Below, in pieces: positions 1 through 64,000 of a DNA stretch of 64,000 bases (the stretch's first letter is position 1; each line of letters opens with the position of its first letter). A model generated the notes under the pieces. The model was not told where the DNA came from. It worked only from the letters and a program-made list of their open reading frames with translations, and did no database searches. The position numbers and the translations under genes are program-made. Source of the DNA: Trichodelitschia bisporula (taxonomy: Eukaryota); contig ML996706.1 of the NCBI GenBank assembly GCA_010356995.1, forward strand, positions 124,001 through 188,000. Reading direction: 5' to 3'.

Positions 1-1697
1 TTTTTGCCATAGTGCTTGCTCCTACCCGCGAACTGAGCAAGCAGATAGCTGTGGTCCTTGACAATCTTCTTCGCGCTGCGCACTGGCTCGTCGGCGGTAC
101 CGTCATTGGTGGCGAGAAGAAGAAATCCGAAAAGGCCCGTCTGCGGAAGGGCCTCAACATCCTGGTTGCGACTCCTGGTCGTCTGGCAGATCACCTTGAG
201 CACACCGAAGCCCTCAATGTGAGCAACGTACGATGGCTTGTGCTCGACGAAGGTGATCGGCTGGTGGAGCTCGGGTTCGAGGCAGACATCAAGAAGATTG
301 TCAGCAAGCTGGATTTCCAAATGAAGAAGAGCTCTGCAAACCCAATTAAAGGCCTTCCGGAGAAGCGCGTCAACATTCTGTGTTCAGCAACCATGAAAAT
401 GGACGTGCAGCGACTGGGCGAGATCAGCTTAAAGGATGCTGTGCATATCCACGCCTCAACCACTGACCCTACGGAGAACGTGAATGCTACGACAGACGAC
501 ACCAAGTTCCTGGCCCCTGCACAGCTCAAGCAAAGTTATGCTATCGTACCGGCTAAACTACGTCTTGTCTCGCTAGCGGCTTTCCTCAAGCGCTCCTTCG
601 CGCGCCACGGATCTGTGATGAAGGCTATAGTCTTCATCTCGTGCGCGGACTCAGTGGACTTCCATTACGAAGTCTTCACCCGCAAAGAGGAATCCGAAGA
701 CACCGAGCAGAAAGAATCAACAGAAAAGCCAAAAACTCCAGTAACTCCAGTAACGGCTACTCCGAAATCCCAGAAGATGTCAAAGTTTCAAGGCAAAGCC
801 GAGCGAAAGCCCCCCGCGCCCCCCACCGAAGTCACCACCTCCGCCATCTCTCCCACCGTCTCCAGCCCCACAAACACAGTAACCTGCTACCGGCTCCACG
901 GCTCCTTTCCCCAAGCCACCCGCACCAAAACCCTCCAAGCCTTCACAAAGGACACTTCCCCCTCCTTCCTCCTCTGCACCGACGTCGCCTCCCGCGGCCT
1001 CGACCTCCCAGACATCGACGTGGTAATCGAATACGACCCGCCCTTCAGCAAAGACGAACACCTGCATCGCATCGGGCGTACCGCACGTGCGGGGCGCAAT
1101 GGCCGGGCTATGATTTTCCTCCTCCCGGGACCGGAGGAGGGTTATATCCAGGTGCTCGATAAGCTGCGGTCGGAAGGCGCGGCGGGCCTGGCGCGCCACA
1201 CGGCTGACGAGTTGTTGAAGAAGGGCTTGCCGATGCCCACGGCGCCGGATGGGAAGAACGTCGAGGACCGCGCGACGGAGTGGCAGCTGGGCATCGAACG
1301 CTGGGTGCTCGAGCACCCAGGTATGCTCGAGGCCGCGCGGCGCGGGTACCAGAGCCACATCCGCGCGTATGCGACGCATGTCGCGGCGGAGCGGTATATG
1401 TTCAATATCAAGGAGCTACACTTGGGGCATTTAGCGAAAGCCTTCGGGCTGCGTGATAAGCCTGGCAGCATCAACGTGCCGGGACTGCGGCAGAGCGCGG
1501 GTAAGGTTAAGACAGAGAGGGTGCGGGCGGGTGTTGAGGGTGGGAAGCGGAAGAGGGTTGATGGGGCGGGGAGGCAGGCGAGGGATAAGGCGGATTTGGA
1601 TTTGCCGGGGGCGGTGAGCGCGGATGATGCGGCGAGGAGGATGAGGATGAAGGTTAAGAAGATGATGGGGGGGGCGTCGGAGTTCAATATTGCGTGA
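1..1697 (+). CDS. DBP7: ATP-dependent DEAD-box RNA helicase Dbp7 (5' end outside window)
   Basis: Motifs LAPTREL, ATPGRL, DEGD (DEAD variant typical of Dbp7), SAT, TDVASRGLD, HRIGRTAR; Dbp7-like GGEKKKSEKARLRKGLNIL and LHLGHLAKAFGLR. Confidence 0.93.
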   Translation, partial: FAIVLAPTRELSKQIAVVLDNLLRAAHWLVGGTVIGGEKKKSEKARLRKGLNILVATPGRLADHLEHTEALNVSNVRWLVLDEGDRLVELGFEADIKKIVSKLDFQMKKSSANPIKGLPEKRVNILCSATMKMDVQRLGEISLKDAVHIHASTTDPTENVNATTDDTKFLAPAQLKQSYAIVPAKLRLVSLAAFLKRSFARHGSVMKAIVFISCADSVDFHYEVFTRKEESEDTEQKESTEKPKTPVTPVTATPKSQKMSKFQGKAERKPPAPPTEVTTSAISPTVSSPTNTVTCYRLHGSFPQATRTKTLQAFTKDTSPSFLLCTDVASRGLDLPDIDVVIEYDPPFSKDEHLHRIGRTARAGRNGRAMIFLLPGPEEGYIQVLDKLRSEGAAGLARHTADELLKKGLPMPTAPDGKNVEDRATEWQLGIERWVLEHPGMLEAARRGYQSHIRAYATHVAAERYMFNIKELHLGHLAKAFGLRDKPGSINVPGLRQSAGKVKTERVRAGVEGGKRKRVDGAGRQARDKADLDLPGAVSADDAARRMRMKVKKMMGGASEFNIA

Positions 1698-1715
1698 TTG
1701 GGAGAGGGGTTGGAT

Positions 1716-2993
1716 TCAGTATATATCCCATAAGGAGACCTTTCCGTCCTTGGAGCCTGCTGCTAGCCAGTGCGTGCGCCGCATCTTGTCCTCCCGCCGC
1801 TTGCTCGTCGTCTCTAGACGAGATGCCGCCATTCCCAGCTCCTCACTTCGCGGGGCGAGCAGCTCCCCATTCCGACCCTCCCCCTCCTCCCGCGGGCCCA
1901 CGTCTGCAATTCCTATACCCGAATCCTCCCTCTCATCCTCCTCCTCCAATATATCCGCAAAAGCAAGCGCATAACACCCCTCCTTATGCCACTTCAACAC
2001 TGCCAGCTCCCCCAGCGTCTTCGCCGAATAAACCCTCGCCTTCCCATCCCACCCCGCAGTCGCCACAACCCGCCCATCACTCCGCACCGCCAACCCCTGT
2101 TGCCCCGCATGTCCCGTCCTCACCACCTTCCGCGGTTCGCTCTCCTCCCCACCCAGCGTCAGCGGAAGCGGGTGCGCCGCAATCACACTATCCGCAGCAG
2201 AGGTATACCACCTCCCCAACCCCCGTGCAACATCAATACTCAGCACAGGCTGCGAATGCGGCGTCGCCGCATACACCGTCGCCCAAGACCGCATCTTGGA
2301 ATCCAGGCGCTGCACAGCCGTGAGTCCGGACTCATGGCCGGTGAGCAAGTGGAGCGTACCGCCAGTGCGGAGGAGCCGCAGCGCCATGAGCATGCCCGTC
2401 TGGCCGGAGCGCGCGGGCGGGACGCGGTGTTTTGCGTCTTCGGAGGGGAGGGCGTATATGAGGGCTTCGCCGTCTTTGGTGCCTGGTACGGCGATAAGGG
2501 CTGGTGGCGGGCCCGAGGAGTCTGAGGAGCGGGTGGAGTTGGCGCAGAGTGAGAAGGCGCAGAAGTTGAGCGCGTTTACGGGGAGGGAGTGCAGGAGCCA
2601 GGGCTGCTTCCGGTGGTCGACGTCTTCAACGGGGAGTGCGGTGGAGAAGGTGTCTTCGTCTTCTGGTTTGAGTTGCCAGATGCGCAGGGCGCCGTCGCGG
2701 CCGTGGCTGTGTGGTGTGAGCTTGGTACGGAAAAAGGCGTGGATGGGGGGTTACCTTATGATGCAGTCTGTACCCCATGTCTCTAGGCCGAGGATGGCGG
2801 AGGCATGCGCTCGCCAGACTGCGGAGGGGCGCATTGTGTTGAGTTTCCAGATTACGAGCCAGCCGTCCGCATCCCCGGATATGAGGCGTGAGTTGTGGCG
2901 TATGAAGCGGAGAGCGTGGATTTGAGAGATGTGGCCTCGGAGAATGTAGGAAGGGCGTGCGGGAGGACGCTGCGACTTTTGGATGGAAGTCAT
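1716..2993 (-). CDS. ASA1: ASTRA-associated WD40 protein Asa1
   Basis: Exon 1 PSYILRGH...LISGDADGW; intron 2754-2707 joins to SHGRDG; C-terminal [12 protein letters not shown]...[13 protein letters not shown]...[17 protein letters not shown]. Confidence 0.88.
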
Positions 2994-3803
2994 TGTGGGT
3001 AGTTGTGACGGAGACGTGGTGAAGTGGTGAGAGATGAGGTGAGGTTATAGAAGTTGAGCTCGATGGTAGCGAGATGGATGTGGAGACTGAAATATAGACA
3101 GCTCCAGTGTGGTATCTCATCTCGTTATACTTGAAGATGTATAAAATTCTGCTTTAATGACTAAAAGATCGAAATACGCATGGCTACATTGTACTGCGGT
3201 TTACAATGCTTGGAGGTTGTGGTAGAATATCACGAGCATCCCGGCCTCATGCCCAGACCCATGCTTCGAGCATAAACTTTGCACAGTGGGAAACTTCCTC
3301 TTTATCAATCACGATATAAAATGCCAGTCATTTCTTACCTTGCCCACTTGCGAACCGTTATCTGTTGGACTGTAGAGACTATTGAGCCGGCTCATAGCGG
3401 ACAACCAAGCGCACATTGCTCCATTTCGTTTGATCCCGCCTTCGAACGCATCGCCTGCCCGGCAAGCCCTTAAGAAGGGAGTCAACAGGGCCAAAGCAGA
3501 GAATAAACGCACCCACTTGCATTGCTGCATACTCGACAAACAAGCCCCCGAACAAATTGTCTATGACAGACTGCTCGTAAGCAGAGGAAGCCTCGACGAA
3601 CCCAGAAGAAGACACCCTCGTTTTGTCGTTCCTTGTCCCATCCTGCTCTGCCAAAAGCGACCGTGTTGACTCCAACCAGTCATCGCTGCGCGTACTTTAC
3701 ATATTGTGACCATCGGTTCGCACACATCGTGTAGCGCATCATTCTCACAATAAGACTCCAGTTGCCCCTAGACGTGTCCTTGTCTGAGCCGTATGCTGCG
3801 AGC

Positions 3804-4522
3804 CTAAACTTGCTCAGAGCCCCAGCTGGCATCTGCGTCCCTCATGTTCATCGGCGGCTCGATGGACGGGATGTACTCGAGGACAGAATAGCCGATGCCG
3901 ACAAGCGTGATGAGGCCGCCGGCCAAGTACTTCCACCAGTTGTCGCCAAAGATGACGCATCCGATGAAGATGTAGACTGTAGCTGTTAGCTGTCCGCAGT
4001 TGACCACGAGGGCTAGACTCACAGAGTCCACGCCCCAAGAAAGAAAACATGAACGAGGCATAGCGGGACACCTGCGCCGGTATTTGTATCTCTGTAGCCG
4101 CGTTAGTATAAGGTATGCGGATGCTCCGTCGAGGGAGTATCGAGGGTCAGTTTACCAAGCAAAATAGTGCCTGCGCACCGTTAGCTAGGCCTGTATTTCA
4201 TCCTAGGGTGACTTACTACAACCAAAGAGTATCACATAGATACCGACAATCACATTCTGTCTAAACCCGTGTAAGCCTAAGCTTCGCGCCTCAACTGCTC
4301 CCTTCTGCCAAACAGCGCGGCGCGCACCCAGACGTCATCGAGAGCGGAAAGCTTACATTCCAAAGTGCGGAAAGAACTGGCCAATTCCACCAGCCACCAT
4401 GAAGGCGCCGACGGCAAAGTTTACGAATCGACTGTACTCCCATTAGCTTCGCTGCAGCCTGGCCACGCGCGCACGCGCCCGCGCGCGTACTCGTCCACAT
4501 ACAAGATCTCGGACAAGTCCAT
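3804..4522 (-). CDS. TVP15: Golgi apparatus membrane protein Tvp15 (COPI-associated family), 6 exons
   Basis: ATG at 4522 (MDLSEIF); five GT-AG introns join to ...SRYASFMFSFLGRGL-YIFIGCVIF...LEYIPSIEPPMNMRDADASWGSEQV; includes a 15-nt exon at 4156-4170. Confidence 0.8.
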
Positions 4523-5074
4523 TCTGGCGGTGATGTCCTAGGGAGTTTGCGGTTGAGTCGGGTCACTGAGGGAGACGGAGAGGTGAGGTGAAATCGGCGG
4601 GGTGTGGAAGTTGGCTGACGGATCGTGGCCTCAAGGTTTCGCGGTGATGCGTGGTATGGGTTTGGTGGTGCTGCGCGGATGCTGTCGCTCAATGGTTAGC
4701 TGGCCTGGGGGGGAGAGCTTGGGCCTTGGTTGGACCGTGCGAGCTGGGGGGGAGGCCAATGGCTTGTGAGTGGACTTGGTGGTGCCTGCAGGGCGAGGAC
4801 AACGTCATTGACGGTTGGTCACGATACAGAGCGGTATTGATGAATGGCTTTCAGGATATGCGGTTCTGCGAATAGCTTCGCATACATAAAACACTGGGAC
4901 TTTAACTACTATCAGTTGAGAAAAGTGCCACTGCCAAAGGAGCAGAGCTCAGTCGACACGGACTTTCGTCACTCATACCACAGCAAGGCTGTATCGTCAA
5001 CCCCACATGTAGCCAAAGAGACATTATTCCATTTAGGCAACACTCCGACCTAGCTGGATGCCAGAGTAAGAATG

Positions 5075-6464
5075 CTAGAGCTTGGCCTTTGGCCCTGCGA
5101 TCTCGTCGACTAGCTTCGCCGCAGCATTTGCAGATCCGTAAGAAGACTGATAGCCGTAGCCTCCATGCCCGTAGTTGTGAACCACCCAGACGCCATTTAT
5201 CTTCTCCTTCTCCACCCGTGGGCCTCCTGTACGCATCGGCCGCAGTCCAACACCATGCCGAATGACAGAAAGCGCCTCGATACCCCTCCCACCAGTTAGA
5301 GCGGGAACAAGCTCGACGCACCGCTTCATAATCCGGATGGCAAGGTTGGGATCAGGCTGCGACTCCCAGCTGTCCTTTTGAAGGCAACCGCCCAGCACGC
5401 ACCCACCGCCTGAGAGCGTTAGTATACCGAGCATACCACTTCCGCAGAACGAACCTCCAGCGCGGTGCATGATGTACGTCGCTTCATCCGACCCATCGTC
5501 AGTTCCAGATACGGACGTCATGACCCCCGGGTCATTGCGGACTACTACAATCTGGCCCCGCGCGGGGTAGACAGCCTTGTCCTCGACGCCGCCGAGCTTG
5601 AGCGCCCCCAGGCCGGTGCAGTTGATGACAATATCGGCGGGTTGGCCGCTGTGGTGAAACCCTGCTGCCTGCGCGACGTCTGTAAGGATGCCGCGCTTGA
5701 TAATAACGCCGTTTTTCAGGCACTGCCCAGCGAGCCACGGGAGATAGATGGCGGTATTAATGCATACTGAGCGGAATGCGGTACCGGAGTCGTAGCCCGG
5801 CTTGACTTCATCTTTGGAGAGCACTCTGAACTGGTGTCGTGAGAATAGATCCTGCCAAAATTCGGCCAAACGCACGTTGGGAACCACGTCCTTGTACCAC
5901 GGATCCGTCCTCATCAGCTCGGCGAACCATTCGCCCGTGGCTGTGGTGGCATCCTTTTTGCGGTTATACAGGACGTTTTCTGCAGCCTGTTAAGCGGCCT
6001 AGGCAAAGAAATGCAACTTGATGCAGGTGAGCATCAAAGTACCGTACCTTGAAAGTGCACTCCTGCCTCCAAGACGCCTGTGGCCAACCGGGACAGCTCG
6101 GGCCAGGTGTCACGCTCAAAGGTCGCGAGGTTGGAGCCTGGCTTGCCCACACTGCAGCGGCGAAACGCACATGATTGTAAGCAACTCCTGTGCCTCAAAC
6201 ACGCGACATTGACAGGCCACCTACGGCATATAATTGGCACCAGCCCACGGTGACGCGTATTCGATGTCGTAGTCGCCTGGCATGTGTTTGGCAACGACAG
6301 TGACTTTGTAGTTCGGCCGGTGAGAAAGCTGCAGGGCGGTTGTGAGGCCTAGTACGCCCGCTCTATGAGCGACAACCACCACGACAACGTTCAGCAGCCT
6401 GCCGTAAGTGTGCGCATAGACAGATAATTACGTACCCGAGCACCGTGACCTTGATTTCAGACAT
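5075..6464 (-). CDS. DAO1: D-amino-acid oxidase, peroxisomal
   Basis: Spliced N-terminus VTVLGAGVLGLTTA (FAD-binding GxGxxG), YASPWAGAN, INCTGLGA, PARGQ, VGLRP, HNYGHGGYGYQSSYG; C-terminal -AKL (PTS1). Five introns. Confidence 0.92.
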
Positions 6465-6757
6465 ATCGGAATGATTAGATCCCAAAATCAAGAATGACCC
6501 AAGGGTTGAACTAATAGCCAATTGTCTTGTGGGAATTGAAAAAAAGTCGAGTCAAGTGGGACAACGGAAGCTTAAGAAGCGGGGAGCCGATTAACCAGGC
6601 TTCATCAAGAACGTGAGGGGGAGCTGCAGGCTACGGTACGGTACTTGTAGTAATCTGTGCATGTCCAGATCCTATCTGTTCCCTTACCGGTGCACATCAT
6701 ATTCTCTCGGTCACACGCCGATCCGAGAAAACCCCAAGATAGCGGCGAATGTGGGGC

Positions 6758-6807
6758 GCGAGCTTGGTGGGCTGCGAGCTTGGTGGGCTGCGAGCTTGGT
6801 GGGCTGC
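6758..6807. repeat. Tandem repeat, 16-bp unit GCGAGCTTGGTGGGCT x3
   Basis: Three exact copies read directly, in the divergent intergenic region between DAO and the OTU gene. Confidence 0.95.
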
Positions 6808-7844
6808 ATATGTAGGTTGATGACATGATACAGGGAGCAAGGGAAGAAGGGGAGGTGTGCAGGTGTGGCCAACGTGGAAGTGCAGCAGCGACAAGTTGAC
6901 AGCAAAGTTGACAACAAGCGAGCAGCTTGTCAAAAGTGATGGATGACGAGGTGACAACAACAAAACAATGGCGCGCGCCTCACTGTAAAAAGGTCACATC
7001 CCCACCCACATCTGACCGGGCAGGACCTACAATGAGACAGTACGAATTTTAGTATTTATCAACTGAAGTGCTGCTCTTCTTCCTCTTCTTATTCTTATTC
7101 TTTTCTTTCATCAGCAGTAAACTAAAACGCCAGTTGACCACTGTGGACAGCTGTTGTTCCTCCGGCTCCGGAAAAACCGTGTCCCTAAAAAGCCCGCTCA
7201 GACCTTACGCCTCAACTTTCTCTCCTACTCCGCCGGTGTCTTCCCGACCTTCCGACCTCTTCCCACGTCGGACTACATCCCCCACCCACACCCCTCCTTT
7301 CCTCTCTCCTCTTTTCCTCCTCCCTCCCATCAGCATCACCGCTTCCTCCTGATCCTTCCGACGCTGCTACGTAGACGTCTTGGAGTTCTTGGAGCGTGCT
7401 TGTCTCTCTTGGTCTCGCTCCCCTCGCTCATTCTTCTTGGAAAGTGCAAAAGAAAAGTCGAGCCGCAGACTAACGCTGTCCTAATTTCTGCCCCATTGCT
7501 CCTTCCCACTTGAAAAAAGTCGAGCGGAAAAGCAAACAGTGCAGTGAAGGCGGCTGGCAGAAACATAAGTACCTACAGTGGAGCCTGCCTTCTTCTTCTT
7601 GGCCATCGTGTGTATCTGCCACTCCCTCCGCACAGGCACGTTCATTCAATGGACCCCGGCCCCATTGATGGGTACCTTGGCCGACAATAGCAACGGTTGC
7701 AACACCACACACAATTCTCGGCACGGGTCCTTGCTAAATATATGTATTTTCCATGACGCTCCCATGGCTTCCCCTTCCACGTCCTCCATCCGTCCACACA
7801 TAGACGAACTATCACCTGTACAAACACCACAAACACACCTCACC

Positions 7845-9254
7845 ATGCCGCGTCGCTCATCTCGCTCCATGGACGAATTTCCCAATCTCACTAGTAACCG
7901 GCTCTATCCCGCTGAAATCCGTGGAGATGGTGAGTGGTTTGCTCATGTCGACTCTACGGTTTTCGCTAACAATCTTACCCCAGGTAATTGCCTCTTCAAC
8001 GCTCTGTCTGACCAGATGTTCGGGAATCAGTCCCGCCACGCGGAAATCCGGGCCACCGTGATCGCGTACATGCGGGCCAATGCTGCCTATTTCAAGGCGT
8101 TCGTAATTGTCAAGCCGACGCGCCGCAACCCCAAGCGCAAGAACGCCGGAGTGTTCTCGGTAGCTCCAATCCCCGAGGTCCCCACTGAGGCGGCGATTGA
8201 TGCAGCCTTTGCGGCGCATCTGGCTGACATGGCCAAGGGGGGTACTTGGGGAGACAGCTTGGAGCTGAAAGCGTTTGTTGATGCCTATGGCATAAACGTC
8301 AAGGTCTGGCAATCGACTGGCGAGCTTTCCGTGGAGAGCTGCAAGAAGACAACAAAGTCCGCCCACATCGCCTACCATGTAAGTTGGCTCGGCTTTCAGA
8401 TGATGAGTATCTGACATTGGCAGCATTGGCAGCACTACTCGTCGGTCCGTAACGTGGATGGTCCGCACACTGGCCTCCCGAATGTGGATGCTTCGGCCGT
8501 CGGCAAGGACGGCTCCCCGGAACCCCGCCAGTACCAAATGGTGGTTGTCACCCGCCAAATGGTTGAAAAGGTCCGCATGGCCCTTCCGTTTGGTGTGGAT
8601 TCCCTCTTGGTCAAGAAGATGCTGGAGGAAGCGAAGGGCGATGCTCAGTTGGCCGCAGCCCGCCTTGTAGACCTGGAAGACCGTGGCAGCATCTCAACCC
8701 AATCGAGCGTAGAGCGCGATGTTGACTCCGATGAAGAGGAGGAAATCTGGGGTCCCAACAAGCGGGCCACGCGCAACCGTCTGGCACGCCAGAAGCAGCG
8801 TGCCTCCGCCGACCCAACGCAACACGCTTTCAAGAATGACGCTGCTACAAAGACGACCACGAAGAAAACGGGGCCACGTAACGTGGCCGTTCCAAAGACC
8901 CGGAAGGCTCGCAAGCTCGTCAGAAGGCAGACTATCGACAAGAGCGTGGCTGCTCTCTCCCCATCCCCAGATATTACCGCGGTCTCGGCTCCTGCTCCGG
9001 CGAGTCCGCCACAGGCTGCTGCTCCACCTACCGCAGCCTCGACTCCGATTACTCCGAAGCACTTCACGGCGCCTCTCCTTTCCGACAACACCCCCGGGCA
9101 AGCATTTTCTAGCCCGCTTCCAGTCCGTTCGCGCTGGACCCCTCCGAATGCTCGTGCATCGAGCGCGCCCCGCCCCGTCACCACCTACCGCCAGTTCAGC
9201 ATCCAAGAAGTTGCGGCGATGCTGGCTATACGGGTCCCGGGCGCCAGGACTTAG
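7845..9254 (+). CDS. OTU-domain cysteine protease (putative deubiquitinase) with CUE-like helical segment and disordered tail
   Basis: Introns 7930-7983 and 8379-8423 give IRGDGNCLFNALSDQ...GTWGDSLEL...IAYHHWQHYSSVRN (OTU Cys and His boxes). Confidence 0.82.
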
Positions 9255-9639
9255 AGAGCATTTGCTTTTGTTTTACGAGTGCATGGGATGACGGCGTTTT
9301 ATACCCAACAGAGCGGGACGAAGTGCTCGGACCGCATTGAACTGCATTCTCGGGAGTTTATGTTTGTATGATAGATTATGATAGATCGCGACAATGAAGT
9401 CGTCGCCATGATGAGAACGTTTAGTCTTCGTGTGCAATGTGACATGTGCCCATCTATGATCTAGTTCTATTATCCATGCCGCATCTCCCAGTCTCGAAGA
9501 TTGATTGTCCGCAACTTCCGCCTCATGCCTCGTGTCACGTGAACTCGCGGCAGCGTGTTACCTCGTGTATCAGCTACCCCCGACAAAACACCACGGCAAG
9601 GCGACGGTAGTGCACCACCTCTCGAGCAGTGCCGTCACC

Positions 9640-11566
9640 ATGTCCCAAAGCACACCGCCACCACTTCACCAAGGTCCGACGGCCAAGGAAAAGAAATACG
9701 ACCGTCAGCTGCGGTTATGGGCCGCAAGCGGTCAAGCAGCGCTGGAAGACGCCCACGTCCTGCTCATAAACTCCGGCCCGGGCGTCGTGGGCGTCGAAAC
9801 GCTGAAGAATCTCGTCTTACCAGGTACGCCGATTTCCCGCAGCTCCGCGAGTTCTGGCCGCTGGCTGGTTGCGAGACAGCTAGCTCGGTGCGGGGTAGAC
9901 TTTGCTCACTGTTCTGCAAGGCGTCGGTCACTTTACTATCCTCGACTCGGCTGTCGTCCGCGAGGAGGACTTGGGCGTTAACTTCTTCCTGCAGGAGGAG
10001 AGTGTTGGTGCGGAGCGTGCAGCCGAGACGTGCAAGTACCTGCAGGAGCTGAATCCGGATGTTGAAGGACATAGCATCAGCGAGGTTTGTGTGGAGATGC
10101 CACTTGATGCGCCGCTGATCCGCTTAGCCTGTCGAGGAGTTCATTGCTCGTCCTGATACTCTTACGCCGTACTCGCTGATCATCGTGGTTGCGCCAGTCG
10201 TCCCGGATGTCCTTAGTAAGATTTCAGCCCACGGGACGGCGACACAGACCCCCGTCTTCTATGTCCACAACGTCGGGTTCTACATCCACTTCTCATTACA
10301 GCTTCCACCCGCCTTCACCATCGTGGACATCCACCCCGAGCCCGAGGCCCTCGTGGATCTGCGTCTGTACAAGCCATGGAAGGAGCTGCTCGTCAACGCG
10401 AAGAAGTGGACATGGCGCATGGAGAACATGTCCGACCACCAGCACGGCCATATTCCCTACGTGTTTCTGCTATTGCACTACCTTATGGAGTGGGAACGCA
10501 CCCATGACGGGAAGCCGCCGCGCACGTACAAAGAGAAGACTGAGTTCCGCGAGCTGATCCGCTCGGGTATCCGCACTTCAAACCCTGAGGGCGGGGAGGA
10601 GAACTTTGATGAAGCTATCGGCGCCGTGCTCAAGAGCTTAAATGAGCCAACGCTCAGCTCGACGGTCAAGGAGGTGTTCAACTCGCCCGAGTGCGAGGAT
10701 TTAACCGAAGACGTAAGTCCGTCCCGCCACGTCCTCTCAGTCTGACCCCCCTAGTCTCCCAACTTCTGGCTCATCGCCCACGCGGTCTCCCAATTCCACA
10801 CCAAACACCAGACCCTCCCCCTCCCCGGCGCAATCCCGGACATGAAAGCAGTTTCCGCGGACTACGCGTTCCTGCAAGGCCTATATAAGACCAAAGCCCG
10901 CGAAGAAGCCGACGAAGTTCTGCATTCCGTACGTGCACTCGAGAAGTCCCTCGAGCGGCCTAACCCCATCCTCGCTGCCGAAGTCGATGCCTTCTGTAAG
11001 CAGGCGGCACACATCCGTCTCATCCGCGGTCGCCCGATTCCGGTTATAAGTCCTAATGAGGGTGTGGCGTGGGGCGAGCGTGCGAAGGCGGCTGTGAATG
11101 CGCTGACGGATGAGTCATCACTCATACTGCTCCATATTGCGTTTCTGACCTTTGATGCGTTTTATGCGCAGCGGGCGGCGGAGGGGAAGGCGCGTGTGCC
11201 GGGTGATGGGGCTGATGTTGAAGATGATGAACGGCTATTGACCGGGCTTGCGCAGGATATCGGAACGAATCTGCTGACGCAGGCGGAACGGGAATTGGAT
11301 GAAGAGGATGCAGACAGTGTTAAGACGAGGTTAGGGAATATTTGCGCCGAACTGTGAGTTTTACCCAGGCTCCTGCTAGTGATGCGGACGGATGCTGATG
11401 AAATAGGACGAGGGCCGGTGGGGCGGAACTGCACAACATAGCTGCACTGGGGGGCGGGCTGGTTGCGCAGGAGGTTATCAAGGCGATTACTCGGCAGTAT
11501 GTCCCTATTGACAACACGTGTCTGTTTGATGGGGTGAGGAGCTTGAGTTCTGTCTTACTGTTATAA
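9640..11566 (+). CDS. ULA1: NEDD8-activating enzyme E1 regulatory subunit (Ula1/APP-BP1)
   Basis: [89 protein letters not shown]; four introns. Confidence 0.93.
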
Positions 11567-11686
11567 GTGGACGGATGGTGGGCCAGGACCTCGAGTAGAA
11601 CGCATACGCAAGTGCAGTGTATAAACAATCGCTATCATCCATCCTATCCAGGTCCAAGGGTATCAATACTCCGCCTCGCGCTAGAA

Positions 11687-12513
11687 CTAGTTCTTTTCCC
11701 CGTACAGGTGCTCAATATCCCCGGTCAAGCTTTTGACACTAGACCCACCCTCACAATCCTTCCACTCGCCCCCATCCCGTACACACCTAACCCGCTCATC
11801 CAACCTCACGGTGCAACTCCTTGTCGCTCCAACATCCTTGCTCCTCGTGACACTATCCCTCAGAAGCTTAATGCCAAAAGAGCCATCTTCCCTACTCGCA
11901 CAGTCATTGATCTGGTCGAAGCTCATGCCATGCTCCAGAGCACAGTTTTGTACTAGCGAGTGTGCGGGAATATCGCTATACTTGCGGCTCATGCACAGGG
12001 CGAACCCGAGGTAGATCTTTGGATCGGGATACTCGTACGCCGCACAGAGTTCGAGGATGTTTCCGAGGCACTCGGTCGGGCCGTGCATACATTCCACGCC
12101 GTCATCTGGGTCCGTCGGGCGTCCGATGTAGCTCAGCGTAAAGTTCACCTTGGAGGCAGTTTTTGACATGGCGGGTACGATGAGGTCGCGCAGGCAGTCA
12201 AGGGCGTCGGGGCATTTGGACCTATAGGGAAAGGGGAGTCAGCTTCTAGGACACGGCTTCGGAGAGAAATGGCGAGAACAGACATGATGTGGATTTCGAG
12301 CGGGACTTTTGTCTCTTCGGCTATGGCTCCGTGTCTTTCTCGAGGACCGGCGGGGACGAGCTTCTTCTCTTGTCCCGGGCTTTGTAGGTGTAGGACGGTA
12401 AGGATGATGCCGATGGTAAGCAGAACTATGAGCTTCACACTCCGGGACTGGTAGACGTTTGCGCGGGTTGGTGAGGCCGTGGCCGGCCGGGGGAGAGGGT
12501 AACTCTTCTCCAT
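11687..12513 (-). CDS. GILT (gamma-interferon-inducible lysosomal thiol reductase) family protein with N-terminal membrane anchor
   Basis: Exon 1 has a TM helix and VPLEIHIM; spliced to SKCPDALDC; GILT signature CMHGPTECLGN. Confidence 0.85.
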
Positions 12514-12997
12514 GGTTGATAAGGGATGAATGGAGATGGAGGGGAGATGAGAGCTGAAGTTGAAGTCGGGACGGTGACCACGCTCGGCAACCACGCGCCG
12601 CTTTGTTGGTCGTGCAATATCGTGGCGCTTGTGGCTTGTGCTAGCGAGGCGGGGCTGTGGCGCCCTGCGGGGTTGGGACGGCAGGCAGACGTCACCTGGA
12701 GCTGTATTCTTTGTCGTGAACTTTCCGAGACGGTGAATTGTTCAGCTTCACACCACAACCGAAAGCCTTCAAATTTGTAGCAGTTAATCTTTTGCTACTA
12801 CTCACAAGCTATCCTTCCGCTCTACTCACTCAGTCACTGTTTGTTTGCCTCCGTTCTTCGTGCGGTGTACTCGTTGTCTTATAATCGGTGTGCCGCATTG
12901 GACGACCCTTCCCCAGTCACAAGGCTACCGTTCTTCACCTTATCCCATCGATTTCTCCCCATCTTAAAAGTCTTTTTCACAATCCCAACTCACAATC

Positions 12998-14158
12998 ATG
13001 TCTCCTCAGAGTGCTGCTGGTGAGCTGGCTTCCTTCATGGCAGTCAGTCTCCCAAAGGACGCATCACCTCAGCTCAAAACACCCTACGAAGCAATTGCCC
13101 TCGCTGTGCACGCAGGCATGCTAGCATCAGGATTCCGGCTCATCGGTCTCGGTGAAGACCTCAATATCAGTAAATATTCTAGATCACAGTCCTCCAGCAT
13201 TACTGACTCCCTAGCCCAATCCGAGAACGGTGATGCCCAACCCCTTCCAGCCGAGTGGAATGCATCAACCTCGCATGCCTTCCGCTATGCTCACAGCCAG
13301 TCTTCTATGGTCTACATCGTTAAGGTCAACCGGTTAGGTGGCAAAGCTGTGGTGGATGGCCTCGCTCTCGGCGATGACAAGCGCGCTACATTTGACATCA
13401 CGGCCCTCGACTACATCTCGCCTTCCGCCCTACCCGCCACACCCGTCACACCCGAGACCACAACCGAAGCAGCCCGCGAGGCCCTCCAGCAAATATTTAT
13501 ATCACCCGCCCGTCTCGCAGACCTAAACTCGCAGCTCAATCTGAACATCATCCAGAAACTTGCCCCAGGTCTGAAAAAGGATGGCTACGAAGTCAGCCCC
13601 GAGGACTACAATGAAGCCGTGCGCCCTCAACCTTGGAGCTCCAACCCGCCCCGTCCCGACCCTCTCGCCGACCCCGCCCCAGCACGTCCCACACCCTTTG
13701 CAGACCCGCGCGTCCCGCCGCGCAATCCTTACCCGTCCGGCCTTGAGCCGCCGGGCTTCGAGGACGAGTATGAAATCCTACAAATGCCGGGGCGCGGGCA
13801 GCCTCTCCCGCGCAATCCGCTTTCAATCGGCGACGACGACTTATACCCGGCGGGCATGGGACCTAACGATCCCTTCCGGCCGACGGGTCCGCGCGGCTTT
13901 CCCGGACGGGGCGGCGGCGGCGGGATGCACCCTACGTTTGATGACCCGTTGTTCCAGGGACGGGGCAGCGGAGGGTATGGTGATTTGCAGGTGCCGCCGG
14001 GCGCGCGGTATGATCCTGTTCAGCCTGGGGATCCGCGGTCGAGCATGGGACTGGGGCGAAGAGGACCTCAGGGAGGCCCGTTTGGTGGACCTGGGTTTGG
14101 AGGTCCCGGATTCGGAGGCCAGGGCGGGAATCCGTTTGGGGGTGGAGATTTTATCTAG
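12998..14158 (+). CDS. FUB1: Proteasome inhibitor PI31 homolog
   Basis: N-terminal FP-like domain (ALAVHAGM...FRYAHSQSSM), Pro-rich middle, PLSIGDDDLYP, GMHPTFDDPLF, VPPGARYDP; likely 45-nt in-frame intron 13170-13214. Confidence 0.88.
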   Translation: MSPQSAAGELASFMAVSLPKDASPQLKTPYEAIALAVHAGMLASGFRLIGLGEDLNISKYSRSQSSSITDSLAQSENGDAQPLPAEWNASTSHAFRYAHSQSSMVYIVKVNRLGGKAVVDGLALGDDKRATFDITALDYISPSALPATPVTPETTTEAAREALQQIFISPARLADLNSQLNLNIIQKLAPGLKKDGYEVSPEDYNEAVRPQPWSSNPPRPDPLADPAPARPTPFADPRVPPRNPYPSGLEPPGFEDEYEILQMPGRGQPLPRNPLSIGDDDLYPAGMGPNDPFRPTGPRGFPGRGGGGGMHPTFDDPLFQGRGSGGYGDLQVPPGARYDPVQPGDPRSSMGLGRRGPQGGPFGGPGFGGPGFGGQGGNPFGGGDFI

Positions 14159-14750
14159 TGTGCGGTCGTGATGGGCGTCTTCAGGTTCGTTGGGTGGTGC
14201 CGATGGGAGACAGGAAGGCAAGGCTGTCGTTCGAGGACGTCTTGCTACCTGAAAAAAATATATCTCCTCATGCATTCAGGACATTTTCTCTCGCCATATT
14301 GTTCCATTTTGTAGATGGACGTACTGACGTTGCCCACTGCGCAATCCGGCCAAAAGATAACGGAGGATGTTCCTTTCGAAATTGTACAAGTTGTACCGAG
14401 TCATTTCAACCGGAGTGTTGACGCAGCCGCACTGAGGCTGGTGGCTGGTAGGCCGCATCGCAACGGCAAATTCCGATGGCCTAGATTCCGCCAACCTCTC
14501 CGAACTCGCGCTGAAAAACAAAGCCATTCGGCATGCTATTGGTCATACGGATGTATAGGCGCCTGCATCATGCAAAGCCATGTCAATGAACGGGACAAGA
14601 CTTGCTTGATTGTGTGCTCGATAACCCCCCCAGCCACTGCCACATCTACCCTGTCGATAACGTTCTCATGAATCGACAATTTCCATAAGTTCAAGCCGTG
14701 CCGCCGTCAAAAAGGTGCAGCACCATGAAGCGAACAACAACACCATCGCC

Positions 14751-16227
14751 ATGTCGTACAACTATGATCCGCAGCTATTTCAGGACCTCGACTTCCCCGT
14801 TCCTGTTTATAGCATCTTCCGAAGAGCACCGTCTGTTGTATGGAGAGTGATTGTAGTGCTACGCCCGCCTTTGCTGATGGCTGTCTTCTCTGCCTTCCTA
14901 ATTACTCTCAGCCTCAGAATACCTATGCTCGTCTTCTTAAAGCTCATGGGCCCACGGCAACAGTATTTAGACTATCGGAAGGTGCGTGAATTCAGCATTG
15001 GGCAGATTTTGCTATTCAACAAACAGTGAACAAGCTTTGGAATATCTACTGAGCGTATATATAGCGCTTCACCTGGTCCTTCAGTCTTGATGATGTCGTT
15101 ATGCAGGACGTCAAATCAGAGAGCATAAGCGCCGCCGTCCTGTGGATGATAGTATACGGAACGTCTAGCAATATGGCATATTTCCATTTGTATTATACAT
15201 CAGCGTGGTTTCAGCACCTTCGGTTTGGCGTCCCAGAAGATCGTCACCGCTCCTTGATGATCTTCCGCAATAGCATAGAGGCCACAGAGGTTCCTTGCTC
15301 CGCCGAGATGGACGACATGGTTCTCCTCCGCCAGATATGTCTCTTCCACTACCTCCGAAAGGTCGAACGCGGTCTTCTGGAGTGCATCAGAATGAAAAGT
15401 CTAGCCTACATCGAAGTTGCGGAGGTATGGCTACATCCGTACTTGGTTCGCTTCCGCCTCGCTTAGCTGCTAACCGAACCTCGCATGTAGCTCACTCACG
15501 GTGCCGCCCTCGGCGAACACGACTACATTCTCCCCCTTGGCCGCTACCGCACTCACTCGCGCAGCATCTACCTCCTTCACAACCCCTCGAAGCTGGAAGG
15601 CAGCTTCGAAATCGTGGAGCGGCTCCGCCTCGCCGGCGTACTTACCCGCCCTGGTATGCAGACCAAGGCGCTCAACTTCGTCGAGCAGTGGGACACGCGG
15701 CTTTTGACCGTCGCCGTTGCCATCCCTGTAATCGTCAGCCTCCTGGCCGCGATTGCCTGGCCCTGGATGTCGGTTAGGCGGTATGGTGGCGATGTACAGG
15801 CTAGTGTGCAGACTGGCTTCACGATTGCCGGGTTCATTCTAACGGCCGGTTCGTACGCACTTCTTTGGATTGGGGTGTACTAATTTGGGTAGGCGCTCTG
15901 CTCATTGCTTTGGTGGCATTCATGGATTCGAATTCCAATGCCGGTGGGCTGGTTTCGCAGCGTCAGCGTTCAACTGTCCCTCTTCGGGGCCCGGAGCGAA
16001 GACAGTCTGTTGCATTTGCGTCAACGCTTGCCGCCACAAGGGGCGCGGGAGAAGCAGGCTCAATAGCGCTGGAGCCGATTCCCGAAGGACGACAACCATC
16101 AGAGCAGCCTCCGCACAACCATCAGCAGCCCGACCCGGCCGGATCTGCAGGCCAAAGAAGTTCAACACAGCAACATCAAAGTCAAAGAGAGAATGGGCAT
16201 ATTCTTGATCTGGCGCAGGCTCCATAG
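14751..16227 (+). CDS. Hypothetical membrane protein, 4 exons
   Basis: Introns 14981-15064, ~15425-15490 and ~15848-15892 have canonical donor, branch and acceptor and join four ORF fragments in frame; N-terminal hydrophobic segment plus C-terminal TM pair (...GDVQASVQTGFTIAGFILTAGALLIALVAF). Confidence 0.68.
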
Positions 16228-17638
16228 CTTCTGTAATTCGACCTGTTTGGCTTCATGTGATTCCTGCAAGCTTGAGTCCAAATAGGTGACGAGTGTAGTG
16301 AAACATAGATTCCCCTCTTTCCACATCTTCCCAAGAACATCGGCCGGAGCCATTAGTCAGCTTCGATAAATGCGGGTGTGTAAGGAGATTAGATTGTGCG
16401 AACCGTGCAGATGATAGGCATACTATGGTCTCCGGCGTATCATAGTAAATGTTTACATTAGTAAGTACCCCATAGGCAGGCAAGATAATGTTCGCTCATC
16501 ACCATGGGGCGCAGGGCCATCCCGAAAGTCATTGCTGCCCTGTCACCACGTCACGACAGACCCAGTTTGTAATTTTTTAAGCCTGGGACTGTTGAAGTTC
16601 TAGAGCCTCCTTAGATGGCGTTCACATCACGTGGCAATCTGATCTCGAAGCTCAAGCTTCAGCGAACTTCATCTTGAAGGCAATGCGTGTGCTTTGACAT
16701 TCTTGTTTACGTATTGCGAGTATTATGTCTAACGGTGAAGCGATTAGTTGTTGCAGCTTGCATTGCAGGAGAGAGAGCTTAGCGTATGCAGAGCATCATG
16801 TTGCCTTGGTGATCCCTGCTCAGTGGCTGAAAGCTGCAAGCGTCCGGTCCGTGGAGCTCCGGTCGACGACATCTGCTGCCAGTACGCGTCGTGTGCACCG
16901 ATTACTATTCCGTTCCTTTGGTTCATGGACTTGTTGCAATGTGCGACTCCAGGCACACAAGGTTACTATCACTCGAACCGTACCACATCCCTTTCTTTCC
17001 CCTGCCTTGGACCAAGGGGGAACTGCAATCGGCTTACCTGAAAGGCCCGAGGCCGAGCCTCCGCAAGCAAGGTACCGCACAGGATATCTCATCTGCCATC
17101 GCCACGCCATACGTCATTCCATGTCATTGGATGCCCCGGAAGCTGACCACGTACAAGAGATGAGTTTCCGATCCCCTTTGCTTTGTCATTTCAGGTTGGA
17201 TCACGCCCAATTAGATGCCGGTTTGCTACCATGATGCTTCGGCGGCTTATGGTGCAGCTTCCCTGCGGGGAAGATGTGGGGTGAGTGCATGTACGGATCG
17301 CCACACGCTGCAGTTATGATTCCATTCAGGGCGGCCATCTCTGACCTGCCGGTATTGATTCGTCTTTCCAGATGCACAAGTACGACGCCATGGGAGGGAT
17401 AAGGTTATGGGACATGTGGGCCTTGGACCTTGAGCGGCAGGCGTCTAGGCATATCTCGTCTGACGGATAGCCTGCCCTGGGCATGCTGATCTGCCCGTTA
17501 CAGGGTCTGGACGACGTTCAAATAGTCCTAGCTTCCCACGCTCCAACGGTTATCGACTTGATTTGGACATTGGACTCACTGAACCCACAAGTCAAAACAA
17601 TCATACTTCTCAACCCTTACTCACTTCAGTGATCTATC

Positions 17639-20453
17639 ATGGCTGTCGACGTGCTCCCTCTCCTTCCTAATACCAATCACTATGGCTTGCCTAGCAATCA
17701 ACCCTCGATGGTCAAAAGTATTCTCATCGACATCCGCCAGGAAGTAAGCGGGGAGTCGCTTGTCGAGGGCATAAAGGAAGGCTTGAAGCATGGCAACGTG
17801 GCGGGTGCGAAGACGTTGCCGACATTGCTGCTTTACGACGAGGCTGGTCTAAAGCTTTTCGAGGAGATCACGTACTTGGACGAGTACTACCTCACGAACG
17901 CGGAGCTCCAAGTGTTGGAAATGTATGCAGACCGCATTGCCGAGAGAATCGAGTCGGGTTCGTTGGTGTTGGAACTTGGAAGCGGGTATGTTTGTACAGC
18001 ATGGTTATGTCCCCCGCTCATCCCTGATATAGTAATCTGCGGAAAATCAGTATCCTCTTGCGGGCCCTGGAGCGAGCCAGGAAGGATGTGGAGTATTATG
18101 CTCTCGACTTGTCAGTCACTGAGCTGCAACGTACCTTGGCCGCGATCCCCCGCGCGGAGTTCAAGTACGTCAAGTGCTACGGCCTCCATGGGACGTATGA
18201 CGATGGGCTGCAGTGGCTCAAATCACCGGAGATTGCCTCGAGACGCAAGAGCGTGTTGACTATGGGGTCAAGTATTGGGAATTTCTCGAGACCGGATGCT
18301 GTCGCGTTCCTCAAGGGCTTCGCCTCTGCTCTCAGGCCTGGCGACAACATCCTAGTTGGACTGGATTCTTGTCAAGATCCGGAGAAAGTTTACCATGCGT
18401 ACAACGACAAGTACGGCGTTACCCACAGGTTCATTCTCAATGGACTGAAGCATGCCAATCGACTCTTGGGATATCAGGCCTTTGACCTAGATCTTTGGCA
18501 CGTGGTTGGCGAATATGATGTTGATGCCGGGAAGCACCATGCCTTCGTCTCCCCCACACAGGATGTAACGGTCGAAGGAGTGCTCATCGGAAAGGACGAA
18601 AGGATCCGCATTGAGGAGAGCTACAAGTACTCGTCGGAGCAGATCACTCATCTGTGGGAGAGCGCTGGACTTGCAGAAGGCGCAAAGTGGGCCAATGCCA
18701 CTGGAGACTATGGTAAGCCTCAGATCCCTACTTCATTGTTACTATCCGTACAAAAGATGCGATTCTCATACATCTCTAGCTCTTCATATGACGTATCGCC
18801 CGCCATTCTGCTTTCCGCTCCATCCGTCAGAGTATGCGACAGCACCTGCTCCTAGTCTCCATGACTGGCAAAGTCTTTGGGCGGCGTGGGACACCGTGAC
18901 CACTGGCATGATACCTAACTCGGAATTGCTCTCAAAGCCCATAAATCTCCGGAACGTATGCCTGTTCTACATTGGCCATATCCCCACTTTCCTGGCAATC
19001 CATATCGCTCGGACCACTGGAAAAAGTCATACCCAGCTAGACGCTTATCAGCGCATCTTTGAGCGTGGAATCGATCCCGATGTCGATAATCCGGAGCTGT
19101 GTCACGCGCACAGTGAGATTCCGGACAGTTGGCCGCCCTTGGGTGACATCCTAGCCTTCCAGCGCGACATTAGAACCTTTGTCGAGACTTTATATGCGTC
19201 GGAGCGGTCTCCCGAGGTGAATAAAGCTCTCTGGCTTGGGTTCGAACATGAGGCCATGCATTTGGAGACCCTGTTGTACATGTTGGTTCAGAGCGAGAAG
19301 ACTCTGCCGCCTTCTGGTGCTGTCAAGCCCGATTTTGAGGCACTTGCGAACTTCAGCAGATCGGTGGCTGTCGAAAATAGCTGGTTCACCATTCCGGAGA
19401 GAGTCGTGACGCTGGGTGCTTCTGCTGAAGATGATGTCTACGGATGGGACAACGAGTTCCCGTCCAGACAGGTGTCGGTTCATGCGTTCGAGGCAAAGGC
19501 CCGACCCATCACAAATGGGGAGTATGCCACATATCTGGGGGAAAATGGTGTACAGCGCATCCCTGCTTCCTGGACCGAAAAGCCTGCCAAAGATGGTAGC
19601 TCCGAGCTCAGTCGAAAGGAGCAAGTGCGTCGTGACTCCATGCAAACAAACAGTACCGGGTCGGCTTTTGTGGAGGGCAAGTCTGTCCGCACGGTTTTCG
19701 GGCCCGTACCTCTCAAGTACACCCTCGAATGGCCGGTCGTTGCGTCCTATGACGAGCTTACTGCCTGTGCCAGATGGATGGGAGGGCGAATTCCAACCGT
19801 TGAGGAAGTGAAGAGCATTTACGAACACGTTGCCGATAAGAAGCTGTTGGGGGTGGAAAATGCCTTAGGCAAAACGATACCAGCAGTGAATGGGTAAGCC
19901 ACCATCATGACGCACTGTCATTCACTGACTTACATCCAGACATCTCATCAATGACGGTGTTGAGGAAACTCCTCCGTCACGTACCCCTCACCCGAGCAAC
20001 ATTTCCAGCTCTTCGGCCGCATCTGCCCCATTTGCAGATCTTCGCCAGGCAAATATCGGGTTTAAGCACTGGCATCCTGTCGCCGTCGCGCATCTCGGTG
20101 GTAAACTTGCGGGGCAGGGCGAGCTAGGCGGCATCTGGGAGTGGACCAGCACTGCTCTCGAGAAGCATGAAGGCTTCGAGGCGATGCCTGAATATACTGG
20201 CTATACTGGTGAGCATCCCACAAACAAGCGAACTCCCGAGCTTACCAGCGATAGCGGATTTCTTTGACTCCAAGCACAATATCGTACTTGGTGGGTCGTG
20301 GGCAACACATCCCCGTATTGCGGGAAGGAAGAGCTTGTACGTGCCCACTTCATCTGTCATGACTTTTAAGGAACTAACTCTTGCAGTGTAAACTGGTACC
20401 AGAGGAACTACCCCTATGTCTGGGCTGGTTGCCGTCTGGTTCGCGACTTCTAA
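17639..20453 (+). CDS. EGT1: Ergothioneine biosynthesis protein Egt1 (histidine methyltransferase fused to sulfoxide synthase)
   Basis: KTLPTLLLYD, EYYLTNAE, LELGSGN, MGSSIGNF, IEESYKY (EgtD-like); FYIGHIPTF, FEHEAMHLETLLYM (iron-binding His), GWDNE, WEWT, LGGSWATHPRIAGR, NWYQRNYPY (EgtB/FGE-like); five introns. Confidence 0.95.
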
Positions 20454-21121
20454 GTATCATGCGGGAAATAGCGAACACGGTGACGTGACTGGACCCTGCA
20501 CTGGCTCGTGGGCAGCACCTGGCATCGGAAGCTTGTTGTACCGCGCAAAGCATTTCCACTATTTAAACTGCGAAGCTGCAACTCCATGAGTATATTGTCT
20601 TTTACACATTGTTGTGGGTTCCATCTCACCACTCTTTCATTATTGTTACGGAGAGTTACTCTCTCAATGTGTCGGCCAGCTTTTACCTGCTGTCTTAGCT
20701 ACTGTCATTTTCATGAACAGAACATATTCGATCGCTATCTATTCATCGAGGCTTTCGAGGTTCGTTCTACCTCAAGACGCAGTTCCTTGGCGGTAGTATG
20801 TTACTATTGGGACCCTTACTCACTTTGAGGCCCAAAATAGGGGACCGAACTTTCTTCGAACATACAAACGCCGGCTTCCGTCAAGGTGGCTATTCACCGC
20901 CACGCCTAAATCATCCCCACAACAAAGCTATTTACACCGTCCACTGAATATCGCGCACTTCCCTTGAGCGCTCACCAAACCCTTCGATTGGGTTAACCTT
21001 CCCCTTCTGCAGGTTCCCATCTAGGCCGATTCCAAGGAACAATTCACGCCACGTTGTTAGCCGCGTAAGTCCCTGAAGGCATAGGTGATGGTGTCTTCAC
21101 TGCCGGGCAAAGCGCGAAATA

Positions 21122-23317
21122 ATGTCCAACATCCACGATGCACAGCCCAGTGCTGGTGCAGAAGAGCAGACTTTGGATATAAAGTCCTACCCCGATTTTC
21201 GCAGGGTGGGAGCACTGGGTTAGTTATCACCTTCATCACGCGACAGCTGATGCCTATTCTCCCCCATCTGTGACGTATACAAGCACTGACTATCAAGACC
21301 ATCACTGTGATATCTGCAAGCTTCCTCTAGCGCGCCCGAGAGCACCTCAGGAATGTATTGGTAAACACTCGTTACCATGTAGAGACTTCCATACAGTGCA
21401 CAGAAACCGTAAGTCTCCCACGAGGTGTTTAATCGTGGCATTTTGTCTAATGAACTCGTAGCCTCCAAGTGTTCTAAGTATGTGCTTGATCGCCCTGTTT
21501 TACCCATAATTTCAATATACTGATGCTGACGCTCTGGCGTTTGTCGGATCATCCGGAGCCTGAAGGATTTGACTGACTTCGATCTAGATGCAAGCATCGT
21601 ATCGAGGCTCGTCGGGACAGAATCAAAAGCATTAGCATGATCGTGCGCGAGATTCATCTGCATGATAAAGAAGTTCCCGTTCCCTCCGATATTGAGCCTC
21701 AAGCAGCCTTTCAGCCAGGAATGAAGAAAAGGGAGAAAAGGGAGCAAAAGCGCCTTAAACAAGAGTCCCTTCTTAAGTGTCCTTTCAGTCTGGAAAAGGC
21801 CCGGACCGCCATAGGGGAAGTCCTGCCGCCTAAGTACGGACTCTGTGGTCCGGACGATGACGATGATGAAGCCACCCATGACAATCCAACCACGCTCTGC
21901 CCTCAAAGCAAGGACTGTCCTGGGTGCGCTCAGCGCCGGCTAAACATCAAGCTCAAGTTCAACGATGATGTTACTTTGACGAAGGAGGAGATCAAGCTTC
22001 TTCTGGCTCCAGTGGCTCATATCGATCCGAAGGAGCTCATGAAGCGCATTATCAAACGCTTTGAGCTGGGGAATGTCATAAATTCCCTTCCCGAGCAGAA
22101 GACAGCTCTTGATCAAGCACTTTTCAAGCACGCCAGCAAGGAGATGGCTGATCGACGCAGCTTCAACATGATGCGCGTGTCGTACGCAGAGTTCGCCTCC
22201 AATGGGCAGGTGTCTAGGATTTGGTGCTGCATCAGCGTATGCTTATCTACACTTATGCGACAGCATCTAGCTAACTATATAGAACGAGAACGGTTCTGAC
22301 CCAGATATGAAGTTTGCGCGTGGCGTCAGACGCCCCTCCGAGAGCAAGGCCCCAAAGTTTCCGATCAAGTCGCCCGATCCAGCGCCGGCCAATCCCTTCA
22401 AAGAGTGCGACACTCGTGAGGGGGGCACGATTCTTCCGCGCAAGACTCCTCCGGCTCGTCCTTCCATGGGCAAGAAATGTCGTGAGCTCTGCGCTGCGCC
22501 GAACGACTCTGTCGCCAGTTCCAACCCCCCTTTCACATGGGGTACGCCAACACGTCCTAGCCCGGCTGCTCATTCGCCATGGTCTCCCAATGGGCATAAG
22601 ATGTCTCAGCCTTTGATCACAAATGGAAGCCCCATCCTGAATGGAGGCAGCAGACTCTCCTCAGCCGGGCTCGCAAATGGACACGGCCGTTCCGAGAATC
22701 AGCACAAGAATGAGCAGCCGGCCCCAGTCTTCCCAAGCTCTCCATTGAACCTCCCCCTCATACCCGAGCTAGGCAACACTCCGAGACCCCCCCTTCAGCC
22801 CCGCAGTGGGAACATCATCACGGAAGCGACCATTCAAAGGATCCTGGGCAACAGGAGCTCACCATACGGCCCCAGCGCCAATGCAGCTCCTGGGCCCAGC
22901 AGACCTGATACCAATGGCCTCGGCTGTGCTGCCACTCTTGCGAGCGGAGCGGCGTTCCGTGGAGTCAAGGTTATGACGCGGGAAGAACAAGCCAAGATCC
23001 TGGAGGACAAGGCCAAGAAGGAAGCCAAAGCCGCCGCAAATAACACGGCAAACGGCACACTTCCTCCTCCTAAGAAACGGACCTCTGCGAAAAAGTCACG
23101 TGATCATGGAACTGCTCAAGCTGCCAGGGGGGCCGGCCCAGCTCAATTCCAAGGACTCAATGGAACTCGGAACCCCGATCCTGGTTCCCTCGAGGCCCGA
23201 AACACCCAAAAGCGGAATTCCGAGTCGCGGGTCTCGCAAACCCGTAAGGTCAATGGTGATGTCAGTGATTCCAATGACGGCTTCACCAAGCCCAACAAGA
23301 ACGGCAAGGGCTTTTGA
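21122..23317 (+). CDS. Hypothetical protein with N-terminal Cys/His cluster and long disordered C-terminus (start uncertain)
   Basis: Introns 21409-21461, 21478-21587 and 22237-22282 join ORF fragments in frame through to the stop at 23317; first exon not resolved. Confidence 0.6.
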
Positions 23318-23944
23318 GTGTTGATTAGACTGCTTTGGGCGCGGATGAGACGAACGAGGTGCATGCCGCTACGCTCTCATATGGTGTCAGCTCAGTGTTT
23401 GTGGTTTCGGCGTTCCTTTGTTTCGGTCGAGGTGGTGTTGCGGTGTTCTGGGCCGAGCAAGGTGCCCCGGTTGTTCAGATATCAGGATGGGTTGATGACT
23501 TCATGGCTGATGATAAAGACGACGGAATGATCCTACTCCGATGATAGAAACAGAAGCAGTAATAAAACTGCTGAAAATGTCTAATCTCATCAGTAATCAT
23601 AACATAGACGTTATCAAAACTTGCGCGAGTCATCACCGCATTGAGCCGGGCAACACTACGAGCTGGACGAAATGCTTAAAGGACGATGAAATATACCTGA
23701 TCGGGTCCCATGCCTACGCTTCGCAGAGGTTAGCTAGTACGCATATGCGGTACGTGAGACACCATAAGTTAAGTGGACTCAGTCAAGTCTGGCCTGATTT
23801 GTGGACCAACAATCCGAACATCCAGCATATCTCCCCGTTTCTAACATGTACTATGTTGATTATTCCATACGTCTGATGCGCTTTCCATTGCACGACCAAA
23901 CTTCCGGTACTCCATGTCATATATTTCAGCCCACGCACCATCTC

Positions 23945-26900
23945 TTAATGCAGCCTCCTGAGACTCTCTACCATCTCCTTGACCTCATCCACCGACATGC
24001 CGACTCCGATGACCGCCTGCTCTTGCGTCTCTGGCGAGCAGTCTAAGAACTTTTCGATTAGCTCACCATCAACGAACCGTACAGGCTCTTCGTTCTGTCG
24101 AGTCTGGGTGCGGAATGCCCGGTACTCGTTGAACCGGATGTAGCCAGGGCTCTGAATCCGTTCGGCCAGATTGGTTTGGAGTTCCATGAGTGCATTTTGC
24201 TTGGCTTCTGATATCAGTGCGAAGAGGTATATGGAGCCCTCAACCTGGACAGTGTTAGAACTTCGCGGCCCAAAGAGAGATCTTGGCTCACTGTCGCGAT
24301 GAATGCCTTAGGAATAACAGCAGCGCCAGGCTGTGTCACCACATCGATGCTTCGAATGCGATTGACCATCTCACCCAAACAAATGGTGGCTTGCAGCTGC
24401 AGACGTCGGCGATCGGTTTCTGTAGGGCCGTCCTGGTCGCGCTTCAACTGGATAAGATTACCCTCAGCATCGCTCTCAAGCCATGTATCCGGTGCAACAT
24501 TCGCAACTGCTGTACCCCACGCCGTCTGGTAGTGGCGAGCAACCTCGGTAAGGCTGTCAGCCACGCCCGGATCACCAGTGTGGTACTCAACCACGGAAAC
24601 CGACTTCATGAGATCGGCAACCGCAATGAGATTTCCTGTCACTGCAATGTCAATAGGAGCGGTGGATGTGCGGTACGTGGCACATTTGGCCAAGGTAGGC
24701 CGCGAAGGGGAAGGATAGGTCAGGCTGTATATGACGACCGTCTTGACAAGTGCAGCAACGATCTTGCCCTCCACAATTGCCAGACATCTACACATCCCCT
24801 TAACCTGATTCTCGGTAAGGAGATTGAGGGCACGTGTAGGTGTGACTTCGAAGATGAGTATTCGGCCGCGGTGGTTCTCCGCTGGCGCATCATCCAGGTA
24901 TGAAGTGCCGACCACAAAGCGCTCGACGAGGCCTCCCGTACCATCAGGGAGCTCAGCACGTATAACGGACTCAACCAGTTCGTCTTGTTCAAGAGGCCAG
25001 GTGTCAAGTTCTTGAAATAAGACTTCGTCGGCAAGTTTGAAATGGCTTTCGATCTTTTCCACAGCGTACTCCAAGGTGCGCTCTATCGTGCCTAGGCCAA
25101 AAGCCTTGAGAGCTGGTGAATATGCAACTCGTCGTACCGTCTCGCCGAGTGCAAGTGTCTGGATATGAGTGGTTCTTTCTGACTCGATGAGGGAGACTCG
25201 GAGCCCGTCCGCAGTCGCAATGGCAACGGCTCCGGGATATGCGGCAGAGTCAAAGGAGCAAAGACAGGTCGTATTCTCGGCCGTCACTGCGGAGTAGATG
25301 ATTCGGCCCTCTGAGACATAGATGAGACTCGGGTTTTCGCAGGCGACAAAGACACTAGAGGTTCCATCCGCACGCGGTAATGTTTTCAGAACCGCCTGCT
25401 GCGTTCCCAGGATTGTACTCTTTTTCGAGCTGAGCTTGTAGGTGCATGGGTCGATATCAAATTTTACAACGTTGCCATCTGCCATGGCGAGAAACAGCGT
25501 TGGCGGCTGATCAGGGAAGAGGCTGGCCAGCAAAAGTGACCGTGGCACCGCAACCTCCTCGCTACTGACTTTGACGGATTCGAGGGTGTCGAGGGTGTCG
25601 AGGTTCAATACTGCGACGAGAGAATCCTGCCAGAAGCCGACGGCGCAGACACCAGAGAGCTCTGATGATATCGTGACGCAAGCTACTTGCTGCCCGGAAG
25701 GGAAAGTCCTCTGCGTAGAAGGGATAATGGCATCGGTTAGTTTGATGACCTGAATAGTGTCGCCTCCAACTGAGACAACCAAGTGCCGATCATTTGCCGC
25801 AAGTGCCGTAATAGGCTGCGGGGGTCTCCATTCACTTCTGACCATCCCACCATCCAAGTCGACGAGTCGGACCGCCGAGCTTGTCACCTGTAGTAGGCCA
25901 CCGTCTGGGAGGTTCATCGCAAGCAATGTTTCCTCCGTGAAAGACATTCCCTTGAACTCAAGGAGCTCTTCGACGTCCCCATTCTCGGAGAACGCAAACA
26001 CCCGTGTCTCATCGATAAAGCTGACTACCAGTGTGTCGACGTGTTGCGAGGAAGTATCAGACTTCAAGCTGAACAAGTCGACAACGTGAGGTATGTCCCC
26101 GAGGAACCCGAGATCTTCGAGACCAACGCCGCTGCGGACGCTTCGAAGGCTCCCGTCGTTCCAGGCGCCGCTCCCGGTAACAATCCGAGCCTGTCCGGAA
26201 GAGTATTCATTTCCCTGTCCCTCTCCTGACCTGTTGCCCATGTCCATGACTGTGAAGTCGAGGATGGGACCAATGTTCGGCATACTCTGCAAAACGCTAA
26301 TTTTAGCCTCCTCTGTGATCTGCACAACCCGCGAGTCACCTTGGTGCGAGCCGATGAAGATTCTCCCTTGATCTAAATAGACCAGCACAGATGCCCGGGA
26401 GCTTACTCCCAGTACATCTATCCTCCACCTCTCCAGCTTTTCTTGTGCATCAAGAATCAGCATTAGGAGGTATAGTTTTCCATATTCGTCGGCAAGGACA
26501 TAGCGTTGAGTGTCTATCTTCTCCCAGGCCACAAATATCGTGGCGTCATCGAGAGGTTGAGTGTGGGTTAGGAAAGTCAGATCATCGAAGTAGGTGATGC
26601 CGGTCTCGCCAAGAATTAACATCCCATCTGGAGATCGTTAACATCACGGTTCGAGCTTCAAGGATAGACTTACAAGGAGGTCCAGAAATCGGAATCAGAT
26701 GCCGGCAGTCACGGTCTAAAGGTGAGGTTGGGGAATTCGGGATATCTTCCAACTCGGCAATGGGATCACCACCACCACCAGCAGTGTAGGACAGTTGCCT
26801 GACACGAACTTTTACGGTTCCTTCATGGTCCTCGTACAGAAGTGCCAGCCGTGGTCGATCTCCTTTTTCGCCTGATTTTGGCGTTCGTTGCAAGAAAGCA

Positions 26901-27474
26901 GACGATCTGACAAAGAATTCCGGAATCCTGGTCCACGCCGGCTCTCCAATTATCCCGTACTCAACATCGGCCTTCTTCTTTCCTCGCCTGGTAAGTGGTA
27001 AGGTGGTGATGATACCTTCGTAAACTTCAAGGATCATGAACTCCCCGGTCGGGTCGATAGTGCACCGATCTCCCGTTTGTGATGGTTGAGCGGATTTCTC
27101 GGATAGATCAAGGAACTCCTTTTCTGTGCGGAGGGTGCTGGTGGCTTGATCCCAGAACAGTGTGAAATACATGGCTCGATCGGTACCCACGAAGAGATGG
27201 TCGGTCGGTGAAGCTGGTGGCCGAATCTTATTGAGAATCGTGACTCTACCGTAGATAGAGATAGACTCCCGAAGCTCGAGGCCATCTTGTGTCTGCACGT
27301 AGAACTCAAGGCGATTAGACTTGCTAGAGTGAAATTAGATGATCCTCAAAGGTAGAGTCAAGGAGGAAGAGGGTCTTACGCGACGGCGAGACAGTCCTCG
27401 TCCGCTTGCAGGAACTGCAACTTTAGCGCATGACGAACACTACTGGGCCTGTGTATGGGCGCTATGTACGCCAT
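23945..27474 (-). CDS. DDB1: DNA damage-binding protein 1 (CUL4 ligase adaptor)
   Basis: MAYIAPIHRPSSVRHAL, LFVGTDR, FIGSHQGDS, NIGPILDF, SGAWNDGSLRSVRSGVG, VADLMKSV, FVDGELIEKFL...VESLRRLH; three introns. Confidence 0.94.
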
Positions 27475-27919
27475 CGCCAAAGGAGTACACAAGAGCGTTC
27501 GTAAACTGTGGAACAATTGCAACGTAACCGTGAAGCAATGTTGAAGTCCCCGGATGTGGGGTACTCTCTTGGTGGTGCGGCAAGCGTCAGAAGCTTCAGC
27601 CACTGGGTAGCGGGGGATGCTTGGCTAGGGCAATCGGAGCCCGCTTTTGTGGCTTAACTAAAGCCCTGTACCAAATAGCAAATCTTGGCCGCCTTGTCAT
27701 TCGTGATTTCTTCACCAGCGCTCTACCTGTACTTTCATCTACATATAAAAGAGCTTCACTTTTCAGACTTTGTATACTTATACACATTGTCTACTACCCA
27801 AATCTACACCCTGCTTCTTGAGACTCTCAAGCTGTTGTCTTGTATCTTTGGTGCGACCGCAAATTGCCACATTCGCAAACGCTTCAGCGGGAGCCTTGAA
27901 ATCCGGCTCCGCCGTCACG

Positions 27920-29098
27920 ATGCCAGGTGAGACATCCAAAAGAACAATCTCTCGACCACTAATATTGTATGTCTAGCCGCTGAGGAAGATGGGGTAATTG
28001 CGGAATATGATGTTCTGATCACACCGGAGCTTCAAGAGCGGATGTATCTTCTGCAGTACCTCAGTCGCAAGCGCTCTGATCCGTACAATGAACAGAACAA
28101 TTCGAAACCGCTCGAAATGCGAATCAAGCCGAAGTCCGGATTCATGGAAGTCGATATACCTTTAAGCACGAATGCAAACTTTGACAAAGTCAAGGGTGTG
28201 GTCTGGGGAGAGGCTCTCAGGTCTGCAAAAGAGAACGGCATGGCCTCCTTCGGGCTTGCCTCTGGATTTGGAAAGGGTGCTAAAGGCAACGACCTCCTTC
28301 AATCTGAGCGCGTCAGTCATACGAAGACTGGGGAAGAGGAGACGCAGCGGTTGCTACGCCGATTCGACGAGTCCGTCGACGCTGGTCGGGTACTGAACAA
28401 GCTCACTCTCGGTGGGCAGATCAGGAAGCCTGTGAAAGGCACGCCGATTTACTTCATGGGCGTCTTCCGGCAGAGTAAGAATAGACATCTGCATATGTAT
28501 GTGTTGCTTTGGCTTACTGGGAGCAGACGAATTGCATCTCACTCCTATTGACGGCATTGCGCAGCTGACTGCCCAGTTCCATCATATCGACGCAATAGCC
28601 TTTCACAACAGAGCGAAGGCCCAGGGCAACAAGGCCACAGCAGAAAGTGCGGCCGAGCCTCGCCTTGTGCAGCAAGTTGCACGGGCTACAGGAGCCGATG
28701 GGGAGGAGCTGAACGTCAAGGACTCTTCCAAGTTCCTCACAGAAGCGAGTGAAGAGCCGTGGACTCGACTCAAGTATTACGATGAAGAGGTACGTACTCG
28801 GATAGTGCTCACGTATAGAAATTGACAGTCATAGGCGGACGAGGCATACGTCGCCTACCATGAGAAGCTCTTCGTCAGGGACCCGGATGCCGTTCCACAG
28901 CTCGCGTCTTCGATGACGAATGATCAGTTCCTGGATTCCATCAGCGCTCCTCGCTATGACCCCGTCAAGAAGGCGAAGAGGAAGCCATTGACCAGGAAGC
29001 AGCTGGTGGACCTTTCCAAGGAGTCGGGCGATGATGATGATGTGGAGATACAGTTACCATTCAAGGATGGAGGAGATGACAAGACGGAAGTCGGGTAG
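27920..29098 (+). CDS. RPC37: RNA polymerase III subunit Rpc5/C37 (Sin-like)
   Basis: 7-nt first coding exon, then EDGVIAEYDVLI...MYLLQY...MRIKPKSGFMEVDIP...LTLGGQ...YFMGVF-DELHLTPIDGIAQL...FHHID...EEPWTRL...MTNDQFLDSISAP. Confidence 0.82.
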
Positions 29099-29699
29099 GG
29101 CATGCGTCGTCGGCTCGGAGTTCTGGGTCTTCAGGGGGGAATGCATCACTGGAGACACATTTTCTCGGAGTTAGGGACCAGCCTTATCAATGTGTAGATA
29201 CATGTTTAATGAATATCCCGTCAAACTCGTAAGGTCTCCAGTGCAGGTTTGCATGACATATTCTACCTTCTCCGATGGCGTCGCCTCCAACTATTCGTCC
29301 GAAGTCAGGTGGTCAGCCGGGAGCCTCAAACATGACGCCTTGGTGCCTGGCCCCACTTGTCTGAGCTTAAACGGAAAAAGTCTTCCCTTGGAACTTTTTC
29401 CCTTTCCTTTTCATCTTCACTCTTCACCGGAACTCGTCCAGCGGTGGTTCGGTACTGCTGCACTCGGCAGTAATTCTGCTCGGTTTCCGGTTACGCCAGC
29501 TAGTGCTGAGACATAACCGCAGGCGCGTTAAGGCAGATCACCGAACTAATCATGTAGTTCTATTCGCCGATGTGCTCTTGCACATTCCCTTCCTCCACGC
29601 GGTTATCCTCGGCCTTACAACATCTTACCCCAGCCGTCAGCAAGTCGTCGATATCCTTCTCTTCCTTACGTTCATATCATCCTCAACTGCATTGTCATC

Positions 29700-30975
29700 A
29701 TGAGAGGAGGCATTGGCTTTGCATCGTCATCCTGGCGCATTGCGTCTGTGGCCCGGAATCCGATCTCCCGGAGGCAATTCTCGTGCACATCTCCGGCGCA
29801 AGCAACATATGGATTCGTGGGCTTAGGACAAATGGGTTTGTACAATCCACTTTATACTTGTATCTCTGCTAATGCTCGTAGGCTACCGCATGGCCAAAAA
29901 CCTACGGGAAAAGCTGCCCACCGATGACGTGCTCATTGTGCAGGATATCAATCAAGCTGCTTCGAAGAAGTTCGCCGAGGAATTGACTGGATTCAACGTT
30001 GTTGTCGCTGAAAGCCCCAGGCAAGTTGCTGAGAATTCGGTATGCTCCCTACCTTCCTTTCACTTCCATTTTTTTCAACCCTTTATGATGAGTATGTTCC
30101 GAATATCAATGACTAAGTTGGGGGCCGCGTTTTGCGGCTTCTTAAAGATGATTTATCTTACATCCAAGCCAATCCTCTGAATCTTGTTACCATTTTCTTC
30201 TCTATCACGTCTTTAGTAGCTTGACGCTGACTTGCCAAAGGAAACCATCATCACGGCGCTTCCGGAGCCCCCACACGTGAAAGCCGTGTATGATACGATG
30301 CTTCAGCCGGCTACGCTCCTGAAGGGTGGCGTGCCTACGCCACGGCTCTTCATCGACTGTTCCACTATCGATTTGGAGACCTCTGCTGCAGTCGCTAATG
30401 CTGCGCGCTCCACTCAGCAGGGCAGCTTTGTGGATGCTCCCATGTCCGGCGGTGTCATGGGTGCCGAGGCTGGAACGCTGACATTCATGATCGGCGCGCC
30501 TTCCGAGCTCATTGAGAAGGCATCGAACGTTTTGTCGTTGATGGGTCGTCGCATTCTGCATATGGGAGACCAAGGTGCCGGCCTCAAGGCCAAGTTGGCG
30601 AACAACTACCTGCTTGCTCTGAACAACATCGCTACCTGTGAAGCTATGAGTATGGGCATCAAGTGGGGCCTTGATCCCAAGGCGTTGGCCGACATGATCA
30701 ACATCAGCACTGGCCGTTGTTGGCCCAGCGAAGTCAACAACCCCGTACCTGGCGTAATCCCTACCTCACCCTCCAGCAAGGGCTACGCAGGTGGGTTTGG
30801 CGTGTCGTTGATGAACAAGGACCTTAAGCTCGCACTCAAAGCCTGCGAAGAATTTGGTGTGGACGTCAGGATTGGTCCCGTGGCTAAGCAGATCTATGAT
30901 GCCGTACAAGCGGACGAGAATTGCAAGGGGAAGGATTTTTCGGTGGTGTACAGATACTTGGGAGGCAAAGAGTAG
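29700..30975 (+). CDS. HIBADH: 3-hydroxyisobutyrate dehydrogenase, mitochondrial
   Basis: Arg/Ser-rich presequence; YGFVGLGQMGY-MAKNL; FIDCSTID, FVDAPMSGG, AKLANNY, STGRCW, YAGGFGVSLMNKDL, KDFSVVY; introns ~29836-29881 and 30040-30240. Confidence 0.92.
30085..30180 (+). ncRNA. Intronic box C/D snoRNA
   Basis: Inside an unusually long 201-nt intron: box C ATGATGA (30085), D'-like ATGA (30109), internal hairpin GCCGC-GTTTT-GCGGC, box D CTGA (30177). The guide AGCCAATCCT is complementary to conserved LSU rRNA AGGAUUGGCU. Confidence 0.78.
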
Positions 30976-31323
30976 CTCATAATGGAGTAGTGCTGGCATT
31001 CTCAGAGTTGAGGGCCATTTAATGGCAACCGGTCCAAATGGTGACTTTTTAAGTTGTACCTTTTTTGCCATTGACTTGCTGTTGTTGTTCAATCGTACTG
31101 CCCTCACTATTCCCCAGTCCCTCTGTTCCGTACCGTAGTACCACATACGCCACTGTACGTCATTCTTGGCGACACGCCTCATGGCGCGTTCCAAAAGAAA
31201 CCCTGTCGGCTTCCATCCTTCGCGCGTCTTGCGATCACCAACCAATTCACCAGTCTCGCCGGCATCGTTGCAACAAGCACATCTCCACACTTCTTCTATC
31301 AACTGCGTGCCACTTCTCACGCA

Positions 31324-32149
31324 ATGGCATCTTCATCTTCAGCGACCCCGCTCCTCTAGTAAGCTCACCGGCACTCCTGTTCTGGAGATGGACTGACACT
31401 AGGAGTTCTTGCATCGCTTACAATACAACCATCCTCGCCGAGCACACTTCATCGGCCAGCTCACAAGCATCCTCCCTCGCCTCGTTGATACTCCCTAAGA
31501 TTGACCACCGCGCCCCGCAGAAGTTGACCTACACTCATGGAACCAACTTCATCCATTACATTGCTGCTGCGCATTCCGAATATCCAGATTCGCTTTCAGC
31601 GGGCGGACTGACGTTCCTCACAATCGCGCATGAATCGCTTGGGCGTCGGATACCGTTTGGCTACCTAGTAGAAATCAAGAACAAGTTTCTCGCCCAGTAC
31701 CCCCCCGCTTCGACCGACTTCGGCTCACTTCCTCCTTACGGCGCTGCTGCGTTCAACTCTACCCTCAAGAAGCTCATGGTCGACTTTGGGACCACTGAAG
31801 AAGGTCAGAACGATGCTATGCGCAATGTGCAGCGGGAAATGGACAACGTGCGGGAGATCATGACCGAGAATATCGAGAGGGTTTTGGAGCGCGGAGAGCG
31901 AATCGATCTCCTTGTGGACAAGACCGACCGGTTAGGTGGTAATGCGCGGGACTTTCGGGTTAAGAGTAGGACTTTGCGGCGGCAGATGTGGTGGAAGAAC
32001 GTCAAGCTTATGGTCATGTTGATCACTGTCGTGATTTTCTTGCTTTACCTCTTCATCGGGTTTGGCTGCGGACTTCCTGGTAGGAACCTCTGCTCTCACA
32101 AGCGCCCCACTAACCACCTGCAGCTTGGGGGAAATGCATCCATCATTAG
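31324..32149 (+). CDS. NYV1: Longin R-SNARE (VAMP7/Nyv1-like)
   Basis: MASSSSATPLLYSCIAY..., longin domain, VREIMTENIERVLERGERIDLLVDKT, MWWKNVKL and TM helix; introns 31359-31405 and ~32080-32123. Confidence 0.9.
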
Positions 32150-33249
32150 ACAGGAGTTCGAACGCGGTCGGTCAGAGGTTTTCGGCATGGTTGAAACTTA
32201 TAAGCCCCACGGCAGTTGGCGGGTCTCGCCACTCATACCCATTTAGCGTTGTTCATTATATGCATCAGGGCTTTGGTTGGAGAGCCATTTGGCAGAGGCG
32301 ATCAGTTCTCAAAGGAGCTTGTATCAATGGCAGCATACTTCCAGGCCCCAGGAATGATATCCTCTAGCGTGAACTGGGCTGATCTTGCAGCTGACAGCTC
32401 GCCTGCTCGGTGAGTCTAGACTTGCCTTCCGGGTTGGAAAGGCACACACTTCCGGCTTACTTCAAATGCAGCTTGACATCTCAGGAGAAGCCATCTGCAC
32501 AGACGGAATATTCGTGAGGCGCACTTTACTCATTCTATCAACCTTCTGGGGAGTCCTATTCATAGTACATACGCCCTGAATCCGTACTCCACATTCCGGG
32601 CCAAGATCTGTCCGAAGATCATAAAGTGCGTGTTCTTCCGCTCTTCAAAGCCGAAACGGCTTGAGGAACCGTGAATTGCACACATCTATTCGGATAGGCC
32701 GGTGCCTGGGCATTTCTGCTTAATGCAGGGCCGTTGGGTTGAGATATAGTCGGCACCTGTGATCCTGTCGAACCCGTTTCGCATTCATGAAATCCAGAGG
32801 GCCCCCGTCCCCCATCCGCCCTCGCCTACCTCGAGTAGCACCACAAACTTTTCTTTAAGACAGCAATGCTAATATAATGCTATAGGGGAAATGCCACCAA
32901 TGGGGACATAGTCTGACCTCCCACAGACCAGAATGACCCGCCCTGCGCAGGTTACACCCTCTCGCAATACTCAGTAGACAGCCGGAACATAAAGTAAACG
33001 ACATGCCAGGTATCTACCAAGCGAGGGAACGCCAACCCAATATCAGCCGCCTGACTCTGGTCCGAGCTGTGACCTGTCGCTCCCGGGCCCAAAACAGTAG
33101 CTTGTTGAATTGTTCCGTCGTCAATGCTCTCGCACTAACGCCTCTGGAACTCTAGATGGAAAGCGATGCCATGGTTTAAAGTACGCTGCGCGTCCGCGTC
33201 CCCATTTTGACATCACGGCCTCTACTCACCCCTCCGCCTCTCCGCCACA

Positions 33250-34654
33250 ATGCCGCTCCCCGCCGCCCTCCTCCTCGCCGCGTTAGCCTCCTCGGCCAGC
33301 GCGCAGCTCGTCGGCACCAACCAGGCCGAGACCCACCCGGCCATGAGTTGGCAGCAGTGCACCAAGGGTGGTAGCTGTACCACCAAGGCCGGCAAGGTCG
33401 TTCTCGACGCCAACTGGCGCTGGCTGCACCAGCCGGGCGGGACGAAGAACTGCTACTCGGGCAACGAGTGGGATAAGGCCATCTGCACGGACAACAAGGC
33501 CTGTGCGAGCAAGTGCGCGCTCGACGGCGCTGACTACTCGGGCACGTATGGCGTGCAGGCTGGCGGCAACTCGCTGCAGCTCAAGTTCATCACCAAAGGC
33601 CAGTACTCGACCAATATCGGCTCGCGGTTGTATCTCATGGCCGACGATGCCAAGTACCAGATGTTCAGCCTGCTCAATAAGGAGTTCACGTTTGATGTGG
33701 AAATGTCCAATGTGCCTTGCGGGCTGAACGCCGCCCTCTACTTCGTGTCCATGGACGCCGATGGCGGCCTGTCCAAGTTCCCAACCAACAAGGCCGGAGC
33801 CAAGTACGGCACGGGCTACTGCGACGCGCAATGCCCGCGCGACCTCAAGTTCATCAACGGCGAGGTACGTGTCCCATCCTTTGATCCCCAACCTTTCTAA
33901 TCCACGACAGGCCAACGTCGAAGGCTGGTTGCCGTCCAAGAACGACAAGAATGCCGGTGTCGGCGGCTACGGCAGCTGCTGCTCCGAGATGGATATCTGG
34001 GAAGCAAATTCTGCGTCCGCCGCGCTGACACCGCACGCGTGCACGACGACATCGCAGACGCGCTGCAAGGGCGACAGCTGCGGCGGGACGTACTCGGCGG
34101 AGCGGTACGCGGGCGTCTGCGACCCCGACGGCTGCGACTTCAACTCGTACCGCATGGGCGACAAGACCTTCTACGGCAAGGGCAAGACGGTCGACACGAG
34201 CAAGAAGATGACAGTGGTGACGCAGTTTATCGGGTCGCCGCTGCAGGAGATCAAGCGCTTCTACGTGCAGAACGGGAAGGTGATTGCCAATTCGCAGTCC
34301 AAGATCGAAGGCGTCACGGGCAATAGCATCACGCCTAAGTTTTGCGATGCGCAGAAGGCGGCGTTCAAGGATAAGGATCCGTTCAAGGAGAAGGGTGGCT
34401 TTTCGTCCATGAGCTCGGCGCTGCAGAAGGGTATGGTGCTCGTCATGAGCTTGTGGGACGATCACTACTCGAACATGCTGTGGCTCGACAGCACCTTCCC
34501 GACTGATAAGTCCGGACCCGGTACTGAGCGCGGTGATTGCCCGACGTCAGGCGGAACACCCGAAGCCGTGGAAGCAGAGTCCGGCAGCGCGTCCGTCACG
34601 TTCTCGAACATCAAGTTCGGTGACATCAACTCGACATTTGCGGCCGGCAAGTAG
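33250..34654 (+). CDS. GH7 cellobiohydrolase, secreted, no CBM1
   Basis: Signal peptide then Gln; [33 protein letters not shown], catalytic [30 protein letters not shown]; intron 33865-33910; ends right after the catalytic domain. Confidence 0.96.
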
Positions 34655-35875
34655 GAGCAAAGGTGATGCTGACTTGAGGAAAGCAAAAGTTTCGCAGGCT
34701 TGGGCAACGCATATAGCCAATGTAACATCATCTTTATCTTCTCGGGCGGAACGCATCTGATGTTCAATTTTTGCTGCCTTCTAACAAGGAAGCCATCCTC
34801 ATTCCTAAGAAGGCACCATGCACAGAACCTCCGTGACAGTCACAGGGGCTTCTACTGTAGCGCAGTCCTGCATCTACACCAAGTTAGCTGTGAGAGTGTG
34901 CCAAGTTGAGGGCCATACGACGACGGGTCCTGGTCCAAAATGGCCACCAAATCCAGATGCCGCTGTCACCAATGGTGGACTGGCTGTTTTGGCCGGGCAG
35001 CCTCCACAATTCACCCAGCTAGTGTGCCGAACGAATTGCTGGCGCTGGCGACATGTACGCATCTGAACTGGGCGTGGGGACGGCATTCCGAGGATGTAAG
35101 GTGCGGAGCAGTCCTGCCTCGGAGAGGCCATCTGTGGAGCATTTTGGGCGCTCGCAACCGTTTGGAGGGTTGAGCTCCCAAGCGTAGTTGTTGACGGAGG
35201 CGGAAATATGTTTGGGGCTATGAGCTGCGCAGAGCTGTGTATTTTAGCCGCAACTCGTTAATATCGACGTCTAGAAGGTGTCTTACCACATGTGAGAGAA
35301 TAAGGCCAAGGCCAATACCGACAGTAGCTGATACATGCTCTTCATTTTGGTAGGTGGAGCCGTGCAATGCAGGTTGAAACGCGATGCTAAATGGCTGAGA
35401 GCACAGGACTTGAGTGGAGGTGTGACGTGGAGAAAGTCTCCGGCGCGTGATGTTTCTCAGGGACCGTAAATGCCCATGACGGCATGCAATTGTCAGGAGA
35501 TATTTGGTTCCGGGTAGTTGCGACCCTGAATTGAAGTATGATGATTTAAAAATGCCCACAGGGTCCCCACACAAAATTACATCCACTTCAATGAGAAACC
35601 AGGACTGAGGACACACATAAGGTGCAGGATGAGGGCGGAAATATTCGTTGATGATATCTATGTCCAGGGTTCCTTGACGTAAGTTTAGGGTATAGTGGCA
35701 CTCCGATGATCTTGAGACTTATGGAAGCCACAAGCCCTCCATTTAGAAAGCGTCTGGGGGAGATCGTTGGCCATCAAACCGCAGTCGCCCATGTCAGAGA
35801 TCCACCGTGAAGCATAGAAGTGGCGACTGGAGGCGAAAACTGGTTCGAATTTGCTCTTTCCAACGTAGGCATGGC

Positions 35876-36508
35876 TCACTGAAAGTGAGTATCAACGTGA
35901 AAGGCTACAGCTGCCTCGTCGCCTTCAAATGAGCCACAAACAGGACAGATGACGAGCGGAAGTGATGGAGTAGTCTCTGTGGCCTCCGATAGATCATTCG
36001 TTTCTTCGCTGGTTTGCGCCTTCTTTCTTCCCTTCTTAGGTTGCCGAGGCGGACGTATGTAATCTCCTAAATTTCCAATACTTGACTTGGACGCAGTTGT
36101 GTAGTCGTGGGGATCTTCCCGCAGATCAGAAGCTTGTCTCGCACTTGACCCTCGGGTAGATATGAAGGCCTCTGTCACCACATAGCTCCGTTCGGCTACA
36201 GGGTCTCCGTTCCGGCCCAGGTTCTGAAGGCCTTCCGACGCAGCTCGCGCCGTCGCTTCGTCAACGAGCTGTTGCACCCGGCCGACTCTTCCGTCTCGGA
36301 GACGCACTTTGATGCCATGTGGATGGTTGCCGTTCGTGAGTACTTCGCCGACGATTCCTTGGACTTGCCGGCCGGTGGGCTGGTCTACCTTGAGTACAAT
36401 GGAAACCGGGGCTCCTGGAACAACATTTTGAGCAGCTGGAACGTTCCGATTTCCAACTGGAGGGCGCCCACCGGGCCTCCGGCCGCGTCCCGCGAAGGAG
36501 CCTCGCAT
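35876..36508 (-). CDS. YwbE/DUF2196-like protein with C-terminal UBZ-type zinc finger
   Basis: VSIVLKVDQPTGRQVQGIVGEVLTNGNHPHGIKVRLRDGRVGRVQ (YwbE-like); C-terminal CPVCGSFEGDEAAVAFHVDTHF. Start taken at the ATG of MRGSFAG; the ORF is open further upstream. Confidence 0.75.
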   Translation of the reverse strand: MRGSFAGRGRRPGGRPPVGNRNVPAAQNVVPGAPVSIVLKVDQPTGRQVQGIVGEVLTNGNHPHGIKVRLRDGRVGRVQQLVDEATARAASEGLQNLGRNGDPVAERSYVVTEAFISTRGSSARQASDLREDPHDYTTASKSSIGNLGDYIRPPRQPKKGRKKAQTSEETNDLSEATETTPSLPLVICPVCGSFEGDEAAVAFHVDTHFQ

Positions 36509-37430
36509 ACCGTGAAATCCGCGGGGGCTGATGCGGGGTATGAGTGAAGTTATTGTGAAAGTAATTTTGTTGGAATGGCGACGTTCTTCTAGGGGGGTTG
36601 TAAGAATATGGTATGCCGGGGGGGCTGACTTTTCTGAGCTAGGATCTGAGTTGGTGTGAGTTGGTATGTCTAATGATATTCTCGGTTCAGTGCTCACCTC
36701 GAGCATGAGAAGTTGAGCCTTGCAATAATCACGTGTTGGAAGGGTTCTTTTCGGCTGGATCTAAGAGAGATGCATCATGCAGGTGGGAGATATCCGCAAC
36801 CTTATTCCGACGGGTCCAATGAGCGCATATGCAATGGAAAATGGTGGAGATCAACTGTAGGGAAGGCCAATTGCAATATGATATCGCCCAATTGCTCAAA
36901 CCTCCGCTTCTCGGCAACATATGGGGTATGCCGAACTTGAAACACTTCTTGTTCCATGATTCAGGTGTCAGTTTGACGCGTGATGCGACCCCGCATCTGC
37001 CAGAGGCTAGCGGTTGTTAGAATATCGAAGGCGGGAAAGATGTGGCTTCTGAGGTAGAATCGCGCCCATTTGAGAAAAACTCGCGATAACCGGATTGGGC
37101 ACAACAAGAGTCAGATTTCACACAAGATTTGAGCATCAGGGGATATCATTTCCGGTCGTCATTGAATAAGCCATCGAACAACCATCGAATCATCCCGCGG
37201 TCGTGGCCAAAGGGCCCCATTCCCTGCTCCAGCCCGCTCTATGCATCGTAACACCCAACCAAGACTCCTTGCCCCTTTCATCATAGCAATATGTACACCA
37301 TTCATCATACATCGAGGAGTGGCGAGGTCCGAACATCCAGGCAAAGAGATCGCGACCGTGTGACGGACAATATCACCGAGGGGAAACATACGCCTAAGCA
37401 GAAAACATGCTCCACTTTTGGGTATCGCGT

Positions 37431-38048
37431 CTAAATTTCACCGTCAAAGCGAGGCTTGCCCGCGTTGCGCAGCGGGAGGCGGGGGTCGAGGGCCACCATT
37501 TCGGCGAGGATATCGAGGATAGGCTACGCAGTTAGAACGGAGAGAGTACAGATACGAGCAAGGAAGGTACTGACCTTGGGGACGGTTTTGTCGTAGATGG
37601 TAATCAGCTCATCGGGCTGAGGGTAGACCTTAAGGGCACGGAAGAAGCACAGCGCCGCCTCGAGCTGCTCAGACTCTAAAGCGCCAAAGTCAGCATCAAT
37701 TCACAAAGCAAGGGGGGTTGAGAATGGCATACCGCTCAGGCAGAGCGCCTCGCCCTTGGCCACCTCCTCCATGAAGAAGCGCTCAACGTCTTCCGAGTCT
37801 GTCGGGAATCCCTCAGCGTTGACCTTCTCAACTGCTTCCCGGATGGCCTTGCGCTGCTCCGCGCTCGCAGCTTCCGCCTCAGCCTTTGCAGCTTTAGCCT
37901 GCTTGCGAGTCTCGCGCTTCAGGGCCTTGCGGAATTCGGGGTCGTTTCGTCGGCGATGGTCGAAGTAGAGGGCGTAGGCGACAATGCCAACAGCAACGGT
38001 GCCAACCGAAGCAGCAATGATAGTTGAAGTCTTGATGTTGGAAGCCAT
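37431..38048 (-). CDS. TOM20: Mitochondrial import receptor Tom20
   Basis: TM then [30 protein letters not shown]; spliced to [38 protein letters not shown]. Confidence 0.94.
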
Positions 38049-38616
38049 GTTTCCTGCTGCAGTTGAATTGCAAGGTGGGGGACAGCAAAAGACTGGCTGG
38101 GTGGGCTGGCCGAGGTGGATACGGAGGTAGATTGAAGAGGTGGAGGGGTTGCTGGGGGGGTGGTGGGTGGTTGGGATGTGATGGGGGTGTTTGGGACTTG
38201 GAAGCTCTCTGATCTCCTCTCAGTCACTCTCAGATGCGGCACGATCGACTTTTGCTGGCGCGCTCGGCCGCGGCGAATCCGGGACACGGGAAATCCTCCA
38301 AGCCGGAGGGAGGGGGGACAGGCGGAATGGGGTTGGGGGGTCTTTCGCGCGGCCGTCCGCTGAACCCACCAGAGCCAAGCAAGCAAAGAACTCCAGTGCA
38401 GCCGTGTCAAGCACCCCCCAAAACACCTCGTGGCTCGTGCTCCTGGGGGTTATGAAGTGAAGCTCACCGAGCTTACATCTCAAGCAACTTTCTACGTCTC
38501 TTCGCCCCAACCAACCTGTTCACACATCCACCACGCTTCCTCCTCTCCACTTCTCACGTCTGCATACTCTAGCATCTACTCCACGAATTTGCTCTCTTCG
38601 TTGCATACCCAGCACG

Positions 38617-40701
38617 ATGGAGGAAAAGAGCAGGGGCATTTCACTTCGCAAGAAGCGGACAGTTCGTCCAAAAATCAGCGCTCCAAAGCAAATCAGCGCT
38701 CCACTGCCCGCCGGAGTTCCTGTTGGGGATGCCGCGAAGAAGCTTGCACCTCCTGCAGGCCTACCGGATGCTCCGCGACCTCGAGAACGTCCTCAGAATG
38801 GCGACAAGACGGCGGACCTTGTCAAGCGCCGGTATTCAACCCGCTTCACCACCCTCCCAGGAGACTTCAATGCTGGTGTCCCGCCTATGCCTTCCATGCC
38901 TAGCGTTCCGTCCAAGTATGCCCAAGCTCCTCCGTCGCGGGATGGCAGGCCGACGGGACAACGGATAAGGATCGACGTTAACGCGCTGAGCGATCCGAGC
39001 CTCCGTCCAGAGAAGTGTATGTCTCTATGTGTCTGTTTCCCATACCTGACCTTAATTGTCCGCTAGATGTGGCGTCGCTACTCGCCGAAGCGTCAGAGGA
39101 GGACATTCAGACGTTCCAACAAGATCTCGCCAAAGTCAAGAACCGTACTTCTACAGACTTGCAGCACAATGTTTTCCAGAACCGGATACAGTTTATCAGG
39201 ATCAGCAAGGAGGCAGAGAAACTGAAGGGTGAAATGCGGACCCTTAGGAATCTCATGTCCGAGCTCACCAACGCTTTGGGGCAAGCCACTTCCACGACCA
39301 GCTCCTCCATGGACAGTCTCACATCGCGGAAGAGAGCCAACCGGAGTTCGGTTGCGAATTTGGAAGCACTGTGGAATTCGCACTTACAAGTTCTGTGGAA
39401 GCGAGTCGAAGGCTCGCAGAAGTATCTGCCTGCAATTCCAGGCCGGCACATTGTATACGAATCGAGCCGGTGGGTGGAACTGAACTCTGCGACCTGGAAG
39501 CCACGCCGGAGAGTCCATATCATCATGCTGAACGACCACCTCCTCCTTGCGGCCGATAAGAGGCGCGTGGATGGATCAATGCCTGATCCCAGGGAGAAGC
39601 TGGGGAAAGCTCCGCTCAGTGCCATTCGCTGCTTTCCGCTCCAGGATGTCCAGATTGCCAATTTGTCCACGCGTGCTGTTCCAGGAAGTGAGAGAGGGAA
39701 CGCAGCAAATGCGATCAACCTGCGGGTTGGGCCAGATTCCTTCACCTTTGCGACTGGGAGTGCTGAGACTTCAGAGAAGACTGGCCTCTTAACTGCGTGG
39801 CGAAAGGCTGTGGAAGACTTGCGGAAGACCATTGAAGCCGAATCCCTGGAGCGCGACAAGGTGCACGAATCCGTGAACTATCTCGCTACCCGCGACCGGA
39901 GCATCTTGAAGAGCCCTCATCTTCTCGAGACCTTGAACGAACAAGGTGGTAGCAAAGTGGAGATGCTGATTGACGTCGACGGCAAACCCCAAAGCATTCG
40001 ATGGGTCGAGGGTCAGATAGATGACCTGGACATTGAAATTGCTCTCCAGGACTTTGAAGCATCGGTGGAACGTGTGGAGAAGCTGAGGCGTATTGCCAAG
40101 AATATCAAGGGAAATGCCATCGCCCAGAGTATTGTTACTCTGAAGCTGAATGAGCGTGCCTCCAGGCTTGCCGGAATCATCACGAGATATCTCAAGGACC
40201 AGAATCAGTGGAAGGTGGCCACGCAGAGGCATGTCCAATGGCTTTTCCGGCTCGGATTTGAAGATGTTGCCCGTGAGGCATATCTAGAGGCTCGTTCGGA
40301 GACGATCAAGAAGCGGATTAGGTATGTGCCTGTCTCAACTTTTGGTGTGCATGCTAACATTTTTCAGGCAGTGCAGTTACGAGGGAGACCTACATCTCTA
40401 CGTGTACCAGCTCTCCTACATTTACTTTACGATCATAAAGGACACCACAAACATCTACGAAGCCGCCTTCCCTGTCAGCATGATGTCCGCCTGCGTCAAA
40501 TGGGGAAAGGGTCATGTGGATGCATTCAACACCATCCTGCTCCGGCAGTTGAGTGGACTAGCCCCGCAGAGCAATGAATATCGCCAGTGCATGGATCGCG
40601 CTTATCTGCACGCTCGCATCCTGGAGGAAGCTGGTTTAGACTTCAAGGACCTGATTGGGGTGCGTACGGAGACTGGAGGGGAAGGCTCGCAAGCTCCGTA
40701 G
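38617..40701 (+). CDS. EXO84: Exocyst component Exo84
   Basis: RPKISAP, TADLVKRRYSTR, DLQHNVFQNRIQFIRISKEAEKL, VEGSQKYLPAIPGRH, PH domain, AREAYLEARS, SACVKW; two introns. Confidence 0.93.
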
Positions 40702-41293
40702 GAGACTTGGTTTGGATTGTGATGTAGCGATGATACCCTGTCAATGTGGAAGGTCTGGCATACCTGCATGTTATCTCGAGGTTCACACTTCATTTTGATC
40801 ACGTCATATGCTCATCGCAACGCCTGATTACAATCAAAGCCGGAGTGATATGAGCTTCCATCACATTTTCTATGGGCATGCTCCGTACGCCTCTATGAAT
40901 GAGTCCGACGCACGAGCAACAGGGAAGGTGTTAGCGTGTGGGGTTGGACTTGCAGTGTGACGATGGCAGCCAATATCGTGCATGTTGTGAGCTCTGACAA
41001 AGTTTACCCCAGCCGTGCTGCTGCGGCGTGATGCACAAGGCTCCCGTAAACTTTTGGGCATCTTGATAACATGCTCTCCGGATGGCCGACCCCGCACTTG
41101 AGACTGGGAGCCCGCGAGAGATTCTTAAGTTGATGGATTCCCCGCGTTTCGAACATCTGCTCGATGTGCCTCTCGCAGTTGTTCTGATTTCAGCCTTGCC
41201 CTCCGAGCCTCAAAGAAGCCTCCACCAATTTCTGCTCCAAGAGCCATCAGCTACAAATACAATGGACACTTTCTTCAATCTTGTACTGCAAAA

Positions 41294-41989
41294 ATGGACG
41301 ACACCACTCAGTTTCTGCTCTTTTGCCTTCAGTGCATCAAGGGTGCCGACGGCAAATTGATCCAGGTACTTCCTTCGCACTTCTCTCTAATGAGCGCTGA
41401 ACTGACCGCTTCATAGCCGAACTGGAAAGTCGTCGGCAAGAAGTTTAACATCAATGCCAAGTCGGCCTACGAAAAGTACCGCAAGGTCGTTAAGCTGGGC
41501 GAAGTTCCGACTGGGGCGAGGAAAAAGGTACATAAGCTGCCGGTTACGCCGGTGAAGGAGTCGAAGAGGACGAAAGTGGAGAAAACGGTGGCCGTGGTGA
41601 AGCCAGCGGTTGTTGAGGAGCTTGCGGACGTGGAGGAACCGGCAGTTGTGGCGAAGCCAGCGAGTGACTCGAAGAAGCGGAAGTCGGAAGGTGAGAATGA
41701 GGAGGTGGTGCCGGAGGGATGGTTGATGGACTACAATAGTGACGGGGAGTATGTCGGGAGGGCGAGGAGGCTGGGGAGGGCGTGCAAGAGGCCGAAGGGG
41801 GACATGGCTAAATACCTCCAGGATACTTCAGAGGAGGAGGAGGAGGAGGAGGAGGAAGAAGAGGCCGAGGGGGACGATGGTGAAGAGGGTAAGGATAATG
41901 GGGGTGAAGGTGGATTGAAGGTGAAGACGGAGGAGAGCGCGAAGATGAAGACGGCCTCCTTCGAGGACCCAGATGAGGAGGAGGCCTAA
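41294..41989 (+). CDS. Hypothetical protein with N-terminal Myb/HTH-like segment and acidic tail
   Basis: MDDTTQFLLFCLQCIKGADGKLIQ, intron ~41366-41417 (GTACTT...CTGAC...TAG), then PNWKVVGKKFNINAKSAYEKYRKVVK, in frame with the 41552-41989 ORF. Confidence 0.62.
41830..41862. repeat. GAG/GAA trinucleotide run encoding poly-Glu
   Basis: Read directly; coding. Confidence 0.85.
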
Positions 41990-42494
41990 GAGCCGAAAAC
42001 GTGCTGCAGAGTCGTTCATTGTATTTATCGTCAGTTGGGATTGTTTGTCACTCCTTAAGCTTCACCGTTATCATGGAATGGAATCTGGACTGGTTTTTAC
42101 TTCTTACATACATGGCCATCGGCATGTTTCTGGGCGCCCCCTGAACTCTCGAACCCCTGGCGAATCTCGCACTCGATCGAATCCCCGGCTGAGCTCCCAG
42201 ATGGGCACTGCAAAAGGGCAGCCCTGGCGTTGTTGGGTGCGCAGAGTGTACCTAGGTACTCATGATGACAGCAGTGCTTGCTGGGCACACTCATGCTTCA
42301 GCTCAAAGAAGGTGTTCAGTGGGCCAAGCCGGGGATGCCTTCGTCTTTCTTGATCCTCGCATCACTGGCGGATCATGAAAATCATTGTCTACTTGTCCTG
42401 TGCAGTTGGCGTACACAAGCACGGGGCCGGTAGGTAAATGATGATGCCTAAAAGCAGTCTATGCGCGGTACCCTATTCTGAGCGTTGGTTCATT

Positions 42495-43512
42495 TTATCC
42501 CGACATGACCGCATCCGCGCTAGGAAACGCAGACTTGATGTCGGCCTCGGGGAACTTGCTGAGGGCAGTCTCACTCATAGCCTCCACCATGACCGCTCTA
42601 GTGGCTACGGCAGCTGCTACAGCACTGTCGATCAGCTGTTCCGTAGCAGCTCCGGAGTCCCCTTTGAGCCATAGCTCCGTGATTTCGTCTCGAGAAGCCG
42701 AGTAGCCAACGACGCAGGCAGCCTGAATTTCTGGATGCTCGGGGGGGCTCGGATCTAATACTGTGATCGACTGCTGTGTCTGGTTGTCTTTGGAGTCCGG
42801 ACTCGGCAGTATGGCAGCCACACCTCCACATACCAAGTCCACACAATCGATGCCGGCGTCCACCAAGGCTGCGGAAGCCACGGTGATGCACCCGGCGAGC
42901 ACATTCATCATGCCCCAGCCGCCTACCACCCCGAGCCCCGTCGTGCCACCAGAGACCTCATCACCCCACCATCGGTCTTCCTCTCCTTCAAGGATAGTGA
43001 TGATGACGTCCACGCCACTTTTGGGCCACCGTTTGCCAATCACAATGCCTCGAAGTGCATTCTCCAGGTGCGCCCCAAGGTCTCTTTCCGTTGAATCCCG
43101 AATGTAGCCTCTGCGGTGCCTAGTTGCGAAGGGGGCGAACTTGACGTGAGTGCTAAGCACGAGTTGCGGGTTGTAAGGCGCCGAGCGTGGGAGTGGCTTT
43201 GGTCCGTGGACTGCACAGGAGATCTTGAGGGCGGAGGCGGGAGGAAGGACAGATTTCACAGGGAGATCATAAGTGGGCGACTGGAGCTCAAGGTAAGCCG
43301 AGCCAGAGGCTGGAGGTGTGACTCCAGTCTTGAGAACTAAGAGCGCATTAGCATGACATCGCATTCATCCAGATATCCGTACAAATTTTTCGGAGCTCTT
43401 CGGGGCGACGGTTTCGTGAAGGGCGTAGCTTCTCAAGATCAGAGGTATTTATGGCATAGCTCGGAGGAGCAGTGCCAGCCGGTCCATTTATGCGTCGTCT
43501 GTCGGCCATCAT
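42495..43512 (-). CDS. MTR3: Exosome complex component Mtr3 (RNase PH family)
   Basis: MADRRRINGP, LRKIFLKTGVTPPASGSAYLE, CAVHGPKPL, VKFAPFA, WPKSGVDVIITILE, CITVASAALVDAGIDCVD; one intron ~43382-43338. Confidence 0.9.
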
Positions 43513-43783
43513 GTTTGCTTTGCTAAGGTGAGAAAGTGCATTCATGATGTCGAAGGGGAGAAGCTTGCACGTGGTTGCCAAGCTGCCAGGAGCCTTGTGC
43601 AAGAGTCGGTCCGAGCGGGGCCAACCTTGGCTTTAAAACGACTTTTTCTGCACGCAACAAAACCTTCCGCTGCACAACCTCCGCCAAAGATGCGGATCGC
43701 ATGAAGCTCACAGTGATAGGAATTCCACCTTCCTCACTGCCGTGAAAATGTATGTCTACTCCTAACTCACATCCTCCCTTCCT

Positions 43784-43854
43784 ATGATGCAACTATACAC
43801 TACACGTTCTGGAGATTCCTCCGTGATCCATGAACCACATGCACTACCATCTGA
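43784..43854 (+). ncRNA. snR55: Box C/D snoRNA, snR55/U33-like (18S Um1269, yeast numbering)
   Basis: Box C variant ATGATGC, box D CTGA. Guide CATGCACTACCAT pairs with 18S GUGGUGGUGCAUG (two G-U pairs), and the D+5 rule lands on the U equivalent to Um1269. Confidence 0.82.
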
Positions 43855-44222
43855 GCTTTTCCCCCCCTCTCGCACTTTGCTATTGCTGAACGAAGCACAG
43901 CTGACTCCAAGCAGATTTGCAGCTACCGCGACAACTGCCGACTCGCCACCAGAAAATGTTGTATATATGGTGTTGGGTTGCAGTTGATGCCCTGGGGCAC
44001 CGTACCGGATAGCATGCTCCACGCTTGCTTCTCCCCGAAGACTCAAGACCTGCGAATGCTTGCGCCGAAGCATGGCGGTACCCCGGAGTCTTCGATCATG
44101 CTTTCAGAGAGCCTCGATGTACGACGTGCTCGATATTGTATGCTGACCTCAAAAAGCCGCACGATTGATAGCGATGCATGTAAGGTAAGACATGCCCTTT
44201 TCCTTTTATTGCACTCGCTTCG

Positions 44223-44295
44223 ATGATGATGGTATTTTTTCAGTTCTGCTACTGAATTCTCATGAAGATACTCCTACCAAGCTTACCTTGTCTGA
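44223..44295 (+). ncRNA. snR61: Box C/D snoRNA, snR61/U38-like (25S Am1133, yeast numbering)
   Basis: C ATGATGA, D' CTGA (44252), C' ATGAAGA (44262), D CTGA (44292). The D' guide CAGTTCTGCT is complementary to LSU AGCAGAACUG. Confidence 0.88.
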
Positions 44296-44438
44296 ACGAA
44301 GCTCTTAATCATTTTTGAATTATTTTCACCGGGGGATCCAAAGCTAACTCGCTTCCCAGATTGTGTTTAGCTCTTCACGTATCGACGGCACCCTAACTCC
44401 TGAGGTAAACTCCCTCAAATTTTTCTTTCATCCCTTCG

Positions 44439-44664
44439 ATGATGAATCCTAGTCTATCCATTCCATGATCATCTCTGCCGGGGCCTTCTTCCTATACCGG
44501 ACTAGCATTTGCTGGGATGAACGGTTGTGGAGTTGTAGGGAACTGTGGTCTCTGACCCCTTCTCTGCGTAATTGTGCCCCCCGTTGCTGTGTGTCAGAGT
44601 AGGACGTTTTGTTCTCCTCGGGCACATGGCCGGCAGCGGGACGTGACTAAAAACGGCTTTCTGA
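44439..44664 (+). ncRNA. Candidate large structured box C/D RNA, family unassigned
   Basis: Box C ATGATGA at the same relative intron position as its two neighbours, terminal CTGA at 44661, internal hairpins, and an 11/12 complement to 18S helix 34 before the D box. Confidence 0.6.
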
Positions 44665-45990
44665 TCCCAATTCAGCTCAGCATATTGAGAACTTGTTTGC
44701 GGTGAACATTGGCTAATGTTCTACAGAATTACGACACCTGTATGCGAGTGGAGCCAAGCCAAGCCCTCGAATAATTTGGATTTTATGGACAGGTCAACCT
44801 CTAACTTCCACGGCGCCAGAGTTGCACATCAGCAAAAATTGCTTGCCAATTCCAAGTTTCGTGCATCTGTTGCTTGTTAAAATCTCTCATCGGGTGAAAC
44901 GGTTTCTACGGTAGGTTCGAGGACATCACGTGGTGATTGAATGAATTGAAGATATTCTCAAACGCTCTCGGCTATGGTGACGGCACGCGTGATGTCTGCA
45001 ATCGAGATTGATGAGCCCTTTGCTTCTCAAATGGAGCACAATATCTGCATGGCGGTGCTGTGATGGCTGAATGCAGCGCTTGGATTGGTCGAGACGAAAG
45101 GCCGGGTCGGCGATGTGCCACAATGCTACAGAGGAATTCCTTAGTATCGCAGTGCATGTCTGGAAGTCACACTACTCCGTCTTCAACAGTAAATTGCACG
45201 AAGCCAAGGCAAAAACTGCAGTTTGCTAATTCTACTGTACGTGCATTCAAAGTTGTCCCTTGCTCCCTTCACGAGTCTCATCATCGAGGATTGCAAGGCA
45301 CAGAGTATCATGGGTCCCTTGGGTGATGCGGCTCCTACCGGTAGTGGCGTGGCGTCCATGGTACCCTGGCTATCTGATCTCAGTCCACACAGCCCCCCGA
45401 GGACAGGAGAGCGTTTTCAGGCGATAAATGCGCCATTTGAGGATAAACACAGAGCAGTTGGCGAAACTACGGATGTAGATGATTGTCAATCGCACCAATA
45501 CAGTTCATTTGTATAACCGGCTTTCCGTTCTTCGCAAAGCGCGAGAGACTGGGCATACGCAGAGGAGTTTGTGGGGGTAGTTTCTAGTTAATTATTCCTA
45601 GCGGCGGATCTTACGGTACGGTGGCTGCGTTTGCAAGGCGCTTCTCCTCGCGCTAAACTGTTTACGGTCCAAGCCCCCAGGTCCGTCACGGGAAAGGCGT
45701 TTCAACTCTGCCACTTCCCCATCCAAGCACCCCAAGTTGCCAGGTCGCGGTGGCATAATAACGACACATATCTTTCACTCACGCGCACGCACTTCGTCGA
45801 TAATTGCCTGATTACCCCACAAAGCCTTCTGTCTCAATCGAATCTACTCCAATCGTCGTCGTCTCAGAGTGCTATCCTGCTGGGCCTGCCGGGTGGAGAC
45901 GCGGCCTGGTGAGGTCAGCTCAGGAGTTCACGGCGACGTTTGCAGTTGAGCTGAATGCTTCCACTTCATGCGCCCTCGCCGCGCGCAAAG

Positions 45991-47690
45991 ATGCAGCGAC
46001 ACGTCTTCTCAAATGGACATGCTGCCTATCCCTTGGGAAGTGGCGGCACCTTTCACTTCCAGCAACACAAGTATGTCAAACGGAGTGAACCGCTATAGGC
46101 GTCACCGCTAGGCGCCTACAGCAAAGAAGATGACGATACTAACGTGTGCTTTGTGCAGGTTTCAACCACGCTCTCAGCCGGTATATCGCAGGAGACGTCA
46201 GTTACTAGTTCGGGTCACCCTTGCTCTCGCTGTTATTGGCAGCATCTTCTTCTTTTTCCCATCCCTTCGTACTGGCTTGCTCCCAGCCATATCACTTGGA
46301 CTCTTTGCCGGCCATGACGACATCCAGCTTGAAACTGTTAGATACTACGATCTCACAAACGTACAGGGCACGGCCCGTGGATGGGAGCGGGAAGAACGCA
46401 TCCTCCTCTGTGCGCCTCTGCGCGATGCCGCCCCACATCTCCCGATGTTTTTCTCACACCTCCGTAACCTTACTTATCCTCACAACCTCATTGATTTGGC
46501 ATTCCTGGTTGGTGACTCCAAGGACAACACCCTGGAGCTTTTGTCCAGCCTTCTTGAGGATCTGCAGGCCAACGCAAACCCGAAGCAGCACTTCGGCGAG
46601 ATTTCCATAATGGAGAAGGATTTTGGCCAAAAGGTCAATCAAGACGTGGAGAGTCGACATGGGTTCGCTGCTCAAGCGGGAAGGCGGAAGTCCATGGCTC
46701 AAGCACGCAATTGGTTGCTCAGTGCCGCTCTGCGTCCAACACACAGCTGGGTTTACTGGAGAGATGTCGATGTGGAGACTGCTCCATTCACGATCCTTGA
46801 GGACCTCATGCGCCATAACAAGGATATCATCGTTCCAAGTATGTCATAGGTCGTTTTTTTTTCCAGTCAGCCTAACCTTAATTTCAAGACGTTTGGAGGC
46901 CCTTGCCTGACTGGCTGGGTGGCGAACAGCCATACGACCTGAACTCGTGGCAAGAGTCCGAAACCGCTCTTCTTCTTGCCGACACATTAGATGAGGACGC
47001 TGTCATCGTTGAGGGTTATGCCGAGTACGCTACTTGGCGTCCGCATCTTGCCTATCTTCGCGATCCCTATGGCGATCCTGACATGGAGATGGAGCTGGAT
47101 GGTGTTGGTGGCGTTAGCATCCTGGCCAAAGCAAAGGTATTCCGTGCCGGCGTTCACTTCCCCGCTTTCAGCTTTGAGAAGCATGCAGAGACGGAGGGGT
47201 TCGGAAAGGTGAGCAAGTTCTATACTCATTTAACTTCACGCTAATGTCGGCGTAGATGGCCAAGCGGATGAAATTTTCTGTTGTTGGTCTTCCGCACTAC
47301 ACCATCTGGCATTTGTATGAACCGAGTGTCGATGATATCCGCCATATGGAAGAGATGGAGAAGGAACGGAAAGAGAAGGAGGCCAAGGAAAAGGCCGAGA
47401 AGGAACGCCTTGAAAAGATCAAGTCTGACTTTGAGAACCCGACCGGCCAGTGGGACAAGGACAAAGTTCATATGCAAGCACTGAAGGACGCCGCGAACCA
47501 AAAGAAGGAGGAGACCACGACGCCGAAGAAGGATGAAAAGGTCGTAGGGAAGGAAGAGAAAAAGGAGGACAAGGCGGAATTTAAGGAGAAGGATGAAGAG
47601 AAGGACGAAAAGAAGTCCGGTGAGTCGAAGTGGTAGTCAAGCCGCGATGTACGGCGCTAACTGTCCGTAGCAGGGGAATCTCCCAAGTGA
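45991..47690 (+). CDS. ANP1: Mannan polymerase II subunit Anp1 (GT62)
   Basis: Type II membrane anchor; RILLCAPLRDA, LTYPHNLIDLAFLV, EKDFGQ, RRKSMAQARNWLL, VYWRDVDVE, QPYDLNSWQES, HAETEGFGKMAKRM. Stop at 47690 if the last intron is spliced, 47636 if retained. Confidence 0.92.
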
Positions 47691-48420
47691 TTCTGACGCA
47701 TGGTATCTTGAGATGAAGCCCACATTTGGAGGTGTGCTTCCAGGACTATTCTCAGGCGGTAGAGCATCGCCAACAATAATGGCCTTCATGTGGCGCGGCT
47801 CTCCACACAGTCTTGAAGCTTGCTGATGTCGTAGTCAGGCGTCACCGCGTTCATGTTCACGATGATTGGATTGCATAAGTGGCCGAAGACTCAGAGACTA
47901 GACAGTGTCTTGGATGCTCTCCTGTCGTGCCATTTAGGTGCAAGAGTCCTCATAGTACATATCGGAGTTGGTGTTGCGGCGTTTTAGCGGACATACATAG
48001 ACATGCTCGGTGTTATTTCCAGACGGAGGCCTTATAGTTGTATGAATAGATAAAACCGCATCTGACCTAATCGACCATGAATTTGCGTCTCCTGTAGTTG
48101 TGGCATATATTATTTCTGAAGCCCTCAGTCAGCAAACGCGATGTGGTATCGGTCAATGTGTCCTTGCCGCGCCAAGCCATGTCATTGGACTCATTGGATG
48201 AGCGTCTCTCAACATCGAAGGGGAGCTCTCTGGAGGGAGCCACAAAACAAGCCTCTTCTTTTCCTTTACGCGCAAGCATGCAATATTCAAGCGGGAATTA
48301 TGTCCGCTACCACCCCTGATCACTTCGACGCCGAGGAACCGAGCACCTTGCGGAGGTCACCGCAACCCGGGCCGTGTGTCAAATACGCAACCTAAACCGC
48401 TTGCCTCACCATCACCCGTC

Positions 48421-51400
48421 ATGACGGACTCTTCAATTCTTTCGGAGCTCTGTCCCCCACCAAAACTGGTGGACGGCATGCTGGCCGGACGCCCATCTTC
48501 AATTTCAGTCGCCGTAGATCCTGTTGCCCTCGTCATAACAGAATGCATTGCCGTCACGTCGGCCATGCGCAAGCATGCGCGCTGGGCGCATTCGTCCGTT
48601 TCCGCTATTTTGGGGGGAGCCTCAAATCGGCCGCTCCCGCTGGACACACAGGGCCGCAGTCGTGTGGTTCTGCAGGCGCAGATGCAAGAAGAGGAGGGCT
48701 TAGGGGGGAGGTGGGGGCTTCGTGCGAAGAAGAGCAAGGTGGTTCAAGATAACCCGCTCATGTCGGCATTTACAAAGCTCCGGAGCGACCTCAGGCTTTG
48801 CAAAGGTATACTTATAGGAACTGGCAGGCGACATGGCTGACCGCAAGCAGATATTAGAAACTTTGACACCCCAGCGTTGTTACATCCCTTCTTACAAGTC
48901 ATACGATCCTCCTCCACGTCCGCCTCTATCACATCTCTGGCTTTGATTGCGGTCACCAAGTTCCTGTCATACAATGTCATCGGCCGGGACTCCCCGAGGC
49001 TGCCGCAGGCCATGCAATTGCTCTCGGCGGCAATTACACATTGTCGATTCGAGGCGAGCAGTACAGCCGCGGACGAGGTCGTATACGTACGCATCTTGAA
49101 GCTCATGGAGGGCATGGTTTCGGGGCCTGGGGGAGATATACTGAGCGATGAGAGTGTCTGCCAGATTATGGAAACCGGCTTGGGTCTCTGCTGCGAGTCT
49201 AGGTTTACGCAGCTGCTTCAGCGGTCTGCAGAGATTGCCATGGTCTCCATGTGTCAGATCGTCTTTGAGCGACTTAAGCACCTGGAAATCGAAGCCGGAG
49301 ACGAGCCAGGGGCCCTTGACGAGGATACCAAAGATGACATGGATACCGTCAAGATGGATCCCGGAGTTAATGGTACAACAAGCGAAGCGTTCACCGGCAA
49401 CCAGGAAGGAGAACAGGGCACTGCAACGCAGGAAAAAACTGACGAATTGACCGTGGAGAAGCCCCACGAAGAGCCAATTACCAGCTCCTTGGACCTAGCC
49501 AGCGCAGCTGTGTCCGGTGAGCCCTCTATCAAGCCATATTCCCTGCCCTCCATCAAGGAGCTCTTCCGGAGCTTAGTTGAGCTTCTTGATCCGCACGATG
49601 GCCGGTTTACGGATACGATGAGGGTAATTGCGCTTCGCATCATCGATGTTGCGCTTGAGGTTGCCGGCCCATCCATCGCCAGCCACCCAAGCCTCGCCTC
49701 TCTCGCAAAGGATACACTCTGTCGACACCTCTTCCAGCTTGTAAGGTCAGAGAACATGGCAATCCTGAACGAGTCGCTTCGCGTCACTGGAACACTGCTA
49801 GCCACTTGCCGTAGTGTGTTGAAGCTCCAGCAGGAGCTTTACCTTTCATATCTGGTGGCCTGTCTGTTTCCTCGGATTGACATTCCCGCGGAGCCTGGCA
49901 TCAACCCAAAGCTCTACCAAGGCGTTCCTCAGGGGCCGACTTTGATAAAGCCCGCACCCTCTCAGACCAGCAGCGGCCGTTCGACGCCTGTCCCCGTAAA
50001 AGATCGCCAAAAGCTCGGCCTAGAGGGTGGTCTTCGAAAACCTGATGCTAGAGAAGCCATGATCGAGAGCATCGGAGCCTTGGTTAGGATCCCATCCTTC
50101 ATGGCAGAGCTTTTTGTCAATTACGATTGCGAGATTGACCGCACCGACTTGTGTACCGATATGGTAGGGCTTCTGTCTCGAAATGCTTTCCCAGACGCTG
50201 CGACATGGAGTACGACAAATGTTCCGCCACTGTGCCTCGATGCGCTTCTCGGGTACGTCCAATCCATGGCTGACCGACTGGATGACCCTCCTGTAACTGA
50301 AGGTCTCCCAACTGTGGAGCACCTGAGAGCCCAGCGGGGGCTGAAAAAGGTCATCATCACCGGAGCCGCAAAGTTCAATGAAAACCCGAAAGCTGGCATT
50401 TCATTTCTGGCAAATCAAGGCGTCATCAAAAATATTGACGACCCCAAAGAGATTGCCACTTTCGTACGCGGCACCGCAAGACTTGACAAGAAAGTTTTGG
50501 GAGAATTCCTGTCCAAAGGCACAAACGAAAAGATTCTCGGCGCGTTCATGGAGTCGTTTGACTTCCGAGGTCTGTCAGTGCTAGAAGCCCTCCGGCAGCT
50601 CCTCTATACATTCCGGTTACCAGGCGAATCCCAGCTGATCGAACGCATCATCACCGAGTTTTCCTCCAAGTACTTTGCGGATGGCAATCATGATAAGGTT
50701 GCAGACCAAGACGCTGTCTTGGTTCTGAGCTACGCCATAGTCATGCTCAACACTGATCAGCATAGCCCAAACCTCAAAGGCCAGAAGCGCATGGTTCTCG
50801 AAGACTTTGCAAGAAATCTCCGGGGGGTAAATGGCGGGAAGGATTTCGAGCTCGAGTACCTCGAGTCTGTCTTCACCTCCATCCGAAACACAGAAATCGT
50901 CCTCCCTGAAGAGCATAACAACAAAATTGCGTATGAGCACGCGTGGCAAGAGCTGCTTATAAAGATCAAGCAAACGTCGGATGTCACCCTATGCAACACT
51001 AACATTTACGACGCAGACATTTTCGCTGCGACATGGAAGCCCATTGTCGCCACTTTGTCCTATGTCTTCATGTCCGCTTCAGAGGATGCTGTCTTCTCGC
51101 GCGTGTTTACTGGGTTTGACCAGTGTGCTCAACTCGCTGCGAAGCATGGTTTAAGCGACGCACTTGACCAGATTGTCTTTTGCCTGAGCTCCATCAGCAC
51201 GTTGGCTTCAGAAATCCCTCCCAGCACGTCTCTCAACACCGAAGTTCAAGCCAATGACAAGAGCGTTATGGTGTCCGAGACAGCAGTACGCTTTGGTCGC
51301 GATGATCGTGCGCAGCAGGCAACCGTGGTGCTCTTCCGGGTTTTGGAAGGGAATGAGGGTGCCATCCGGGATGCATGGACATCCGTGAGTAGCCTCAGTT

Positions 51401-53429
51401 TGATCTGCAAATTTGGTACTGATTCAACAGATTATTCGCATCTTGCTCAATCTTTTCATCAATTCCTTGATCCCGCCCTCCCTAGCTGCTGTTTCGAACC
51501 ATCTCGATGTACCTCCTATTCCACTCCAGCCGCCAGCCCAGGTCATCGAACGAGGAGAGCGACAGAACGAAGGCGGCCTTTTCTCGATTGTTTCCTCGTA
51601 CGTTTCAAGTTTCGCCAGCGATGAACCTCCCGAACCCTCGGAGCTGGAGATTGAGAATACCCTCTGCGCCGTTGACTGTATAAGCCAGTGTGGATTAGAC
51701 GGGTTCTTCGCGCGGTTGGGGTAAGTTGATATGCCGTCGGTTAGATTCAAGCTAACCTGAAAGTGACCTTCCCATTTCATCTCTGAGGCCACTCCTCGAC
51801 TCGCTCTTAGCTCAGATACCCGAAGATTCTTCCCCCACCGTCATCGTCGTAAAGCCGGATATCCCGGCTCCCTCGCCGCGGCCGAATGGTCACCGTAACA
51901 GAACCGCCTCACCTGCATATGATCCGACGCTTGTATTTGTCCTCGAACTTGCAACCGTACTTGCATTACGAGACGAAGAAACGATAGAGCAGCTTGGTAA
52001 GGATGTTGTTGGAGCACTGCAAGCTGTCCTGCGTAACGCCTCCAGTGTGCATTACGTGACAATTTCGCGGGTTGTATACTATCTGCTCATCCTCCTACGC
52101 GCTGGTGATGTATGTGTCACTTCATTTCCCTCTGCAGAAAACTGCTAACGAGTTAAGCAATTCTCACTTCTCCGCGCCCCACTCCTCCTTCACAACTTCA
52201 CATCCTTCCCGCCTGCCTTGCTACATCAGACGGCACTGCCCCTCCTCACTGGCATCAGCACGTGCATTGCCGGTCCGGCTGGTCTTCGCAAGGAGATGGC
52301 TACATCGCCAGACTTTTGGGACTTGTTACGCCAATTACGGCCTGCTCCAGACGCCGCGCCGCGTGTCTTCGCCATCCTTACCGATCTTGTCGAACCTCCC
52401 GGTGCGCCCGGCGTGTCGGCGGACAACTACGAACAGGCCGTGATGCTGCTCGAGGAGTTTGCCGATGCGGGTGCTGTAGGAGCGATAGAGGAACAGCGAA
52501 GGGACGCAATCGCACGACGTCAGCATAAAGATCCCCGGTCGCGGCAGACGCAAGTGCCTCGTTGCGAACATGATGACGAAGTCAAGCGTGCGGTCAAAGC
52601 CGTGGCGCTGGTCCTGGCGCTATCGAGCAAGGTGCCGTCGTTCATCAGCCAGAGCCAGCTGGAGCGACGAGAGGCCTGGGCGGCGTACTGGAGTCCCATC
52701 TTCCGGGTTCTGGCCGGGCAGTGCCTGAACCCGTGTCGCGAAGTCCGCACCATGGCATTCTCGGGGCTGAGGCAGGCGCTGCTAAGTCGGGAGGTTGTTG
52801 ACTCTAGCGGCGAGAAGGGCGATACGGATGGGGAAGGGAATGAGAAGGAGGCTGAGGGGGAGTGGACGCGCATTTTCGGCGAGGTGCTGTTCCCACTTGT
52901 CTGGAAACTCCTGAAGCCGGAAGTGTACGCCTCGGATCCCGTTGGCATGAGCGAGACGCGGGTGCAAGCCGCGCAGCTGTTGTGCCGGATCTTCTTGCAC
53001 TATCTAGTCGCCCTGGAAGAAGGGGGTGTGCTTGTTGAGGTGTGGGGGAGGATACTTGGGGTTATGGACCGCTTGGTAAACAGTGGGCAAGGCGATACTC
53101 TGGTAAGCCTCACATCCAAGCCTCACGCAATACGATTGCTAACCTGCATCTAGGAGGAGGCTGTTGCGGAGAACATGAAGAATATCCTCCTCGTCATGTC
53201 TTCGGGGGGTTACCTTGCGCCACCTGAGCAAAAGCCCGAATATGAGGAGCTCTGGGCTGAGACATGGAAGAGGCTCAACCGCTTCTTACCCGATCTTTTC
53301 GCGGAGTTGTTCCCCGAAGAGGCGAAGAAGCCTATTCCAGCAATCGCCAAAGGCAAGATAGCCACTCCAGCTAGTCCTGAGGTTAAGCAGGAACCTGCTG
53401 TAGTCGAGGAAGAGAAGGTGGAGGCATAA
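48421..53429 (+). CDS. GEA2: Sec7-domain ARF guanine-nucleotide exchange factor (Gea/GBF1)
   Basis: DCB/HUS region (PFLQVIRSS, THCRFEAS, ELFVNYDCE), Sec7 motif FRLPGESQLIERI and YAIVMLNTDQHS, HDS region (QCLNPCREVR, ENMKNILLVM); five introns. Confidence 0.94.
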
Positions 53430-54526
53430 GCGATTGGTATTGAGTCTTAGTTCTAATAAATTGAAACTTTTGCAGATGGTGTAATGTGACATACTCAGAT
53501 TGCTCGACGTCCACTTAGTGGGCGGGTCCATACGGCGAAGAAAAGCACTGGTCAAAACACTTATAGATTGGGTATTCTTCAAGTGAATTGATGGCATATT
53601 TGCAGTGCTTGCTCACCATGTAGCGCGGCCTCGCCAGATTGTGGATGGTGTTGATCTCCCGCTTCTGGCCCGGCTAGTGGGGCCACTCACGACGTCACGA
53701 CCCCACCACTTCACAGCCCGGAGTCCGGGGATTGATAAAGTGAGTGCGGAGGTTCAAGGGTCATAGGAATACTTATAATGGATCCACTTCCGGGATCGTG
53801 CTCTAGGGGCTTAATGGTTGAAGACCGGGGGTCGCTCCTCTACACTGGCTTTGTGGCCACGACGGCCAGAACAGCCACTGATTCACGGCATCTTCCTGCA
53901 CGAATTGTAGTACCAAAAAAAAAAAAGGCTTTTGAGTGGGGACCTGTGAGACACAGTTGACGTATTGGCGGTTGGATACGAAGCGGGACGTGCGGGTATT
54001 TAGTTAACATCATATCACCAACCCCGCAGCCACAATGGTCAATGGTGCATGACGTCCGGAGGGTAGAAAAGTACGGATGTAAAGAGCCTGATGGAGAGAG
54101 AAGTTGGCTGTTGGAATTACTACGTAGTAGCGCTACAAGTAGTACCCCAGCTAGCAGTAGACGACGACCCCGGTTCGATGTATCCTGTCCTCAAGTCCTA
54201 TCCCGGACTCCCCTCCCTTCATGCTTCATCTCTCATCTCCCCCTCACCCCACCTCCGCCGGAAGCAATTGCTCTTTGTTCTCATCCACGACTTTCGCTTT
54301 CTGCTTTCCGTGTCCAGGACGACGCGACAAACGTCCATTAGGCCTCCGGCGGCTCCTTCGCTTTGATTGCTCCGCCAACCCATTTGCACATTCCTGTAGG
54401 CAGCACCTAACCACTCCACCACTCCTTCCCTCGAGCTCACAGGCTAATTGAGCAACGCGGACCAGTTTTTCACACTGTACCTGTCCACAAATCTTCAATC
54501 TACACCTGCACAGCTCGATAGACATA

Positions 54527-56235
54527 ATGGTTGCTGTAAGTGACCCTCAGAGAGACTGCGACGCCTGCGCTCCGAATGATCTTGCTGACAGCTTCCAGTT
54601 GTCTCGCTACCTCGCCGCTCTGAGCGCCTTCGCTGCTGGCGCTGCGGCCGGTGTTAATCCGGTCGTGGTCAAGGGAACTGACTTTGTTGACACGGTCACT
54701 AATAACCGTGTTATGATCATCGGTGTCGAGTATGTGCTTCTCGCGTGAAGTCACGTCGCTTCCCTCGGTCCCTAAACTACGTACTGATCATTCGCAGTTA
54801 TCAACCCGGCGGCCAGGCTGCATACGATCCGAATTCTCACAAGGACGTTCTTAGCGACGGCGCTGTATGCCTGCGGGACGCGGCGTTGCTGCAGAAGCTT
54901 GGTGTACGTTGCGCATAACTGACATGGCCGCTCAAGCTTATCCCTCTAGGTCAATACCATCCGCGTGTACAACGTGGATCCCACGGCGAACCATGACCTT
55001 TGCGCGAGCATCTTCAACGCAGCTGGCATCTACATGATCATCGACGTGAACTCGCCGCAGGAGAGCATCAATCGCGCCGATCCCGGCAGCTCGTATACGA
55101 CTGATTACCTGACGCGCATCTTCGGCATTGTCGAGGCCTTCAAGAACTACCCGAATACCATGGCCTTTTTTGCCGCCAATGAAGTCATGAATGATGTAGA
55201 CACGGCACAGGCGAACCCTCCGTACATTCGGGTATGTTGAGCCCGTCTGTAGATGTCGACATGTGACAGTCATGCTCTTCAAAACCGCACATTTTTTCGC
55301 TTACTGACGCTTTACAGGCAGTCCAGCGCGACTTGAAGCAATACATCGCCGCGCACTCTTCGCGTCCCATCCCAGTCGGCTACAGCGCCGCCGATGTGCG
55401 TAGCATCCTCCAGGATACATGGTCCTACCTCCAGTGCAGCGACACGAACTCCACGGACGCCGACCTGTCGCGCTCTGACTTCTTCGGGTTGAACAGCTAC
55501 TCCTGGTGCGGCGCAGATGCTACGTACACTTCTGCTGGCTACGATCAGCTGGTCGCCATGTTCGCTTCGAGCACAATCCCTGTGTTTTTCTCCGAGTATG
55601 GCTGCAACAAGCCGTCAGGGAAGCCACGCGTCTTCAATGAGGTCCAGTCCCTCTATGGTACGCAGATGACGGGTCTGTCAGGCGGGCTGGTCTACGAGTA
55701 CTCGCAAGAGCCGTCCGACTACGGTCTGGTCATCCTCAATAACAACGGATCGGTGGCACTCCGTGGCGATTACGACAACCTCAAGGGCCAGTACTCGAAG
55801 CTGGACGTTAAGTTGCTTGAGAGCACCACGGCGAGCCAGACGTCAGCCCAGCCGCCCACTTGCTCCGCCGGCCTCCTCACCGCAGGCTCTGGCTTCACGA
55901 CAGACTTCACTGTGCCTAAACAGCCGACGGGTGCAGCTGCCCTGATCAAGAACGGCATCAGCAATCCGAAGAACGGCAAGATCATTGCTACCGGCGACCT
56001 CAACGTCAAGCAACAAGTGTTCGACTCGCAGGGCCGCGCGGTCAAGGGCATGGCCGTTACTCCGCTTAATGGGGCGAACGCGCCTGGTGGACCTGGTACG
56101 TCAGGCTCGACGACGGGTACCGGAACTGCAGCTGCTCCTGGCGCGACAAAGAAGGGTGCCGCGACGATGCTGCATCCTGGTTCGTTGGATCTCCTAGTGG
56201 GGATGCTGATATCGGGGCTGGTGTTCGCAATCTGA
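54527..56235 (+). CDS. GH72 1,3-beta-glucanosyltransferase (Gel/Gas family, no X8 domain), GPI-anchored
   Basis: Signal peptide, YQPGG, CLRDA, NTIRVYN, catalytic ANEV and FFSEYGCN, FFGLNSYSWCG, SGGLVYEY; Thr/Gly-rich tail and hydrophobic GPI signal; four introns. Confidence 0.94.
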
Positions 56236-57040
56236 GATGATTTTTTGCATGCGCAGGGAAGCCTCTTGAGCGTTCGGTGTATAACTTCTATCTGCTTCAC
56301 TATTTGCGGCGGGGTTACGAGTTACGGATTGTGCGGCTTTGCTCTCTAGGCTCTTTAACTCTGGTCCGGTCTGGTCAATGGGGTTATGGGTGTAGACTTC
56401 ATGTCGGTCGACGAGTATGGATGATGAGGGGATCAGGAGTTGGGTGGTCGACTCAAGTATAGGGTTATTCTAACCATTATGCTTCAGCTTATTACCTCGC
56501 TAGGGGGCTTCAGGGAGACTGAGAGGCTGCTAATATCGCTAAAGCTTCATCCATTTGGATGCCTTGCCCTTCATGTCTACAGCGTTATGCAAACCCGTCC
56601 TTAGCGTCCACATTTCACGTATAAATAACCGGTGGCTCGCGGCACTATCTCCAACTCAAACAAACCCCTGAGTCTCACTGTGTAACATTTCACTACAGGT
56701 TCTGCCCGTTTCGGTCATACTCCAGAAGCCACACCTTCACAGCGCCTGATATCGGACATTCAATCTTGCTTCAGCACTTTATTCAATGTGCTAGTAGGAA
56801 CATGTAGGCTGTGCTCAATGAAATTGGTTCAGATCAAACCTGACATCCTAATCATTTTGAGAAAAGACGTGAAGACTTTAACTTCAGTTGCCTCGCTCCA
56901 TAAAACGTCAAACTTTGCCACCCGGACGGTATCTCGGCGCGAGCCATTCCCATCCCATCCCTTCTTAAACAAAGCAAGTAACATGCTCAGATATCCAAGC
57001 ATGAACGCAAATCAAACATCATAGCCTCATCACCGGCAAA

Positions 57041-59974
57041 CTATGACTGGTACCCTTGGTTCGGGTATCCTTGGGGATAAAACACCGTCTCCGTCGCACT
57101 AATCATATCCCTAACCTGGCCCGCACCACTCGCCTCCAGCGTATCCATGAGCTCAACCTGCTGGCCGCGGTTAAGGCCGACGCCAAACCCGTTGGCAGCA
57201 AATGAGGAGACGCCGAGATTCATACTTCCGCCGGGGGCAGCGAGGCCGCCGAACCCGCCGCCCCAAAGGGAAGTTTCGGGTCCTTGGACGGCGAGGTTCC
57301 AGGATGGGGCGTATAGATACTGTGCGTAGTCTACTTGGGGGATGCCCGGGGTTGTGGAGAGAGCGGGGAGGGAGGGGGGCATGTTTGAGGAGAGGGTGTC
57401 CATGTTTGAGAAGTCGAGGGGGGCGTCGAAGGGGGAGAGGGCGGGGATGGGAGTGAAGGCGGACTGATGTGGGTGCTGTTGCTGCTGTTGCTGCTGGTCG
57501 TGCAGTTGATGTTGGTAGTTTTGCTGTTGCCGTTGCTGTTGTTGTTGCGGCTGTGAGGAGGATTCGGCTGAGTTATTGAGGTTGAAGGTCGGGTTCCAGG
57601 AGAAATCGGACTTGAAGCCTGTTGATGCTGCTGGTTGGTAGTTATTTTGGTCATTCCAGGAGGGAGTGCGTGCGGCCGGCGCATCGGCAGTGGAGACGAA
57701 CGATGGTGTAGGGGTATACGGCGTGGTGACGGTGTTGTTGGATGTGGTTGAGGAGTGAGAGAGACGCTGGTTGTATGCCGACGGCGTAGCGGAGAGTGAT
57801 GAAGCAGGGGATGACGCTGTGTTGCTAGCATTGGGTTTGGCTGAGCTAAGCGGTGAATGCCTTGCAGGGAAGCTGAATGATGGCTGCGGGGATATGTAGC
57901 TGAACGGACTTTCGTCGGCCGGAGAATCAGACCTCATTCCCTGGGCGGAATTGGGGGCGGAATCCGAGGATGGGTGCGGCGGAAGACTGGGGGCTGCAGG
58001 ACTTGCAGTCCGTGAGCGTGGGTAATCAATACCGGTTGACTCGGCAGGAGATCCGGCCTCGATCGGGAAGTCGCCCTCGTTGTCATATATTTTGATGACA
58101 GCGTCGACGAGAGTGCGATAGAGCTGGATCGCGGATGCCACTCCCGGCCATCGCTCCGTTGCCTGTGAAATACATTCAAGAGCGACCTCGAGATGGCCTT
58201 CAACTTCTTCGCGAGGATGTGCTGCTCGTATTTCAGCGTACGAGAGCGACCAGAGGATCGTATTGATGGTCATGAAGATGGCCTGCGTAAAGATCCACGT
58301 CATTTCCACGTTGCGAGCTTTTATTTGAGCGCGATGCATGTAGATGTTGAACTTGACAGCATCGTAGCAGCGCGCGGCGGCTCTCGCTGAAGGTCGGGGA
58401 ACTTGGGGAGAAGGGCGATACATGAAGACGACCATGGTGTTGTAGCGACCGACGAACCTTGTTCAGTTAGCAGAAGATACGAGCAAACGTGAGATCACTT
58501 ACCATGCTTTGTCGAGACCCGTCTCAACATCTTCCGGTGTTGCGTCTTTCCATGCCTCGATTTTGGCATCCATATCCTTGAACCACTGGTCCTGGTCGTT
58601 CACTGGCTCTGAGCGCTTCTTTTGATAAAGCTTGCGCCGAATCTCCAGCTGATGCAGCCGCATCTTGTGAAAATGGATACCGATCCACTTCTTCAAACTT
58701 TGCGGTGCTCCGGGCCTGACACCTTCCGGTGTGATGTATTCGTCATCCACAGTATGATACCAATTGACATCGATATGTTCTTGCAGGGTGGCAAAGCACG
58801 ATGGCCGTCCAAGAGAATGAGCAAGTGCAAAATCCATGTTGATCATCGACCAGAACACCCGACGGTTCATGTCAATTTCAAGCGCGTTCAGTTCTCTTCC
58901 GTCTTCACTCTGTGATAGCGTCTTTTCTTCGCACAATCCCAGGGCCTGGAGTAATCGCACGCCCAATCCGATGACGTAGTAAACGGCAGTGCGCGTCGGT
59001 GTGAGCAGTGAATAGGCCGCGATAAGAGCGAAGCACTGGATGGTCTTGATATTCATCGGTTTTACGGCCTCTTCAAAGTACTGTAGCGCTGCAAGATAGA
59101 AGCTGTCCGCCAAACCGGCATACTGAGTGTCCATGCGCTGGAGACTGACAGCGATGACCATACGCACTGCAAAGTTTTGAAAGGCATTTGTAGAGCCGTT
59201 GTATACGTCCTCAACGTCTTGGGCGAAGGTCGGCTCATGTAAGAAGGGGTACATGGCCATGACTAACGTGAGTTATAATGAAATTCTCACAGTTAAAAAA
59301 GGACATCATACCCTTGAGGTTGAAAAGCCGAACCAAGGAATTGGTCAAGTCCCGCTGGGGCAGCCGTTCGGCGGCGATGGCACTGATTAGTGGATACTCC
59401 TTCTTGTCGTCGCGCTCAAACTGGTCCTTGACATCTTGCGCGGTGTTTTCCGGGATAACTTCAGTGATGCTCGCGGATCCCGTAAATTGCTTCGCCAGTT
59501 GCATCACAAGCCGGGTGATGGCGATTCCACTCGACGGCCCGAGGAACTTGGACTCGTCGTTGTCGTGAATCGCCACTCGAGCGCCATTGCGCACGAGATC
59601 CTCCGGGTCCGGATACAGGTCGTCCTTTTCGAGATGGGCTAGCTGCTTTTCCAGATCGCGCACCCGATGCTGAAGATAGACGACATAGTTCCGGGACATC
59701 TTCTTGTTCCTCGCCTGGTCAAAGTACTCGCAAGGCGAGTTGGTCCTCTCGCAAGGACCACACCGGGGAAGGCCCGGATCGCATCGCGTTTTCCTCTGAA
59801 GAAGTGGTTAGCTCAGAGAGGACAGGACAAGTGGCGAATGGATGGATCACTTACAGATCTACACCGAGAACATGCTGTCAAGGTGTGTGCAATTCGCGGC
59901 GACGAAACATCGTCAACTGGACGCGCTCCTCCATTTTGGCGGCGCGTGAAGGCTCTGGCTGAGGGCGTCGCCAT
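57041..59974 (-). CDS. Zn(II)2Cys6 transcription factor with fungal TF middle-homology domain
   Basis: Spliced cluster ACSRCRSRKTRCDPGLPRCGPCERTNSPC; FLGPSSG, YPFLHEP, RRVFWS...SLGRP; Ser/Pro/Gln-rich C-terminus; three introns. Confidence 0.92.
57470..57548. repeat. CAG/CAA-rich run (minus strand) encoding poly-Gln tracts
   Basis: TGC/TGT triplets on the + strand; QPQQQQQRQQQ...QQQQQQQ in the TF C-terminus. Confidence 0.8.
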
Positions 59975-59984
59975 TTGATGCCGC

Positions 59985-60032
59985 GGGGGGGGGGGGGGGG
60001 GGGGGTGGGGTGGGGGGGGGGGGGGGGGGGGG
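59985..60032. repeat. Poly-G tract G21-T-G4-T-G21
   Basis: Read directly; begins 10 nt from the minus-strand TF start codon. Confidence 0.85.
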
Positions 60033-62039
60033 AGGGAGTTGTTAGATCGGGGGGTATCGGATTTCTGGAAAAAGGGTCCAGGTGGGGAAGCGGGGTCACC
60101 AAACTTTACTGCAACGTACGTGGTGTTGGATATTGAGCAACGAGAAGGGGAGATTGCATTATGATCAAGATAGAAGAATGGAGAACGAGGAGAAGAGATG
60201 ACAGAGCAGGTCAACGGCTGCGGAGGTTCGCAGGAGACCGAAAAGTGTCGCACGGTACCGGTCACGAAGCGCTTCAGGCAAGGACGACGCGGGTCGTTGG
60301 ATCACTTGGCTTCATGGCGCAAGAGAAACGAAGCCAAGGATTAAGGCTAAATGAGGCAAGGGTTTGGTGAGAGCAGCGGGGGGCGAAAGTGCTCGAGTGG
60401 GGCGAGTCGAAGGTGGGCTGTGATTCCGTATCGTGTGTGATTGACTGTTGGAAAAGGCAATCCCCAGCCAAGTAAGTGGGGGTGGAATGGCCATGACAAG
60501 TTTACAGTACTGTGCACGTAGTATGGAGCCCGGCTCGATGTATTTACATAGACGTGTTTCGGCCTTCCTATCTCTCCCAAGTGTCCTTCGTATTCAATGA
60601 TCCTTGGGCCGATTCTTCTAGAAAAAGGGTTGCGATCTTCTCCATCACCCGTATTCCCCCCCCACCATGTCGTCTGCTTTAGCCTAATCGCCATTCAGCC
60701 TGGCGATGAACCGGAGCTGCACACGTCCAGTAGATACAGAGGATACTACATGATGGCTGACGACCGCACGTGGGGCCTTAAGCGAACCGACTGTCCCCTA
60801 TCTACCATGTACCGCTCTCCCCGTGTCTCTATTGCATGCTCGAGACCCGGCGATGCGCTTCAGGCGCTTCTGCGATGCATCTATCCGCAGGGGTACATAC
60901 CGAGAGTGGTGCATCAAGGTACGGAACATGACAGCTGAAAAACGGGCCCAAGAGGACTTGTCCGTAGGAATTTCGAAGCAAAATTGCACTCTGTCCAGCC
61001 CACCCGATAGGATAAAACGTCTTGGGAACAATTCCCAGTTGGCGGAAGAGGCGGATTCCTCCGGCTTGGGCGTTCCGAATAATCGCCCGGCGGGTAAAAC
61101 AGCCACGGCCTCATCCGGCCTCGTAGGGCTCGTTCTTTTGCTTTTTCCTATCCGTCTACTGCATGAATGCATCAAGCGAAACGGGCTTCTACCGGAGAAG
61201 AGCGAGGCCAGCGGGGCAGCACTTGGCCATTCCTAACGGTAGATGGAGTATGTAACTAGGGGATGGACCAGGCATTAGCACACTTGACGGTCTGGTAAAA
61301 CTCTCTTGATTCCCCCAAAAGCCTTCCCCCCTCTGTCCTTTCTTCACACCGCTCGACGGCCGGCAAACGATATTTTCATACCTCATTCCTCCTCCTCCAC
61401 GTAGAGATTTACGGTGCAGATTGAGCTCGCTCTCTTTTCTCTGTGACTCCGACAATCGTTTGTCTCTGCGGGGTGGGGAACGCTGTGCAAGGCAACAGCA
61501 GCAGAAACTACAGCCCAGCCAGCAGCCTTTTCTGCACAGTTTCCCACATAACCTTACTATCTGTGCCCAATTCCCCCGCGCGACCGCTGGTTTCGCGTCG
61601 AGCTGTGGTGCGTTGAAGTCAAGTCGGCCAATCGCAAGCGTAGCAGCTGGCGGTCAGCCCCTCCTGCCCTGCCCTTGGTGACTTCAAGCCTTGAAGCCTG
61701 GAGGCATATACGGTGGACGGCAAGATTCATCATCACTTCCCCAGCAGAGAGGCAAGGGATTGAAGCAGACAAGGTGCGTGTTTGGGAAGAGGATAGACTT
61801 TTCTTCCCTTCAGCGAAAGGGGAGAGATGTGTGTTAACAAAAAAGGGTGAAAAGGATTCGCTCAATCTACCAACGTAGCTGACCGAGCTTTTGTTGGACT
61901 GGCGGGACGGGGTTTAGGGATCTTAACTTTCCATAACCCCTCCATCCACATAATCCATCAACCCCTCCCCCTTCCCCCTCTGTCGACCGACTGGGCATTT
62001 GCTCCCCCGCGGCTACTCCGTCCAACCCCAGCTTCTGAT

Positions 62040-62270
62040 CCCCCCGCCCACCATCCACCATCCACCATCTCACTACCTCAACCACCACAACCCCCCCACC
62101 CCCTCCCATCTCGCCCCTCACCTCCAAGTCAGGTGCATCCGTTCCGCCTGCGCACAATTCCCCCCACCACTTACCACCACCACTACCACCATCTCTAACC
62201 CCCCCGCCAAACACCACACACCATACACCATACACCGCACCACCACAAGCATACTCACCACCGCCACTTC
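62040..62270. repeat. C/A-rich low-complexity tract (degenerate CCA/CAC repeats)
   Basis: Strongly G-depleted; upstream of the plus-strand TF. Confidence 0.65.
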
Positions 62271-62792
62271 TGCTCAATCTCCCCGACCTTTTGCCTTTCT
62301 GCCTAGACGCGCAAAAACGCACACCCTAGCTCCGCCCTACCAAAACGCGCTTTCCTGGGACCACGCGAAAGCCGTTGTTTCTTGAAGCTGGGAAAAAGAA
62401 GGAAGCAAGGCTACGGCTCCCTCGTGCCCCACCCTTGGGTCGTATCAAACTCGACACAATGTACGTGGGTGTCTTTCGCTTTGTACGCCCCATTAACTCG
62501 TCACCTTCTCCGCCTGTCTGTACATGAAGAAACCACCAATGTAGCAGTGGCAAGTCGGTATCTTCTCTTTCATCAGGCTGCGCCAGCCTCTCTCCATCAC
62601 CTCCCCCCAGTCTCTATCATTTACATATTGTCATCATGATGTTCCAGTCATACTCATCTTTGCTTTCTCATCTTGCACCTTCTCCGATGCCAATATCGCT
62701 TCTCTTTCTTACGCTGGGCTTTCGTCTAAAGTCGCCCACATCCTTTCATCATCCTTCTCTCCTTCCTCACGTGCAGTCTCCCATTAACCAAC

Positions 62793-64000
62793 ATGCCTTC
62801 GCATACAGTTTTTGTGTTCCCTCGGCCCAACCGCCTCATGCCGTTGGAAACACCGCTGTTACGCGTGAGCCGGCCTGTCGCTGCATGCCAGCGATGTCGT
62901 CAGGCGAAAATCAAATGCGACGGAAAGCTCCCTGCTTGCAGCGCTTGCGAACGCACCAACCGCACCTCTGAATGCTCAAGTACGAACGATCAGTTTGCCA
63001 AAGGCAAGGAGCGGAGCTATGTCGCCACTCTCGAATCCCGGGTGGAACGCCTCGAGCGCAAGATCTCCGAAGCTCGTGCTCGTCGGAAATCCTCCATTGC
63101 TCTTGCCGACTCAACTGCGGCCCGCCGTGTATCTGTGGACGCCAACAACAAGCCCAAGGACCCGCGCCTTGCTCGCCGGAAAGAGCTGTCCGATATTGAT
63201 GAGCTTGTGGCTGATTTTGGTTTTCTGTGAGTAGATGCTACCTGCCATCCAATTCATTCCCCAGGGCTGACCAGCCGGCAAGTGCTGTCAATGCCACAGC
63301 AAGAGACTTTTATGGCTTCACCAATGGCATGACATATGCGCGCCTCATCATCTCAGCATCCTCACGGGAGCTATTACCAAGTGGCATGATGAAGGAATAC
63401 CCCCCAAGCCACACTGCGCGTTCTCTGGTTCTGCACTACTTGGATGTCGTCTTCACCATGCTACCGCTGTTTGAAGAGGCGAGCATCTGGGCGTCTGTTG
63501 ACGCCGTATACAGTGACAACCCTTGGAAGGCCTCCATGTCCGATCATTGGGTTGTCCGTATGATATTGGCCATTGGTTCTCTCCTGCAGTCGCAGCAGCG
63601 TGGGGATACTCATTATTCTGACGCCATTGGCCATGTATGCGCTGCACTTGACGTTGCCGAGCAGGTCCTCCATCCAGGCTCCATTGCTAGCATCCAAGCC
63701 ATGGTACTGCTTGTCCAGTACGCAAGCCTCGATCCGGCCCATTTTGATAACTGGACGCTCATCGGTGCTGCCTCACGAATGATGGTGGACCTCGGCATGC
63801 ACCAAGATCCTTCTAAATCTGCCATGATGCTGAGGACAAAACTGGAACTTCGTAGAAGGGTGTATTGGTGTGTTTACGCTCTCGATCGGTAGGTTTTCAT
63901 GTCAGACTTCACCCGTGGTGCTTAACCGTTACAGGTCTGCCTCCATTGTCGAGAATCGCGCCTTCTCATTTTCGGATGACGCCTCCAGCGTTGCCATGCC
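62793..64000 (+). CDS. Zn(II)2Cys6 transcription factor (3' end outside window)
   Basis: RVSRPVAACQRCRQAKIKCDGKLPACSACERTNRTSEC, SYVATLESRV coiled coil, DLGMHQDP...ELRRRVYWCVYALDR; introns ~63227-63281 and ~63889-63934. Start could be 62793 or the next ATG. Confidence 0.92.

Follow-up and report, generated by a model that had tools for sequence, protein, structure and literature searches.

Sequence features place a large intronic box C/D snoRNA of Trichodelitschia bisporula in the orphan fungal family CD53 and predict a SNORD17-like target at LSU U2314

In the 64,000-nt stretch of Trichodelitschia bisporula contig ML996706.1 analysed here (hereafter the window), a non-coding host gene carries relatives of the rRNA methylation guides snR55 and snR61 in its first two introns, and its long third intron raises the question of what RNA it encodes and which ribosomal RNA that RNA addresses. 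The initial annotation, made from the letters of the DNA, had proposed an unassigned and possibly undescribed box C/D RNA with a guide lying across the acetylation site of 18S helix 34 (h34). The relevant units of the host gene are as follows.

43784..43854, plus strand: snR55/SNORD33-like box C/D snoRNA in host intron 1 (Rfam RF00133)
44218..44298, plus strand: snR61 box C/D snoRNA in host intron 2 (RF00476)
44405..44726, plus strand: host intron 3, 322 nt, GT..AG

Splicing of the host is demonstrated by contigs that carry spliced joints. The joint 44404|44727, which bears out the 322-nt length first given for intron 3, is seen in contigs of runs X3 and X4 (presumed RNA) and not in the DNA run X1, and the joint of intron 2 (44184|44360, removing 175 nt at 44185-44359) is likewise found in X3 and X4. 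Unspliced contigs also occur, spanning 44405-44754 in X3 and 44405-44657 in X4, with introns 1 and 2 themselves outside the cover of the X3 and X4 contigs. The proposed co-hosting with snR55 and snR61 is upheld by Rfam: RF00476 matches at 56.4 bits, over its gathering score of 45, and is the sole match when the full 64-kb window is searched at gathering thresholds, and RF00133 matches at 27.8 bits (E 0.027), under its gathering score of 44. The snR55-like guide ahead of CTGA 43851-43854 places its D+5 position opposite 18S U1269, and Um1269 is the snR55 target in the yeast rRNA modification table. The element in intron 3 is the third snoRNA of this snR55-snR61 host gene.

Rfam searches of 43400-45000 and 44425-44675 at E<=10 return no family for the intron 3 element, the matches at this threshold being noise (mir-4659 on a hairpin; GlsR14, sR5 and sR1 on box C). 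The description of the RNA as unassigned thus stands for Rfam but not in print, where the family is known as Neurospora crassa CD53 (Nc CD53) or CD_53. Nc CD53 is a 212-nt orphan recovered by cDNA cloning and northern blot (GenBank EU780977) and located on chromosome IV, as are the snR55 and snR61 homologues (Liu et al., 2009; PMC2780460). It is assigned by Canzler et al. (2018; PMC5824354) to the snoStrip family CD_53, which is described there as the sole fungal C/D family having 200-300-nt members. By eye, Nc CD53 and the window share box C followed by AGUCUAUCCAUUC and A(C/U)GA, then GUUGUGG, GGCCGGC, and a terminal block of UGA, an A-rich run, ACGGCUU and CUGAUC. On these resemblances the intron 3 RNA is a local member of the published orphan family and not an undescribed RNA, so that what had been put forward as a possible undescribed acetylation guide belongs to a snoRNA family cloned in 2009.

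Homologues were sought by synteny, scanning metagenome contigs with the snR61 guide and leaving the intron 3 element itself unused. Among the 56 loci obtained, 31 have a box C upstream of the snR61-guide match, and 24 of these 31 fungal loci carry a CD53 homologue 170-282 nt downstream of snR61, with the snR55 guide also upstream in 20 of the 24. An nhmmer profile of the homologues, which includes locus L034 (by eye closely like Nc CD53), gives a single match in the window, at 44426-44672, with an E-value of 2.3e-47 that is partly by construction, as the window is itself a row of the alignment A1. At about 226-231 nt, the window RNA falls in the size class of Nc CD53 (212 nt) and of the CD_53 family (200-300 nt). 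CD53 is classed as intergenic by Liu et al., whereas it is intronic both here and in the Neurospora-like locus L034, within the snR55-snR61 host; in many fungi CD53 is the third intronic snoRNA of this host gene. The window copy itself is a long branch, with at most 59% identity to any metagenome homologue, and differs from Nc CD53 in having its own variable hairpin and an element before box D that is much more complementary to h34.

The initial identification of the intron 3 element as a large box C/D snoRNA encoded in an intron holds, as judged by its boxes and by the stem joining the D' and C' regions. Its parts come in the usual succession C, guide, D', stem, C', guide, D, a large structured insert separating D' from C', and are listed below (14 long homologues, the window copy among them, could be aligned; three short forms bring the set to 17).

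44436..44666, plus strand: predicted mature CD53-family snoRNA, about 231 nt, ends placed by analogy with cloned N. crassa CD53
44439..44445, plus strand: box C AUGAUGA, 34 nt past the donor
44451..44464, plus strand: D' antisense element AGUCUAUCCAUUCC, invariant core AUCCAUUC at 44456-44463
44465..44468, plus strand: box D' AUGA, A[U/C]GA in 17/17 homologues
44475..44481, plus strand: helix P1 5' strand CUGCCGG, pairing with 44630-44636
44489..44532, plus strand: conserved internal domain with helices B and C, GGGAUGA at 44514-44520 and GGUUGUGGAG at 44523-44532
44533..44579, plus strand: variable insert, holding an internal CTGA (44552-44555) and a hairpin specific to the lineage
44586..44630, plus strand: helix D with conserved apical C-G pair and loop CGUNUUG (loop 44606-44610)
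44630..44636, plus strand: helix P1 3' strand CCGGCAG, containing the family-invariant GCCG
44643..44647, plus strand: box C' remnant GUGAC, UGA conserved
44646..44660, plus strand: D antisense element ACUAAAAACGGCUUU (the h34 element), first 1-2 letters overlapping box C'
44661..44664, plus strand: box D CUGA, invariant in 14/14 aligned homologues and the three short forms

The mature ends in T. bisporula are inferred from the N. crassa CD53 cDNA, which begins 3 nt ahead of AUGAUGA and extends 2 nt past CUGA (PMC2780460, supplementary file 1). Both outer boxes named at the outset, ATGATGA some 34 nt past the donor and the terminal CTGA at 44661, are present in the sequence, and the choice of the latter as the true box D is confirmed by its invariance in 14/14, the earlier CTGA at 44552 falling in the variable insert, for which no alignment between homologues is possible (A1 columns ~155-196). 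In box C the GA is invariant in 14/14 aligned homologues, with a degenerate AGGAGGA in three lineages; columns 42, 44 and 45 of A1, in box D', are invariant; and the C' remnant appears as UGA or GGA 12-15 nt ahead of box D in 17/17. From box C to box D the RNA measures 226 nt in the window and 206-252 nt in the 13 other long forms, and 138-139 nt in the short forms L006, L013 and L045, which fall outside the published size range; taken together, family members run from about 140 to 250 nt.

Covariation across syntenic homologues, one of the checks proposed at the outset, was examined on alignment A1 (14 homologues) with helices from RNAalifold. Paired cells amount to 89.4% (shuffles, 75.4%), both sides are changed in 22 of the 34 pairs, none of 500 shuffles reaches the observed pairing values, and slid controls give 33-48%; the helices of the CD53 homologues covary. 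Helices B and C (columns 83-95/141-151 and 98-101/131-134) have 95% and 98% of cells paired, with both-side changes in 5/10 and 3/4 pairs, and helix D (columns 216-261) shows such changes in 12/15 pairs around an invariant C235:G241. Helix P1, in which the stretch after D' pairs with that before C', was read from per-sequence duplexes; by eye and apart from any alignment count, its pairing is kept while its letters change (CUGCCGG/CCGGCAG, ACAGGCC/GGCCUGU, GAGUCG/CGACUC). The two hairpins noted initially both appear in the minimum-free-energy fold, and since 44630-44636 may also pair within the hairpin 44580-44589/44631-44640, two folds compete. The fold energy of the whole RNA is ordinary (z = -1.28; 23 of 200 shuffles fold equally well). 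Two further ideas on these parts were set aside: a masking of the D element by the apical loop of helix D, for which the duplexes (-2.9 to -8.8 kcal/mol) have no common register, and a role of the invariant GGCCGG as a sense mimic of 18S GGCCG, which helix P1 explains instead.

A single antisense element is invariant across the family, and it lies directly after box C. The core AUCCAUUC is invariant in 17/17 homologues, its register to box D' is fixed in all 17, and an uninterrupted run of 8-10 Watson-Crick pairs joins the D' element to LSU 2310/2311-2318, a duplex better than shuffles in every homologue (p<=0.024). The D'+5 position (44460) stands opposite LSU U2314 in yeast numbering, the U of GAAUGG; the numbering was anchored on 12/12 known modified LSU nucleotides, on an LSU proxy sequence that is eukaryotic contamination within prokaryote assemblies, and a scan of viral contigs for the LSU motif gave 0 matches. 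An imperfect 18S complement just after box C had been noted initially, and here the conserved fit is to LSU rRNA instead: the 18S complementarity is strong in the window only (-20.2 kcal/mol) and ranges from -5.6 to -12.3 kcal/mol in the other 16 homologues.

In the mechanism proposed here, the D' antisense element would pair with LSU rRNA around GAAUGGAU, setting D'+5 on U2314, and from this register a Nop1/fibrillarin snoRNP would be expected to 2'-O-methylate the U2314 equivalent, a modification inferred from the pairing. The conserved job of CD53 would then fall to the antisense element that directly follows box C, and the h34-complementary element before box D would represent a lineage-restricted second guide or accessory pairing and not a family function. 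We consider it probable, if well short of certain, that the RNA is a CD53 member whose D' element guides U2314 2'-O-methylation in the manner of SNORD17, of which it is perhaps the fungal counterpart. The register coincides with the best target published for CD_53, 25S-3500, which is the same nucleotide and is given by Canzler et al. as the alignment position of the snR86 pseudouridine site, in a prediction they call not unambiguous (ICI 0.71; PMC5824354). CD53 is an orphan in both papers that treat it, and the D' element now offers a concrete, if predicted, target. As side observations that weigh against a U2314 guide, the contiguous duplex is short (8-10 bp) and box D' is non-canonical (AUGA or ACGA).

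The same uridine is addressed by snR86 and Nc_HACA_7, H/ACA guides for pseudouridine 2314, which differ from CD53 in snoRNA class and in chemistry. For S. cerevisiae and S. pombe, U2314 is listed as a pseudouridine and nothing more, a further point against a U2314 methylation guide; CD53 together with snR86 or Nc_HACA_7 could nevertheless yield a methylated pseudouridine (psi-m), as in human 28S. A testable prediction is that filamentous fungi, and not the two model yeasts, carry Um or psi-m at the position equivalent to U2314 (about U2276 in N. crassa, by numbering offset); a literature search found no published methylation maps of filamentous fungi.

The RNA also resembles vertebrate SNORD17. 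Yeast U2314 corresponds to human 28S U3797, where psi-m3797 is given as a validated site and for which SNORD17 is listed as the guide in the corresponding table row; sharing this nucleotide by the +5 rule would make CD53 work like SNORD17. Both are large C/D snoRNAs, and in both an antisense block follows right after box C and is succeeded by box D'. The Rfam SNORD17 model (RF00567, 238 positions) has a consensus of box C, ucc and AGuuuAUCCauuCgCuG, and of the 13 antisense letters, 12 are the same as in AGUCUAUCCAUUC of the window, in the same place; read on through box D', the consensus is AGuuuAUCCauuC-g-CuG(A) and the window AGUCUAUCCAUUC-C-AUGA. The host genes differ, however, and the 3' part of the SNORD17 consensus (GAGUGGUGGAAAU ahead of CUGA) is unlike the A-rich-CGGC element of CD53. 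RF00567 finds no match in the window (at E<=10), L003 or L013 and reaches 13.3 bits (E 0.32; gathering score 45) in L034, one of four homologue regions searched; since these scores are low, the case for homology to SNORD17 is built on some 25 nt together with size and target. From the shared letters and register, CD53 may be the fungal counterpart of SNORD17, which would date SNORD17 to well before the vertebrates. In the literature searched, no paper joining SNORD17 and Neurospora was found, and the supplements of Canzler et al. may hold more on targets. A likeness of the 3' end to snoZ40 (21 bits on L034 and 13.3 on L003, against a gathering score of 50) was treated as chance.

The element before box D remains the feature on which the initial reading was built, and in the window its complementarity is real. 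Checked on the 18S fragment L057, ACTAAAAACGGC (44646-44657) pairs at 11 of 12 positions with 18S 1278-1289, exactly as first described, with the mismatch opposite C1284 and D+5 opposite C1279. With G-U counted, 15/17 positions at the D antisense element ACUAAAAACGGCUUU pair with 18S 1275-1291, in two runs of 7 pairs separated by one mismatch. At -16.3 kcal/mol, the 11/12 duplex is stronger than those formed by 1000 shuffles that keep the composition of the 16 nt ahead of box D (-8.1 +/- 2.2 kcal/mol; p = 0.005). The 12-mer is unique within the window by pattern search, which says nothing on complementarity. The complementarity is strong in the window but falters across the family, where only 5/17 homologues do better than composition-matched shuffles. 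The same letters recur in L009 and L025, the element is partly kept in L026, L044, L006, L013 and L045 and degenerate in 9/17, and nothing beyond a YGGY core is invariant. Nine homologues have a 3-nt spacer to box D, seven a 4-nt and one a 2-nt spacer, so that D+5 moves among 1278, 1279 and 1280. Complementarity to h34 is not, then, a trait of the whole family.

Within the window lineage, the element could still make the RNA a double guide, pairing with 18S 1277-1291 and methylating C1279 beside ac4C1280, a lineage-specific role that the pairing makes conceivable and that we hold to be rather unlikely. In its favour stand the 11/12 Watson-Crick pairs with flanking G-U pairs and D+5 on C1279, the energy of the duplex relative to shuffles, a C'-to-D spacing of ~14 nt that suits a normal guide, and the 20-nt GACUAAAAACGGCUUUCUGA, letter-identical in the window, L009 and L025 at a whole-RNA identity to the window of just 58-59%; the distant short forms L006 and L013 likewise do better than shuffles. 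Against these are the 12/17 homologues in which the element is no better than shuffles, the five changes in L026, a close relative of L009 and L025, the register shift across 1278, 1279 and 1280 with only YGGY invariant, a mismatch at D+10 and the overlap of the first letters with box C', and a methyl at 1279 is absent among the 18S rows viewed in the yeast modification table. That the window lineage gained or kept a working second antisense element across 18S 1277-1291, over the Kre33 target C1280, is likewise an improbable reading of the complementarity; if true, the element would methylate C1279 or else time the opening of helix 34 to acetylation, and a single snoRNP would contact an LSU site as well as the acetylation site of the SSU. 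The other proposal, that CD53-type RNAs are the filamentous-fungal stand-in for snR4 and aid Kre33 acetylation of C1280 in helix 34, is very unlikely. Like snR4, the window RNA is a large, atypical box C/D RNA, and in the window its complementarity falls where it should, on the 5' strand of 18S helix 34. Yeast snR4 differs in being independently transcribed. A CCACC-like stretch able to pair with 18S 1263-1269 occurs in several homologues, and in the literature consulted no SNORD13/snR45 counterpart was found in fungi beyond budding yeasts, so that little is known of how filamentous fungi guide acetylation. However, snR4 uses two elements that leave C1280 unpaired in a bulge, a 5'-terminal AACUA on 1286-1290 and the loop UCACCACC on 1264-1271, whereas a single element here covers both C1279 and C1280; no second conserved element was found, and the two-element design of snR4 is lacking. 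The CCACC-like stretch is missing from the window (GGCCUUCUUCC), varies by lineage and runs with its 3' end (CUCC) into the covarying helix B; the invariant GCCGG is accounted for by helix P1; and, according to Canzler et al. (PMC5824354), several Pezizomycotina have an snR4 family of their own. The AACUA of Saccharomycotina snR4 (Sharma S3 figure) is missing here and, apart from a C'-like GAUG...UGGA stretch, that figure shows no common blocks; with no sequence likeness to the window RNA, homology to snR4 was rejected. Given 5/17 against shuffles, a shifting register and C1280 covered instead of flanked, an snR4-like acetylation guide is not supported.

Two readings dispense with modification by this RNA altogether. 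As a chaperone, it would merely hold pre-rRNA segments through its antisense element or elements, its internal domain recruiting extra proteins, an unlikely role for which helices B, C and D, the GGGAUGA motif and the apical loop nevertheless speak, being covarying or conserved and having no role in a plain guide. U2314 is, moreover, only pseudouridine in yeasts, and snR190 and ASE2 of S. pombe snR107 are described as acting without methylation (PMC11971394). Against a chaperone, the short forms L006, L013 and L045 are without most of the internal domain but retain the boxes and the two guide regions, so the insert is dispensable in some lineages; the exact D' register in 17/17 is a requirement of methylation guides and not of chaperones; and the counterpart site in human is given as methylated. 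The snR107 RNA itself, described as a relative of snR190/SNORD12 (PMC11971394), is unrelated to CD53. Scarcely credible is a reading in which intron 3 yields no stable RNA and is simply a long, partly retained intron with chance boxes. It draws on RNA evidence that consists of contigs, which cannot show ends, on an unspliced contig that runs from the intron into exon 4, and on the terminal stem around boxes C and D, of which no obvious form is seen. The preferred reading, a CD53-family guide, agrees instead with boxes, guide and helices kept across 17 distinct sequences with compensatory changes, and with a Neurospora homologue that was cloned and seen on a northern blot.

The large box C/D snoRNA in the third intron of the host gene belongs to an already known RNA family, Nc CD53 (CD_53), and the best-supported mechanism here is a predicted one, in which a SNORD17-like D' guide would direct 2'-O-methylation of the LSU uridine that corresponds to yeast U2314. 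The host is a multi-exon gene without a long ORF on the plus strand (~43700-44964), with the following features.

Intron 1, ~43750-43915, plus strand, GT..AG, read by eye, joint not seen
snR55/SNORD33-like RNA, plus strand, in putative intron 1, Rfam 27.8 bits (below the gathering score)
Intron 2, 175 nt, plus strand, joint 44184/44360 in X3 and X4 contigs
snR61, plus strand, in intron 2, Rfam RF00476, 56.4 bits
Intron 3, 44405-44726, 322 nt, plus strand, GT..AG, joint 44404/44727 in X3 and X4 contigs
Box C ATGATGA, 44439-44445, plus strand, 34 nt after the intron-3 donor
Internal CTGA, 44552-44555, plus strand, in a segment not alignable between lineages
Terminal CTGA (box D), 44661-44664, plus strand, 62 nt before the intron-3 acceptor

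Contigs from two runs guessed to be RNA (X3, X4) carry both joints, and the contig from the DNA run X1 follows the window colinearly, so that introns 2 and 3 are real and expression of the host gene is shown. The initial annotation was accurate in its letters, including the 322-nt intron, the box C 34 nt past the donor and the terminal CTGA at 44661.

Rfam gave no family match to the element, even at E<=10, yet comparison by eye places it in a published family, so that the RNA is not undescribed, as had been supposed. Among fungal box C/D families, Canzler et al. (2018; PMC5824354) give members of 200-300 nt for Nc_CD_53 alone and assign it no unambiguous target; the best prediction they offer, 25S-3500, 'loosely found in several Pezizomycotina', is an alignment position that is also the snR86/Nc_HACA_7 pseudouridylation site. 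Liu et al. (2009; PMC2780460) describe Nc CD53 as a 212-nt orphan on chromosome IV, supported by cDNA library and northern blot and classed as 'IR' (intergenic), with Nc CD34 (snR55) and Nc CD38 (snR61) likewise on chromosome IV. Set by eye against A1, an alignment of 14 long-form homologues including the window, Nc CD53 (PMC2780460, supplementary file 1) has in common, in the same order, box C, AGUCUAUCCAUUC, ACGA, GUUGUGG, GGCCGGC, and UGA followed by an A-rich stretch and ACGGCUUGUCUGAUC, and is closest to the metagenome loci L034 and L023. Within the family, the window element is divergent: it sits on a long branch and has <=59% identity to any metagenome homologue.

Relatives were sought without the element itself, by scanning metagenome contigs for the snR61 D' guide, with 19 bases specified, and keeping 1600 nt on either side of each match. 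The scan gave 56 loci, 31 of them true snR61 genes (RTGATGA <=35 nt upstream of the match); a homologue lies 170-282 nt downstream in 24 of the 31, with the snR55 guide upstream in 20 of these 24. An nhmmer profile found 23 homologues, including L013, L045 and the truncated L023, all three outside the profile, and the one at L006 was found by motif. At the inspected loci L013 and L034 the element is again preceded by a GT donor and followed by a branch-site/AG acceptor. Distinct sequences number 17 with the window, or ~13 lineages when near-identical ones are merged. The nhmmer search of the window returned one copy (44426-44672, E 2.3e-47), a match partly by construction given that A1 includes the window, and no second copy. 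Seven snR61 loci are without a homologue: two are cut too short to tell (L027, L051), three have no element downstream of snR61 (L004, L043, L054), and L008 and L019 show only a doubtful AUCCAUUU stretch. This stretch, ~140 nt past snR61, has CACUAUCCAUUUCAUUG where the AUCCAUUC block is usual and no clear box D; it is not detected by the nhmmer profile and possibly represents a CD53 copy that has decayed or diverged strongly.

Three homologues are short forms, 138-139 nt from box C to box D, which retain the boxes and both guide regions and have lost most of the internal domain.

L006, 1299-1463, minus strand, short form
L013, 1308-1473, minus strand, short form
L045, 1318-1482, minus strand, short form

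They are placed in compact snR55-snR61-X clusters adjoining a protein gene, and the taxon they come from may fall beyond the group in which CD_53 has been described.

Taken from A1 and the short forms, the box C/D plan is ordinary but carries a large insert: box C; 4-5 nt; AG(U/C)(C/U)(U/A)AUCCAUUC; one variable base; D' = A(U/C)GA; helix P1; a structured domain; the P1 return strand; a UGA remnant of C'; 12-15 nt; and box D. The terminal CTGA is box D, because the CTGA at 44552 and its hairpin sit in the non-alignable segment, and a 3' end at that earlier CTGA is not upheld. RNAalifold predicts 34 pairs on A1, with both-side changes at 22; paired cells reach 89.4% against 75.4% in shuffles, the observed pairing values are matched by 0/500 shuffles, and pairing falls to 33-48% once the 3' partners are displaced by 1-3 columns. 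Helix P1, which joins the post-D' stretch to the pre-C' stretch, was left unaligned by MAFFT and is visible in per-sequence duplexes whose letters vary by lineage; it explains the invariant GCCGG (44629-44633). In the window, one hairpin of the initial annotation (44580-44589/44631-44640) is in competition with P1 (44475-44481 with 44630-44636), and the other hairpin lies in the segment non-alignable between lineages.

Several further features accompany this fold. The apical loop of helix D (C-CGUNUUG-G; window 44606-44610, A1 columns 234-242) is kept in the 14 long forms above a freely varying stem; no partner for it was found, and its pairing with the D element is weak. An internal GGGAUGA(U) motif (window 44514-44532), conserved, adjoining the covarying helices B and C and missing from the short forms, looks like an additional box C'-type or K-turn-type site. 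In three lineages (L009, L025, L026) box C is AGGAGGA, not RUGAUGA, a degenerate form that keeps both GA dinucleotides and is unusual for a conserved snoRNA.

The block AUCCAUUC (44456-44463) is invariant in 17/17 homologues. Its target was read on an LSU proxy, eukaryotic rRNA contaminating prokaryote assemblies (18 loci, identical from GACGCGCAUG through the scanned motif), where taking the U of GAAUGG as U2314 agrees with 12/12 modified LSU nucleotides of the yeast table. In the D'-fixed register, all homologues pair with LSU 2310/2311-2318 through an unbroken run of 8-10 Watson-Crick pairs, and scattered pairs follow further on; D'+5 is opposite U2314 in all 17, and the duplex beats shuffles in 17/17 (p<=0.024). 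This nucleotide is the same as the 25S-3500 of Canzler et al. (PMC5824354). It is pseudouridylated by snR86 in S. cerevisiae (psi2314, yeast modification table), with psi at U2402 tabled as the S. pombe equivalent; for human 28S, psi-m3797 appears in a validated list, and SNORD17 is tabled with target 28S U3797.

The Rfam SNORD17 model (238 positions) matches L034 weakly (13.3 bits, E 0.32), and the consensus seen in that match, box C + ucc + AGuuuAUCCauuC + g + CuG(A), carries, at the corresponding position, the block seen in the window as AAUCCU + AGUCUAUCCAUUC + C + AUGA, and the +5 rule leads to the same U. On account of this shared block, place and uridine, CD53 is predicted to work like SNORD17. 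The model has no match on the window, L003 or L013, and the 3' guide regions of the two RNAs differ; CD53 may or may not be the orthologue of SNORD17, the likeness lying in the D' guide block and its target. A literature search, itself thin evidence, found no publication treating SNORD17 together with Neurospora, and the link may be unpublished. Additionally, window 44440-44471 weakly matches (11.4 bits, E 2.5) the 3' guide of the Giardia snoRNA GlsR14 (UGAUGAUUCCU..CUGUCCAUUCCCCUGA), a sequence likeness that hints at possible guides for the U2314-equivalent LSU site far outside fungi and vertebrates.

The initial annotation had placed the guide before box D, against 18S helix 34 (h34). On an 18S fragment (L057, SSU rRNA per Rfam) standing in for the 5' strand of h34, which is universally conserved, taking the second C of GGCCG as C1280 fits 4/4 tabled yeast modified nucleotides (Um1269, Gm1271, ac4C1280, psi1290). 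There, ACUAAAAACGGC (44646-44657) pairs with 18S 1278-1289 at 11/12 positions, with a mismatch opposite C1284 and G-U pairs lengthening both sides, and D+5 is opposite C1279, as had been claimed. The duplex reaches -16.3 kcal/mol, whereas 1000 shuffles of these 16 nt give -8.1 +/- 2.2 (p = 0.005), and, as a rough inference, a given 12-mer would match with <=1 mismatch somewhere in ~5,400 nt of rRNA ~1% of the time; the complement is therefore real and not trivially chance. Across the family, the h34 element beats composition-matched shuffles in 5/17 only (window, L009, L025, L006, L013). Anchored on the invariant YGGY opposite G1278-G1281, where changes are C to U only and retain pairing with G, the longest pair run (G-U included) is 7-8 in eight sequences (the same five, L026, L044 and L045) and 4-5 in the other nine. 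Spacers to box D of 3 nt (nine sequences), 4 nt (seven) and 2 nt (one) put D+5 on C1279, G1278 or C1280. Pointing the other way, together with the YGGY changes that retain pairing, is a 20-nt stretch, GACUAAAAACGGCUUUCUGA, identical in the window, L009 and L025, the latter two having 58-59% overall identity to the window. We read the h34 element, from these comparisons, as a second antisense element that is probably restricted by lineage and builds on a short conserved core, and not as the family's conserved function; a lineage-specific second target at 18S C1279 is possible. A further complementarity to 18S, of the stretch just after box C, holds in the window (-20.2 kcal/mol) but drops to -5.6 to -12.3 kcal/mol in the remaining 16 homologues; against LSU, this stretch pairs at -12.0 to -18.8 kcal/mol in all 17.

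An acetylation-related role had also been proposed. As described by Sharma et al. and in the Sni445 paper, snR4 uses two elements, pairing 1286-1290 and 1264-1271, and leaves C1280 in an unpaired bulge, whereas the window RNA has a single element that pairs with C1280 itself. The Saccharomycotina snR4 sequences in the S3 figure of Sharma et al. all start AACUAU and have a UCACCACC-type loop, both absent from the window RNA. An snR4-type acetylation guide thus fails the only structural test available, two flanking elements with C1280 unpaired, and of the initial interpretation there stand a real, large, co-hosted C/D snoRNA and a statistically unusual h34 complement.

Unspliced contigs spanning 44405-44754 and 44405-44657 are also present, and contigs cannot show RNA ends. 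One X4 contig (record 6) joins window 44165-44179, the last 15 letters before 44180, directly to 44405, which fits an alternative GT(44180)..AG(44404) splice with exon 3 skipped and intron 3 kept; alternative splicing in Neurospora snoRNA host genes is reported by Liu et al. (PMC2780460). On the minus strand at 42495-43513, divergently transcribed from the host gene, an RNase PH domain (PF01138, E 9e-16) marks a gene that likely encodes an exosome subunit, and the upstream region common to both genes is only ~200 nt.
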